A stretch of 57,868 bases of DNA, the filler included, from Sphacelaria rigidula (lineage: Eukaryota): NCBI GenBank assembly GCA_964200075.2. It is 7 parts of 7 records of this genome, joined end to end, with 100 filler letters (N's around TTAATTAATTAA, not from the genome) between each part and the next. Parts side by side here need not be neighbours in the genome. Positions count along the whole stretch, not along the records: positions 24,846 to 33,026 come from CAXNAA020011998.1; 6 more parts are not named here. The stretch is one strand, 5' to 3'. Of the stretch, positions 1 through 57,868 are shown piece by piece. The notes beneath the pieces were generated by a model. It did no database searches and was not told where the DNA came from. It saw only the letters and a list, made by a program, of their open reading frames with translations. Position 1 is the stretch's first letter. Every line of letters starts with the position of its first letter. Made by a program: the position numbers and the translations under genes.

Positions 1-294
1 CACACTTGCGTTGCGCTTGTATGTGGTTGCAAACGGTGTCAGGCAGTATGGATGAGCGTTTTTGATCCATAACAACCTTGTTCGAACAACCGTTGCTGCT
101 TTCAATGACGATCTGACTCGAAATTTCGAGCAACGAGTGGCCCAAAATACCCCCCCCCCTATCGTAGAATGATTCCTTGCGCGATAATGCATCATCATGC
201 ATGATGGTGGCCGATATCTGTGAAATATATCTTCACCCGCAATTACTACTGAACCGCTCGTGTCTTGCTCGCAGCTATCCATTTTTTAATCTTC

Positions 295-685
295 AGTCAT
301 GTTACGATAGTGGGGGGGGGGCGAGGGGGCTCCGATTCCACGAAACAACGGGCTCAGATGTCTCAGACAATCAAACACCCCCCGTGGGCTTGTAGGGTAC
401 AAACGATGTCAAGCAAGAATGAGAGTAACAAGCACGTTCGAGCACCCGTCGTTGCTGCTTTCAAAGGCAACCTGAGGCCGAATTTCGTGGAAGGAATGGC
501 CCAAATTCTTTCCCCCCCCCCCCCTCCAATCGTAACACGACTCCCCCACAGAACCACCACTGCGGGCANNNNNNNNNNTTCAGGACCCGGTGTTTCTGCT
601 TTTAAAGGCCACCTGAGGGCCAATTTTTTGGGAAGAATGGCCCAAATTCTTTCCCCCCCCCCCCCCCTCCAATCGTAACATGACT
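295..685. mobile_element. MITE, family A (TIR AGTCATGTTACGAT next to a G/C run)
   Basis: AGTCATGTTACGAT (295-308) is the exact reverse complement of ATCGTAACATGACT (672-685). The 3' part is duplicated around a 10-N gap. Related ends occur at ~86-176, ~41600-41676 and 55602-56231. Confidence 0.7.
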
Positions 686-876
686 CCCTCACAGAACCAG
701 CACTGGGGGCATCTGTAATTTGTTGCTGATGAGCTGATGATGGCACTTCGTTCCAATCAGGGTTATGCATCGTCAGCGGCAGACAACAACACGCGGCCAA
801 AACCATTTACGATGATTGCCTAGTGAACGAAAAAGATTGAAACCACTCCTTGCGATTTCCCTTTCTTCTATGAACA

Positions 877-1299
877 CGGGATTTTACAAATTGGGGATGG
901 ATTATTCATTTGGGATGAGAACCCGGAGAATCAGAATCTTGTATCTAAACCAAATCTTCGAAGTATGCTTCCATTTCTTCACTTGCTGATAGCCATTGAC
1001 AACAATTTCACGCCCAACATATTGGGATTTCGATAATCGAAATGTCGGGGTACTAGGCAAAGAAACAATTTTGGCGTCCGATCGGATCACCTAAATCTCC
1101 CAAAATTGGTTCTTCAACTAGGACCCCGACATTTCGATTATCGAAATCCAAATTTGTATGGCGTGTTGAAGTTATCAATAGCTACCAGCAAGTGAAGAAA
1201 TGGAAGCATACCTCGAACATTTGGTGTGGATACGAAGATTTTAATTCTTCAAGTTCTCATCCCCAATAAAAAATTCCATCCCCAATTTGTAAAATCCCG
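877..1299. mobile_element. Foldback element / MITE with ~180-bp imperfect inverted arms
   Basis: CGGGATTTTACAAATTGGGGATGG (877) is inverted at CCATCCCCAATTTGTAAAATCCCG (ends 1299). Arms ~877-1057 and ~1118-1299 pair along their length. Confidence 0.85.
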
Positions 1300-2038
1300 C
1301 ATCTATTAAAGTTTGTCAGACTGCAAAAAAACACACAAAACCACCACCAACAACAAAAGACACGAGAAGACTGTATCATATGCACCATCTTTCTGTACAA
1401 GTAGCAAGCAACGAGACAAAAAAAGATGACCATATCGAAAACACCTACACAAAAAAATTGAGTAGCAAAAAAAGAGTTCACAGTAGAACAACACCGTCCC
1501 CCCAGATAAGAAAAAAAAAAACGGATATGCCGCGTGCACGAGCTTTGCGTCCGTCATGAACCTCACGCGACTACACTTCACTGCGTGCATCGCTAATTGA
1601 GCGCTCTACAAGTATCTGCTCCCGTTCTACCGCCGACCCCTTTGCTGCCGCTGGTGAGATCTAGAGGGGGGAACTGAGGAGACGGGGTGGATTCTATATA
1701 ACGAGACAGCCCTGGGTAGTACTACTAATAGTACCTCGCACGTGGAGCCCCACTCCGTCACCGCACTTTTCGCATTTCACTACTGTTTTTTCACTGACAG
1801 ATATTGAGCGTCAACTAAAGAGAGGAAACTCACGCCTTGTGTTGAGTTTCGTGAAGAAAGCACGGAGGTACATCACACGAGAGAAACATGAACCCTAGTA
1901 AAAATCTCCGAGCCCCCAGAGATATATCAGGGCCTTTAATCACTCCCTCCTTCACTTCCCTCTAACTGTCCCCAAGAGCAGGCGTCGCTGTTGGGTAACA
2001 TGCGGAATAGAAACCAGCATATGGGTTTGGGTGCACAG

Positions 2039-2062
2039 ATATATATATATATATATATATAT
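2039..2062. repeat. (AT)n microsatellite
   Basis: Perfect AT run; similar runs at ~48014, ~56102 and ~56657. Confidence 0.9.
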
Positions 2063-2624
2063 CGATAACCTTGCTGCGTGATCGTCGATGACCTCGCTCC
2101 ATGTGTTTCTATATTCTTCTGCCCACTTTGTACTGAATGTCCATGTGCTGTACTTCTACGCTCCCCTTCAAATATGATCTACATGGATAGATGAATATTG
2201 TATGTATGTATCTATCTATCTGTATATATACATATATACCTACATCCCATAGCGGCATCAACAAACACGCTGTCGAGGAGCAAGTGCTGTGGCCAAGCGC
2301 AATATCATCATGTGCCACCGTTATGAACTACACTCGTGAGTCATACCCTTTCAAAAACTTGGAAATTGTCGGTGAGAGGACGGCACGATTTCCTCTTCAT
2401 AAGTCCCTCTTCCATCTTCTGTATATATTCGAACCCTTCGGATCTCGCCTGTAAAACCGCAAGACTATACTACACGTGACCGAACCTCCGTTGATATACA
2501 AAATTCCCCGCAACGAGGATCGTCTCGAGAGGGATGACTAAAAACCCTGCACTATTAGTATCGAGAACAGTCAACAAAGGTGACTATATCGCCGGGGGCT
2601 GGGGCGGAGAGTTCGTGGGGAAAG

Positions 2625-2851
2625 CTACAATCGAGGTTCCTTTGAATTGCGAGCATGGCTCCTGTGCTCCGCGCCTCTGCAGTTCGTAGTCGTCATTTTG
2701 ACACCCTCTCCGCCCCCACTATCACCGTCACTACGGTTGGCACCATCTCCTCCGAAGACGTGGAAGCCCGACAGCGAAACGATGGTGTTGGACACGTGAG
2801 AAACCGTCCATCCGGCGAGGTCCGCAAGAATCCCGCCTTGTTCACTGCCAC
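2625..2851 (-). CDS. Terminal exon of uncharacterised low-complexity protein
   Basis: Acceptor tgcag|GT. Phase 1 matches the donor at 4354 and gives ...SKP-GGSEQGGILADLAGWTVSHVSNTIVSLSGFHVFGG...PRL followed by TAG. Confidence 0.6.
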
Positions 2852-4353
2852 CTGCATGTTCCAGCCATATTGCCGCATGGAGGAAGGGAGGAGACGGGGG
2901 CAAGCTCAGGATTGATTTGCTCGACAGGGCATGATATGTATGACATCCACGGAGAGACGAGGAGCGCGGGCACGAAATATTGAACACGTTTCACGTAACG
3001 GTTGCCTAATTTTAGTTGGCTTCGATCGACTGTCGCACATGACGAGTAACGGATCAGACGTGAATCCAGCTGGGGTCACACAAGACAACCCGACTCGACG
3101 CCAAAGGTAAAAATGTACCAGGAACACTCACTGCGAGAACGGAAACACCCGCGAGAAGGGAACGAGGAGGAGAGAAGGCAGACAACAAATAAGGAGAAAA
3201 GCCAGACAAGAGTATGCTTCACCGTCTCACAATATGAACGATCCAAAACAAATGCAGCCGTGGATCACGCTCGAATTGCGGTATGCTCGGAGATGGAATA
3301 TTATTTTTGGATGACGACTCCGGCATTTTTCCAATCATATTATACTTGAAGAAGGGTGTGTAAGGGTGATGAATGCAAGACTTGCAGGCCACGGCTACGG
3401 CGCACTCAATGGACCAGGGACCTCCAACACAGGGAGAATCACATCTCGATGTGATTGATAAGACGATACATTGATGCCACTTCAAAGACGGGCACGCGTA
3501 AGTCAGCCGGGAAGAAAAAATGCGATAAAAAGCTCACGACGTGCGAATTACGATATGCCCAGGGATCCAACCTTCTTCTCTTCACGTCTTTCAGGTGCCT
3601 GAGATGAAATGTGAAAATATCCTTGAAGATTGGTCAGGAGATGAACGGTGCTTAGAAAGGCTTCATGGATGGATAATGCCCAACATGGGCTCGCTGGAGT
3701 AGTACAATCTGCAATGTATGCGGAGCAGAGCCAACCATCCACTTCTCTTGTGCATTTGTCAGCAGTATATCGTACGCACGACAAGATGGGTGCGATTGCG
3801 TAACCGTCACGCCTCTTCCAAAACTAAAACCAACGACGTCTACGAGACACGTGGGCGGCGGCGGCGGAGGGGGGGGAGGGGGGGGGGGGGCGTGATGAAA
3901 GTTCATGCGTTGCATGAATCACATACAAACTTCCGGAAAGGCGGAAAATTGCTTAACTCGTTTTATACTCGAAAGCTCCATAGAAGCGGTTTGTGTGGAA
4001 GATGTTGGACGCTTGATGCATATCCATGTGTCTCGAGTACGAGCCTGGGCGCATCGACCATCCAAAGGTTCGACGGTGGAGACTTGATGCAGACACAAGA
4101 CAAGTGTGGCAGAACGACCACGGCGCCTTTCACCGTGCCACTTAGCTTCCCTCCCGCAATAGCAGCGGTGACCACGATGCTCTGCAGAGCGGTACGCTGA
4201 AAAACACCCCGTTTCTTCAACATACTCGAGAGTGGGATGGTATACCCTCACCATGAAAGCTCCCCCGTACTGTACCCGTTTCACAAAACGTGATTAATAT
4301 GTCGACAGCAAGACTGCGCGACGAACAAGCACTATAATAGAACAGACACAAAC

Positions 4354-6661
4354 CTGGCTTCGATGTCGAACTCGCGGACTCGGGAGTGGGCTTCTCCTTT
4401 TCCTGAGCCCCGGAGTTCACCTTCTCACCGCCCTTTTCCTGATCTCGTCCAAGGGCATCCTCTCCCCGATCACCATCACCGCTGTCGCCACCAACGCTTG
4501 ACGCTTGAGCCCGCGCGATCCATGCGGCATTGGCACGTTTACTGTCCCTATTCCCACCCTCCACGATAACCTCAACTTGTCCCGAGTGGCAATTGCGCTC
4601 TTCAACAACAGTGAACCGGTTCCCGACGAGCCCGGCAGCGGCGACGGCAGCGGTATTATCTCCCACAAAGGCATCTTTATTCTGGTCCGTGAGCACGATC
4701 TTCTCAGACTTGACTGCGCCAGTCACTCTTACATCGTCTTCTACGGGAGTCTTCCTGTCCTTGAGAATAACGGTTTTTCCGTCAATATTACCAGCACTTT
4801 CGTTTCGAGCAAGTCTGCTCTCGCCTCCTTCACTTGGCTCTGCCCCCGGCAGTACTACTACCACACCATCCGACTTGCTGCTGTCGGGGCTGTCTCCACC
4901 CCGACGACTGTTCGCGCCCTCAACAGCAACATGATCACATCCAAGGCGCTTTTTGTCAGAGGCCGGGGACGCAAGCCCTTCTTTGGCGGCGTCGCGATCA
5001 AGCCCGCGGGCTCGTGCGCCATATACTGCCGGATTTTCTGTTGCGTCGCTGTCGCTACTCCTGACTCCGCCGGCGTCGGCGGTGCTGGCTTCTTCTGGCG
5101 GGACACGGCTAAATGTGGCGACACTCCAACCATTGGACAGCAGGTTATCACGCCGACAGCCCTCGCTGACACCGGAGTCTTTTTCGGTGGAAGAGCTACT
5201 CACTCCACCTCTTCCACGCCGTGCGCAAACTTCTCCCTCATCTCCAGCTGCACGTCCCCCACCGCACGCAGTCTTATCACTCTGAGGTAGCTCACTCGGG
5301 GGGGCTACGACGGCATCAACTTTATCGCCCTTCACACCTTTCCCTGTTTCCTTCTCGCTCTCGGGTTCCTTTCCCCGTCCACTTTCTGCTCCTCCGCCGC
5401 CCCCGCCACCACCCCACCAGCTGAGGGTACCAAGAAGGATCCCAACAGCACCACCGGTGGCATCTCCAGCAGCGCCTAGCAGTCCGCCTGCCACGTCTGC
5501 CACTGTCCCAAGCACGGCATCGGTTGCGCCGCCCGCCACGCCGACCAACACCTCGCCTGCTCCCAACACCCAGCCCTTGTCCTCGGTAGCTCGGGAGGGG
5601 GGGCATGGTGATATAGAAGCGGCAGCAGCGGCGGCGGCAATCGCTTCCACGGTATCGGTTTTTACAGCTCTATCGATAGTGGAGGTTTCACCGGCAGCTG
5701 TGTCTTCGCTGGTGGTCTCGCATTTAGGAGTGTGAGCGGACGAAGACATATTTTTGGTCGCCTCTGACTGTGCATCGTTCTGCGATGCGGATCCCGAACT
5801 CATAGTTTCTGGCTGTGGTGGTGGTGGTGGTGGTGGTGGTGGGGGTTGCTGCTGCGGCGGGCCCGGCTGAGACGATACCATCGGTGCCATCGACAGCGGT
5901 CGTGCACGGTCATGCTTACCGTGGTTGGCGGTGATATCACTGTTGCCCGTTACATCGTCCGCGCCGCTAGGCGGCATACCAGCTCCATCGTCATGGGCGG
6001 AAGTGCCCGTCCACTCATCCGAGTCGTTTCTATTGCTATGCTCTTCCTCAAGTACGTCAAGCTGCTGCCGCCGTCGCCTGCGGCGCTGCTGGTGGGGCTG
6101 CGGTTCCGCGCCCGTTCGCGCCCTCGTAGAAGTAGGTGGAGCAGACACAGGGTACCCGGCCCCTGCTGGAACAGACGGCGAAATCCCCCCCTTTTCACAT
6201 TCCACAGTTTTTCTTTCCTGCCCAGAATAACAAGAATCCTCGGGTGCCTCTAATGTCGCATCAGCCGCCGCCGCTCCCGCATCCTGACGTAACACCACTT
6301 GAGATCCCGCCACCGAGGGGCCGATGCTCGGCGCACCACCATCATCGCCGCCACGAGCAACGTGTAGCCTACCTATATCGTTATTGCGCTCCGTCCATTG
6401 CAGTCCTGGGTCAACCGACGAAGCGCTGGAAGCATCACCAACCGCGGATGTGAAGATGGCCGTGGGAGCGACGGCAGTGGCAATAGTTGTGTCGGGCGTA
6501 CCCCTAGCGAACGCACCAAGGAAAAATGGGTTGGGAATCGCACTAGTTCGCGGCCGGGCGGCAACACCAGCGTTGGTTTTACCATGGCCTCTGTCGGTGT
6601 CGTCGATGACCGGGAGGGGTGTCATGGTGGGAATGGCCGGCGTGTCGGCTGCCCGTGATAT
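4354..6661 (-). CDS. Large (2308 bp) internal exon of uncharacterised, probably disordered protein
   Basis: Open frame of ~770 codons (ORF 4217..6625), acceptor ttctcag| and donor CCAG|gtttgt; rich in S/G/A/D/P with poly-Pro, poly-Gly and poly-Ala tracts. Confidence 0.75.
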
Positions 6662-7157
6662 CTGAGAACCGCCGGTTTGAGTAGGATCAGCAAGGAGGTT
6701 GGGGAAAGTGATGCGGGGTACGGTAAGTGAAGTCGATTACCCCGTTCGTACCCTTGCATCCGGGCAACCAGAGCGTTGGATGCCCGTGATTTCGGCTACC
6801 CGTGGAAACGACCGAGATGTAGTGTACCGCGTGAGAAGTTGATGCGGGTCTCACACAGGAAGATCGAGTGTTAACCTAGGGTGTAGTAACGAAATTGTCA
6901 GATGCTGCTGATGTTCGTATAACGGTGCGTCGTGACCAGAGTGTTTACAAATCAACGCAGCCAGCATTGGTTTGGGCGTCAACCTCCGATACCTTACCCC
7001 TCAATTTAATCGATGGTTCGTGCGCAATGGCATATGAAAGCCGCTATAAAGCACTTCTGCTCCTTCGCCACGGCACAAACTGAAGGGTAAAAATAGTACA
7101 AAGTTATCTCCGCGCTCGATAACAACGCAAAAAACATTACGTAAAAAACTTGCTCAC

Positions 7158-7373
7158 AGCATCCTCGGAAAGCGGGGCAGGTTGATTGACCAGCGGCGAG
7201 TCCGACTGCTGCCCATTCTGCTGTGCACGTTCCGCGCGGAGGCAATCCAACCCTCGCTGCGCATTAGCCCACACACAGGCTAGAGCAGGATTGGACTTTC
7301 CAAGCAGTAACGTGAAACTATCGAACGACGGTGTCGATCCCTCCTTGCCGGCGGTGCGCTTGTTGCCGGAGAG
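7158..7373 (-). CDS. Upstream exon of the same gene (LSGNKRTAGKEG...APLSEDA)
   Basis: 216-bp open frame, acceptor cccatag| after a pyrimidine tract, donor |gtgagc, phase 0 matching the 6661 acceptor. Confidence 0.6.
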
Positions 7374-7535
7374 CTATGGGGGTAGGATGGAAAGAGGACG
7401 CACGGCGAGGGTTGGCGAACGGAAAGGCGCGTGGTTAGTTGGAAATTAATCTCACGACCATGTTCGCGAGATGTAAGTTAATCCATATTCCGCTGTAGCA
7501 GAAGAGCGAAGTTGTGAGGGATGGGGGTGGGGGGT

Positions 7536-7811
7536 GGGGGGTACTCATGATCATGCATAACGAAGTCGTATGACCATTGACCTCGCATCCTTACCAAGCC
7601 GGGACGGAGCACGCCGGGTTTTCGCCGGACCGGGCTCGCACTCAATCACCAAGCGCGGAGCGCCGTGGTGTGTTGGGCGAGTCGCATGAAGGGTGAGATG
7701 CATCCTGCTACGCCTGTTCGGCCCGAAGCCTACTGGTTATGTTGCATGAGGATGACAGCTTACAATGAGTTGCTTCATTTTCTGGTACTGTCACTTCCAG
7801 AGACAGCCACG
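7536..7811. repeat. ~275-bp interspersed repeat, family B
   Basis: Reverse-complement copies at 35561-35841 and 55268-55520; partial copies at 49689-49781 and ~57612-57653. Confidence 0.85.
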
Positions 7812-7859
7812 AGTTCTACACTGCCTCATCGTTCGAACACTACGTAGTACGATCAGGGG

Positions 7860-7930
7860 GGGTACCCATTAGTTGCTTGTCTTGGTCGTTGGACCATTGA
7901 CCACGCATCTCTTTCGAGACGGAGCACGGC
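7860..7930. repeat. Short interspersed repeat, family C (TTGCTTGTCTTGGTCG...CCATTGACCACGCATC...AGACGGAGC)
   Basis: Reverse-complement, internally duplicated copies at ~47195-47330 and ~57465-57600. Confidence 0.75.
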
Positions 7931-8182
7931 TCCTACTCCTAATAGAGACACCTCCAACATGTCGGTGTTCATCACGTTTCTTCCATACATTATACAAAAA
8001 AAAACACGTATCTCATCCCCGTCATGTTTCGCGGTCTGTGGCCACCACCATTCATCTCCTCGTATAGCCATCCCTTTCTCCCTACCGGCTAAATGGGGGG
8101 GGGGGGGGGGGGGGGGAGGAAAGAAGTTATGGGCTACCCCTGCCCGGGGCACCCCAAACACCTTGACCCATGAAATATTAAA

Positions 8183-8282
8183 NNNNNNNNNNNNNNNNNN
8201 NNNNNNNNNNNNNNNNNNNNNNNNNNTTAATTAATTAANNNNNNNNNNNNNNNNNNNNNNNNNNNNNNNNNNNNNNNNNNNN
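8183..8282. other. Artificial contig linker (N44-TTAATTAATTAA-N44)
   Basis: Exactly 100 bp with a palindromic core giving stops in all six frames; recurs every ~8281 bp. Confidence 0.97.
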
Positions 8283-8399
8283 CTGATGCCTATTGCATGC
8301 CTGCTCATCCGTCCCCCCCCCCCCCGCGCGCCGCCACCCCCGTATCCTCTCTCCCCCTTTATCCCTACTCGGGTTCAAGGCGGACCACTCTCCCGATCA

Positions 8400-8960
8400 T
8401 TTCAATTTCCATCTTGAATCCCTCGTCGGCTGTTGCCGTTTTGTTCGTGCCAGCGTTGGTGATTTTCCTGTTGCCCATTCTCCTCACTCTTCCTGCTCCC
8501 CTGTCTCGACCCCCTGGTGCCATTCACCCGCGCTTCTAGAGGCACCGACCCGGTCTTGTGAGTCGTTAACTCCCACACCATATTGGAACCATTTCATTCG
8601 TTTTCTCTGGTGTGGGATAACCCGGAGGGCGCGCAGGTTCCCCTGGAGGGGGTTCTCTCTGCTGTGTTTGGAAGGTCGGCCAGCCTCCTTGGGCCCTCGT
8701 GCGGCCAACGCCCCGAGCTTGATGCGCTTCGGAAGCCGCGTTTCGTCCCGCCGTGTGGCTGTCTCGCTAGGTTCGCATCTAGTGGTTTCGAGCACAGCTG
8801 TGTACAAAGGGAGCCTTGTATCCACTGCGATCCTGAGGCTTGGATCTCTGGAGTGTGTCGGCACAATTGGCAGCCATTTTCAACGGCGGCAACTCCGGGA
8901 TATATGTTGTCAAATTGTGGTAGAGATCTACGTTGAATGATATCGGGCAGTATAGGGTAC
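8400..8960 (-). mobile_element. Degenerate RTE-like non-LTR retrotransposon, region downstream of RT
   Basis: Minus-strand peptide YTAVLETTRCEPSET...RLPKRIKLG...GRP...GEWHQGVETG resembles the C-terminal region of RTE-clade ORFs (RLPKRI-G motif); frameshifted. Confidence 0.6.
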
Positions 8961-9873
8961 TTGTACGTTGTCACCGATACGAGATATTGTACTCAGCACA
9001 GACCATACCAGGGGCCGTACGCTAGCAGGCCAGGCTTCGTGGCTGGTGATGCGTATCTTTACCTTGTCGCGTGAAGTTCGGACGCACCGCTGTTGCTGCG
9101 GGGCTGTTGCGTACTGGTGCAGTTGCCTGTACAGCAGCGACGGCGGGGGTGTTTTTCCCATCACTGCCCGCCCGGCTGGTTGGTTTTCCCACCCCGCCTG
9201 CAGCGGTGGAAAGAGCACCGGAAGAGCCACCAGGCGGTCGACCTTGCGGGCGAGCGAATGGAAGACCGCCCTGCGAGTGGAAAATGATGGGGTACGGGAA
9301 AGGCAGTTACTTGTTTTCAGGGGTGAACGTGCAGGGTCGCTGTAAAAAATATCGAATGAACTCGGGTGAGGCTCGACACTCTCTTTTGATGCTTACTGTA
9401 TGTGGTGGGTACGATGCAGAAAGCTCAACGTCCATGTGGCGTGGGCTATCGTCGAGGGGGGGGGGGGGGGAACACGTTGACAGGGCTTGACGAATCCGGA
9501 GCCCCTTCCGCGTGGACGTGTAGGAGTGCACTGGGTTGCAGGCATTTTCCGAAGTGTATAATTTGCCGACGTCTTCTGCGTTGTGACGTTGAAAACTAAA
9601 AACAAGAGGACGTGTCGCGACAAGGAGCTCGCAGGGACCGGTCAACCACAGTGATAACCGCAGCTATCGACGCGAGACTATCGCAATTTGGAAATTTTCG
9701 TAGTGTGTTCTCAAATGACGTTACCAGCGTGAGCAATTAAAAGCCTTCGAAAGCGCTGAATATTAAAAATTATCACGCTTGCCCGGCTCCTGACGACGGT
9801 GTGAAATCATGATGACAATCGAAAGCCGCGGGAACACGAGGATGACCCACATGGCATTCATCTCACCATCAAT

Positions 9874-9925
9874 TATTGCTTGATTGCTTTATTGCTTGAT
9901 TGCTTTATTGCTTGATCGCTTGATC
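9874..9925. repeat. 8-bp tandem repeat (ATTGCTTG/ATTGCTTT)
   Basis: About six consecutive units. Confidence 0.8.
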
Positions 9926-11069
9926 ATCGCAACATCAAGTGGTGTGTCACGAATCCAATCATGGTGGCAACAAAAAACGTACCCAAGGGAAATAAACAGG
10001 GAAAAAAAAGCCGAGAGTGAGGACATGAATTAAGAAAAAAGGAAGGAGAGTGTACGAAGGGAAAACCGAAGGACGGGTGAAATGGTTAAAACTAAAACAA
10101 AATGGGTAAACAAAGAAAACGTCAGGCCGACAACTACTACCGGTTATGAGCAAAACAAACCCGACAGGCTGCGACGAGCCTTTGATGGGACTATAGGTAA
10201 GACGAACGTACAAAAGCAGGGCCTGGGAGTCGGATTGCGAGTCGGCTATCTAGGGACAACGCCAATTGGGCAGGGACCCTTACCTCCGCAGTAGCGAGAC
10301 GAATTTCAAGCGGGACAAAAGTATCGACGCGATCCGGGGAAAGATAAATATGAAAGGGAGACACAAGTGGGGAAATTAAGGATCCTAGAGATGTAGCAGA
10401 AGATTCAGGGAAAAAGGATCAAGGGAACATTGCTGGGGCTACAAGTCAAGGGGAAATGGTAATAACACGATTGGATGACTTAGGATCACTCTGTGGACGT
10501 GGGACATTCAGACGTTGTAAGCATCCGACCTGATGATTTAGAAACGTGAGTCGTGGGAGGTCCTAATGCTATGTATTGTACACTAGTTTTCCGGCCGAAC
10601 ATGTAGGGTCGTCACAATTGTGCACGGTACCGTGGGTTGACTGACTGCATATACATACAACATAAATGTACTGATCTGTTCAACAGTAGACCCCGCTAAT
10701 GGTTGGTTCCCCATACCGTGTAGTAGTATGCCTCACGTGGTGGTAGTCAACGCACTTGTGCACAACCTGCCCATGAATTGGGCAAGACACTGCCAGTTGT
10801 ATTGTACTGATGAGACTGAAGTTGCTGTGCTAAAACACTGCCTGTGGAGGTTGAGTATTTCCTGCCCGTATCGTTCAACGATGATTATTGGCTAGGCACA
10901 CCTATATCAACACACTTATAAGGGTGAGCAGCGTTCTCTGCAACACCGTAAGTACACCTTGCAAAAGCACATGATTCTTTTGTTTGTGTCATCTCAGACG
11001 GCAAGGTGCACTACTATCGACACGGGTTTTTCGGATATCTCCAAAATTTCGGGACTGGCAAGGTACGTG

Positions 11070-11297
11070 ATGACCCCCGAACGCTTACGAGCAATAATTT
11101 CTAGTACAGGGATGGACCCGACGCAGTACGCGCTGCACTCCGGTAGGATCGGGGGGGCGACACATCTAGCGGCGCAGGGGGCGTCGCAACTGCAGATTCA
11201 GAGGGCGGGGAGGTGGAAATCACTGGCCTTCATGACGTACGCAAGAGCGGGGGGCGAAGGAGCAAAATTCGTATCGCAGGCACCCGCTGGGGAGTAA
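11070..11297 (+). mobile_element. Tyrosine recombinase C-terminal fragment (DIRS/Ngaro- or Crypton-like)
   Basis: YALHSGRIGGAT...IQRAGRWKSLAFMTY contains the HxxR, W and catalytic Tyr motifs; the N-terminal part is missing. Confidence 0.85.
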
Positions 11298-11999
11298 AGT
11301 ACCAACAAAGAAAAAAAATGAAAAGTGAAGTATCGGTACTGTAACGAGTATACGACGAACCTTCGACCCGACCCGACACTACACACCCTACCGGCCGATA
11401 TTGTTCTGATCAACTGTCAAAATTGATGAGTAAAGTGTTCGACCGCAAAAGGGAATTTGTTTTACAAGCCTTCAGAACCCCGCTTGCCTGGGACATGACC
11501 GGTGAATACCAAGGCCGCCCCCCCCTCCCGGGGATGACCGGTTTCGGACCCCTCCCTCGACCGAGCCCTCGGACTTGCCGCGCGTGCTGTAGTGCAGTCG
11601 AATTTCTTCCCCGCGACACCATATTTGCCGTGAGTCTTGCTCGCGGTGGAGAAGGAGAAGACAAGCCCAGCTTACTGGCGACCGGATTTGCTTCGACGTT
11701 AGTCTTGAGTGCAGCAGACCCGTCCTCGCCGGCGGTAGACCCCGACACAGTGCTGCGGCGCTCCGGTACAGTTTCCTCTGAAGGATGCAGAGCGTCGCTC
11801 TCTGGAATGTTTTGCATTGTACCACGGCCCAGATAGACATGGAGGGAGGAGGGGAGGTCTTTGTTGAGGGAAAGGGAACGGGGCGGGGGGAAGGGCGATA
11901 ACCGGAGTCCTCGTGACATTCGTTCTCAATGTTCCAGGTAATTCGTCATGCTTTTGGGTCCTCTCCCTTCCTCGGAACGTTCGTAGTGTCAAGAGGTGA

Positions 12000-12620
12000 G
12001 CTCCTCCCTCCCCTGGTGTCACGGAATGGATCAATGCTATCGCACCGCATCGCTTCTTATCGATTATTCTCGTTGGTATTCACGTCCTCGCGTTTCCAAC
12101 ACCGGACATCAGGTACTTCTCGGAATTAGAATTTGTGTTTACCGGACTTCGATCCCTCAATCTTCCACGAAAACAGGTGTCGTTTGCACCAGTTCTTGCA
12201 TCGTGACGCGGCGGCGATGTAGAACGAGAATACTACATCATGCAGCAATTCTGGAAAGAGGTCCCTTCGCACATGGATGAATCCATCAACATTCTGAATA
12301 CGGTGTGTGTGGGGGTAAAGCGAGGGGGGGCAGGATAAAGTTGGTCAACGGAGACGCGCAGCTGTCACCGTGGGTCATTGGTCTAGAAGTGATCCCTTCT
12401 TAGACCATAAACGGCGGCACATACATTTTGAAGTGCGACCCTGCTTCTTCAAGTTCGGGGAAGGTCTATCCAAAATACCATTACAATTGAAGAAGCGCTT
12501 TAGAGAAGTTTCCGGTCGAGCTCTGCCCCGTAATGCGGAGAACACGCGCGTAGGAGCAAACATCATTCATGCACAGATATCGCTGTCGACTGTTCCTGTC
12601 TTTCTGTCGTCACATTAGTG
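12000..12620 (-). mobile_element. Possible heavily decayed CACTA/En-Spm transposase segment
   Basis: Fragments across frames (WIHPC..., NCCMM, CPVLETR) recall the IHACxNDCxL...CPxCxxxR region of CACTA transposases; many stops. Confidence 0.3.
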
Positions 12621-12989
12621 CCGTTGCTTCTCTCGTCGCCGCTTTGTCGTAGTCCTCCATCGTCTTAGGTCGCTACATGCTGCCTAGGGCGGGTTCATGC
12701 TGCCTGTGCTGCCTGTGCTGTCAAATAATGTCTGGTCATGCTCTTGTTGCTGTCATTTTGTGTCGTTGTAGTGTCGCGTGTCACCTCTCACCTGCCGTAT
12801 CCATGGCGGTCCAGTCGTACACGGCGTCACCGTCGTCATCGTCGTCCTCTTCCTCCTCCTCCTCTGTGTCATTAGCCCAGTCTTCGAAATCATCAGACGA
12901 AGACGACGAAGAGTGCCTGAGGTGCAGCGGTTCATCGCACAATCACATGATTAAAACATAATGAGCAGATCAAACTGGCAGAATATCTG

Positions 12990-13895
12990 TCAGCATGGTC
13001 TTCTGCATCTGTTTATACCGCACCTCATTCCCGCCGTATTCCCCCTTCGACCGAGCTTATCAATCACCACCCTAGACTCGCTTGCTCCCGGCGTCTCAAT
13101 ACCATCGCAGTCGTTCACCATCGTGTTCGCAGGAGCGACATGAACTTCACGCTGTTTATTTCGTCCTACTACGCCAGACGTGCCGCCAACATGACGCCCC
13201 TCTTTGTCATCCGCACTACTACTATCATCACCCCACGCCCACATATCACTGTCGGCTTCTGGATCTTGCTGACCGCTGAGTGTTTGCTGAAGGTTACTGG
13301 AAGGGTCATGAATGTTCTCAGTGCCGGGATTCTGGGCTTCTGCGTGGCGTTGAGCGCTGCTGGCCTCCGACGGGAAACACTGAGTGCCGTCCCCACCCGA
13401 CATCAGCGTGGAGTCGTCCGACTCTGAAAATGAGACGTAGCCGTCGGTAGCGGTGGTTTCGCCGGGAGGCTCGTGGTTGGTGGGGGTGTCGTTTGGGTTT
13501 CTCGTCGGTCTCCTGTGCGCGTTGCCGTCACCAACAGCGGCAGTGTTATAGTTAATGTCCATCCTGCTCGCATTGTCGCTGTTGTTGGTGATGATGTTGT
13601 TGTGGTTGCTGTTGTTGCTGTTGCTGTTGTTGTTAACATCGTCATCGTCGTTGTCGTCGTTGTTGTTGTGGTTGTTAGTGGTGGCGGCGGCGGTGGCGGC
13701 GGCGGTGGTGGTAGTGCTGTTCTTCCCGTGGGTTTTCTGGCGTTTGCTCTGCTGTGCTTCTCCCTGCTGCACAGAATCTGAGCCCCCTCGCCTTGAAGTT
13801 CTCGCCGCTGACAGTGGAACATTGGTTGATTGTCCGGCCGAGATGTGTGGGTCATTCTGCACGTTTTCTGGTTTCGGTGCAGAGTCCTGTGGCAT
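12990..13895 (-). CDS. 301-aa low-complexity (Asn/Asp/Thr-rich) ORF, probably TE-associated or a pseudogene
   Basis: ATG-initiated open frame with AAC/GAC triplet repeats and no recognisable domain; upstream of the CACTA-like relic on the same strand. Confidence 0.35.
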   Translation of the reverse strand: MPQDSAPKPENVQNDPHISAGQSTNVPLSAARTSRRGGSDSVQQGEAQQSKRQKTHGKNSTTTTAAATAAATTNNHNNNDDNDDDDVNNNSNSNNSNHNNIITNNSDNASRMDINYNTAAVGDGNAHRRPTRNPNDTPTNHEPPGETTATDGYVSFSESDDSTLMSGGDGTQCFPSEASSAQRHAEAQNPGTENIHDPSSNLQQTLSGQQDPEADSDMWAWGDDSSSADDKEGRHVGGTSGVVGRNKQREVHVAPANTMVNDCDGIETPGASESRVVIDKLGRRGNTAGMRCGINRCRRPC

Positions 13896-16464
13896 TTATG
13901 TTAGCAGTCGTGTGAAACGTGAGGGTTAGTGTCGCAGATGAAGCAAGATCATGTCTTCGGGTCAGGAATACGTTGAGGGTCAAGATCGAGGGTCACGAAT
14001 CAGGGGCAGAGTTGGAGTCAGGGGTTAGGGTTAGAGGTGGAGTTAATATTTCAGCATGAGGGGTTCGGGTTATGGAGGAGGGGTACGATTGGACGTGAGC
14101 AATGCACATTGCAGGCATGTGGAGGATCCATGCCCTGGGTATCCTACGACACGGTAACTTCGTGAGACAGATGGTCGTCGAACGAGTGCATGTTCGCGGT
14201 TTTCATTGAATCAAAACCCGGGCACATATACTGGCTGGTAAAGTCGTACGACTTCGGTTAGCGGTACGAAACGGTTCAGAGCACCGACCCTTTCTGACCG
14301 AGTAGCGTCTCGCGTGTGCAGTGTGTCCCCGGCATGTGTTTAGAAAATCGAGGCCGAAAGCATCTGGTCATTCGCAGGTGCTCCACTCCTCCGTCTACAT
14401 GTCCCAGGAACAGTCGTGTTACGGAATTCGGCAGACTGGGCTGGTTGATAAGTGCTTGGCATGATTTTTTCTGGCACTTTTGTTCGACGACGTGTCTTTT
14501 GAAACCGCCGCCTACGTGATTTCGCTTTTGCACGTCAGTGAGAAGGCGTGAATTTTCGGGCAAAGCGCTTGTACGTGGTCACTAGAGAATAGAAACACGT
14601 GCAGCAAATACTTCAGCAGTATACGCAAAGGAGAAAACAAGGCATCGCCAACAAGGGAGGCAGCACCCAAGACATTGGTAATTCGCTTGGACCCCGAAGG
14701 AGCGCTGCCAAACGAACATCGACCGCAGCGAAACCAAGTAGTATAAACCACACTAACGCAGTATAGCAGTTATTGACACCATACAAATTACACAGAACCC
14801 CACACCGAACTCGAGTAGTACGCTGGACCCGGGAGTGGTGCCACGCAAACGCCATAACCCGATGGTGGTTATCCGCGACAGTACGACAATATCAAGTTTT
14901 CTACAGGATGCTATCAGCGTCCGCGCTGCCCCCCCGATACAAGAAGTTGCAAAATTCCTCGCTTTTGTGCTGCGTACGCACAGGCGATCCCTTGGTGGTG
15001 AAGATGCCCTTCAACGTTCAACCTGGTGGAAGGTTTGCGTCCATAACACGACCTCTACTCTTTCATTCGAATTGGTGATTCATAGAACCTAGCGTCGATC
15101 CAGTTCCCAGAGGGGAACTTGGAGTCTCTACCATTTTCAAACCGCTAACAGAGCAATGAGGACAGTGTACTCTTCAAAGCAAGAGTAGCAAGGTTTCTAA
15201 AAGCCATTCTTCATCATTGATGTATCCGAGAAACGGGCCTCAAGGTCGGCAGTTCGCACGCCTTCTTGACTCCTCGCCAGACAGACGTATGTCAAGGTCA
15301 AGGGTATATTTCCCGCAGCCTCTATATACATGCCGGCGCGTTCACAGGAAAACGGGTTTGGCTAATTACTTATCTCAAACGGGTCTAGCTCGGCTCGAGG
15401 GCGCATCTTATTAAATCGTTTGGGCAGCAGAAAAATGTTCAAGAAGCTGAAATCCGCCGTGGGAGGCCTACGTTATTTTCTGTTACTGTGTCCTTCGTCT
15501 TGTGTTTTGCATTCGTCAGCCCCTACCAGAAGGGCCCAAAACTAAAGAAGTAGCGAATTCGAAAGAATATCTAGCGAAAAGAGGCATGGAACCAATTCGA
15601 TAAGTCTGCCTTATCCCGTGGCCGTGAGGCACGAGCGCTGGAAACATATGCTCGATTTCGACGGGTGAATAGGCAGCTATATACTGTACAAAACCTCAGA
15701 GGTGTAATCAGAATAGCACACTTCGGGTAGATGTGCTTTGTTCTAGTTGAGTTGGTGCCTTATTGAGCAAGCAGAAGCAGCAATCTGCGAGGCTGATGGT
15801 TGCTGCAACATATTATCAACAACGGTCAGCTGTAACCTTCTGTTGGAGGGGTTCAAAAGCCGAACGATATTATCAACTCTATTTCAGCCTGAGACCAGGC
15901 CGAGCGACAAAAGATCGAGCATATCGTGAAATAAATTCCGGAGAGCCACGTCGTAAGCTGATTTACTGAGAGCCGCGGTCGGACTTCTACATCATAATCG
16001 CTGTGTAGCAACTTTAAAGAGGAGGTGACGCTCCCTGCCGTTGGTTAGTAAATTTTGCCGTCGTTTACATCACTTGTACTGAACATGTCTGGACCCAAAC
16101 CGGGCTGAACAAACGAGAATCACTACCAGCCAACAGTTGTGCCGCATTTTCTCAACGTTCGAACGAACGATGATGAGACAAGGGCTGACAAAATGGATGG
16201 ATTTAGCACACATCATTATTGATAGAATGACTTTCGTATAAAAATACCTAATTTAGCAGACATGCACGCCTCCCCTGACTTTTTCAGAGCGACGCCACCT
16301 TTCAATTGACTTTAGTGCGGTCGCACGAGCAAGACATGAAGTACCGAAAGGCTAAGCGAGGCACATGACCGTGGAAGAAATCGAAGGCTTCTACCCCAGC
16401 CTGGTGGGACCACACACAACAGTGTTTTCTCGAGATTGGGAGTAGATGATACGATGGAGAGTGA

Positions 16465-16564
16465 NNNNNNNNNNNNNNNNNNNNNNNNNNNNNNNNNNNN
16501 NNNNNNNNTTAATTAATTAANNNNNNNNNNNNNNNNNNNNNNNNNNNNNNNNNNNNNNNNNNNN
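16465..16564. other. Artificial contig linker
   Basis: Same 100-bp structure. Confidence 0.97.
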
Positions 16565-17077
16565 GTACCTTTCCTAGGCAAAAAACGAGAAGGTATACCT
16601 TTTCTAGGCCATTGCCCAAATATGAAATCACACCCATACCCCCGGGGCATAAATGAATGAAAGATACTGCATAGATGGGCAGGGCATAACGGCGATAAAA
16701 AAAGAGGGGATGAAAGGGAAGGGCAATATATTGCCGACAAAAACAAGCCGACTGCAAGCCTGCAAAATGAATCTTCGACATGGAACACGTGACGAGGTAT
16801 CCATTCAGTGTGGCGTTGTATAACACCCCCGGTTCAACAGAAGAACAAGGACATATGACACTCTAGAAAGCAAGAAAATACGCAAACCAACTCGCAAACT
16901 AGAATAGAATGACTGCTTACCGATAACAAAACATTCTTGAAGTCATCCTACTCTTCGACCCTGGTGATTTTATCAAGATTCAATGTTCAATCGAAGGAAA
17001 AAAGTCAAAAGGGAAACGTGTCTTTTGAGCACTGCGGTTGGTCTTGAGGTAGAAGCTGGAAAGGTGATGCCGTTGTC

Positions 17078-17371
17078 CTGGACGTAGCTGTTCATTGGCG
17101 TTTGGATCCTAGAGTTGGTGACGCGCGTGTCGGGGGGTATTGCCCCTGCCGATCTTCGGTACCGCACTGCTCCAGTTAGCTCAAAATACAAAATAAAAAA
17201 TGAATACATGCCTTCGGGGCTCCTCCGTCCATCTGAGATAAAAACTGAGAAGCTGACGATTTTATACTGGATGTAGCTGCTCACTGGCGTTTGGATGCTA
17301 GAGTTGGTGACGCGCGTGTCGGGGGGTGTTTCCCCTGCCGCTCTTCGGTACCGTACTGCTCCAGTTAGCTC
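17078..17371. repeat. ~105-bp direct repeat, two copies, period 189 bp
   Basis: 17078-17182 and 17267-17371 are near-identical; they lie just inside the PBS of the minus-strand LTR. Confidence 0.9.
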
Positions 17372-17564
17372 TTGTGATGCTGCGATGCTGTCCGTAGATG
17401 TTGTGTTCCTTCTTCTTGTAGTCTGCGGCGTATGCGCGATTTGATGCCTCGCAGTTGAAAAACCCGTTTTAACTCTCCCTTTGAATAGAGATCTTTTACA
17501 TCATGTTTGACGCTTTCAGAAACCCTAAGGTTACCTGCGCGAAGCGTAGCCTGGTCGCTAGCGT

Positions 17565-17950
17565 AAAGGCTGACTTACCTGCTCGGCGTAATGGTCCATG
17601 TTTGAAAGGGGTCGTGGGGCCTCCGTTGATGTATTAATTCCCCAGTAGAAAAGTGAATATTATACCCTCCATGTAAAATGTAGAAACCCCATGTGTGCAC
17701 TCATACACACCGCAAAACACACTCACAGAACGCACACTGAACGCACACCGAACGAGGTGGGTCGGGAAATCGCTCATACAAAATCACACATCATAATCTC
17801 ATCTTTTCGCCACGCGAGAAGGCGTGTGCCCCCAGTAGATATGTACTGCAAGCACTACATCGGGTATACCTCAAATAACAGGAAAAATCTCTTATTCGTA
17901 CTTCTCCTGTATGCCATGATCCAATCTTGATATCCATTTCCCTTGTATCC
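17565..17950 (-). mobile_element. Partial LTR plus PBS-like sequence (minus orientation)
   Basis: The reverse complement ends ...CCCCTTTCAAACA and is followed by TGGACCATTACGCCGAGCAGG; homologous to ~20975-21330. Confidence 0.7.
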
Positions 17951-18599
17951 ACTACACGTTTTCCACCACGGGACGCCGCTCGTCGGAGGGGAGGAGGTTC
18001 ATGGCAGCACCGCCGCCGCCGTCGCCACACCGCTGCTCCCGCCGACGTATCACACAGTGGAGTTCGAGTTGCCGCCGCCGCCACGCCAGCGGGCTCCGCC
18101 GACTCAGCCGATGCTGCCGCCGCCGCGCCCGTTGAATCAGCCGACTCAGCCGATACTACCACAGCCGCCGCGACCAACATTTCCACTGGTGCAGCACACG
18201 CCGCCGCGCCCGTCCACTCCGCCGATGCGTCGATCGCCGCCGACATCCCCGCCGATTTTCTCCGGCTCTTCGGCCCCGATCCCATCCCCGATACCATCAG
18301 CATCTTCCTCGACTGCGTCGCGCGGGGCATCATCCGCCCCTGAAGTGATGGGCCATTCTTTCTCGCCGCTCCCAATGAAATTGAGAAAGAAGATGGATCT
18401 GGAAACAGACCCCCGGCAGCCAGGGCGGACGCGGTCAGGGTCGACGCAATACAAGACAGACAAGGCTGCACTCTTGCACCACAGCTCGGGACTCATGCAA
18501 CAGTTGGATAAGCGATCTTTGCTGTCTGCTCTCCTCACGCGCGGCGTAGTTGATGCCGGGCGACAGGGCAAGGATGGTGAGAAAGGGGGGCGCGGGGGG

Positions 18600-20241
18600 A
18601 TACCGATGTGACTTGCGACGAGGCTGGCGACGCGTGAAGATATAGATGCCGCTTTGCGCGAGCATCGCCCGCCGCACATCCCACCGGAATTCCCACAATG
18701 TCCAGCAAAGGATCTCAAGGTCCCCAACGGATACACGCACGCGGTGCGCTCGGAGCACGGTGATTTATTGAGGGACTCGATGGAGGGAATGGCGGGGAAT
18801 TCTGGAGGCGAGGACGATTGATTCAGCGGAAGAGCAACTCGTGGACAACTATATACATGCAAAGTGGGTATATAACTCGAAGGCGGACGAGTTTAGATGG
18901 CCCACGAAGATGAAGTCGAGACTAGTAGCAAGAGGAGATATGCAGAGGGAGAACATAGATTTTGGAGAGTTGTATGCCTCCACTGTAGCAGTTTCTAGCG
19001 CACGTTTGTTGGCGACTCTGGCTTGTGAGCAAAATATTGCGTTGCGTCATTTTTATATCGAACAAGCTTTTGTGTAGTCTAAGTTGGACGAGGACGTTTT
19101 CATGCGGTTGCCACTTGGTTGTGGAAGCTCATCTGGTAAAATAGTAAGACTCAACAAAAGTTTTTACGGATTGAAACAGGCAAGTAGGCAGCGGCATAAT
19201 CACCTGGCGGAGTGTTTATTTGTTTGGGGATTTGATCAGTGCTTGGCGGATTCATGTGTATTTCGGTTGATTGAGGATGGCAGGGTGATGATCACCATTG
19301 TAGTACATGTAGATGATATATTCGCAGTGGGAGAGAGGGACAGATGTGACGAGTTTGGTAAAGCTCTCAACAGGACGGTTCCAGTCAAGAACCTCGGGGA
19401 TTTGCGTTGGTATTCTGGACTGTACTATGAGAGAGAAATTGCAAGGGGGACTCTAAATATTCCACAAAAAACATACGCAGAAGAGTTGGCGAACGATTAC
19501 GGAATAGAGTGGGGAAAGAGTATCCCCATCGCTGTTGGTGTGAAGCTTGAAGAGTTCAGTGTAGAAGAGCAGGCAACGGAATTTCCATTTCGGGAACTTA
19601 TAGGGTCACTGATGTGGCTGGCAACTCAAACGAGGTCAGACATATATAACGCAGTACGTGCAGTAGCGAGGTACTGTGCCTCACCAAAACACCTTCGTTG
19701 GCGTGCTGCGCTTGGTGTTTTGGGGTATATCAAGCGAACAAGTTCGCTGGGGATTTCTTTTCGCAGAGGAAGTATACAGGGGCTGAGCTTTCATGTGTTT
19801 GCAGATGCCGACTACGCAAGTACGGCAGCTGATAGGCGATCGATATCAGGAGGGCTAGTGATGTGAGGAGGTGGATGTGTGTCTTGGTTTTCAAGGAGTC
19901 AGAAGTGTGTGACGCTGTCCACAACGGGAGCAGAGTACGTTGCCATGACAGATATTCTGAAGGAGGTATCGTTTTTGAGACAGGTTTGGCGTTTCATGTT
20001 GCCGTAGATGGGAATGCCATGCATCCCGGTGTTTGAGGATAATCAGGGAGCTATTGAGTTGGCAAAGCACCCAACCACGAACTCCAACTCCAAGCACATC
20101 GACGTACGGCATCATTTTATCAGAGAGTTGGTTGGGAGGAATGAGGTTTCGGTTATTCACGTGAGATCGGAGTATCAACATGCAGATTTCCTCACTAAAG
20201 TGTTGCCGATAGAGTCTTTTGAGTCTCATCGCAACCATTGA
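18600..20241 (+). mobile_element. Degenerate Ty1/Copia pol (RT plus RNase H)
   Basis: KSRLVARG, YGLKQASR, VVHVDD, FRELIGSLMWLATQTR, FADADYA, FEDNQGAI, SKHIDVRHHFIRE, QHADFLTK; several in-frame stops. Confidence 0.95.
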
Positions 20242-20721
20242 AAATTATTTTGTCTGCAAAACAAAATCAAATCCGGCCGTACTTGTCCAGATTATAAAAA
20301 TAATTTACTGCAAAATTGAAATTCTTGCAACTATGGCCTCGTACCCCTACGTTTCCGGGGTAGATAAATGTCCCCGAAAACAAATCAAACCAATTCAAAC
20401 CACACCAATGGTTTTTAGTGTTGAATTTCGATCTTCGACGGGTACGATCGGATATGAATTTTTTGTTGTAGACGAAGTATTTTTTCAACGATTTTCAGTG
20501 ATGAACTTCGAGTGTCACAAAATTTCCCGTAGTAAATATCGGAAACTGGACTGGTTTTCGACTTTGCGTTCGGTTGATGTATTTTTCAATATTGTCGAAT
20601 ATATCTCTGGGAGTTTCGTCATTTTGGTTTGCGATGATTTGAGTTTTGAACCCAAATCGTTTTTCAGTACTGAAAGGCGTGATGGGATAGATGAAGAGCA
20701 TGAATATGTCATGACGTATTG

Positions 20722-21330
20722 AGGGGAAGGACTAAAGGAAGGGGTTTCAGTTTGCTAAGTAGATGACGTTACCGTATGTCTGTACACGGGTGGGATGATG
20801 TTTTTTGTGCTTGGAAATATAGGATTGAATATTGTCGTTTTCGGGATGAATCATCCTTGTACACTCAGATGAAAATACGTCGATTAGGGTTTGAGACATG
20901 AGTAGAGTTGAGCCATGAGTAGGAGGGCTGATCGAGTATACTCACACTCAATGATAGATACATGTAAACAGGCCTGGATGCCAGGGAAGTGGATATTATG
21001 AGTGGATCATGACATATGGGTGAAGGGCAAATAAGAGATACAGTTCTGTTATTCAAGGTATACCCGATGTGTTGGTTGCAGCAAAAATCTGCAGAGAGGC
21101 ACACGCCCAATCGCGTGGCCAAGGAATCAGACTTTGACGTGTTATTTTTGCACGAGTGGTTTTTCATGATTGAACCCCGCCCCCTCTTTGGTAGTGCACT
21201 TGTTAGGTTTTGACGTTTTGGGTGGGAAGTGTAATATACATTGATCAACAAGGGAATCAATTCAACAACAGAGGTCCCACGACCTTTCTCAAACATAGAC
21301 CCTTGCGCCGAGGAGGAAATTCAGCCTTTA
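20722..21330 (+). mobile_element. PPT-like purine tract, LTR and PBS-like remnant downstream of Copia pol
   Basis: GAGGGGAAGG at 20722; ~20975-21330 is an inverted homologue of 17565-17950; CAAACA is followed by TAGACCCTTGCGCCGAGG. Confidence 0.6.
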
Positions 21331-23682
21331 ACACCTTTCCACCCCTCCAATCGCTGTGCCAATGCCTTCGACGCAGACGCCACGCATTCCTCCGGGTTGA
21401 AAATGTACGCTAGAATTCGGTGATCCGTGAAAAAGTGCACGCCATTCCACGATAGATGCTCGAGACGACCAAAAGTGCTCACGATAGCAAAACCTTCCTT
21501 GTCAAATGTTGCCCAACGCATCTGTGAGCCCTTGAAATTACCACTAAGAAAAGCCAGCAATTCAAGCGTCATGTCTTCAACCGGCAACCGTTGTTGCATT
21601 TCTGCGTCAGGAACCTGCGTTAGAAAACTACCCCAATGACACTCGGATGCATCCGGAAATATCAGCTCCTGGCAACCGGGGCGGGGATGGAACAGCGTCA
21701 TAGCATGAGCCACCATATCATTCGTTTCCGCCCATGCCTGCAGCCTGTCTTCCGTCCACGATGCGGGCGGAATAACGCGGTTTTTGGCCACCCGCTTCGT
21801 GCGCCTTGCAGCCCCCACCATGAGTTCTTCTAGGAAACCGCGCAAGGGCGCCACTACTTCGGCCATACGTAGCAGCGAGGTACGCAACCCCTTCATTACG
21901 TGCAGGAATTGCAACAGTTCTGCTGCTCCTTCTGGACGCCGCATGTTAAACAAACTTTACAAGCGGACCGGATCATGCGAGACGCGGCCATGTGAATATA
22001 CTTTCCCACACCACACTAATTCACCAGCAAAAAAGTTATAGTTGTGGGCAGCTGTAAACAGACCAACACTCTCTAAGCGAGCCAAGATTGCATCAAGCGT
22101 ATCCAACAATTCGTCTTCCGTATCCGCGAAGGAAGAGACATCATCCACTCAAATCTTGCATTTCAAGCCATCTAACAGGTCTACCATGACACCTTGAAAA
22201 TAGGAAGTAGCATTGAACACGCCTTGCGGTACTCGTCGCGGGGTAAACATGCCAAACGGAGTCGTGATGGTGAATATCTCTTGCGCCTCTTCGGCCAACG
22301 GCATCTGCCAGTACCCCTGTAGGAGGTCCAACTTACCGAAGCATCGCGCACTCAGCAGGTCTATCATATCGGATTCCTGATTGGGCATGACACCCAGCGA
22401 CTTCTCCATCTGATCATTGGATGGCTCCGTCATCGCTGACAAGACGGAAAGAGTCCTTCTTCGGCACCGCCATCGCTGAACTGGACCACACCGCCCGTAG
22501 ATTCCTGAACACCATCCCAAACGCCACAAGAGCTCCCATGCAAGACGCTAACCAACTGGACTTTACCGGATCATATCTCCTCGGTTTTGCCTTCACCGCG
22601 GCCGCCTCTGGCTTCAGTGTAACCCTCATGGGTTCCACGCGTGCATGGGGATCACCCATCAGCGCATGACAAAACGCGTCAATGTGGCGATACAATATGC
22701 CACGCAAGCGCTCCGCTTTTGAGATATTGAGGCCATTTGCCACAGCACCCGTCATGCTTTCCTCCGGCGCAGCCATTCGCGCGGACTCCTTTCCTGCCGG
22801 ATCCATAAATATACCGGGGCCACGCTTCACTAAGCGTCCCACCGCCCCATCACACTCCTCGGACACCTGCCCCCCCGTCTCCTGGAGAGCATCAACCGAC
22901 GAGCTCACTCTGCGACTGGCCAAAAAAGCAAGCGTTTCGACACCCGAACCGAGCGACGGCATTTGCGTTTTTAGGAACTCTAACAGCCGATCATACGAAT
23001 CGACTCCTAGTCCCCGAAGCGTCGGTAAGCCCAATAGAACTACACCATCCGTCCCCGGCATGATCGCAAACGATATCGGGGGTAATTTCGCTGGCCCCCA
23101 GGTAGTCCTGAACGCCAACTGTAGGGGAATCGTGCGCTCCGTCACATTTATATGCTGCCCCGATGCGGTAATGGCCTGCCGCGCCACGAGCGAGAACGGA
23201 ATGCGGATTTGCTCACCAGGGAGTAGACGCTCCAGCATTTCCACAATCAGCACCGACACGCTCGTGAAATGGGCGCCTGAACCCAACACAGCGTTGACCG
23301 ATATGGCTCCCCACGCCCGTTTATTTGGGAGGAAATATATTGATCCTCGACCGGCACCTGCTCCGCCGACTGATTTGTCGTTATCCCCACTTGGCGCCAC
23401 GGTTGCGCGTGCGGCGCAGGCATAGACACCCCCGCCGGGGTCACCGGCCCGCCGGCGGGTACGAAGCCCCGCCCGCAGAACCAAATTGCAGCGGTACTCC
23501 GGCCGACGCAGCAGCGAATCAAAATTTCAGCTGAAATCCGGCCTGTCTTACTCTGCTGCCGGCGGCGCCGGGACCGAGCCCGACACTAGGGTGGTCGGTC
23601 CCACCTGCACCGCCCGTTGCGGAGCAGCAGCCCCTGTGGCTGAGCCGGACCTAGAACCGGACCCCTGCTGACGCCGCTGCCC

Positions 23683-23713
<31 letters not shown>

Positions 23714-24650
23714 AACTGGGAACTCGACTGTACACCTCCACCGCTGGAGGATCCGCCTCCGCCACCACCCCGATTACTTTTTCCTCCGTTGTGATCGCGA
23801 GGGCGCGCGTCACTCGTCTGCCCAGACTCGCCCTTGGAAGGTGTTAGGCACTTGCGTGCGTAGTGGCCTACCTGGCCAGACTGAAAGCAAGTGACGTTGG
23901 CAGCGGCCCTGCCTGCAGATTTTAATCGCGGTTACGCGAGCTCAAAGACTGTGGCGATGAAGTGGATGATTTCCTAAATACTCCAGTCTTCCACCATGCC
24001 TGAGCCTCAGCCACCACGGTATCCATAACTAAGTACGGGTCTGACTTCCAATTGGTTTCGTGCTGTAATTTCACAAGCACGGCCTGTTTGAATTCCGCCG
24101 GTGCCAGACCCTCCATCATCGCTTTTGTAATCACCGCAGCGGGCCCTGAACAGAATTTCCCATCCGAGGAACGATGAATCATCTCGACGTTGGGATTTTC
24201 CCAAAAATATGTCTCCAAATTTCCCATGATTGGCTCCACCCTCTCACGCATGGTCTTCCCCTTGTGGTTCATGGCGACAGCCTCCGCCACGGCCGCGGAT
24301 GCCTGTGTTAGCTCTACCTCAGCGCCTGCCGCATGCCCTGAATGCTTCGTGATTGCTGCAGCCAATTGCAGCGGCGTTATTGTGTTCTTCTCATGAAACC
24401 CTCTCGCAAAAACGCGTTGGAGGGGGGTAAGGACGAGTTACACCATGGAAACCACCTGATGCCTTACCACACCCCTCGCATTCGCATGCTCCACCCGCTT
24501 CTTATATTGCACGTATTTCGTATAAAACGAACGGGAAGTACACTCATAATACAAATTCCCCTAACTGGGAGGCCGCAACTCTTCTCTCAGGACAACTGGG
24601 GTTACGGTCGTCTCCGCTGGTTCTTCGGCCGGCACCTCTTTTTTTTTTTT
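21331..24650 (-). mobile_element. Degenerate Ty3/Gypsy retrotransposon (gag, Zn knuckle, protease, RT, RNase H; integrase missing)
   Basis: Gag-like ORF 23922-24365; broken knuckle CFQSGQVGHYARKC; protease AVLGSGA (catalytic Asp replaced by Gly); RT LDLLQGYWQ, PQG and VDD; RNase H DASECHWG and FTDHR; stops and frameshifts. Confidence 0.92.
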
Positions 24651-24745
24651 TTTCCTCACACTTTGAACCACTCCCCTTCCTCGGGATGAGTCCGTGGTGT
24701 CAAGGGATCGACCCATCTTTCCCCCGGTACGTGCCTTTCATTTTG

Positions 24746-24845
24746 NNNNNNNNNNNNNNNNNNNNNNNNNNNNNNNNNNNNNNNNNNNNTTAATTAATTA
24801 ANNNNNNNNNNNNNNNNNNNNNNNNNNNNNNNNNNNNNNNNNNNN
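24746..24845. other. Artificial contig linker
   Basis: Same 100-bp structure. Confidence 0.97.
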
Positions 24846-25001
24846 CCCTGCTTGGCCTTGCGGCGCAGTGCTTATCGGACTCGATGGTCTGTTACTCACG
24901 AGCTCAAGGGTCATTCCTCTCGACTGCGATTGTTCAATGTGGCCAGCCGCTGACCTCGTGTCACCCCTGGCCGGGCGTGTTCTTTGAGAGTGACGCCAGT
25001 A

Positions 25002-25306
25002 TCACCTCGTGATCAGACCACGACACCTGTCCGTCCGAGCAAGACGAGGCACCACGCTCTCGATTCTCTCCACCAGGTTGTGCGCGATGCGGGCGCTTTT
25101 GGTGATCCGATCCCAATCTTTCGGTGTGGGTGTCATCTTGTTCGCTCTCGAATGTCTGTCGTGGTACGGTCGAAAATCGAGGATGAATGTTGTTTGGGTA
25201 CCGTCCTTGGGAGTTTTCATAAGCATCGCGATACATTCGAAATAAAGACACATCTGCACTCTCCGCCTGTGATGTGTGGCCTCGCTTATCCTCGAAAACA
25301 GCCACC
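25002..25306 (-). pseudogene. Tentative exon 4 of the ParB-like gene
   Basis: Acceptor ttgcag|G in phase 2 gives (MLV)RWLFSRISEA...PKDWDRITKSARIAHNLVERIE; internal structure and end are uncertain. Confidence 0.35.
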
Positions 25307-25704
25307 TGCAATTCGTGACCTCCGGTGTTTATACGGAACGATATCGTCCTCCAGTGATTCTGGTACAAAACACTGTTGATCTTATATTTTTTTTGCTACA
25401 ATGAGTGAGGTCACACATCACAGCCGGAGAATGTTTTTGCATTTTAATTTCGAAACCTTTTCGATGTTTATGAAGGTTCCCGAGGTTCGTCCCCTACCAA
25501 AAAATCTATCCTCAATTTTGAAGATAGACTGCTTCGAGCGGAGGGGGGGTATGTGTAGTTATACCCTGGATAATCGGTCCTGACGATCCATCAAACAGGA
25601 CACATACCACATGACACACTCTGGTCATCCTCCGGTGCGGCGAATTATTGGGAGATAACCCGAGACTATCACGACAAGCGACTGAATGTACCGGCGGTAC
25701 ATAC

Positions 25705-25924
25705 CTTACGAGCATATTGACGGCGATCGATTGCGCTGCGGGTTGGCGGGTAGATCGCCGTAGGCCTTGCTCTTCAGGTACGTCAGCGAAATACATTTCG
25801 CGTCGATACCGGGGTCCGACGTCTGGAACGCCCAGGAAATGGCTTTCATTGCTTCCGGTGTAGTGGCGAAGCAGACCTTTCGCCAGTGCCGCATCGCCCC
25901 CAGCGACAGAGAATTCAAACCCAG
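25705..25924 (-). pseudogene. Exon 3 of the ParB-like gene (LGLNSLSLGAMRHWRKVCF...), with an apparent 1-nt frameshift near 25740
   Basis: Acceptor aaacag|, donor AG|gtatgt; phase 0 matches exon 2. Confidence 0.55.
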
Positions 25925-26397
25925 CTGTTTTCGGTAACGAGGGGACACCAACGGACCGTGGAGAAAAACATATAGCAGATGCGGTGAATCCGAGTCGGCC
26001 GTTTCAGCGTCCGTGGAAGTTCGAAATGATTCATATTGCCGTACACAACTTCTCCCGACTGAACAGAATATCGGTACCGGTCCCCACATCGAATCGTCGC
26101 CCCCCCGTCGTGCGTGCTGCATTACATACGTGGTCGAGGTCTATCGTGTTCGCTGCACCCTGGATTGTTTCTCGGCGTATGACCGGGTGGGAGACACAGT
26201 ACACGCGTCGTAAACCCTCCGGCAACTAGTTTACAACAATATAAGCGGATTTGACTCGGTTCCGAGATGTAGCATAAATGATCCGCGGCGCACATATGAT
26301 ACAATACGACTTTAAACCTCACCCAATGCCCACTATCGTTCCCGTGTAATGCAGACCCGGTTTTGTAGTACCTCGTCTTTCACATTCCATTACTCAC

Positions 26398-26540
26398 GTT
26401 CGTGAACTCCTTTGCTATTTGTTCCCCCGTAACGGCATCACTCCCCGTCCTCTCCTGGACCGAGGTTATGATCCCAACGTGCATGTAAAGCTTGTCGTAC
26501 GTGTTGCGGGGGGACAGAGTCTCGCCGACATCGTTTAAAG
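26398..26540 (-). CDS. Exon 2 of the ParB-like gene (ALNDVGETLSPRNTYDKL...AKEFTN)
   Basis: Acceptor gaacag|, donor |gtgagt; phase 1 matches the exon 1 donor. Confidence 0.65.
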
Positions 26541-28296
26541 CTGTTCGAAGGCAGGCAGGCAGCAGCAACGATTGACGCGGTTATCATTCTCCGATGTTCC
26601 AGACTTTTTCTTTGAAAACATGTCCTCTCTGACGCAGCTGATGCTGGGCAACAACGATATAAATCTGTAAAGTCGTCTCTTTGGTCCTTCATATGTAATT
26701 CTGTATTCGCTCGGACGATCCCAAGACACTTTGCGTTTGAAGGCGGACAGAGGTAAAACATTTGCCAGACTCGTATGTTAGTCCGAGCACGGTCAGCCGG
26801 GAAACAAAACGCCCCGTGTTTCATCCGACAGACCGTTCTTGAGCAAAAATGCAATTGTTGCAAAAATCACCTGCGGCCACCGGAAAATGCAACGGTGTTT
26901 TGGAACCGTCTCAACGAGTGCAGCCATACAATCGCAGGTGTCAACATTCGCATACAAGGTTGTTCGTTCGGCCAAAAAAAAAAACGGCCACCAGAAAAAC
27001 GCGAAGGTGTCCTGCAATAGTCTTAACGGCTGAAGCACGACATTGGAAGGTGTCTGCGTTTGGGCCATAATCCGACGCATCTGGACCACATAAACAGTTC
27101 GTGACAGGTTATTCTTGCCTGCCATAAGAATCGGCATGAGAAATGGCGACAGCCGAGCTGTCGATTATGTCTGACTACACATTACTTGAGAACTGTGGCG
27201 TTGGAATCTGCTTTGCTTTGTTTTCGTTTCGAATCTGAGAATTGAACGAAAGGTCTGAACAAAATACGCCAAAAGACGTTCCGTCGATGACGATCGTCTA
27301 CTGCCCCCCCCCCCGCCGCCACTTCTTCGCACAGGGCCCGGAGAGAAGGGGGAAGATAATGAATGGCAAAATATTTGGACCAATCACAGCCTTGCCATGC
27401 ACAAAATGCGAGAAGGGCCCACCTTACCGGGATTAACAAAAGAAGCGAGAAACGAAACAGATTTCTGCCTTTTGTCGGAGAAAGACGGCCGTAAAACATT
27501 ATCGCAGAACAAAGAATAATAGAAGTTGGGGACTTTCGGGAAAACATCGCAGGTTTGTCGCAAGGCTCGCAGATATTTCCCGCAGGGACGACATTGGGTG
27601 TGCGAGACGCACGAAATCTCGCTGGCAAATATATGTATGCAAAACAACAACCAGAAGCACCCAGGCGCCGAAGCAAAGATATATGTGCCGGCATACTCGT
27701 GTCTGCGAAGTGTAGGGCCATTCTGTTTTTTTAGAGCCCGAAAAAGAGAAAAAGGCGCATGAAAACATTTGAGGTGCCGATTTCTTCTTTTTAGGGGCTG
27801 AAAAAGAAGAAAGGCACACACAAAAAAAAAGCGCAAAAAGATGACAAAAAGGCGCCGAATACGAAAAAAAAAAGAGGCGAAAGGCATGAAAACAGTACCC
27901 GAAAAACACGAGGAAAAGTAGCCAAGGATCCAAAGTCTACACCTCAGGCACACGCGAACCGTCGTTTGAATCATAGACCCGCGGACGAGCAGTGTTAGAG
28001 GCCGAGCCTGAATTTCTGGCGCTAAACTAGTGTGCAGCCACAACAACTCCCCCCCCCCAATGAGATAAGTCGTGACATCCCTGGCCGGTTCTCATCCTCA
28101 TGCACAGCGTACACGCTCAACCCCGACACGTTTTTTTCACATGCTTAAATCGGATGACTTAATCGTTATGTTGGCATTTTTTAAACACTAGGCCGTGCGA
28201 CAATTTTTTATCTTGCATCAGATAGTTCAATGTTCTCGAAACGATTGCGGAGGCACGTGGCTACAGACAATACCATCGGCCAATATTGTGACTCAC

Positions 28297-28708
28297 CGTC
28301 GCCAAGGATTCGCATGACCTCTGGCCAGAACTCATGGTACATTCGACACGGGACGCTGTGATCTTGCTCGAAAATCGATCTCGCCGCGGAGATCTCATGA
28401 TTTCCGTCCAAGACGCGAAACTCGCACGTCGAGAGAAACTCCGACGTTATTCCTCCATTCTCCGGAACACCTTCATGTGGCATCACTATGGCTGGCGGAT
28501 TGTGCGTGAGCCACCCCTTTGACTTCAACGAAGTGATGACCTTCTCCACTCCACGAGGGTTCAGCTCGCGGGTGAGGGACGTCACGGCGATTTGAGATAA
28601 CTTTATCGGAAAAGTACCTACGTAGTGGCTGGTGAGAAGGATTTCCATGTTCCGCTGTACTGGCGCTACTGTCCCTGACGGCTGACTTCTGACATCAGGG
28701 GAATCCAT
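28297..28708 (-). CDS. Exon 1 of a gene with a ParB/Sulfiredoxin-like N-terminal domain
   Basis: TRELNPRGVEKVITSLKSKGW...PAIV...FRVLDGNHEISAAR matches the ParB/Srx pattern (R-x-L...L-x-x-S-I-x-x-x-G...P-I-x-V...I-D-G-x-H-R-x-x-A); ATG at 28708; donor G|gtgagt. Confidence 0.7.
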
Positions 28709-29293
28709 TAGGCTGAAACAACGGTTGCCTGCTTCTTCACTGTTGTGGTATGCAGGCTGCGGGCGGTAGTGCAGTGGGTTGTGTAAGGGACGGGGGGGGG
28801 GGTGAGGTGAAGGAGGGTTGAGCAAGGGACGGCGAGAACGTTCTAATATTGCGGTTAGTTGCAGGTCACGATTGGGACACGTTACCTACCTTTATCCACA
28901 AGGACACCTGTACTCGGAATTCGACAACATATCTGGGTCATATCAGTCTCGCATGAGTACTAATGAGCCATATTCTTCGATAATGTATTGCTTGGTAGCT
29001 AGTACGACGGTATCTTTCTTACGAGCTCCACTTTCCGTAGGATGGTGACCCACTTGCCGCGTGCCAGGTGCCATACCACTGAAACAATCCCACCAGTCAG
29101 GTAGGTGAAAAGACCTAAAAATTCCGATATTTATCGACATGTATGTGTCCCATTCTCTGATCACGCTTCGGGTGCACATGGTCAGTTGTAACAGGACCAC
29201 AGGATGTTTGTCCCGAGATTCTGACGATCAGGGCATGTCGATTTGTGGTGTCGGAAAGATTGATCTAAACGTGGAACAACACCAACGTCGTCC

Positions 29294-29892
29294 TTGCTGT
29301 CCAAACATGACCACCCCGCCCACGCTGCCATAAACGTATTGGCGTCGCCTACTCTCAAACTCTCGCTTACCAGAGGAATTAGTGTGGGGCGTGCGTTTAT
29401 GCCGATTATAGAGGCGGGCCGCCTCCTGTTCGTGACCTCGGTTGAACCCACAGAGCGGAGCATCGAATCATGTGGGCATACGGGCGGCTTAACTCCAAAA
29501 AGAAGGCAAGAGCAATCCCCTCTCGAGTCGATCGTTCCGGTGGCGGGTGCAACTCTCTCCACACAGCCTATTGCGCTGCAAGATATGCTTGCATCGAGTT
29601 TCGAGTGCTGTCGCAGTCTACGCTTTGTTGAACGGTTCGTAGAAGGGACGCTTGATGCTCAGAGGTTGGCGTCGGAGCAAGAGGACCTCAGTCGTGTCGT
29701 CGCGCGCAAAGCAAGACTGGCTTGGGTTCGAGAGCACGTGCCGTATCAGAAACCCTGTAAAAACATAGGGTCAATGCATGCTTCTGACGGCGTGATGTGT
29801 AATCAGTTCTTCACAAGAGCGTTTGCTGTGTCGAAGAACCTCGTTGAGAACGCCAAGAAAAACCCGGGTGCTCCATCGGTATCAAGAACCAC
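29294..29892 (+). CDS. Cys-motif ORF/exon, possibly the N-terminus of a DNA transposase
   Basis: 200-codon open frame with FECCRS...VMCNQFFTRAFAVSKNLV ending at a gtgagt donor; divergent from the ParB-like gene; no catalytic domain visible. Confidence 0.45.
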
Positions 29893-30960
29893 GTGAGTAT
29901 CTTATATCTCGTCGTCAAGTTTGGGCAGATGTGTGACTCCCGCGGTCGTGTAGCAAAGCGAACATATTATGTAGATTCCACATAATATACGGCGGTACTG
30001 TACTAGGCAAGCTCGATGTCAAAATAGATCCAAAATGTGTGTTACCACAGCCTGCTGTGACCGTGCTTTACTGTAGCGCCGGCCGACACATACCGGCGTA
30101 CTGTTTCTTGCCGTCGTACCCAGCCAAAACATTCAACATGTGTGACTGGATTGGTCCGCAGTAGGCTTCGGACGGGTGTGAATTCGCCGGGGCGCATCTA
30201 GGAACAACCGGTACAGGTTTGAATCTTAAAATCGATTACTGTATCCAGTTGTACTGTTTTGCGGCCGGGGTCCGCCTCGGAACAGTTTCACCGGCTGACA
30301 GTCCAGGAACATTCGCGGGTTTCCAGAGGGCAGGCGGGTTCGACGAACAGCCGGAGAGCTCAAGACGTCAACCATTTGTTTTTGGAAGTAAAGACTCCGC
30401 TCGCAGTATATGGGTCCACCTGACCCTCCTTGCGTTGCCAGCATAGCTTCACACTGTCTGTAGTGTTGTTGGGAAACACGAAGCAGAGACATCAGCAGCG
30501 TGCATGTAACTACGGAAACTGAAAGGTGCTCGTCGAAGACATACTGTTACATACTGTACTGGCTTTGCATGAACTCGACTGCGGGGTCAAAACCGGTCAA
30601 GAACTTTCCTGTATTGCTGTCTATGCATGTGTCCTACATTCACATGTTCATGAAAAATGCGTGTGGTATTATGACGGAAGAATGATTCTGAATCTCGAAC
30701 ATGGCATGGTCCAACCCAGTCTACATGCGGTTTTGTCGTGCCACATCGACACATGGAGCACCTCTAAGGGAATCTGCACAGTGGCCGCAGGCGGCGCATA
30801 GGCAATATGCGCAATTTTTGCGCATGATATGCCCACTAAGCGTTTCACAACCAAAAACATGCGTCTTGAAAAACACAGAATTATGCAAAGCCTTAGGCGC
30901 GCATAAGAGGTGAAAGCCTAAATATTATTGCTCAATTGAGTTTCTCACCGTGATGCGCTC

Positions 30961-31430
30961 GTAAGACTCTATTCGTGATATTCAGAGGGTAGTTTCAGAT
31001 TCAGAGTGGATGCTCTAGCGTTCCCGACAGGATTTGTTTTTTGTTTTTTTTGGGCACACGTGCTGTGCATGCAGCTACCGTACAGTACCCCATTCGAGTA
31101 TTTCGGTGGTCTGATTGGTGAGATACTGCACAAAGCATTTTTATGCCTGGGGGGGGGGGCATTTCGGAACTGAAACTGTTTCAGGCACTAATCAGTTTTT
31201 CCTGAAAGAGCGGATCTTTTGTTGCAATGGGCTGACTACGTAGCTGCGATCAAGTGATGTTGTGTCAAATTGATCGTGAAGGTGACAGCTTTCATTGAAG
31301 CCACAGCTTCACCAGCCGGGCGCACTACTCCTCGAACTGTGGCGACATCAAAATCGACGGGAAAGTCGATTGTTTCGGGTCTCTCCCTGAATCTGAAACT
31401 ACCCTGTGAATCTCACGGATATAGTGTTTC
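30961..31430. mobile_element. MITE with ~44-bp imperfect TIRs
   Basis: ATTCGTGATATTCAGAGGGTAGTTTCAGATTCAG (to 31004) is inverted at CTGAATCTGAAACTACCCTGTGAATCTCACGGAT (from 31387) with 3 mismatches in 34 bp. Confidence 0.75.
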
Positions 31431-33026
31431 GGGTGTTCTATCAGGGGCGACGGTGGACCACGCGACGGCAGGGATCCTGTTCACCGAAACAAAATCNNNN
31501 NNNNNNGTACGGACAAAGCATGCCGCACCAGAAAGCTATATACTTCTACATGAGAAACAAGCAGGTGGGTAAATGTTGGTCGCGCTTGTACAGCCATTGT
31601 TTCGGTCTCGCTTCTGGACTGATATGTGTGTGTGGGGGGCTCTCGCGGCATCACTCACGATAAACCGCGTCTTATTTTTGTTTCGTTTTTTTTTTTTTGC
31701 CAAACCATTTGAGGAGGCAGTTGGTAAATATCGTTTCGATTTGTGTTTTTGCTGGGCTAGAGGTACGAGCCTGGAACATCTCGATCCCCGACGGTGTTCA
31801 TAGTCTTCGATTCCAATTCGAAATGCTGGACCACCGACTACCCCTTAGCGCATCTAGCACGCGATTTCGGAAATTGAGCACAGTTTTTACGGAGGAATAA
31901 CCTTGGGAACCGCCACAAGCATAAAAAATCTTTCGAAATAAAATTACAAATGCACTCTCCGGCTGTAATGGGTGGCGTGCTCATCATGGGAGAAAACGCC
32001 GGTCATTTGTAAAATCCCGTGTTTTTCAGGGGGTTCTGGAATACAAGAGCAGTGTAAGAGACAGGAAGGACCGGAGGATGAACTTGTTCCGTGTAAGAAC
32101 AGGATTTCACAAATTGCAGACGGACTATTGTTCAGGAGGAGCCACGCCACACGGCACAATGGAAGAGGGCAGATTCTTTTTTGTATTGCGGAAATGTAGC
32201 GATGCTTACGAAGGTTCCCAACGCTCAACCTCAATAAAATATCCATCCCCAATTTTCAATATCGCGTCCAATCTGATTCAGTTCAGAAGTCGGATCCATC
32301 CCCCCCTGCGAACAGCGTCGCAGAAAGAGGCAATGCGGTGGATGACAGTACAGATATACGCGCCACGCCCAGGACGCAGCGCATCGTGCTTGTGTACTCG
32401 TTGTTTGCCTTCATGCGCACGCTGATGTTGCGCTAACAACTTCATGCGCGCGCACATTTTCCTAGCCGTGTGGCGTAACTCTCCGGCGTTGTGGGCTCAA
32501 TTTCCTGCGCACGAGCCCTTGAAACACGCGACCACCTTACATCCCCAATGACAGAAAGTGTACGATGCGTTCGTGGAGGATATGCGTAGTACGGGAGGGG
32601 GGGTGGCCGCAAGTCTCAGCTAATTTTACACCACGGTGCGCAAGGACCGACCCCACTACAAGGCCAAGGACGGCGGCACATTCATGAAGTGTAACGCGTG
32701 CACTCTGTACCATGACACCCTTAATGGAAGTTCTGGTGTGAGGGTCACCGCTGACCCCGGCAAGATGGACTAGGTCGCTATGGAGCAGAAGGCGCACTTG
32801 CATGTGAGTCGTCTTCTCGTCGAAATTGTCGGCAGCTCGTCATGTTACCGGAAAAACGAGGATACGCAATTCGTGAGATTACGCCATGAATAGCATCCAA
32901 AGCAGCGCAGGTGCATCGAATTAGTCGAGGGGAGGATATTGCCCGACCATTATATAACAGCCGATTTTATTTTTTGGGGTTCATACAAAATATGGGGCTG
33001 AAGTGGCATATCTGTCTTGCACGAAA

Positions 33027-33126
33027 NNNNNNNNNNNNNNNNNNNNNNNNNNNNNNNNNNNNNNNNNNNNTTAATTAATTAANNNNNNNNNNNNNNNNNN
33101 NNNNNNNNNNNNNNNNNNNNNNNNNN
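33027..33126. other. Artificial contig linker
   Basis: Same 100-bp structure. Confidence 0.97.
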
Positions 33127-33129
33127 CGC

Positions 33130-33374
33130 ACTCAAATTACGGTTTGCTGTCGTTCTGGGACGATAACAAAACAAGGCTTCCCACTTGGTATCTCGTGGCG
33201 ATGGATATCGTACTTATTCAGCCATCGTCCGCGTTTATGAAGCGAGTATTTTCCTCTTTGAGAGGGTGTCTGGATTCCCGCCAGGAGAGGGCGTTAGGTG
33301 ACCGGATCGAAGCCGCGGTCATGCTCAAGTACAATCGGAGCCGGAAGTTTGACACGATTTCAAATGTCGACTGA
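33130..33374 (+). mobile_element. hAT transposase C-terminal dimerisation-domain fragment
   Basis: LSFW...LPTW...IVLIQPSSAFMKRVFS...RIEAAVMLKYN resembles the hAT (W...P-S-S-A-x-x-E-R-x-F-S) motif; the catalytic Glu reads Lys; truncated at the contig start. Confidence 0.8.
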
Positions 33375-35560
33375 TGGTAGATAATGGGGGGGGCCGGGGA
33401 CCATAGCTTGTAGCTTGAAGCTTGCCAAGCGAGAGGCCAAAGGCTGCAATACCCTGTGTCCAGGGGCTGCAACGACCCACTGTTGCGTCATGTATCATGA
33501 GTGTTCGTAGTGCGTACACGTTGTTTCGATAGGTGGTTTGGGGTGGCATTCAAACTCAATGATCGTAGAAAAGTCTTATTTTTCAATCAAAAACATTTTT
33601 CAAAACTTCGAAGACCCAAATTGCTGTCTTCTCCTTATGCTAGAAGGTGCGCCTCGTGGGGGGATACTCCACAACGCCCCAACAAGGACGCGAACGGGGC
33701 GCATAAAGTACGCATATTTTCGCTGAAAAAAGCTTCAGGTGGGGCATGAAACAAGGGGGCAGAGCTCATAAAAAAAAAAATGAGCTTGGTTTTTTTGAAA
33801 AAATGAGCTTGGTTTTTTTGAAAAAATGAGCTTACGGAGCCAATGCCTATCGTGCGCCAGAAGGCGACAAGTACAGTGTAGGTGCGCGATGAAGAAACGT
33901 GCAGGGGGACAATGGGGCGGGGCGAGCGGGGGGGAAATCCCGCTGACCCAGGTCACTTTCTACAAACGAACGCAGTCGATTTTGTGTTGCAAGGGATTTG
34001 TGCCACTCATTTGCAACCCATCTTGCAATTTTATTAATGTTTGAAGGCGCAAGCAGCAAGCATGTTTCATAGGGTTTGCGTGACGGCCTTCTTGCGCTGA
34101 CCGCCGTGAATATTAAGGTTGCTGCAACCGGGCCGAAACTTGTCTGACCCGCGGTCGCTTTCGAATAAAGTAATCGCAGCCGACAATGGTATGGAGCTTG
34201 CGAGCCCTGGTGTAAACTGCTGCATAATTGTGTTGCTCGTAGCGAGACGCTCATTGGCAAGCAGGAACACCTGCTCCGCGAGCATTAGTCAAACAGTGTC
34301 GAGCACGTCGATTCGTAAATAAGTTGAGCTGTTGTTTTTTTACCTTGTTCTCGTGTCCATACGATCATCAAATATTGAATCTAACTGTACACTAGAATAT
34401 GGTAGCCTACTACCACATGATATTCAAGTAGTTGATATCTATACTGAAGTCGAGGAGTAGTCTAATACACACTAGATTTAAGGAATTAGCACAGACCTGC
34501 CGCCCGGCGCCCAACGCCCCGAAACCTCTTTTTCTCGATTTTTTCAACGTTGGGGGGCTATGTTCCTTGAAAAATAAAAAAATGCTTCTGCGGCCTGGGG
34601 GGCGGTGATGTAACCATTTCCCGATATGAGGCCCCTCGCATCATGTTTCATCATGCATCAATCCCTCGTGTATGCTGACCTTCTCGTACATCCACAACCT
34701 CTGGTGGAAAAAGAGAAACTTGGGAGGGGGGGGAGGGGGCGTTCCGAGATCGACGACCATGCCGGAGAATCATAAACTTTTCAATGAAATTCACTGAAGA
34801 TCTTGCATACTGCTAGTACGATCTTGCATACTGCTATTTTCAGCGCGCGGCTACTGTATAGATACCCTGACCCACGAAGCCAAGACACGGACCAGCACGA
34901 ATCAGCAATTGCAGTGCTCTCGACAAGCTCCATTCGATTGTTGTGAGCATCTTCGCCCAAGGGGTGTAACGGTCGTAAAAACCAGGTCGTGTCCAAGCGC
35001 GCCCCCGCACGCATGCGTTGGGATAACTTCGGCAAACGTTCATGTGACACGAATATCTCATCAAACCGAGTTGTCTATTTTGCACCTCGAGCATCACCAT
35101 ACTCCCGAGAGAGGGTTGCTTCACGAGCCGTCCCCCATGTCCTTCGCTATGGCCCGTGGCCCTCTGAGCAACCTGCCTCCCCGTAGCAAGAGGGGGTACA
35201 CACCCTTTTCACCCCCATTGCACTTGACTCACCTCTGTGGCTCACGTGACTTTTGTCAATCCACTTCGAGGGTGGTCGTTAGCTCAATAACGGCAATTTT
35301 TCGCCACTGCTCCTAAACATGGATTTGCAGTTCAAGCACCTAGTGTGTCTCGTCCATGGGTCAAGTTGACACATCATTTTTCACTTCATGTATGACTTGT
35401 CAGCTATGGTTTTTGTCCCAACTTCTTTCTTCTCGTGTCACTTGCAAACTTGTCCCCTCCCCTTCCACGGGGTGGAAGAACGTCGATTCCGTGCAAAGCG
35501 GATGGCCATACTGCTTACGTAGTGTTTGAATGGTAAGACAGCCATTAGGCAGTGTAGAAC

Positions 35561-35841
35561 CCGTGGCTATCTCTGGAAGTGGCTATATACCAGAAGATGA
35601 TGGAGCTCATTCGCGTCTGTGGTCCGAACTTCAAGATGGTCAATACGCTTCGGGCCGAATAATCCCACGAAGATGCAGCTCACCCTCCATACGACTCGCC
35701 GAACACATCACGGCGCTTCGCGCTCGGTGAGTGATCGCAATTCTGATCCGGCGAAAACCCGGCGTTCTCCGTCCCGGCTTTGTAGGAGTGCGAGTTCAAC
35801 GGTCATATGACTACGGCATGCAAGATCGTGAGTACACCCCC
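35561..35841. repeat. Family B interspersed repeat copy
   Basis: Reverse complement of 7536-7811. Confidence 0.85.
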
Positions 35842-36047
35842 TTCGAGGGGATGAATCCGAGGTCTCAGGCGATGAACCCCCTCCCGCCTCGGTACAGGCC
35901 TTGCATTTTGGTGCCTCGAATTCGAAAGGCACTCCCGCACCATGTCAACTCTCGTCGAACAAACTTGGTCAAGCCTTTTTCTGCTCCTCACGTCCTCACG
36001 TTTTTTCAAGCGGCGGGAATAAGATCCTCCTCTAAAATAAACTTTCG

Positions 36048-36121
36048 AACGCAGCTGACGGGAATCGAACCCGTGTGCTTTGTGCCCTTTTAATGTCACT
36101 TGGACCATTTTACCCCACCGT
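36048..36121 (-). mobile_element. tRNA-like (SINE head) relic
   Basis: Minus strand has A-box-like TGGGGTAAAATGG and B-box GGTTCGATTCC but no complete cloverleaf; similar B-box relics at ~37250-37300 and ~40425-40485. Confidence 0.45.
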
Positions 36122-36149
36122 GGCGCGGCATTTAGAAGCGCTTCATCTA

Positions 36150-36432
36150 TTCCAAGGATCGGACGAATTAATGATCCGTCCGGAAATGACTTGATTCTAG
36201 TGCGATTGATTCGTATCGTACGTATCAATCCTTCGGCTTTGTTTTCAGCGTTGTGGCCCAGGTACGCGCAGCCCAGGCACGTGGTATGAAAATGCGTGGA
36301 GACCTTCGGACCAGCGGTCAACTTTTTTCTCCTGGTTGAGCAATCAGGCCTGAAAAATCGTGGATTTGGTTCTTCGAACCGGCAATGATTCGTCCGAACC
36401 GTCATCTTTTTCACTCGCGGAGATCTTGGGGA
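36150..36432. repeat. Interspersed repeat, family D
   Basis: Homologous to ~38625-38915 and to the partial copy at 49520-49588 (TAATGATCCGTCYGGAAA...CGAACCGGCRATGATTC). Confidence 0.7.
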
Positions 36433-36691
36433 TATCCACAGGAGGAAGGCATTGGCATGTTGAAGTCAACTCGCAGACGTCTTTGCATTGGCGTACATGG
36501 AACCAAATCGACGACCACGTCGCGATGAAGGGGTTGAGCGAGAGTTGTACTTTTGACGGTGCGTGTCGAGGCGTCAGCATTGCTCACTCGACATATAAAG
36601 TGTGTCAGCCCCGGTTTTATGTCCATCCGTCTGGATGAAAGTGCTCGATGGGCTAACGGAAGCGCTGGCTGTACTGATTTTGATCCCCCAG

Positions 36692-36839
36692 GTGGTGAAG
36701 GTGCAGATGCAAGCAAAGGAGAACCTCGGTCGTTACACTGGAGTCGTGCACTGCGCGACGAGCTTGGTGAGAACTGAGGGACCCTTCGCGCTGTACAAGG
36801 GTCTGGAATCACACCTCTGGAGAAATGCAGTGTGGAACG
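36692..36839 (+). CDS. Mitochondrial carrier (SLC25), 2-oxodicarboxylate-carrier-like; first visible exon
   Basis: cag|VVKVQMQAKENLGRYTG...EGPFALYKGLESHLWRNAVWN|gtgagt; upstream exons are not identified in this contig. Confidence 0.9.
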
Positions 36840-38128
36840 GTGAGTGCGTGCGCCGCACGTAGTACACGGTCGATTACATGGTCTTTTATGGTTGGTCACT
36901 TGCGCCTCATATGATTAGCCTGTTTTTTGTTGTTATGCAATAGGATACGTCATGGGCGGCGTTTTCGCCGGCTGCTCTGGTGTACAGAAGGACGTTGCAT
37001 ACTATTGGCGCTGGCTGTACTCTTCGATGTCTCCTATACCAGCGGGGCTAGTCGTATAACGTGGAACCCCTCAGCACATGACAACTTCTTCGGTTTCCCG
37101 AATCAGCCCGATTGAAGCATATCGCTGTGAAGTGTAGACAAACCTGGTCATGTACGTTCTGTCGCCAAGATGAAAATAAATGAAAAAAATATACTGCATA
37201 ACATATAACCTCAACGACGCAACGACATTCTGAGAAATAAAAGAGGATCTGTCAGGATTCGAACTCATGACCTCCATAACTGGAGTCTCCAGTATCGCTT
37301 AGATTACAGGGGCGCAGCGGTGTCACACGAGAAGTTCCACGCTGGGCCCAGTTTCAGGGTTTTTCAGCCGGAAGTTCACCGAGACCTTCTGCGCGCAAGT
37401 GCAAGATTCGTGACGGGGGATGCCCCTGTTTTTTATTTTGAATCAGATGTGGCATTTTTCAGTTTTTGATGGAATTTCAAGTCACTCAAAATTTCTGTTT
37501 TTTTTTTCTCGGCATCCCCGGAGATGTTGCGCGTGTATATGATGAAAATGTGTCGGAATTCCAGCGCGAAACTCCTGAAATTAAGCACCGCGTCACCTGA
37601 CGACCGAAAAAAGACATTCTCAGCTGAAAAAGACACTCTCAGCTGGTCCAGCTGGTACATATTCATATATATATGTTCCTTTTGTTGAATGACAAATTCA
37701 ACTATTTCGTGTGCTGACAACCAAGTAACAACTGTGAATTCGGCTGTTCGGTGTTTTTTTTCTCCCTTCGCTCACTCAGCATACTTTTTTCTCCTGCACT
37801 CACAACCGAGAAAGACGAAACAATCTTCCCTGCTAATATTATTATTTTTGATCATACCAAATTACTATTTGCCCGACAAGCCACTAACGACAAACAGAAC
37901 GCTGAACGTGACTTGAATGTCAACATATCCAGAGACAAAAGTTCCGAACGTGACCTGATCATGAGATAGCATGTTGTCGTTACCACGGTGACGGCTAATC
38001 TTGCGTCGGGGATCCAGTTTCGGGTCGATGTTTTTCTTGAACCAAAGCTACACAGATGAGTGACCATCGACAGGAAATCTCAACAGCACCAATGCCACCA
38101 ATTCTTTTGAACTCCCCGAAACGAACAG

Positions 38129-38277
38129 GTGTTTATTTCGGCATGATCGGGTATATCAAGGGGTCTCTTTTCCCCGTGCCAAGGGACGCCAGTAAGGGCA
38201 CCAAGATCGGATACGACCTCGTCGCCGGTATTACCGGAGGAACGTTGGCCACCATCGCCAACACGCCGTTCGATGTC
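38129..38277 (+). CDS. Mitochondrial carrier exon
   Basis: GVYFGMIGYIK...AGITGGTLATIANTPFDV; AG/GT boundaries with matching phase; begins the PxDxxK signature. Confidence 0.9.
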
Positions 38278-39081
38278 GTGAGTGTGGCGGTAGTGGATGA
38301 TGACCTCCTCGAAATGAGTGTGGAATGAAAACAGAGCATTCACTCTTGATATCGCTCAATGTTTTGTTTTTCGTGTGAGTGTTGGTGTTGCTACTGTATT
38401 GATGTACGAAATTGTTCGGGGAGGAAGTACCGCGGACGCTATGTAGCTAGATGGTGGCCGCACGCCAGCTTGGTTACGTCGTGTGGTTGTCCTTCCCGGT
38501 GATGTCTTGCCGTGGAGACATAGTGGAGCTGATGTAGAAGAGAACAGGCGCATGAACAATGCACAAGTAAGTCGGTGATCATAGTTCGACAAACACCAGC
38601 GTAGATCCATCAGTGGATACGACGGCTTTCAAGGTTCGTACTAATAATGATCCGTCTGGAAATTGTTTGCTTGTAGTGTAACTGATTCATACCGTACGAA
38701 TCAAAGCTTTGTTCTGTTTTCCAGCGTTGCACCGCAGGTACTTGACGGGTATACCCCGCGCACGTGTAACGGCGTAAACATTTGCAAAAGAAACTGTTAC
38801 GACCCTCGGTTAACGGTTTTTGTCTATTTCGACCAATCGGAATGGTAGATTTGGTGATTCGAACCGGCGATGATTCATCCGACCCCGGGATGTTTTTCTC
38901 CGTGGAGATGGGGAACGACAGATCTTCACTTCGCGAAGGAAACACTGACCTCCAACCGTTTGAAGGTGGTGAGCTCTGCTGTTGGACAACAACACATACA
39001 ACGTGCAGGTATCACCTGCGCGACCGATATCCATTCGAACGCTCCGCGGTTCCCGTTTCTCCCTATTTTTGCACGGAACAG

Positions 39082-39197
39082 GTGAAGTCGCGGATGCAGA
39101 ATCAGCTCAAGGTGGAAGGAGAGTTACCCAAGTACCGATATTCTGTTCCGTCTTTGATAACTGTGGCCAGTGAGGAAGGGATAGGAGCCGTATACAA
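39082..39197 (+). CDS. Mitochondrial carrier exon
   Basis: VKSRMQNQ...KYRYSVPSLITVASEEGIGAVYK completes PFDVVKSRMQ. Confidence 0.9.
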
Positions 39198-39580
39198 GTG
39201 AGCGTCCCACTTTTTCTTGGGAAACCGAAGAAAAATATGTGTGCGTGTGTGTTGGGGGGAGGGCGGGTAACGAACAGATGAAGTGGGATGAAGCTCTTCT
39301 GGGTTTTTTCCAAGACTTGTGTTGGAGACGCTGTACTACTGTGGGATTCAGTTTTCAAGGACACACACGCTAATATTCGTACATTTTTTTTCGCCTGCCT
39401 GTAAAGAGTGGATGGAGACGCAAAGTGATCCACAACATACAGGCGGTGTGGAGACTTATGTGGGGTGATTGTACCAAGGAATGAAATGCTTGTTTCTTGG
39501 TGGAGAACGACATAGTGTGTGTGCTACCCTTGTCTTTGCTTTGAGTACAGGCACAGTAGGTATATACAGATACATGTTTA

Positions 39581-40187
39581 CTTTCTCTGTGTTCTCTGTG
39601 CCATAATTGAAGTCCGTTATGATTACACGGGCCCTTAACGGTGTGATATTTGACGTTCGATTTTTTCATTGCATTCGTAGACGTTTTTTGAGCTAAAACA
39701 ACCAACCTTTTTTCTACAACGTGGGTGCCTGGCCCATGCAGCCGCGCGGCCGAGAAAAAGTAGGTCGGTCCAAAAACGGTCATTTTTCGCTCGCTTTCCC
39801 AGAAAAGCATGAGAGATCCGGGAACATGAAGAATCGCGAAAAATGGGCCACAAAACGTGAAACCGCAAAACCACCATTGATTTTGAACATGTCCGTGATT
39901 TTAACGTACGCACGCCTCATCCAACAGTTTGTCAGCATGTAATTGCTAGTGCTCGATGTGAAAACGTCCAAAAATCGGCCAATGATTGCGGTATAAATGG
40001 GTCAAAATGGGTCAAAATGGGGTATATTGCGACATAATTTTAGTGATTTTTTTTTTCCCCAGTTTTTTTCACTAGCTTCGTCTGCGCTTCACCTCTCTCA
40101 CGAATCCGACCATAGGATGATCGTCAACGTTGAAATACCCAAACGATTAAACGCTCATAACGGACTTTACCTATGGCACAGAGGAAG
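39581..40187. mobile_element. Tc1/mariner-type (Stowaway-like) MITE in a carrier-gene intron
   Basis: TIRs CTCTGTGCCATAATTGAAGTCCGTTATGA and TCATAACGGACTTTACCTATGGCACAGAG; both ends flanked by TA. Confidence 0.7.
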
Positions 40188-41074
40188 TATATGTTCATAT
40201 GTTTTTAGTTCGGCACACTTTTAACCTCCCCCTTTCCTCGGGGAGAGCGCCTCGTCTCGAGGGATTGGCCCCTGCCCCCCACTGGTACACGCTTTCCATT
40301 TTGATACGATCGTGGATGGGATGAGCACCCCCGCACTGCATCGACTTGCGTTAAGTAAGGTCTCCCGTTTCCATGACTGAAACTAGATGGTGCTCAGGAA
40401 ACCTCCAAGAAAATAATGCAGTCACTGGAAATCGAACCCGCTATCTTCCGAGCTAATGACTCAAATGTACTTTGAGATCACCAGGGTGCAGCTGCAGAAC
40501 AAGACTGCATTAGTTCGTACAGCAGAAGCGATGATCCATCTCTTTGAAGACAAACTTTCAGTGTAGACGAAACAGATTGTTCCCTCCCTGGTCAGTTTAT
40601 TTGTTTTGTGGAACATGGCTTCTACTGCATGTCTTCACGGCATTTGTGTTTTCACCATGTTATGACTTTGTCTTTGCCTGAGTAATCATCCGCATGAGTA
40701 TAAAGCGTGTTGCTGTTGCCGGCGGTTCTATTTCGTTGCCGCGAAACGGGCGATGTGTTCACTGTTGGGAAGCCCCTTTTTCAAATAGATTTCTGTTGTC
40801 AGTGTCCGTCAACCAGTTTGGCTACAAGGTAGTTCGGAATATTTACTCTACCTGGACGTTTTATCGAGCAAACGATATTCGTGTGTTTTTTTGTGTATGG
40901 CAGTGTTCTTTCTTCGTGTTTGTCGTCGTTGGTAGTATCGGCGTTCTTGTCAAGGCATTGATGAAAAAAGTGCTTCAGGACATCAGGTTGCTACATTTCC
41001 TTCGAAAGCACCCCCTAACCCCCACCCGCCCCCCACCACGTTTCTCTTGCCCCGCCTTTTTGTTCTGTTGCCAG

Positions 41075-41168
41075 GGGCCTCGGGCCGCGGTTGGTGCGAC
41101 TTGGTCCCGGGGGAGGGATAATGCTTGTTGCTTTCAACGGGATCCTAGACATGCTCAAGGACTACTAG
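41075..41168 (+). CDS. Mitochondrial carrier terminal exon
   Basis: (K)GLGPRLVRLGPGGGIMLVAFNGILDMLKDY followed by TAG; RLGPGGG is typical of ODC/SLC25A21-type carriers. Confidence 0.9.
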
Positions 41169-41307
41169 ATTAATAGTTTACACCCGGCCATGACACCCTC
41201 CTTGTCTGACCAGCAGCAGGCCAGGGCCGAGTCTTGGGGTGCTACAACTGTTGATTATGGATGTTCTTGGGTGTAGTATAGGCATCGTAGAGAATGCTGC
41301 CCCCCCC

Positions 41308-41407
41308 NNNNNNNNNNNNNNNNNNNNNNNNNNNNNNNNNNNNNNNNNNNNTTAATTAATTAANNNNNNNNNNNNNNNNNNNNNNNNNNNNNNNNNNNNN
41401 NNNNNNN
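41308..41407. other. Artificial contig linker
   Basis: Same 100-bp structure. Confidence 0.97.
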
Positions 41408-41730
41408 ACAGCGCGGGAGAGCATGTACAACGCCGTGCTATACGATAGGTTGGGTGTTTGATTCCAGGGGGAAAAGACTCATAGATGAACCGGACAACCT
41501 GACTCATTCGCCGTGCGCTTGTCTTTGGGTAAAATGGCCTCAAGCAGAACAGTACTGTACGGATTATCGTTCTTTATCGGTAACACTCGCGTTCTGGACA
41601 TGGTTGCTCCTAAAATCGATTAGAAGTTGAATTTAGTGCAAGCAACGGCCCAAAATACCCCCCGTCCTATCCTAGCACCACTTTACATGTTTGTGCTATC
41701 CCCGTCTTGTTGAATACGCGACAGCAGTAT

Positions 41731-41963
41731 ATTCGACTTGACTGTCGACGAGGGAAAGGGGCTACTGAACCCCTCTCGCGATAAAAAATAAAGGTAAGCA
41801 CCGCAGAAGAAAAATGGAGTACTGTACTAGAAACAAACACATGAGGAAAAAACCTCCGGTGTTGACCTTCCTCCTATGTGACCCCGACTGGTGCGCCCAC
41901 ATATACCGAAAGGTGAAAGGTGTAGACCGGCGTCCAGAATAGATGGGACGACAACTCATACAC
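41731..41963 (+). mobile_element. 5'-truncated copy of the tRNA-derived SINE
   Basis: Shares the body GTCGACGAGGGAAA...TTGACCTTCCTCCT...AGATGGGACGACAAC with 43333-43660 and 50509-50835. Confidence 0.8.
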
Positions 41964-43332
41964 AGTATCGTAAACACAGCCTCCGGATAACAACCCGGCA
42001 CAGTAGACAGCGTTGGGCACACGGATTTTTTCTTTTTCGTTTGTTTTAATTCCCCACCATCCTTCTGCGGTGCTTGCCTTTATTTTGTAGTGTAGCGGTG
42101 AAATTTTCCTGTGCTTTCCTGTGCCGGTACGACAGGCAAAACAAACGACGGCCTAGTTAAGCTCTTGATCGTCACATTTTGGGGGTTTCGTCTGATGTTC
42201 GAGATCAATCGTTCAATCGATCAACTCGCTGTATGAGTATGCGGGCGTTGGGATCAAAACCACAAGACGCCGCACTAGTACGCATGGACTCGAAATGATT
42301 TTTGAAGAGTTCACGCAGGTTCACGTGCAATATCGCGATCAAATGGTTCCCCACGGCACAGTATGGGTCGGTACTGATTGTAGCATAGGGGCACCGAACA
42401 AGCATCGAACTTATGAAGACTTGAGGTTGAACGATGAGCAAGTTCTACACCGAACAATATAGTAGTGGCACGTCGTAGGACAGGGTTGCACAGGGTTGCA
42501 CAAAAACTCGAGCTACGAAAAACGACGCCGAAGACAAGCGTTTAATACCATGATTCAGACCTCGTTCTTCTCCCGAGTCACTAAATCCTGAAATAAACGC
42601 TAGAGACACCACCCGTTTTCAAATGGATGATGCTCACAAGAAAGATGATACCTCATTGCTTCTCAAGAAGCAAAATTACCCTCCCAAGTGTGACCACGGG
42701 TCCGAGAGATCGGACTAATGTGCGGAAATACTAATGCTAATACTACTAGTAATAATAATAATGATGATGATAATAAGAGTGTTGTAAAAATGATTGGACT
42801 GTCATTCCGAACAATTCGCGCCCATCGGGAGGACCAATCACTGACATGAATTCTCTTCATGGCGGTTGGGGTTAGATACTGTACGGCACTGCAGTATCTC
42901 TGTCCATGTGCGACTGCGGTGTTCAGGCATTAAGTGCATACACGTATAGTTACGTTAGGGGTGGATGGGGGGTGCTTGCCCTCATCGTATTGATAGCCCC
43001 AGTCCGCCATATATTCGCTGTGACCAATTTCCAGGTGGCAATGAGCAGTGGCAGAATACCAGCTGAACTTCGGCAACAACTTGGTCGTGAGATGACGCCC
43101 TTCTAGTTGCACCGGTATCGCCTGCCTGCCTTTGCTGGCAGTGCGCAGTTTTCATCTGTGTACAGCTGACGCGCACATTCGATGTTTCGCCCTTATGCAC
43201 AACTCTCACTGCTGCTACTTGTCTCGTCGGAGAGAACCACACGATGTCGTATCTTACCCGCACGGACGGTACTGGTATGACTTTCCCCCCGCCTATGACT
43301 TTCCCGGGGCGACCGTAATATCACGTATCATG

Positions 43333-43660
43333 GGCCGGTCGCCCCGATGGCTCTGTTGGTAACCTCGAAACCCTATGACGAGTGATCGTGGGTTCGAGTC
43401 TCGGAGCGTTCTGGGATTTTTCTCGTACAATACCCAACAGTGCAGAGGGACAGTGTCGTGGGTACACAACATTCGACTTGATGATCGACGAGGGAAAAGG
43501 ACTGCTAAACCCCTCTCGCGATCAAAAAAGCAGGCACCACAGCAAGGAAGTGTAGGACTAAAACAAACGAAGAAGAAAATATTCCGGTGTTAACCTTTTT
43601 CCTGTGTGACCCCGGCTGGTAGATGGGACGACAACACACACACATACATACACACACACC
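43333..43660 (+). mobile_element. tRNA-derived SINE
   Basis: A box TGGCTCTGTTGG, B box GGTTCGAGTC, conserved body, CA-rich tail. Confidence 0.8.
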
Positions 43661-46221
43661 ATCATGGAAGGTACACGTATTCTTCCTCCTGGGGGAACCC
43701 CTTCCCTCAAACCACGTTCAGCACGTAGTGTACCACCGGTGTTGGCGGCGCTTTGCTCTCTACTCTGGCGACGGTGGGTCTGTCGGTAGCTGTTGACACT
43801 GCATGATTTTTGTTGTTGAGTCACCGTAGTATCTACATATACTTCATACTGGTGATGTGTGTTACGGAAAACGAATGGTTGTATGAATATATATATACTA
43901 CGTGTATGTTTTCCTCAGGGGGTGATACGCCCCCCCTCGTCGGCACACGCACACAACACATCAACTGCTATGCCTGACAGAAACGTTCAACGCATTGGCT
44001 GGAAAACGCCGTAGAGCAGTGCAAAGCCCTCTGCGAGTTGCCTACAGAAATTATGCTACCCTCCCTATTCAAGATGGCACGCGTTCACCAGGCAACTCCA
44101 AAACTCAGCCGCCTCACTCCTCTTCCTTTCATAGTAAGTTCTTTCTTCATGACTCGCGGTTAGCTCGTACTAAAATGTTGAGGACAGAGTAATATCTTGT
44201 CCCGAGTCCAGAGTCCCACTTTTAGCGCGTTGACTAACTTCAATTCGTGCATTTAACTATGCGTGACCCCGCTTGATTACTTGGATAGATTATCCGCTAC
44301 TCCGCTCAACCAAAATTGACAAGAGTGAAGACGTGAAGTGTAATTCAGTTGTTCACTTACATGCCGCCCACTGTGTTTGCGCAAGAAGAGAAGGGTCTCG
44401 TGCAGGTACTACCCTCAATCGATGGCCTCGATAATTTTCCCAAGACTAGCATCTAGAGTCCACTGTTCGCTGAGGAAAAAGCGCCGCATGGAAGTGAGGC
44501 TCTCCGTGAAATCCGGTCTCGCAACGGACACCGTTGTGGGTGCATGTCGAGTCTCGGTGTCAGTTAATCATGTCGAAATGCGCAACAAGCGTTTGATCAA
44601 CTTGGTGCTGTGGACTGAGCGAACAGCCCTCGAAAGCGAGCTTACTGTGAAGAGGACACTTGGCAATCAAACCTTGACCCTGTAGAAGAAATTGTTGGCA
44701 TGAAGGTCAGCTATACACAGAAACAAAAGTGGTGTGGAGTCGCTGTGTCCTCATATTGTGGTATTCTGACCGAATCACGTAAAGGCTGAAAAATATTTCG
44801 CGTCGATGTTGTTGCACTCTTGCTTCCTCCTGGAATGGATATAACGTCCATGCACTTCTACGAAACAGATTCATGATGCCGAAGGCCTCGACGACCAACA
44901 GCTGTCCGTAGGACCTAAGCATCCCTTGTAAACTGCTGTAGTGATCGAGATATTGCGGTTTAGCTGATCTCCCACGGCTCCACGTTAAAACGTACGTTCG
45001 TGCGTGCTAGATACTTGTCGCCCCCCCCCCCCCCCTGTTACCCGTTCGATTTGTCATTTTCCGTCCATAATGTAGTATATATAGTTGGAGCTACAATATA
45101 CCTTTGAGCTTACACGAGCTTCCTTTTTACCCAGTAGGAAATTCCATGGATGGTGAGCATCGGTTTTCCTTCGCGCGAGAGCAGGAGCTATACCGTACGA
45201 TACCTAGTGAAACCCCTTGCGCAACAAACGCTGTGCTTTTGACGATAGCGAGTGATCATGAGAAATAAGGCTGAATACTGGGGGGTGTTGAATCGCGCAA
45301 TGTCAGTGTGATCAGGGTAATGCTACCGAGCGTATCAGAACCCATGTTGGCAACCCTCCTGTGCTACGAAAATCGAACTCGATCCTTGACCCCAGGTCAC
45401 ACATACGCAAGTCCCTCTGTTTTGCGCGCGCGTGTACGCACCGACTAAAGACGCCACGGAGTGAAGGCATCATCTCCCCCCAGATCACTGACCCCTCCTG
45501 TTTTCCGAGAACAACGACTACGCGTACTATATCTTTCGCCCCGCAGCAGTGCGTATTACACAATCCTTTGACCGTAACCTTCCTTCCATCCTTCTACTTC
45601 CCGCGCTCCTGGTTGCCTGCTCGCCGCCCGAATGTGCGCTTGGGACACGTCCGTCCGGGTTTGGCGTGCCTTGGCCATCTGCGATCTGCTCAGGCGACCT
45701 CTTCTAGGTGACAATACATTGAGCGGTGCTTTACGCTTCTGGTGAACGGTTGGTTGGCTTTTATGCACGTGCAGTACGGAGATGGTTGTAGGTCCACAGA
45801 CGTTGAGATCACAACTTGCGCACCATACATTAACCGCGTTGGTGAGATGAAAAAAGCACCCCGAAAGCGGAGGCCACAAGAAGCGAGAAGAAATTCTGGC
45901 TATCGTACCGTCATACAGCACGTGGTCTGGACTAACAACGCTGGGAATAGGGAAATTATAGTCTGAAATGCATGGGTTCGTTTTTTCCGACATCATCAAA
46001 GAACTGGATCTTTGGGACAAGCGGTTCGTGTTGTTTGGATTTTCAATCGTGATTGACTTTATCGTTTAACCACGCGCGGTGTCTCCTCTTCCCCATGTTT
46101 CACTCATACACACGGTGCGTCACCTATTCTCGCTGAACCCAACAACCACTGTTTTAGTTCTCCACAGTCCTTTTAAGTTGCCATTACTCTTGGCGTTTCT
46201 TTCTTTGTAAAATAATCGCAG

Positions 46222-46380
46222 AGCCATGTGTATGTCTGCTGTGACGGAGGGAAGCAGCACGCGTTCAGAGGTCCTCGGCACCATGGGTGCGGCTCTAGTA
46301 GGAATTGTTGCCGGTACAGCCGTTGCTCCTTTGGCCTCTAACGCTGCATCAGTCGCCAATGCTAACAGGGAACTATCCTC
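46222..46380 (+). CDS. Exon of a plastid thylakoid-lumen-type protein (targeting region)
   Basis: AMCMSA...STRSEVLGTMGAALVGIVAGTAVAPLASNA-ASVANANRELS: Arg-containing motif, hydrophobic stretch, small-x-Ala site; cag| and |gtgagt boundaries; the signal-peptide exon(s) could not be fixed. Confidence 0.75.
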
Positions 46381-46758
46381 GTGAGTGCGTTGTTGAAGGT
46401 TTATTCTTGTCTCATCGTATTTTCGTGCTCTTCACTTGTCGATGTCAAGATGCATAGAGCCTTCTCCTGCAGCAGGACGTCCGATCCGCGCAGGGTTGTC
46501 GTGGTAACCCGGAAATACGGTCTCCTTGCTGTGTGCACCCGTGGTATGATGGGGTGTTCGTGGCGCGTGACAGTACATCAACATCGGCAGTGCGAACCTA
46601 CCACAAAACAAAACAAAACATTACGCTCGCCTCTATGCAGCATTGCCAGTTCTCGGCCTGCTCACTTTCCCCCATTCCTAATATGCCCAACTTGAAACAT
46701 ATCGATTATCGTCTCACTTCGCCGCCGCCTGCTGCCCACATTTGATTACGTCCCCAAG

Positions 46759-46890
46759 GTTCGATCTCCCCCCGATCGTGGACGCTCCCGATGGTTTCAA
46801 CACTTTGGTGGAGAGCTATGGGACTAAAGACGCGAAGCGTGACACGTCTATTCTCGGCTCTAGCGACCGAGACCCGATCTTAGTGACTTG
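46759..46890 (+). CDS. Exon of the lumen-type protein
   Basis: SFDLPPIVDAPDGFNTLVESYG...RDPILVTW; phase 2 on both sides, matching the neighbouring exons. Confidence 0.8.
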
Positions 46891-47442
46891 GTGGGTGCTG
46901 TACCTCTGTTCCGTGTAAGGGTTGGTTTTTCGGGTGGGAATTTCGTATATTGACATCTCGTGCGTCCGGCCACTTCTCGAAAACTCGCTTTGTGCAAAAA
47001 TGAGCACACGCCATTGCCTTTGATGTATTTTTGTTGTCTCTGGCCTTGAGGACGCACGATAAAGGCTGCAAGTTAACTTTCGAGCGAAGAAACGAATTTG
47101 AAAGCATACCTCAAATCGTGAGTATCGTCCGACGATCGCCTGAATAGGGTGAGTTTACCGAAGCGCCGTCCCATGGTGACCCCCCCGCCGCATCAATGGC
47201 CGAACGACTGGAGCAAGCAACATATGAGTACCCCCCCTCTTCCCCCCCTTCAATGGTGCTCCGTCTTGAAAGGGATGCGTGGTCAATGATCAATCGACTA
47301 AGGCAAGCAACAAATGGATACCCCCCCCGCCCCCGCCTCCTTCCCTCCCTCCCCCCCCGCCGCCGCCGCACCGGTCTCCCCCGCGGCGCGCCCCTACGCC
47401 CGCGACGACCGCTCGTCTCTGTGACATCGTTTCAAAATCCAG

Positions 47443-47638
47443 GAACTACCCCAAGGGTTGGTTGGTCCAGACGCCGACGATGGATACCAACAAGGAGGCG
47501 GGCACTGTTTCGACGGGGGACTACGGAAGGGGGGACTCGGCGGCGCTGTTCGTGACGCCCAAGTCGGCAATCGGCGGATCGAGCCTGTCTGATAAGAGCA
47601 CCGTGGACGGGGTCCTTCGGAAAGCGCTCTCTCAGAAG
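47443..47638 (+). CDS. Exon of the lumen-type protein (possibly PsbP-like fold)
   Basis: NYPKGWLVQTPTMDTNKEAGTVSTGDYGRGDSAALFV...VLRKALSQK; cag| and |gtagca boundaries; downstream exons not found in the contig. Confidence 0.8.
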
Positions 47639-49588
47639 GTAGCACGCTTGTTGTACGGCGGGCGAAGAATGAAGAATGAAGAAATGAACAACACAATCCC
47701 GCACATGATAACGTGGGGTGCTTCAACTTGAATGTTTTTCAACATCAGCGGGCGGCCACGCGGCTTGCTCCCACGCTGTGGATATCTGAATTTGCAGAGA
47801 GCAGTCGTTCTACTGTTCAGCAATCACACTCCGGGACGCACAGAACACTTTAAAGCTTGAGTGACCTCCTCTATTCGATGCTTGTACACTGGTACGCAGC
47901 CATGGCCATACCTGTGAGGTGTCACTTTGTCCCGGGGAGTAAATCTTTCACCACTTTTCACATCTGTGCTCGCTACGCTTGCAGCATGGGTGGTACGGTT
48001 GCTGTACTGTTTGTATATATATATATATATATATAGTTGCATCTCGATATATGTATTGCGTTTTCTTGTATCCTTTTTGTGCGGTCCTTGATTGATTGCG
48101 ACTTCACACGCGTAATCTCCATCCTGTACCCAGAACCCACCTTGCACCTTGTCGTTATTGGGTGCCCGTTAAATGGTTTTCCCCAGGCCCCGTCAAATGT
48201 CGATTTTAAACACGGATCACGTGTACCACGCATTGTGTAGCTAGTTGTTGACCACCGATGATTTTTGTGTTGTGTGCTCGGGTGACACCGACCTCGATTT
48301 GTTTTTGCCGTCGCTTTCGAATCTTGTTACATTGTGCACTCCCGCCCCCCAACTCAGATTGGGCGGGAGGGGGGGGGAGGGAAAATCTCATGAATCACCC
48401 GTTCAAACACGGTGTGACTTTTCACGTATCCGACCTTTGGCTCCCATCTGGAGACTGTGCTGAGCGCAGCCGCACCAGCTCAGGCATCAACACAAATCTC
48501 CCCACCATCCAGCGTGTGCACCCGCTTTGTGGTATACCGATGGTGCTTGGCCGACATTCTGTGCTTCGTGAAAAAACTCAGACAACAAACCATTCGCGAT
48601 GCTGTCACCAACTGATGGCCGCACGATATCCGTCTCCCGGATCTCATGAACCTCGACTTCAATCCACATACCGTTATTGTCACTTCACCATGGATGCGCT
48701 TGCTCTTTTACTTCACTACTTCTCCCACACTGAAGTGCTTCTCGTGACTCATCACACAGGGAACTGTGCAGGTCAATGTGTTCTGGAATGGCTTCTAGAT
48801 ACCGCAACCACGATAAACATCTAGGAAAATTCCTCCCGCTCCTGCACAAAATATAATTTTTTTCCGAACACAGAATCGAGCCTTTTGGAGAGGAGACACG
48901 GTTCATGTGTACACGCATGGTACTCTGCTGATTCATGATTGTTCAGCACGCCTACTATTGTGCTTGTTAATTTACTTTTTTTGTTCTGGAGTCGTGTTAT
49001 TGTATTTAGTACTGCCCTTCGATCTCGCTTCCTTACCGTCTGTGCTCCGAGTGTGCCTATGCAATACGTCCTCACAGCCGCTCCAGTCTCGTGTGGTGCA
49101 CTCCTGACAGTATGTACCTGGTATGCTCCTGGTGCAAACTGTGCGTGTACGCATGTACTCGTTCCTCACATGTGCACTCCCTCTCGCACAACGTGAGCTC
49201 GGTGCAAACTACATTAATCCTGATCACATCTCGTTCTCGTCATCCTAAAGATTCACAGATTCATTTGTGTGCAATTTACTGCGTTGCTGCAGCTTGGTGT
49301 TGGGGGTTTGGGTTCAAATGGTTGCCTATTTACTTATCGGAGAAGAATGTTCGAAGATAAGGGTCGGAAAATATTGAGAAAAATCGTTTTTTTCTTGATG
49401 AAGTTGATGGTACAATAATGATGCATCCTTCTTCTTGCAGTTCCAAGTGACTTGAAATATATGTAGCAACCTTTTTCAAAATGGATCACCACGTGGTGCA
49501 TATACTTGGAACTACATTATTTCAAGGGTCGGACAAATAATGATTCGTCTGGAAACTACTTGGTTTTAGTATGATGAGTCGACTCGTG

Positions 49589-49688
49589 NNNNNNNNNNNN
49601 NNNNNNNNNNNNNNNNNNNNNNNNNNNNNNNNTTAATTAATTAANNNNNNNNNNNNNNNNNNNNNNNNNNNNNNNNNNNNNNNNNNNN
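49589..49688. other. Artificial contig linker
   Basis: Same 100-bp structure. Confidence 0.97.
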
Positions 49689-50276
49689 CGAAAACCCGGC
49701 GTGCTCCGTCCCGGCTTTATAGGGATGCGAGGTCAATGGTCTGATGATTATGGCGTGCATGATCATGAGTACACCCCCCCGCACTAACGGGTCTTAGATG
49801 AACGGAAATACTCTTTTTACGGTAATAGCGGCGTCGCCGGTGTGTACGACGGTCCATCAGGGGGTTAGGCAGTGGTGATTAGAACCTCGTCGTAGAAGTC
49901 GTTCAAGGAATCGAGGCTACAGAGCCCCAGGAATGTCAAGAGCAAAGCTGCGCTCTCCATATGAAACACTTGTCGAATCTCCTCCGTCCCCTCTTTCCGT
50001 CTGGCTATATTTATATAAGGCATCTCGCGACGAACATTTTTCATGCTGAAAACACAGAAAAATTGTCAGTGAAACCTGTTCGAAAATGTCATAACCCGTG
50101 AACTTATTATCACTACGCCGTGACAATGTACCATCTCAAGCGTACCATGCATATCAAGCGCATCAGGAGTTTAACCAGTGCTTCGGGTCCCCGTACCCCC
50201 CCCGCACCGCTGTGCCTTTCTTCTCCCCCCTTCCCTCGACCCCCCTCCCTATCTGTTTGCGACTGCCGAACGCAAG

Positions 50277-50360
50277 GTGGATTTTGCTGGCAATCCCCCT
50301 GTTCGTACGAAAGCAGTTCGTGCCAAAGGGCGAGACGGCTTATCCCCGGGTTGGGCACAG
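50277..50360 (+). CDS. Ferlin-family protein exon (C2 domain)
   Basis: VDFAGNPPVRTKAVRAKGRDGLSPGWAQ; aag| and |gtgcgc boundaries; phase 0. Confidence 0.8.
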
Positions 50361-50508
50361 GTGCGCACTACTTATTCTCTCCTTTTTTCCAACCCCACGA
50401 GGCATTGGTCTGTTGCGGGTGATTAAGATAGCTGCTTGCAAAGACGTCGGAAGTGGTTAGCCCGTGAACAGACGATAAACCCGAGAGAAACGTCGAACAA
50501 TACTCCAA

Positions 50509-50835
50509 GCCGATCGCTCCGGTGGCTCAACTGGTAAGCTCGAAACCTTCTGACGGTTGGGTCGTGGGTTCGAATCTTGATGCGATCCGTGATATTTTTC
50601 CATCCCCAACAAAATGCGACTTAATGGTCGACGAGGGAAAGGGGACTGCTGAGCCCCCCTCGCGATAAGAAATAGAGGCACGTTCCGCAGAAGGAAGGTG
50701 GAGACCTAAAACAAAACAAAAACGAAAAAAATCTGTCTTGACCTTCCTCCTGTGTGACCCCGGCTGTTGCGCCCACACATACCAAAAGGTGTAGATCGGC
50801 GTCCGGAATAGATGAGACGACAACACACATACATT
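50509..50835 (+). mobile_element. tRNA-derived SINE, apparently full length, in a ferlin intron
   Basis: A box TGGCTCAACTGG (50523-50534), B box GGTTCGAATC (50567-50576), conserved body, CA-rich tail. Confidence 0.85.
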
Positions 50836-50873
50836 CCTCAGGATAACCTTCGCAATGACATATGTACGGTCTC

Positions 50874-51107
50874 CCCCCGTCATGTGAGCGGGGTACAATG
50901 TCGATCTGATGAACACACCAACGGAGCGGCAGGTCTGCTTTTTGACGGCCGACTTTCGACGCCCACGGGGATGAATCGTGGCAATCGCCGGGTTGCACCC
51001 CCGTCATGTGAGCGGGATACAAGATCGACCTGATAAACATACCAACTGTGCGGCAGACCCACCTTTTGACCCCGACGAGGATGAATTCTGGCAATCGCCA
51101 GGTTGCA
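50874..51107 (+). repeat. Two tandem ~124-bp units upstream of the LINE relic
   Basis: CCCCCGTCATGTGAGCGGG...GGCAATCGCCRGGTTGCA starts at 50874 and at 50998. Confidence 0.85.
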
Positions 51108-51109
51108 CC

Positions 51110-52990
51110 TGCAAGTGCAGCGGCAATGCCAGCATCCCGTCTCGTGAAGCGCGGTGAACGCAGCCCTAAGGCTCGGTACCGTCGCTCACCCAGGAGTATG
51201 ACCTTGGTTCGGCCAGGAGGGAGACAGATGACCAGACGAGCAGGGGCAGGGCTGGACCCCAGGCGAGAGGTTCAAGGCAAGTACGGGAATAACACGGGCA
51301 AATCACCCAGTATTGATTCTACATGAACAAACGGAAACAGTTGGGAACATTTGGAGAAGGGTAAGGCCGGGACAAGGAGAAGAAAAACAAGGGGCTCGGA
51401 CAAAACAGGTGGCAGCCGTGGAAGACTTGAACACAGGAGGTTCGGATAGGCACCTGGAACGTGCGCACAATGACCATTGACGGAATGGACGGGGTCGGCC
51501 ATGCAAACATGCTGACGATTGGTGTTGATAAATTTGGCTCTGGCACCGTTGGGCTCCGAGGGACTAAGCGTCCTAGACGCACCATCACACCCACAGCTGG
51601 ATAAAATGCGTTACTCGGCAGAAAAAAGGAAAGCTCGGTCCGGCACAGACTTTGTCTGAAAGCCGTGTTTTGGGAAGGCCAAAGTGTTGGTCAAGTACAT
51701 CAGCGGACGAATGATGAAGACACGAATTCGAAGGACAGACACGGGCATTTAGCTGACCTTCATTGTGAGATGCGATCCTACCGAATGCGCGGCCTTGGGC
51801 GCCAAATGCACGTTCTGGACCGAGCTGAAAAATGCCACGGCACAAACATAGCTCGACCAATACCGCCTTTCCCTACGGATGGATGCAAACACCCCCACTG
51901 GGGAGCGAGATAGCTCCAGTAGCAACGTGGTGGCTGCCTACCGCCACGAGGTACATAACAACGAGGACACCGTGCCCATACGATATGCGGAGGACAGAAG
52001 ACTCGTCGCCGTCAACTCCTGCTTCAGCACGCGCAATTGAGGCCGATCCCACACGTTCGAAGAGGTGGAACCGCTGGCGACAAGGTGTCCACTCGACTAA
52101 GCACTGATACGCCAAGTAGACTGCCGTTCTGCACGAACCACATGTGTAGACGAAGTAGCGAAGGAGAATTGCGATCGTCCAATCGTGCACGTGTCGACCT
52201 GGCTAATGAAGGCTATCAACTGCCGGAAGCACGATCGCGCCAACGGATGTAAAAGCATAATACCGCTGAAACCGCAAACAGCTCACGGATCAACCCGGCT
52301 AGGCGGAGGTGGCCGCACCATCGGGGCAAGTTTGTTCGACCGACCACCTCGCAACTACTCTCACGATCGGCAGCTTGACCACTATTCCACCGATACCGAA
52401 TATATCGCAGCGAGCGAAGTAGTTCCACCGGCACCGAGAGACAAACGCCGAACTCGGCTGGTGCGACCCCGACACACAAGCGCATGTTGAGGCCGCATGA
52501 GAAGTGAGGTATGACGCGTGGAAAGTCGCAGAGGTCGCCCGAACGAGTGCACTACCCCAGAAAAAGGACGGTCTTCGCGGTCGACGTACTACGTGAGCAG
52601 CCGAAGGAAATTGTAGTCAGAGTATATGTGGACAACCACGCCAAACACGCGGAACGTATCCAAGCCCGAGGCGACTAAAGCAATGTATATGCGCACCGCA
52701 AAGAGATCAAGGGTATTGCAATCCAAACGCATGAAGGGCGAAGAGAAACACTCGCTGAGAGACCCGGAGGACACCCTCAAGAGGTTGTGTAGATACTTCC
52801 ACGAGCTACTGAGTATGAAGGCGAGCACCACTGACCCCGTCACGGTGACGAGGATCCCACATCCCCCACTCCAGACGTCGCTCGCCGCTGCGGCTAACAA
52901 CCAAGGAGACCAGATACGCCGTGGGTGTGCCCGCGAGTGGAAAGACGGAGGCCATGCGCATGCCTGCATACACCAAATAGTGGACACCCA
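51110..52990 (+). mobile_element. Degenerate RTE-like LINE (endonuclease-to-RT region) in a ferlin intron
   Basis: LRDPEDTLKRLCRYFHELLSMKASTTDP resembles the conserved pre-RT motif of RTE ORFs; upstream remnants are weakly endonuclease-like; boundaries approximate. Confidence 0.55.
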
Positions 52991-53599
52991 ATAGACATCA
53001 GAGCAGCATCAGGGCAGCGGGGGCACGCCCGACCAGAGACATTTGTGTCCCTAGGGACCTCCGCCGACGGAACGGTCCACGTTACCTCCGAGCTTAAATG
53101 TCGGATCCGACTTGCCTGACTGGCGCCTTAACGTGTGCTTGGGTTACTAACTGTTTCCCTGCCTAGTGTTCCCTGTGCATACCTCTACGACGTCCCCCGC
53201 GGCGTCCTGCTTCTTGCTCACACATTGAAATACTGGTATAACAGCCTTTGTGTATATCCGAAGCCCAGTAACACCCTGTTTTCCCATGTATCGACCGAGG
53301 GTGAGCAATAGACAACGAAGCCTGACCAGTCATGTTAATCTAAGCAAATATGGTATGGACATATCCGGGTGCCCCTACACACGATGAACGAGTCCGGGGA
53401 TTCATCTTGCCTTTTCGAGTAGTCTCGGGATTCACCCCATTCATGTGTTGATGTACAATCGCTGCTTTATTGTCTCACTTAATTTTTCCTGCGCGAGCCG
53501 CATTTTACCTACCGTCCATCTGAAACGCCTGACTGCTCCGTCTCTTTTCTAAGCCGAGGGTACTTTGCGGTACTGTACGCGTCTCTTTTTCATTCGCAG

Positions 53600-53751
53600 G
53601 AGTTGTGGCTGCCTGTCATGGTACCGACGCACTCCACCTCTATTGACTTGTCCGTATGGCACAAGGAGATCACAGGACGCGAAGTCATTGCCCACTCTTA
53701 CTTCGACTTCTCCGAAGCGCCGGAGATGCCTGAAAGGCCAGCGGGGAAGAG
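53600..53751 (+). CDS. Ferlin-family protein exon
   Basis: ELWLPVMVPTHSTSIDLSVWHKEITGREVIAHSYFDF...PAGK(R); cag| and |gtaagg boundaries; phase 0 in, phase 2 out. Confidence 0.85.
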
Positions 53752-55267
53752 GTAAGGCCTGTCGAAACGAAAATAGAGTTTCGACTTGAAAAATTTCATG
53801 TAAAGTCAGTCGTCAGACGGTTTGCTTCTTTCCCTAAAATCGTGAGTTCGTTTTCCATTCCCGGCTTTGTGCGTTCTATGTTTTGTTGAGTCTAGCGTCA
53901 TTTTCCGCGGGCGGCCTTTTTCTTTTTTCTTTCTCAATTTTGCGTTTTTTTCCGCTGACATCGGAAAGGGGGAGATTTGAGCGCTCGAGAGAGTGCTACT
54001 ACAGTCGCGGTCCTGAACCAAACACTTAGCACGTTGAGTTCGCGCTAATGTTTTCGTCAACCAAGGGCAATTTTATGACCACGTCCAACATGGTTCCCCA
54101 GAGGGGTGAGCTCCTTGGGACAGCAACCCACAGTCAGTACGGAGTCTCGCACTCGGAATGAAGTAGAACATTTCAACACCCTCCCTTGAGTAGCACGTTG
54201 ACAGCCACACGTTGGTTTCTTGCATGTGCATGGATATAAGAGTATCATATTTGGGTCCGCTCCAGCTATATACATATATATGTAGTCTAGACAAATCTAT
54301 ATAGATCAAGATCAGACCCTGGCTGCAGAATTCTTTGTGGGTGTAGAGTGGTTCTTGACGTCTTGAGCTGAACAGCGGACTTTGCAGTAAAGGCACGAAG
54401 CATTTACGCGTGGAAAAAATAACGTGCAATGTGCGTTTTTGAAAAACAACGGTATGAGGCGGAGTCCCAAAAAATGGCCATTCATCAAATCGGTTCCCGT
54501 TGTGTTAAAAAAACGGTCCGTGGTTCAGGTTTGGTGGATTCTCTGTGATTACGCCGGATGGTGTCTGACTGAAAAATAACTAAATATTCGGGGCGTTTTC
54601 CGTATGAGTGTTGACATCAATGTGTGCTCGGGGAGGGTTGGCTGGATGGTCATCATCTCAGGTCTCGATCGTTGAAAGCAAGGAAGTCTCCGATCTTGAA
54701 AAACAAATTCATAAATATCTGATATTTTAACAATACACTGTGTTTCATAGTGCGATGTTCCAAGTGACACATGTTCTTGGGCATGAAACGAGTCAGAAAC
54801 GAATGTCATGCTCCAAGGCCGTGCCCAATGAATATAATGGATCTCATCTGTTTTTACCCGCGGTTTCCAAGCCAACCATCGAGCACCACCGTGCTTCACA
54901 GCCTTGGATAAAAAAAGTAACAGGAGGGATCTCATCTGTTTCAGTCCACAGCTTCCGAGCCTACCACTATTCGACCCCTTGTGTCACCTGCTATCCACGG
55001 GTGGATATATCAAGCGGTTCGCTACGGCTTCGGGCGGAAGACCGACAGCGCGGGGGCGCGGGGCATCGGGGGAGGACAGGCGGGTAGGAGGACAACGCTC
55101 GGGTTTGGCAGGAAATACTGTCTGACGAATTTGGTTTCGTCTTCGTCTCGCAACACAATCCCGGGACATTCCGGATCAAAGCAATGATTGAAGACATGTA
55201 AAATCGAACTCACAGGTGGCAGGCATGGAGGTGGGATATCACCATCCCACCCCCACCCCTCCCCGTT

Positions 55268-55520
55268 CGTCTCTGGAAGTGGCGATACCAGAAGATGAAG
55301 CAACTCATTCGAGGCTGTCATCCAAAAGCAAGATAATCAGTTCGCTTAAGGCCGAACAATCTTAGCAGGATGCAGCTCACCCTTCATGCGACTCGCCGAA
55401 CTCATTACGGCACCTCGCGTTTGGTGGTTGATTGCGAACCTGGTCCGTCGAGAACCCGGCTTTGCAGGGATGCGAGGTCAATGCTCATATGACTACCGCA
55501 TGCAAGATCATGAGTACACC
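55268..55520. repeat. Family B interspersed repeat copy
   Basis: Homologous to 35561-35841. Confidence 0.85.
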
Positions 55521-55601
55521 CGCCCCCCATCCCCTGCCCCCCCATTCGCCAGTGTACATATGCACCTTATGAAGACATATAATTATGATTATTTGGTGCG
55601 G

Positions 55602-56231
55602 AGTCATCCTACGATAGACGGGGGGGGGACTCGATTGCACGAAAAAAATGGCTCATTGGTGTGTCAGACGACTCGCCACACTCGCGGTGCGCTTGAATTT
55701 GGTTCAAAACGGGGTCAAGCAGTATGAATGATACTAATAGTATATATAGAATATTTCGAACTCACGAGCGTGAAGCATACTTTGCAACGAGGCGTCCACG
55801 AGACTTAATGCTGATTTTAGTGTGCAGGTTCCTCCGCACCCGCCCCGGGAAATGACTGTTTGGGGCAATGCCAATGCTAGGGGTCCGGTTACGGATTCGT
55901 ACTTTACTTTGTGCGGGGGTACACATGCGCTCGCGACCGTTCGAACAGACGCGCGATCGCGGTGGTCCTGCAATATTTCCGGCTGGCATGAACATTTCGA
56001 GAGAGGGTCTTTTCTCACGAGGGCGTGGCAAGGCAAGAATACCGAGACCCTCGAAAAAGACGGACGGGACCGGGGCGCAGTCCCGGGTCCCGTACGGCTT
56101 GTATATATATATATATATATATATGTAAGAAGCTCGTTCGAGCGGCCTTTGCTGCTTTCAACGACGATTTCACTTGAAATTTCGTGCAAGAAGTGGCCCG
56201 AAATACCCCTCCCCCCTATCGGAGGATGACT
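55602..56231. mobile_element. MITE, family A, longer copy in a ferlin intron
   Basis: TIRs AGTCATCCTACGATAG and CTATCGGAGGATGACT (1 mismatch) with adjacent G and C runs. Confidence 0.75.
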
Positions 56232-56307
56232 TTGCGATCAAAGTAGCAACGACAACGGTCGGCTCTACATGCCCCACACTGATGCTGCAACGAGCAATCG
56301 CGAGCAG

Positions 56308-56523
56308 GTCTGGGCTGTTCGGCCGACGAAAAAAGGAATACCCGGGGCCGAGGCCAAAGTGGGTGAACCTGTACGGAGCTCCGACGGGCAAGGGAAGAGG
56401 TCGCGAAGCCGAAATGATGAACAGGTATCCCAGTCGAGGCTCTTCCTATCGTGGCCGGCTGCTGGTCTCCATGAGAATCGAGACACATCCGCCGGCTAAG
56501 CTCGGGAATCGCGCAAGACGAAG
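56308..56523 (+). CDS. Ferlin-family protein exon (end of C2C-like domain)
   Basis: PKWVNLYGAP...MN...GSSYRGRLLVSM matches the ferlin NLYGSP...G-x-A-YRGRLL motif; phase 2 acceptor cag|; the 3' boundary assumes a GC donor. Confidence 0.85.
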
Positions 56524-57868
56524 GCGAGGCGGAAGGGGATGCATCGTACTCACTAGTACTCTTTACATAACCCTGCTTCACTTGATTGATTATTTGATTG
56601 ATTGTCGCACTTTAACTGAACCTCCAGGGGTCTAGGCATGGTCAAATTATTACAAATATATATATATATATATATGAAGCAATTGTCCCAATTTTTCCGG
56701 CTGCAATTGATGTAAGCGTACTGCTGACAGTGACTGATTGTGGTCTGGTTGAAAGAAGCTCGGGAGACGATAGGAATTGTGAAAAAAAATGGCCTGAAAT
56801 TCAAATGAATCGTTGCGGGAACGCAAATTTCGGCGCTCTTTCCAATTTTACACGGATAAAAGAAAGTAAAGGGGGGAGATTTCCCCCCCCCCAAAAAATA
56901 CGGGGCAGAGAAAAGGAAACGCTGCGGAACCCGCAAGTAGGCACGAGAGCACATGAATCGGCGGATCTGAAAACATTCAGGTCTATAAATAAAACAGTCT
57001 AGAGCTAAATCACTAAACCGATGTTTCAGTTCATAATTGTTTTTGTGCCTTCTCAGTCAGGTCTTCGAGGGTACCAGGAGTATTGCAACCATCGAGTAAA
57101 GTCCAGCGAATCTGTCGTTGCCCCGGGCCGCAAAAATGATTGATCAGTGACCTGGGCCTGCATAAGAAAGCAACCGTCTAACGCCCGTCTGTCAAAAACA
57201 TGAGAACCGGCGGGCTTACCTTGGGCTAAGACCCACTGGCGAGGTGGCTATGCCCACAGATATTTAGCCAACACGCTAAATCTCGCGGGCGTGGAAGCTG
57301 CACTCGCAACAGCATGCAGACGATGAAGAGTGACTTCGCATACTTTCGCCGTCGCCCACACCGCTTTGTCTATCAACACGTCTGATCAATGCGTTTTTCC
57401 CCCCTATACTTCGAGATATTTGTTTTGGAAATATGTGCCCCCTCCACCCCCCCTCCCCGCACAACAATGGTCGAACGACTAAGGCAAGCAACAAATAAGT
57501 ACGCCCCCCCCCCCCACCCCCCTCTGCTCCGTCTCGAAAGGGATGCGTGGTCAATGGTCACACAACTAAGGCAAGCAACAAATGAGTACGCCCCCCCCCC
57601 CCTATTGGCCTGGTCCGGCGAGAGCCCGGCGTGCTCCGTCCCGGCTTCGTAGGGGCGGACCCCCGATGGAGTTGGCGTCGGCTGGCGATAGCGCTATACA
57701 ACACGCCACTCCCTGCGTAAGCTAGGCAGCCAGGTTACTGTTTTTTTGCGCGCTTGCGTTTTTTCTTGCGGTAACCATGATGGTAGTCGAGCTAGATCAT
57801 ATTGTGCGGTGTGGGAGAACCTCAACTCCGCACAATGGGGATGATCGTACTGTAGTGTTTAAATAGTG

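Follow-up and report, generated by a model that had tools for sequence, protein, structure and literature searches.

The window analysed here, 57,868 nucleotides of the genome of the brown alga Sphacelaria rigidula (GCA_964200075.2), is made up of seven contigs of about 8.18 kb each with N spacers between them, and the present analysis concerns the contig CAXNAA020011998.1 at positions 24846-33026 (8181 bases), whose two ends bound the local context. An earlier note on this DNA proposed that it carries a two-gene DNA transposon, in which a ParB-like gene and a transposase-like gene diverge from a spacer of about 600 bp. The two open reading frames indeed lie divergently on one contig, one of 205 codons on the minus strand (28208-28825) and one of 200 codons on the plus strand (29294-29896), and a GTGAGT donor found at the end of each (28296 on the minus and 29893 on the plus strand) is used in RNA-type contigs. 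The spacer stands as a distance, 585 bases from the ATG of the ParB-like gene (28708) to the start of the plus-strand frame, but most of it is taken up by an intron of 639 bases in the 5'UTR of the ParB-like gene. All read runs were used as Logan contigs, in which strand and copy number are not direct measurements, and the runs X6 and X7 were taken as RNA-type by a guess that has their intron-skipping joints as its sole support.

The minus-strand ParB-like gene is real. Coding exon 1 (28297-28708) encodes the N-domain, which is predicted to have a ParB/Srx fold, and corresponds to residues 1-138 of the public gene model P0001 with 99% identity. It is followed by intron 1 (26541-28296; GTGAGT..AG, 1756 nt), which is defined by the RNA-only joint 26540>28297 and where the RNA depth is about 0 in the bins 26622-27731, and by coding exon 2 (26398-26540), which encodes a linker together with the initial helices of the probable second domain. 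Coding exon 3 (25705-25924) encodes the putative helix-turn-helix (HTH) region, and residues 207-263 of the relative P0106 match 25930-25760 with an E-value of 2e-7. The next coding exon (25025-25155), connected by the RNA joint 25155>25705, is homologous to P0033 and P0106, and past it lies a donor GT at 25024-25023; loose RNA ends are found at 25025 in X6 and X7, with RNA contigs extending 213-255 letters further, and those letters are absent from the contig. In total, three joints with GT..AG ends on the minus strand are exclusive to the RNA-type runs, and the 5'UTR intron (28732-29370; GTAAGC..AG on the minus strand, 639 bases) comes in addition, as a minor isoform with the RNA-only joint 28731>29371 (depth 73/79, ends CT..AC); the exon 5' of it, from 29371 upward, is untranslated because it contains in-frame stops. 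The ParB-like gene family is, therefore, transcribed and spliced. These data also correct the public gene model, which skips a frameshift by a 20-base pseudo-intron and reads through a real donor. Part of intron 1 is of low complexity, and an open frame of 235 codons arises there by chance.

The copy of the gene in the window is itself dead. A conserved DGNHR motif reads DGNHE in this copy, where the Glu codon GAG at 28394-28396 takes the place of the Arg of its relatives, and exon 3 has a frameshift near 25742-25744, where the window copy has TT but some of the others read TTT, and as a result the frame meets a stop at 25706-25708. In addition, the contig end falls inside the gene, leaving its 3' part off the contig. 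The decay downstream that had been suggested for this gene is thus borne out by the exon 3 frameshift, but not as a fade-out of the gene, given that three more RNA-supported exons follow and the donor at 25025 leads off the contig.

The designation “ParB-like” holds at the fold level, but finds no match at the sequence level in Pfam or the PDB. A Foldseek search with the model of exon 1 (pLDDT 88.8) gave 20 matches at E ≤ 1e-3, the best being 6sdk_A (5.6e-5), and among the matches listed, to rank 48, all were members of the ParB/Srx superfamily. For a longer, 301-aa model, whose overall pLDDT was 75.7, comparison by VIA with CDP/CTP-bound ParB gave a Z score of 10.2 and an rmsd of 2.1 Å over 89 residues, and seven ParB, Noc, and PadC entries gave Z scores of 10.0-10.2 and rmsd values of 2.1-2.5 Å over 86-93 residues. 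These models place the protein in the ParB/Srx superfamily by fold. The 301-aa model could also be aligned over two domains with 5k5d_A (173 residues, model residues 20-230), 6t1f_B (148 residues, model residues 32-231), and 7nfu_B (138 aa), while its residues 146-210 alone, with a pLDDT of 81-93, matched the HTH domains of sigma region 4, TetR, and HapR with Z scores of 3.7-5.6. The models thus give moderate support for an HTH domain located directly after the N-domain, as in ParB, Noc, and KorB; the support is moderate because helical matches are common at such Z scores. At the sequence level, the ParB-like protein had no Pfam match at E ≤ 1, and PF02195 (ParB_N) was absent from the families matched by 51 family members at E ≤ 10, among which the sub-threshold matches were to GmrSD_N (4), DUF6551 (2), DUF3723 (2), and DndB (1). 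A PDB sequence search by phmmer and with a profile retrieved no ParB chain, yielding chance-level rows only for the open frame, the profile, and P0105.

Relatives of the ParB-like protein are, nonetheless, numerous: 101 were found at E ≤ 1e-3, and 37 at E ≤ 1e-10, among 1.84e9 representatives searched, and the named ones include proteins from Ectocarpus, Pylaiella, and Cladosiphon. D, G, and H of the DGNHR motif are present in all 51 of the 51 sequences aligned, and R in at least 90% of them. We assume that the motif corresponds to GERRxR in ParB and to GCHR in Srx. The conserved phosphate-binding Gly...Arg motif that comes after strand 3 would then be present in the family as DGNHR and lost in the window copy as DGNHE. 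Homology to P0033 and P0106 spans all 301 residues. P0033 and P0105, which are 843 and 876 aa long, respectively, have the ParB-like domain at the N terminus and further regions at the C terminus; the family thus includes long proteins of several domains that begin with a ParB-like one, as do the algal passenger proteins discussed below. Neither of the two had a Pfam match at E ≤ 0.1, and hence none to a methylase, or a PDB sequence match. The C terminus of P0033 had been considered as a degenerate N6/N4 methylase from its likeness by eye, to which the Pfam and PDB sequence searches give no support. A tblastn search with P0033 found no match in phage records (E ≤ 1) or plasmid records (E ≤ 10), and a link to prokaryotic ParB-methylases therefore could not be demonstrated. 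Of 255 pattern matches to a four-sequence alignment in JGI metagenomes, 0 were confirmed, and when the family alignment was used for a word-indexed search of proteins, no relatives of greater length were retrieved, a weak result given that this search overlooked even the relative of 843 aa already known. Candidate parS-like sites, namely a 24-base imperfect palindrome at 28313-28336 and an 18-nt direct pair at 28776 and 28815, were dropped because, by a rough estimate, about 0.3 such palindromes are expected by chance per 8 kb, and no significant repeated site adjoins the ParB-like gene on the contig.

The plus-strand frame (29294-29896), by contrast with the ParB-like gene, could not be confirmed as the transposase-like, Cys-motif gene of the earlier note. 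It had no Pfam family at E ≤ 1, the word-indexed search, which covered proteins of 110-2000 aa, gave no relative, and its language-model signal was weak, with an Atlas recognition of 1651, below the value of 2300 reached by 91 of 100 proteins of known families, and a best Atlas match that scored 0.83 and belonged to no family; homology to a DDE/RNase H fold was found by none of Pfam, the protein search, and Atlas, although a core off the contig, or one of great divergence, might escape them. Its length is only borderline above chance, since shuffling the mononucleotides of the contig 300 times produced an open frame of at least 210 codons in 14 cases, and its codon-position GC content (0.575/0.485/0.565) is not clearly non-coding. 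Moreover, the frame is specific to the window copy. The Cys motif lies in a segment (29505-29728) of 224 bases, a number not divisible by 3, and this segment is missing in other genomic copies and in the dominant RNA contigs, where the joint 29504>29729 occurs in X1, X2, X6, and X7 alike and the RNA depth of the joined form is 4558/2956 versus 221/96 inside the segment. Without the segment, no plus-strand frame spans both halves, and the frame is not kept among the copies. The region is, however, transcribed: the RNA depth has its maximum on the contig at 29286-29507 (6617/4252), the region being one of divergent transcription that extends over the 5'UTR exon of the ParB-like gene, and the DNA depth peaks at 29286-29507 and 29730-29951, as over true exons. 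The donor at 29893 belongs to a plus-strand intron (29893-31418) that is seen in the RNA-type runs only, with a joint 29892>31432 (depth 110/97) that has 12 letters (31419-31430) in between, but whose acceptor in the window copy is GG and not AG. The use of this donor and the DNA-depth peaks suggest that something functional may lie in the region, but the plus-strand frame is not a demonstrable transposase. To its right, a candidate exon at 32624-32806, with CxxC and an in-frame TAG followed by GTGAGT, was rejected on finding no Pfam match at E ≤ 10, and the same search with nine further open frames right of 29594 found no family.

This whole stretch of the contig is a high-copy repeat with internal-deletion derivatives. 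Short DNA contigs matching 6651 bases of it numbered 4615 in X1 and 4622 in X2 and covered 30 of 30 bins, and those from X1 comprised 895 at ≥99%, 1414 at 95-99%, and 2306 at 90-95% identity. A deletion variant found only in DNA lacks 26570-28726 and, with it, the ParB exon. One cluster of relatives has 45 members at ≥90% identity, and the 15 listed sit on contigs of 36 kb-1.6 Mb. A MITE-like element at 30960-31431, which has 45-nt inverted ends that are 87% complementary and contains the plus-strand acceptor, shows much the greatest DNA depth on the contig (summed 9e4-2e5 versus 1e3-4.5e4 elsewhere). A small inverted-repeat element identified by blastn lies at 25205-25492, in intron 3 of the ParB-like gene, and has a second copy at 31894-32221. 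The inverted arms 25412-25492 and 31894-31974, once considered as termini of a large element, were rejected as belonging to these two copies, one of which is intronic. No transposase, TIR, or TSD is visible within the 8181-base contig.

On this evidence we think it rather probable that the contig represents one decayed, truncated copy of a repeat of high copy number, and that this repeat is most likely a DNA transposon of large size with a ParB-type passenger gene. With neither termini nor a transposase visible on the contig, the case for a transposon is made by the copy number, the deletion variants, and the published precedents. Of the two-gene transposon that had been proposed, the part that survives is a ParB-type gene in a high-copy repeat with internal deletions, and the part that does not is the plus-strand gene as its transposase. 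The intact protein would have an N-domain of the ParB/Srx nucleotide-binding type with the DGNHR motif, followed by an HTH domain that, by analogy with ParB, KorB, Noc, and the published algal cases, probably binds to specific sites in its own element. By the same analogy, the N-domain may act as a nucleotide-gated switch, and the protein may bring a C-terminal effector to the DNA or chromatin of the element.

Such an element is only partly “little-described,” as the earlier note had it, because its kind was published in two 2025 papers (PMC12477816; 10.1101/2025.02.11.637652), with precursors in work by Iyer et al. A close parallel is Sola1-1_Ec32 of Ectocarpus, described as a 21.5-kb transposon with a ParB-like plus DNA-methyltransferase passenger, a protein of 1104 aa, encoded on the strand opposite to the transposase (PMC12477816). 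Common to both are a brown-alga host, an N-terminal ParB-like domain, and a long, multi-exon, transcribed gene in repeated DNA. Unlike in Sola1-1_Ec32 as described there, no transposase, termini, or methylase domain is seen here, where the ParB-like gene is cut off by the contig end, and the Cladosiphon relative (843-876 aa) lacks a Pfam methylase match; the proteins are likened by description and not by sequence. In the other report, PAG3 of red-alga Plavaka (EnSpm) transposons combines an N-terminal ParB-like domain with a 2OG-dependent oxygenase and has 7BNR chain B as its best HHpred match (10.1101/2025.02.11.637652). PAG3 resembles the present protein in that its ParB homology is visible only via structure or profile methods, 7bnr_A being among the best matches here; it is also, as the present protein probably is, a passenger of a large DNA transposon with a proposed role in binding its own element. 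It differs in its algal lineage, in its 2OG domain, which is not seen here, and in a tandem inverted-repeat array, which is not found by the gene on our contig. Likewise, Iyer, Zhang and Aravind (2016; PMC4738411) reported ParB-type HTH domains fused to chlorophyte-type Dam methylases from green algae and chytrids. Those proteins are also eukaryotic and have a DNA-binding module that derives from ParB and has its ancestry in prokaryotes or phages, which in their case is linked to DNA modification, but they join an HTH domain to a recognisable methylase, whereas a full ParB/Srx N-domain is predicted here and no methylase is seen. The bacterial CTP-dependent clamps ParB, Noc, and KorB (6sdk, 7bnk, 7bnr, 7ol9, and 8qa9) are similar to the modeled protein in the N-domain (Z about 10, rmsd 2.1 Å), in the HTH domain next to it, and in a conserved Gly-x-x-Arg-type motif at the equivalent place (DGNHR). 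They are dissimilar in sequence (9-16% identity, with no Pfam or PDB sequence match), and the algal gene is eukaryotic and intron-bearing, has no known ParA partner or parS site, and in the window copy has Glu for Arg.

Other explanations must be weighed against a transposon with a ParB-type passenger. One of them builds on the view of the earlier note that the plus strand carries a transposase gene; this gene would share a bidirectional promoter with the ParB-like gene, head-to-head, and its catalytic exons would lie further right, off the contig, or be decayed. The RNA-only joint at the donor 29893, the exon-like DNA depth and maximal RNA depth at 29286-29507, the rarity of such a frame among the shuffles, and the opposite orientation of the ParB-methylase and transposase genes in Sola1-1_Ec32 all agree with that arrangement. 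We consider it unlikely, given a frame without family or relatives, the loss of the Cys-motif segment from the dominant RNA form, which splits the frame, an acceptor that sits in an arm of the MITE-like repeat, and the lack of any family among the open frames to the right; public annotation also seems to have no model covering the frame, which gave no self-match in the protein searches.

It is similarly improbable that the ParB-like genes are a lineage-specific host family of brown algae, e.g., of chromatin proteins, residing in repeat-rich DNA and not as passengers. The locus does carry a public gene annotation (P0001) and is expressed with canonical introns, and although relatives in other brown-alga genera are only 23-48% identical, many of their models stop at one and the same boundary between exons (...GDG|E), suggestive of an ancient vertical inheritance. 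The repetition of the exons is, however, equalled by that of the introns, the UTR, and the flanks across all 30 bins, in thousands of contigs at 90-99% identity. Derivatives without the ParB exon, the frameshift in the window copy, and the cluster of 45 near-identical members on many contigs also argue against a host family, as does the fact that the published cases from brown and red algae are transposon-borne. Finally, the gene might be a piece of a giant virus that has integrated, a provirus of the phaeovirus type. Viruses and phages often have ParB-like domains, and many viral inserts are reported for brown algae (PMC12993054). A viral origin is nevertheless extremely unlikely for a gene with at least four spliceosomal GT..AG introns used in RNA, with no relative in IMG/VR (query P0001) or in phage records (query P0033), on a contig that has no viral hallmark gene.

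The locus itself is a dead fragment that adds little beyond the 2025 papers. Sphacelaria belongs to Sphacelariales and not to Ectocarpales. If the gene is a transposon passenger, the ParB-type passenger genes of algal transposons are extended to a second, distant brown-alga order, in a transcribed family that appears to have the full ParB layout of N-domain and HTH domain, beyond a vague “DNA-binding domain.” A broader and more doubtful idea is that proteins with a ParB fold and an HTH domain form a widespread, largely unrecognised class of passengers or helpers of giant eukaryotic mobile elements. In the language-model comparison, the ParB-like domain has as its neighbors eukaryotic clusters without a name, from Cnidaria and Mollusca, as well as an Ascomycota cluster in which DUF3723 is found in 31% of the members. 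DUF3723 is a conserved Starship gene whose predicted function is given as “Unknown,” and no paper in the literature searched combined “DUF3723” and “ParB.” Were such a connection real, the giant elements of brown algae, red algae, and fungi would have in common a ParB-type module for marking or tethering the DNA of the element itself.

The features of interest lie on a single contig. N runs at regular steps (8183-8282, 16465-16564, 24746-24845, 33027-33126, 41308-41407, and 49589-49688), each built as 44+12+44 bases, divide the window into seven spacer-joined contigs of ~8.18 kb each, and features on different pieces are unlinked. The piece at 24846-33026 (8181 bases) has an internal 10-N gap at 31497-31506, and the gene model it carries is deposited under Sphacelaria rigidula, a brown alga, as an unnamed protein product. 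The minus-strand ORF at 28208-28825 had no Pfam match at E ≤ 1 and no sequence match in the PDB, and it was the fold, compared using Foldseek and VIA-align, that bore out the name "ParB-like" given to this gene in the earlier note. The AlphaFold model of exon 1 (pLDDT 88.8) gave 20 Foldseek matches in the PDB at E ≤ 1e-3, and all the matches listed, to rank 48, belong to the ParB/Srx superfamily (ParB, Noc, KorB, PadC, sulfiredoxin, SbnI, and a serine kinase). With the model of the whole 301-aa product (pLDDT 75.7), two-domain ParB, Noc, and KorB chains became top-ranked, with 220 to 273 columns aligned. In VIA-align, the N-domain was matched with Z of 10.0 to 10.2 and rmsd of 2.1 to 2.5 Å over 86 to 93 residues, two-domain alignments with 5k5d_A, 7nfu_B, and 6t1f_B covered 138 to 173 residues, and residues 146 to 210 gave separate helix-turn-helix (HTH) matches (Z 3.7-5.6). 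From the N-domain, two-domain, and HTH matches taken together, the 301-aa product is predicted to have the ParB layout, in which an N-domain is followed by an HTH.

When 1.84e9 representatives were searched exhaustively with HMMER, 101 proteins were found at E ≤ 1e-3, with 37 at ≤1e-10 and 3 at ≤1e-30. The first match, P0001 (301 aa), is 99% identical and represents the public model of this locus itself. Ectocarpus, Pylaiella, and Cladosiphon supply the named relatives, the Cladosiphon proteins being 777 to 876 aa long. In an alignment of 51 sequences, the D, G, and H of the LDGNHR motif never vary, and at least 90% keep the R. Pfam searches with 51 family members returned sub-threshold matches only, to GmrSD_N (4/51), DUF6551 (2/51), DUF3723 (2/51), and DndB (1/51). 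P0101, which matched only through a low-complexity N-terminus, is probably a false relative. In P0085, a 431-aa model from Ectocarpus sp., the ParB-like domain occupies residues 330 to 429 and is preceded by ~300 residues that match no Pfam family; two same-strand neighboring genes may have been merged into one model here.

The gene structure was derived from Logan contigs of four public runs aligned to 24846-31496. Two runs, X1 and X2, are DNA-like, with introns covered and intron-skipping joints absent, whereas X6 and X7 are RNA-like by the tool's guess, with depth of ~0 in the bins across 26622-27731 and joints with canonical ends. RNA-only joints define three GT..AG introns on the minus strand, 28296-26541, 26397-25925, and 25704-25156, and a fourth, minor one (29370-28732, GTAAGC..AG; depth 73/79 in X6/X7), upstream of which the exon is 5′ UTR because it contains in-frame stops. 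The spacer of ~600 bp that had been described between two divergent genes is thus mostly this minor intron of the ParB-like gene. In the RNA-defined exons, the frame of the window copy meets a stop at 25706-25708, and the portion homologous to the relatives goes on in a different frame; one extra T at 25742 is present in part of the other copies (depth 7056/27665 in X1 and 1654/3832 in X6). RNA contigs run off the 8181-base contig at 25025, just ahead of a GT, with 213 to 255 more letters, and therefore the true mRNA includes exons absent from this contig. Within 25005-25757 (minus), the public model P0001 skips the exon 3 frameshift by a gap of ~20 bases and reads through the RNA-used donor at 25025, so that its final residues are probably intron read-through. 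The motif Arg is replaced by Glu in the window copy (28394-28396). Because of the stop and frameshift, the off-contig 3′ part, and this Glu, the window copy is a pseudogene fragment, while the family itself is expressed.

The same alignments revealed repetition. On 6651 bases, 4615 (X1) and 4622 (X2) short contigs were mapped, covering 30 of 30 bins, introns and flanks included; by identity, the X1 contigs comprise 895 at ≥99%, 1414 at 95 to 99%, and 2306 at 90 to 95%. Single variant positions in exon 3 are each found on 16 to 17 distinct contigs. Among the DNA-only joints is a deletion of 2157 bases (26570-28726) that leaves no ParB exon and has a depth of 5691 (X1) and 1453 (X2). In one cluster of relatives, 45 members share ≥90% identity, and the contigs carrying the 15 members listed range from 36 kb to 1.6 Mb. 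The ParB-like stretch exists in many diverged copies, and we limit the claim to these words because summed contig depth is not copy number. A real ParB-type gene resides within a repeated, and probably mobile, unit. It seems unlikely that the ParB-like genes instead constitute a host gene family within repeat-rich DNA. A giant-virus insert is a far more improbable origin, as the spliced introns count against it and no viral relatives were found in IMG/VR (with P0001) or in phage records (with P0033). Smaller elements also occupy the contig. A MITE-like element of ~470 bases (30960-31431), with 45-nt inverted ends that are 87% complementary, has the highest DNA depth there (summed contig depth 9e4-2e5, 5-100 times that of the remainder), with up to 92 distinct contigs at a single variant site. 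Another small element, in which an ~80-nt unit forms an inverted pair, occurs at 25205-25492 and 31894-32221; intron 3 of the ParB-like gene contains one of the copies, and together the two imitate inverted repeats 6.4 kb apart.

The divergent plus-strand ORF (29294-29896), which the earlier note regarded as transposase-like, is a different case. It had no Pfam family at E ≤ 1 and no relatives of 110 to 350 or 351 to 2000 aa in a word-indexed protein search, its recognition in the Atlas, a protein language-model cluster comparison, was 1651 with a top match of 0.83, and an open frame as long arose in 14 of 300 contig shuffles. The region is nevertheless transcribed: the RNA-type runs X6 and X7 reach high depth over 29286-29507 (6617/4252), and the joint 29892>31432 makes use of the GTGAGT donor at 29893. 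As 12 letters within this joint equal 31419-31430, the junction is 29892|31419, whose acceptor, GG in the window copy, sits in the right arm of the MITE-like element. The Cys motif is held in a 224-base segment (29505-29728) that is absent from other genomic copies and from the dominant RNA form (depth 4558/2956 without the segment versus 221/96 within it), and without it no plus-strand frame joins the two halves. Nine more open frames rightward gave no credible Pfam match at E ≤ 10, the best, 0.057, being well under its cut-off. These searches and RNA depths therefore speak for transcription and leave the transposase unsupported. The transcript may be the 5′ untranslated start of a gene with its body beyond the contig; that this gene encodes a transposase is doubtful. 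A short open frame at 32624-32806 (+) resembles an exon of a decayed gene; it contains a CxxC, a single in-frame TAG, and the donor GTGAGT, and had no Pfam match at E ≤ 10.

Comparable passenger genes have been described in published algal elements. As described in PMC12477816, the 21.5-kb Sola1-1 transposon of Ectocarpus carries, on the strand opposite the transposase, a gene for a 1104-aa protein with ParB-like and DNA-methyltransferase parts, and references are given there to similar proteins in transposons of green and red algae. In the Bostrychia preprint (10.1101/2025.02.11.637652), the Plavaka passenger gene PAG3 is described as combining a 2OG oxygenase with a ParB-like domain at the N-terminus, for which 7BNR was the best HHpred hit; homologs occur also in Mutator, Zisupton, and Fanzor elements. 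We liken the Sola1-1 and PAG3 proteins to the ParB-like gene by their published descriptions. In chlorophytes and chytrids, ParB-type HTHs are reported fused with Dam-type methylases (PMC4738411). The earlier note, in proposing that a eukaryotic DNA transposon carries a ParB-like protein as an accessory, was therefore correct as to kind and had been anticipated by these publications. The copy considered here is dead and truncated. Fold, HTH, conserved motif, expression, and repetition are established for the ParB-like family. An intact protein probably binds sites in its own element via the HTH; its N-domain may serve, in the manner of ParB, KorB, and Noc, as a switch or clamp that depends on nucleotide, and the protein may deliver a C-terminal effector to the element. 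Beside the gene, no array of repeated binding sites was found.

A lead beyond the main finding concerns the DUF3723 of Starships. The nearest Atlas clusters of the ParB-like domain (28297-28708) are eukaryotic and nameless, including cnidarian and mollusc ones, and a neighboring cluster from Ascomycota has DUF3723 (PF12520) on 31% of its members. DUF3723 is presented as a conserved Starship passenger gene with predicted function listed as "Unknown," which the authors likened to chromosome-segregation genes. In the literature library searched, no paper contained both "DUF3723" and "ParB." The Atlas clusters hint at a tentative link between the two domains.

On other contigs of the window, the end of an open frame at 10896-11294 (+), which had no Pfam match at E ≤ 0.001, resembles by eye the C-terminus of a tyrosine recombinase of the DIRS/Ngaro or Crypton type. 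Retrotransposon pieces lie at 19078-19863 (+) and 21324-22547 (-), where Pfam identified a Copia-type reverse transcriptase (RVT_2, 1.8e-16), and RVT_1 (7.2e-8) plus RT_RNaseH (8.6e-11).

Follow-up and report, generated by a model that had tools for sequence, protein, structure and literature searches.

Work on bacterial chromosome biology is currently concerned with ParB-type CTP switches, whose eukaryotic counterparts have barely been studied; sulfiredoxin is the familiar eukaryotic ParB/Srx protein. A locus of the brown alga Sphacelaria rigidula was predicted from its nucleotide sequence to hold an intron-containing gene with a ParB/Srx-like domain. The locus raises the question of what this gene is: whether it is spliced and transcribed, whether its product would be a ParB-type protein, and whether it belongs to the host, to a virus or to a mobile element.

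Exon structure and transcript-like contigs

The window, i.e., the whole stretch of DNA analyzed (57,868 nt), consists of seven ~8.18-kb contigs with linkers (N/TTAATTAATTAA) between them. The gene is confined to the contig at positions 24846-33026 (8181 b), where it lies on the minus strand, and the contig runs out ~180 b past exon 4. Contigs from four sequencing runs were compared with the locus. Runs X1 and X2 are RNA by our guess and were taken as transcript-like because their contigs are limited to exons and lack the introns, while X5 and X6 are DNA-like runs that carry no record as DNA. The features of the gene are collected in Table 1.

Table 1. Features of the ParB-like gene, in window coordinates.
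Feature	Position	Strand	Description
Exon 1	28297..28708	-	ATG at 28708; 137 codons + 1 base; predicted ParB-like N-terminal domain; same exon in P0001; joint 26540>28297
DGNHE motif	28394..28408	-	Residues 101-105; DGNHR in the family
Intron 1	26541..28296	-	1756 b, GT..AG, phase 1; joint in X1 and X2
Exon 2	26398..26540	-	Conserved Asn helix (ALNDVGE...PRNTYD) and first HTH helix (GEQIAKEFTN), as predicted
Intron 2	25925..26397	-	473 b, GT..AG, phase 0; joint 25924>26398
Exon 3	25705..25924	-	Predicted second HTH helix (LSLGAMRHWRKV); one base short at 25743/25742
Intron 3	25156..25704	-	549 b, GT..AG; joint 25155>25705 in X1 and X2
Foldback repeat	25205-25492		Within intron 3
Exon 4	25027..25155	-	RHSRANKMTPTPKDWDRITKSARIAHNLVERIESVVPRLARTD...; frame intact when the break in exon 3 is bridged
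3' remainder to contig end	24846..25026	-	Short intron and diverged exon 5 possible; tentative, judged by eye

The locus is a real, spliced gene. Its first three exons had been predicted with canonical AG/GT sites and matching phases, and they agreed to the base with those of a deposited S. rigidula gene model, P0001 (301 aa, 100% identical). A check of the splice junctions showed all three introns skipped in contigs of both X1 and X2 (CT..AC on the plus strand, equivalent to GT..AG on the minus strand); the second joint was seen in two X1 contigs and one X2 contig. None of the three joints occurred in any X5 or X6 contig. When exon 1 alone was used as query, 103 proteins were retrieved at E ≤ 1e-3, the best non-self match having an E-value of 8.2e-32, and the coding signal is far above chance.

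The fourth exon was placed differently from the original prediction, which had tentatively started it at 25306. It begins at 25155, and the segment 25306-25156 is intron holding the foldback repeat. Exon 4 aligns with the relatives P0109, P0112, and P0108. Downstream of it, transcript-like cover is low (bin 24900-25033), and an X1 contig departs from the window at 25025, continuing ...DRFEEGVHRMIN, as in the paralogue P0105. That paralogue extends ~230 aa further; its extension had no match on the 8.2-kb contig, so that the rest of the gene lies off the contig. Comparison with P0105 also suggested a second frameshift near 25125. This was rejected because RHSRANKMTP, as framed in the window, corresponds to RWNRFNANTP in P0109, and the P0105 model is therefore the one out of frame. 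An antisense ParB-like match at 26614-26766 was weak (E = 0.003 in 8 kb), had an internal stop, and is probably due to chance.

A ParB-like fold in a brown-alga family

The ParB/Srx fold proposed for the N-terminal domain was borne out by structure comparison. In the AlphaFold model of P0001 the domain was predicted with pLDDT >90 over residues ~20-135. A Foldseek search with this model gave five matches at E ≤ 0.001, all of them ParB or Noc, and the other matches listed were likewise of the ParB/Srx fold. ParB-CDP was matched at E = 4e-5 (6sdk; probability 1.00), and VIA-align superposed it on the model over 93 residues (6sdk_A; Z = 10.4, rmsd 2.5 Å). Independently of Foldseek, a wide VIA search placed PadC (Z = 10.0) first among 48,161 chains. 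Z-scores for the N-domain were 10.0-10.4 for ParB, Noc, and PadC, with KorB also among the best (Z about 10), vs. 7.2-8.5 for sulfiredoxin. The models thus support membership of the ParB/Srx fold superfamily, with ParB, Noc, KorB, and PadC as the nearest relatives, ahead of sulfiredoxin.

The original prediction further placed a helix with a conserved Asn and then an HTH behind this domain, and both parts have found support. Three residues, N160, R169, and D173 (P0109 numbering), do not vary across the full-length alignment. With the model of P0108, the best 28 VIA matches were all of the ParB/Srx fold, and those to ParB and Noc cover both domains over whole chains (Z = 9.0 with 193 residues of 7nfu_B aligned, model 60-334; 184 of 195 aa of 7bnr_A). 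An HTH DNA-binding domain is accordingly modeled directly after the N-domain in this relative, whereas pLDDT is about 50 over the HTH stretch in the window's own model, in which the PSxST motif of the recognition helix is lost. A KorB HTH profile matched another relative, P0113, weakly (E = 0.038, below cut-off).

Beyond the HTH, residues 401-463 of P0113 match residues 696-756 of P0108 (E = 5e-5), a shared C-terminal domain. A further C-terminal domain occurs in the members from Cladosiphon and Ectocarpus at least, and it may be an N6/N4 DNA methylase: an Atlas feature search with P0108 residues 620-876 gave, as a lead only, N6_N4_Mtase clusters scoring 0.92. No Pfam match to this candidate methylase was obtained at E ≤ 10, nor any match of the P0108 C-terminus to PDB sequences, and its AlphaFold model has pLDDT <50. 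The window's contig stops before this region.

The N-terminal domain of the family is marked by two motifs, SIxxxGWLxxxxPxV and VLDGNHR. DGNHR was present in 71 of the 105 proteins fetched, with single instances of DGCHR and DGNHC; D101, G102, and H104 are invariant, and R105 occurs in at least 90% of aligned rows. The family therefore has the Gly-x-x-Arg phosphate-binding motif, which would serve nucleotide binding, and the window's copy, with DGNHE, does not. The phase-1 intron position after exon 1 is also kept: of 77 aligned members, six are spliced at this point and 64 read on through a donor of the form NGT+[GA]AG. Conservation of the exon junctions in paralogues was a point on which the prediction had been staked beforehand, and the prediction withstood it. 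Among named sources the family came from brown algae only (Sphacelaria, Ectocarpus, Pylaiella, and Cladosiphon), and every named database entry that we saw was titled "unnamed protein product" or carried just a gene id. When long forms were sought by further protein searches, the matches were confined to three brown-alga proteins or to the cluster of the query itself.

None of the 77 members reached a Pfam cut-off, and ParBc (PF02195) was absent even from the weak matches, among which GmrSD_N, DUF1015, and DndB recurred most; at cut-off, Pfam matched neither the exons, nor the relatives, nor 13 ORFs upstream of the gene. Phage ParB profiles (PHROG) were matched by the closest intact relatives, with matches of P0002 to phrog_4715, "ParB-like partition protein" (5.1e-6), and to phrog_1033 (4e-5), and of P0104 to phrog_1033 (9e-4); P0001 matched no ParB-like PHROG profile. 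Sequence-profile searches of the PDB gave a best E-value of 0.038 (phycocyanin) with one family alignment (A1), SbnI following at 0.68, and with another (A5) nothing other than low-complexity matches to the acidic tail. A scan of metagenome contigs yielded 23 distant loci; of three examined, two (L002, L007) encode prokaryote-type DUF4032 proteins and one (L001) has no Pfam match, and none of the three offered useful context.

Decay, repetition and origin of the locus

The window's copy had been described as decayed on account of its DGNHE motif and a frameshift near 25740, and both lesions hold. DGNHE is read directly in the sequence and is unique to the window among the 105 proteins; at position 28395 the covering X5 (seven) and X6 (two) contigs all read C, giving GGG (Gly) and hence DGNHG in close copies. 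In exon 3, one X1, two X2, and four X5 contigs, and no X6 contig, have one base inserted behind 25742, which the window lacks. This lack brings an in-frame TAA at 25708-25706; when the exon is read with an X at the break (...GDLPAXPAAQSIAVNMLVR), it aligns with relatives. The P0001 model bridges the break by a 23-nt non-canonical gap (25759-25737 or one base shifted), which shows that annotation pipelines can hide a frameshift behind a non-canonical "intron". Most contigs at 25742 have the shorter state as well, which is therefore no private error of this copy, and the "frameshifted" form is common and may be transcribed. This fits a dead subfamily and would also fit some shorter product. The window's copy itself is, as judged from its sequence, decayed and would be unable to make a two-domain ParB-type protein, because the motif Arg is replaced by Glu, PSxST is gone, and the one-base loss stops translation before exon 4.

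The locus is also highly repetitive. At a likeness of at least 90% over 4 kb, 1552 contig pieces from X5 and 1313 from X6 were found, covering 30 of 30 bins, introns included; contig depth summed in this way is not copy number, and an exact copy number is not derivable from these pieces. Joints such as 26569>28727 and 25989>26146 mark deletions among the copies. Because so many pieces span the 4 kb with its introns, and because deletion variants accompany them, the sequence is a repeat family, i.e., one of many copies that share introns and include deletion derivatives.

By analogy with known elements, the family is probably carried by large transposons. Our preferred reading is that the locus represents an accessory gene of a transposon in a copy that is now dead, of the ParB-like/DNA-methylase kind found in Sola1-1 of Ectocarpus, to which we assign a probability of roughly 0.6. 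Intact members would encode a two-domain ParB-type protein, in which a ParB/Srx-like N-domain precedes a DNA-binding HTH domain, with a helical region after it. Present in many copies, transcribed and spliced, the family would serve a large DNA transposon as accessory gene, and its protein, if it behaves as ParB does, would bind to sites of the element carrying it, marking that DNA or holding on to it.

The same observations were weighed against other readings. An ordinary gene of the host, in a family with lineage-specific expansion, riding on no mobile element and either functional or broken in appearance only, through assembly error, would account for a family that is spliced, apparently transcribed, and conserved in four brown-alga genera with its intron position kept. 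It would also account for the contig's freedom from transposon hallmarks: neither terminal inverted repeats, a target-site duplication nor a transposase turned up in the 8.2 kb of the contig, which also held no match to the N-terminal part of P0080. The break, moreover, sits in an AA/AAA run, which is prone to assembly error. We nevertheless consider a host gene unlikely, given more than 1,300 contig pieces per run on 4 kb with introns and several internal-deletion variants, the shorter state of most contigs at 25742, the loss of the motif Arg to Gly in close copies and to Glu in the window, and a deposited model that stays in frame only via its 23-nt gap.

Phaeovirus-like endogenous viral elements are frequent in brown-alga genomes, and the gene might instead derive from such an integrated giant virus. 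ParB-like genes are reported in giant viruses, as far as the accessible part of that literature goes, and the Atlas feature neighbors of P0109 are phage clusters. This origin is made quite improbable by three confirmed spliceosomal introns (473-1756 b) kept family-wide, by one pattern scan of viral contigs (alignment A3) in which none of 47 pattern matches encodes a relative, and by a contig that lacks viral hallmark genes. Finally, that the protein would be a ParB/Srx enzyme of the sulfiredoxin or serine-kinase type, with a protein or small molecule as substrate, rather than a DNA-binding ParB, seems very improbable to us. Although Z-scores of 7.2-8.5 link the N-domain to sulfiredoxin, SbnI, and free serine kinase, those of two-domain ParB, Noc, and KorB chains are higher and their alignments continue through the HTH domain of P0108, the sub-threshold KorB match of P0113 points the same way, and the motif (DGNHR/E vs. 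GCHR) has no Cys. A transposon accessory gene, now dead in this copy, therefore remains our preferred reading; as a dead copy, the locus would be of small value of its own.

Comparison with known systems

Bacterial ParB, Noc, and KorB, which are CTP-binding DNA clamps, resemble the algal proteins in the fold of the N-domain (6sdk, 7bnk, 7nfu, 8qa9; Z about 10, rmsd 2.1-2.8 Å, 88-99 residues), in the modeled order of N-domain and HTH, and in the order of motifs, SIxxxGWLxxxxPxV and then VLDGNHRxxAA, which we take to be box-I-like and box-II-like, respectively. They differ in that identity is 10-15%, Pfam ParBc is unmatched, DGNHR takes the place of GERRxR, long helical insertions are present in the HTH region, and the genes have eukaryotic introns; in the window's copy, moreover, the motif ends with Glu. 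Sulfiredoxin shares the core fold, at Z-scores below those of ParB proper. Its catalytic Cys (GCHR) is absent from the algal sequence, as had been predicted, and the algal protein adds the putative HTH domain and a C-terminal region.

Phage and prokaryote ParB_N-N6_N4_Mtase fusions have the domain order suggested here. In an Atlas structure search with P0109, the first match was a ParB_N + N6_N4_Mtase cluster, 80% viral among members with a record, which is a lead only since the TM-score by query was 0.45 (<0.5). In contrast to these fusions, the algal proteins give no significant sequence match, and their methylase part is a candidate.

A more distant likeness is to the fungal Pfam family DUF3723, which rides on Starship elements. 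Two of the 77 members matched its N-terminal 46-92 region (best E = 0.061), and the Atlas feature score was 0.90; both matches were sub-threshold, however, the best having 12.4 bits against a cut-off of 22. Our literature search found no paper joining "DUF3723" with "ParB". One could go further and suppose that a large Pfam-less brown-alga family, intron-bearing and transcribed, encodes true two-domain ParB-type proteins, rides giant DNA transposons, loads in a nucleotide-dependent manner on sites of its own element, marks DNA via a C-terminal methylase-like domain, and is distant kin of DUF3723. This joint reading is speculative and we hold it doubtful; if true, a ParB-like "self-recognition" module would be common to giant eukaryotic transposons across kingdoms. 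Of wider interest is that a brown alga has a spliced, transcribed, many-copy family with what models predict to be the full ParB layout, missed by every Pfam model.

The closest case is Sola1-1_Ec32 of Ectocarpus, a 21.5-kb transposon described as having a ParB-like/DNA-methyltransferase accessory gene with a 1104-aa product, its Sola1 ends being given in a table as AACCG..CGGTT (PMC12477816, in the part available). By that published description, the two genes are alike in coming from a brown alga, in having introns, transcripts, a ParB-like N-terminus and many copies; the C-terminal domain of the full-length relatives, with N6_N4 methylases as Atlas neighbors, is a further likeness and a lead only. 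They are unlike in that our longest relative has 876 aa against 1104, and in that the candidate methylase domain passes no profile search. The supplements of PMC12477816 contain no protein sequence and no "ParB" entry. PAG3 (ParB-like + 2OG oxygenase) of red-alga Plavaka elements is a related case, as described in the accessible part of the preprint (bioRxiv 10.1101/2025.02.11.637652). The many-copy nature of the repeat and these published accessory genes were both overlooked in the original prediction.

Accessory genes with a ParB-like domain have already been published for giant algal transposons, and the window's gene is probably one more of this kind. That such transposons recognize and mark their own DNA by a ParB-like protein was proposed in 2025, for Ectocarpus (PMC12477816) and for Bostrychia (bioRxiv 10.1101/2025.02.11.637652), so far as the available parts of these reports state it, and the intact DGNHR members of the present family provide material on that proposal.

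Exon structure and splicing

The minus-strand exons proposed at 28708-28297, 26540-26398 and 25924-25705 have, when read from the sequence, the AG/GT sites and compatible phases originally claimed for them, and identical exons are used by P0001, the deposited 301-aa model of this gene. With exon 1 as query against 1.84 billion representative proteins, P0001 was recovered at 100% identity; its listed source is the brown alga Sphacelaria rigidula. Contigs of public sequencing runs were placed on 24900-28900 and accepted from 90% likeness. In two transcript-like runs, X1 and X2, the introns had little or no cover and contigs carried matching intron-skipping joints (see table); these runs were labeled RNA by guess, and their weight rests on the exon-only cover and the joints. 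Two DNA-like runs, X5 and X6, covered every bin of the same interval, yet contained none of the three intron joints. Exons 1-3 are thus confirmed by two independent lines, the deposited model and the X1 and X2 joints. Given the 90% threshold, the source of the contigs is the window copy or close paralogues; the joints show that the ParB-like family is spliced at these positions, from which expression of the window copy itself does not follow.

A tentative fourth exon from 25306 onward was not borne out, as 25306-25156 is intron and exon 4 begins at 25155; with this exception, the observation was confirmed. Exon 4 ends at 25027, where an X1 contig departs from the window and runs on ...DRFEEGVHRMIN, resembling the same-species paralogue P0105, and the remainder of the gene lies off the contig. 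In P0001 the last exon leaves the donor at 25026 unused and stays open up to a stop at 25002. The deposited model of P0105, on another contig, has exons 2-3 in the wrong frame (e.g., GFEFSVAGDDAALAEGLL...) and regains the family frame later, making it either a second broken copy or a poor model.

Coordinates of linkers, splice joints and foldbacks in the window
Feature	Position	Bases skipped	Description	Runs
Linkers	8183-8282, 16465-16564, 24746-24845, 33027-33126, 41308-41407, 49589-49688		N44 + TTAATTAATTAA + N44, equal spacing	
Joint across intron 1	26540>28297	1756	CT..AC on +, GT..AG for the gene	X1 and X2
Joint across intron 2	25924>26398	473	CT..AC on +, GT..AG for the gene	X1 and X2
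Joint across intron 3	25155>25705	549	CT..AC on +, GT..AG for the gene	X1 and X2
Foldback in intron 3	25205-25492		Two inverted ~90-nt units, 25205-25280 and 25412-25492	
Foldback upstream of gene	31894-32221		Two inverted ~90-nt units, 31894-31976 and 32184-32221; four related units in all	

Family members and predicted fold

In the exon 1 search, 103 representatives passed E<=1e-3, of which 36 also passed <=1e-10; the strongest match other than self had an E-value of 8.2e-32 and 51% identity. All named sources were brown algae (Sphacelaria, Ectocarpus, Pylaiella, Cladosiphon), and every database name was either "unnamed protein product" or just a gene id. DGNHR occurred in 71 of 105 fetched proteins and DGAHR in eight, with DGNHE in the window alone. 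A 77-row alignment gave the consensus ...SIxxxGWLxxxxPxV...VLDGNHRxxAL...RVY, with D101, G102 and H104 identical in every row; G65 and R105 are conserved in 90% of rows or more. The majority of family matches are short ORFs in which exon 1 runs on into the intron. At the aligned exon 1 junction, 64 of the 77 rows read G/C/S/R then E/K, the translation of N and, across the boundary, GT plus GAG/AAG (a phase-1 GT[GA]AG donor), while six are spliced models continuing x[LCF]N and seven read otherwise. This donor read-through, together with the spliced models, indicates that the position of intron 1 is kept across the family, the reverse of paralogues lacking conserved exon junctions.

Four full-length models (P0109, 454 aa; P0112, 528 aa; P0108 of Cladosiphon, 876 aa; P0114, 359 aa) align with window exons 2-4, and N160, R169 and D173 (P0109 numbering) are invariant. 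In this alignment, a PSxST motif precedes an HWRKV-like helix, followed by a QALxLQ...R segment. The Ectocarpus protein P0080 (431 aa) has about 330 unrelated residues ahead of its ParB-like exon 1; this stretch had no match in Pfam or on the gene's contig, and may be a neighboring gene of an element, joined on during gene calling.

None of the 77 family members reached the cut-off of any Pfam model. Weak matches recurred to GmrSD_N (nine members), DUF1015 (nine), DndB (three), DUF6551 (two), DUF3723 (two) and ddrB-ParB (one), most of which belong to the ParB clan. PHROG "ParB-like partition protein" profiles matched the closest intact relatives, P0002 (5.1e-6 and 4e-5) and P0104 (9e-4), and left P0001 unmatched. 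The AlphaFold model of P0001, with the 77-row alignment as input, had a mean pLDDT of 76.5 and values above 90 over residues ~20-135. When it was compared with the PDB using Foldseek, CDP-bound ParB (6sdk) came first (E 4e-5), followed in order by Noc, Myxococcus ParB, KorB, PadC, sulfiredoxin and SbnI. VIA-align gave a Z of 10.4 with 6sdk_A (rmsd 2.5 A, 93 residues, model 26-142), 10.0-10.3 with other ParB, Noc and PadC chains, 7.2-8.5 with sulfiredoxin, and 7.4-8.2 with serine kinase and SbnI. A Foldseek-independent search ranked PadC first of 48,161 chains (Z 10.0); the further N-domain rows of its top ten were sulfiredoxin, KorB and serine kinase, and all other rows reflected a generic resemblance to a long helical hairpin spanning residues 220-294. 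For P0108, modeled with pLDDT 75-97 over residues 60-390, the top 28 VIA rows were all ParB/Srx-fold proteins, and the ParB and Noc rows extended through the DNA-binding domain to take in almost the full chain (7nfu_B, Z 9.0, 193 residues, model 60-334; 7bnr_A, 184 of 195 residues aligned). These model matches support the ParB/Srx-like interpretation of the original prediction and, beyond mere likeness to Srx, indicate a family of predicted ParB type in fold and domain order, with putative nucleotide and DNA binding.

Residues 401-463 of P0113, another Ectocarpus protein, match P0108 696-756 (E 5e-5), implying a further domain in common beyond the acidic linker. An Atlas feature search with P0108 620-876 returned N6_N4 DNA methylase clusters at 0.92, a graded lead only; a C-terminal methylase in P0108 was unconfirmed by Pfam, by PDB sequence search and by AlphaFold (pLDDT under 50).

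Decay of the window copy

The suspected decay is evident as three lesions. The motif Arg is replaced by Glu, and at position 28395 all covering contigs of X5 (seven) and X6 (two) read C, giving GGG (Gly), so that Arg is absent from close copies too. Where the family has its PSxST motif, the window copy reads SLSLGA. Finally, the frameshift placed near 25740 was verified: exon 3 is one base short, and the window frame stops at TAA 25708-25706. With X at the missing base, the product (...GDLPAXPAAQSIAVNMLVR/HSRANK...) can be aligned with its relatives. P0001 hides the break by a 23-nt non-canonical gap (25737-25759; GG..CA, or GC..AG if shifted one base), with no frameshift reported. An extra base behind 25742 was present in one X1 contig (depth 1468 of 4383), two X2 contigs and four X5 contigs (depth 1945 of 11116), and absent from X6 contigs. 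Because most contigs have the shorter state, an assembly error private to this copy does not explain the break, which is a mark of the whole subfamily. The copy at this locus is pseudogene-like, whereas the family it belongs to deserves attention.

Copies, repeats and the transposon reading

Contig pieces on the 4 kb at >=90% likeness numbered 1552 in X5 and 1313 in X6 (397 and 296 of them >=99% alike), although summed depth in these runs does not equal copy number and their DNA nature was inferred from full intron cover, not from the record. The pieces covered 30 of 30 bins, introns too, with many variant letters. That the copies have introns in common rules out retroposition and indicates spread at the DNA level. 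A joint at 26569>28727 (three X5 contigs, two X6 contigs) skips 2157 b that contain exon 1 together with the greater part of intron 1, and is a deletion derivative of the repeat; several deletions within the intron 3 foldback were also found among X5/X6 structural variants. The foldback may be a MITE-like repeat and is a conceivable binding site for the ParB-like protein. An antisense stretch at 26614-26766 (+), interrupted by a stop, weakly resembles P0002 and P0104 around their DGNHR motif (35% across 54 aa; E 0.003 for the 8 kb searched), probably by chance, possibly as a very old inverted fragment.

Linkers recur every ~8282 b and split the window into seven pieces of 8180-8182 b each. The window is therefore seven separate ~8.18 kb contigs, and neighboring pieces hold no genomic context for the gene, whose own contig spans only 24846-33026, in line with the 8181 b that the protein database lists as the longest contig for its product; neither element ends nor a transposase was found on it. 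The third contig holds retrotransposon remains at 19078-19866 (+) and 21321-21956 (-), recognized by a reverse transcriptase of Copia type (RVT_2, 1.8e-16) and by RNase H domains of the RT-linked kind (8.6e-11). Contigs 1, 5, 6 and 7 have dispersed repeats in common, ~100-300 b long and 76-87% identical (e.g., 7523-7829, 35544-35841, 55270-55534); the gene's contig shares none of them.

The interpretation we favor is a dead copy, in the window, of a transposon ParB-like accessory gene. According to the Ectocarpus study, giant KDZ, EnSpm and Sola-1 transposons carry transcribed accessory genes, often along with pseudogenized ones, and the authors propose that the ParB-like/DNA methylase product of Sola1-1_Ec32 binds and modifies its own element (PMC12477816). 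In Bostrychia, Plavaka elements are described as encoding PAG3, which combines a ParB-like part with a 2OG oxygenase and adjoins inverted-repeat arrays (bioRxiv 10.1101/2025.02.11.637652), and Iyer et al. describe chlorophyte and chytrid proteins in which a ParB-type HTH is fused to a Dam-like methylase (PMC4738411).
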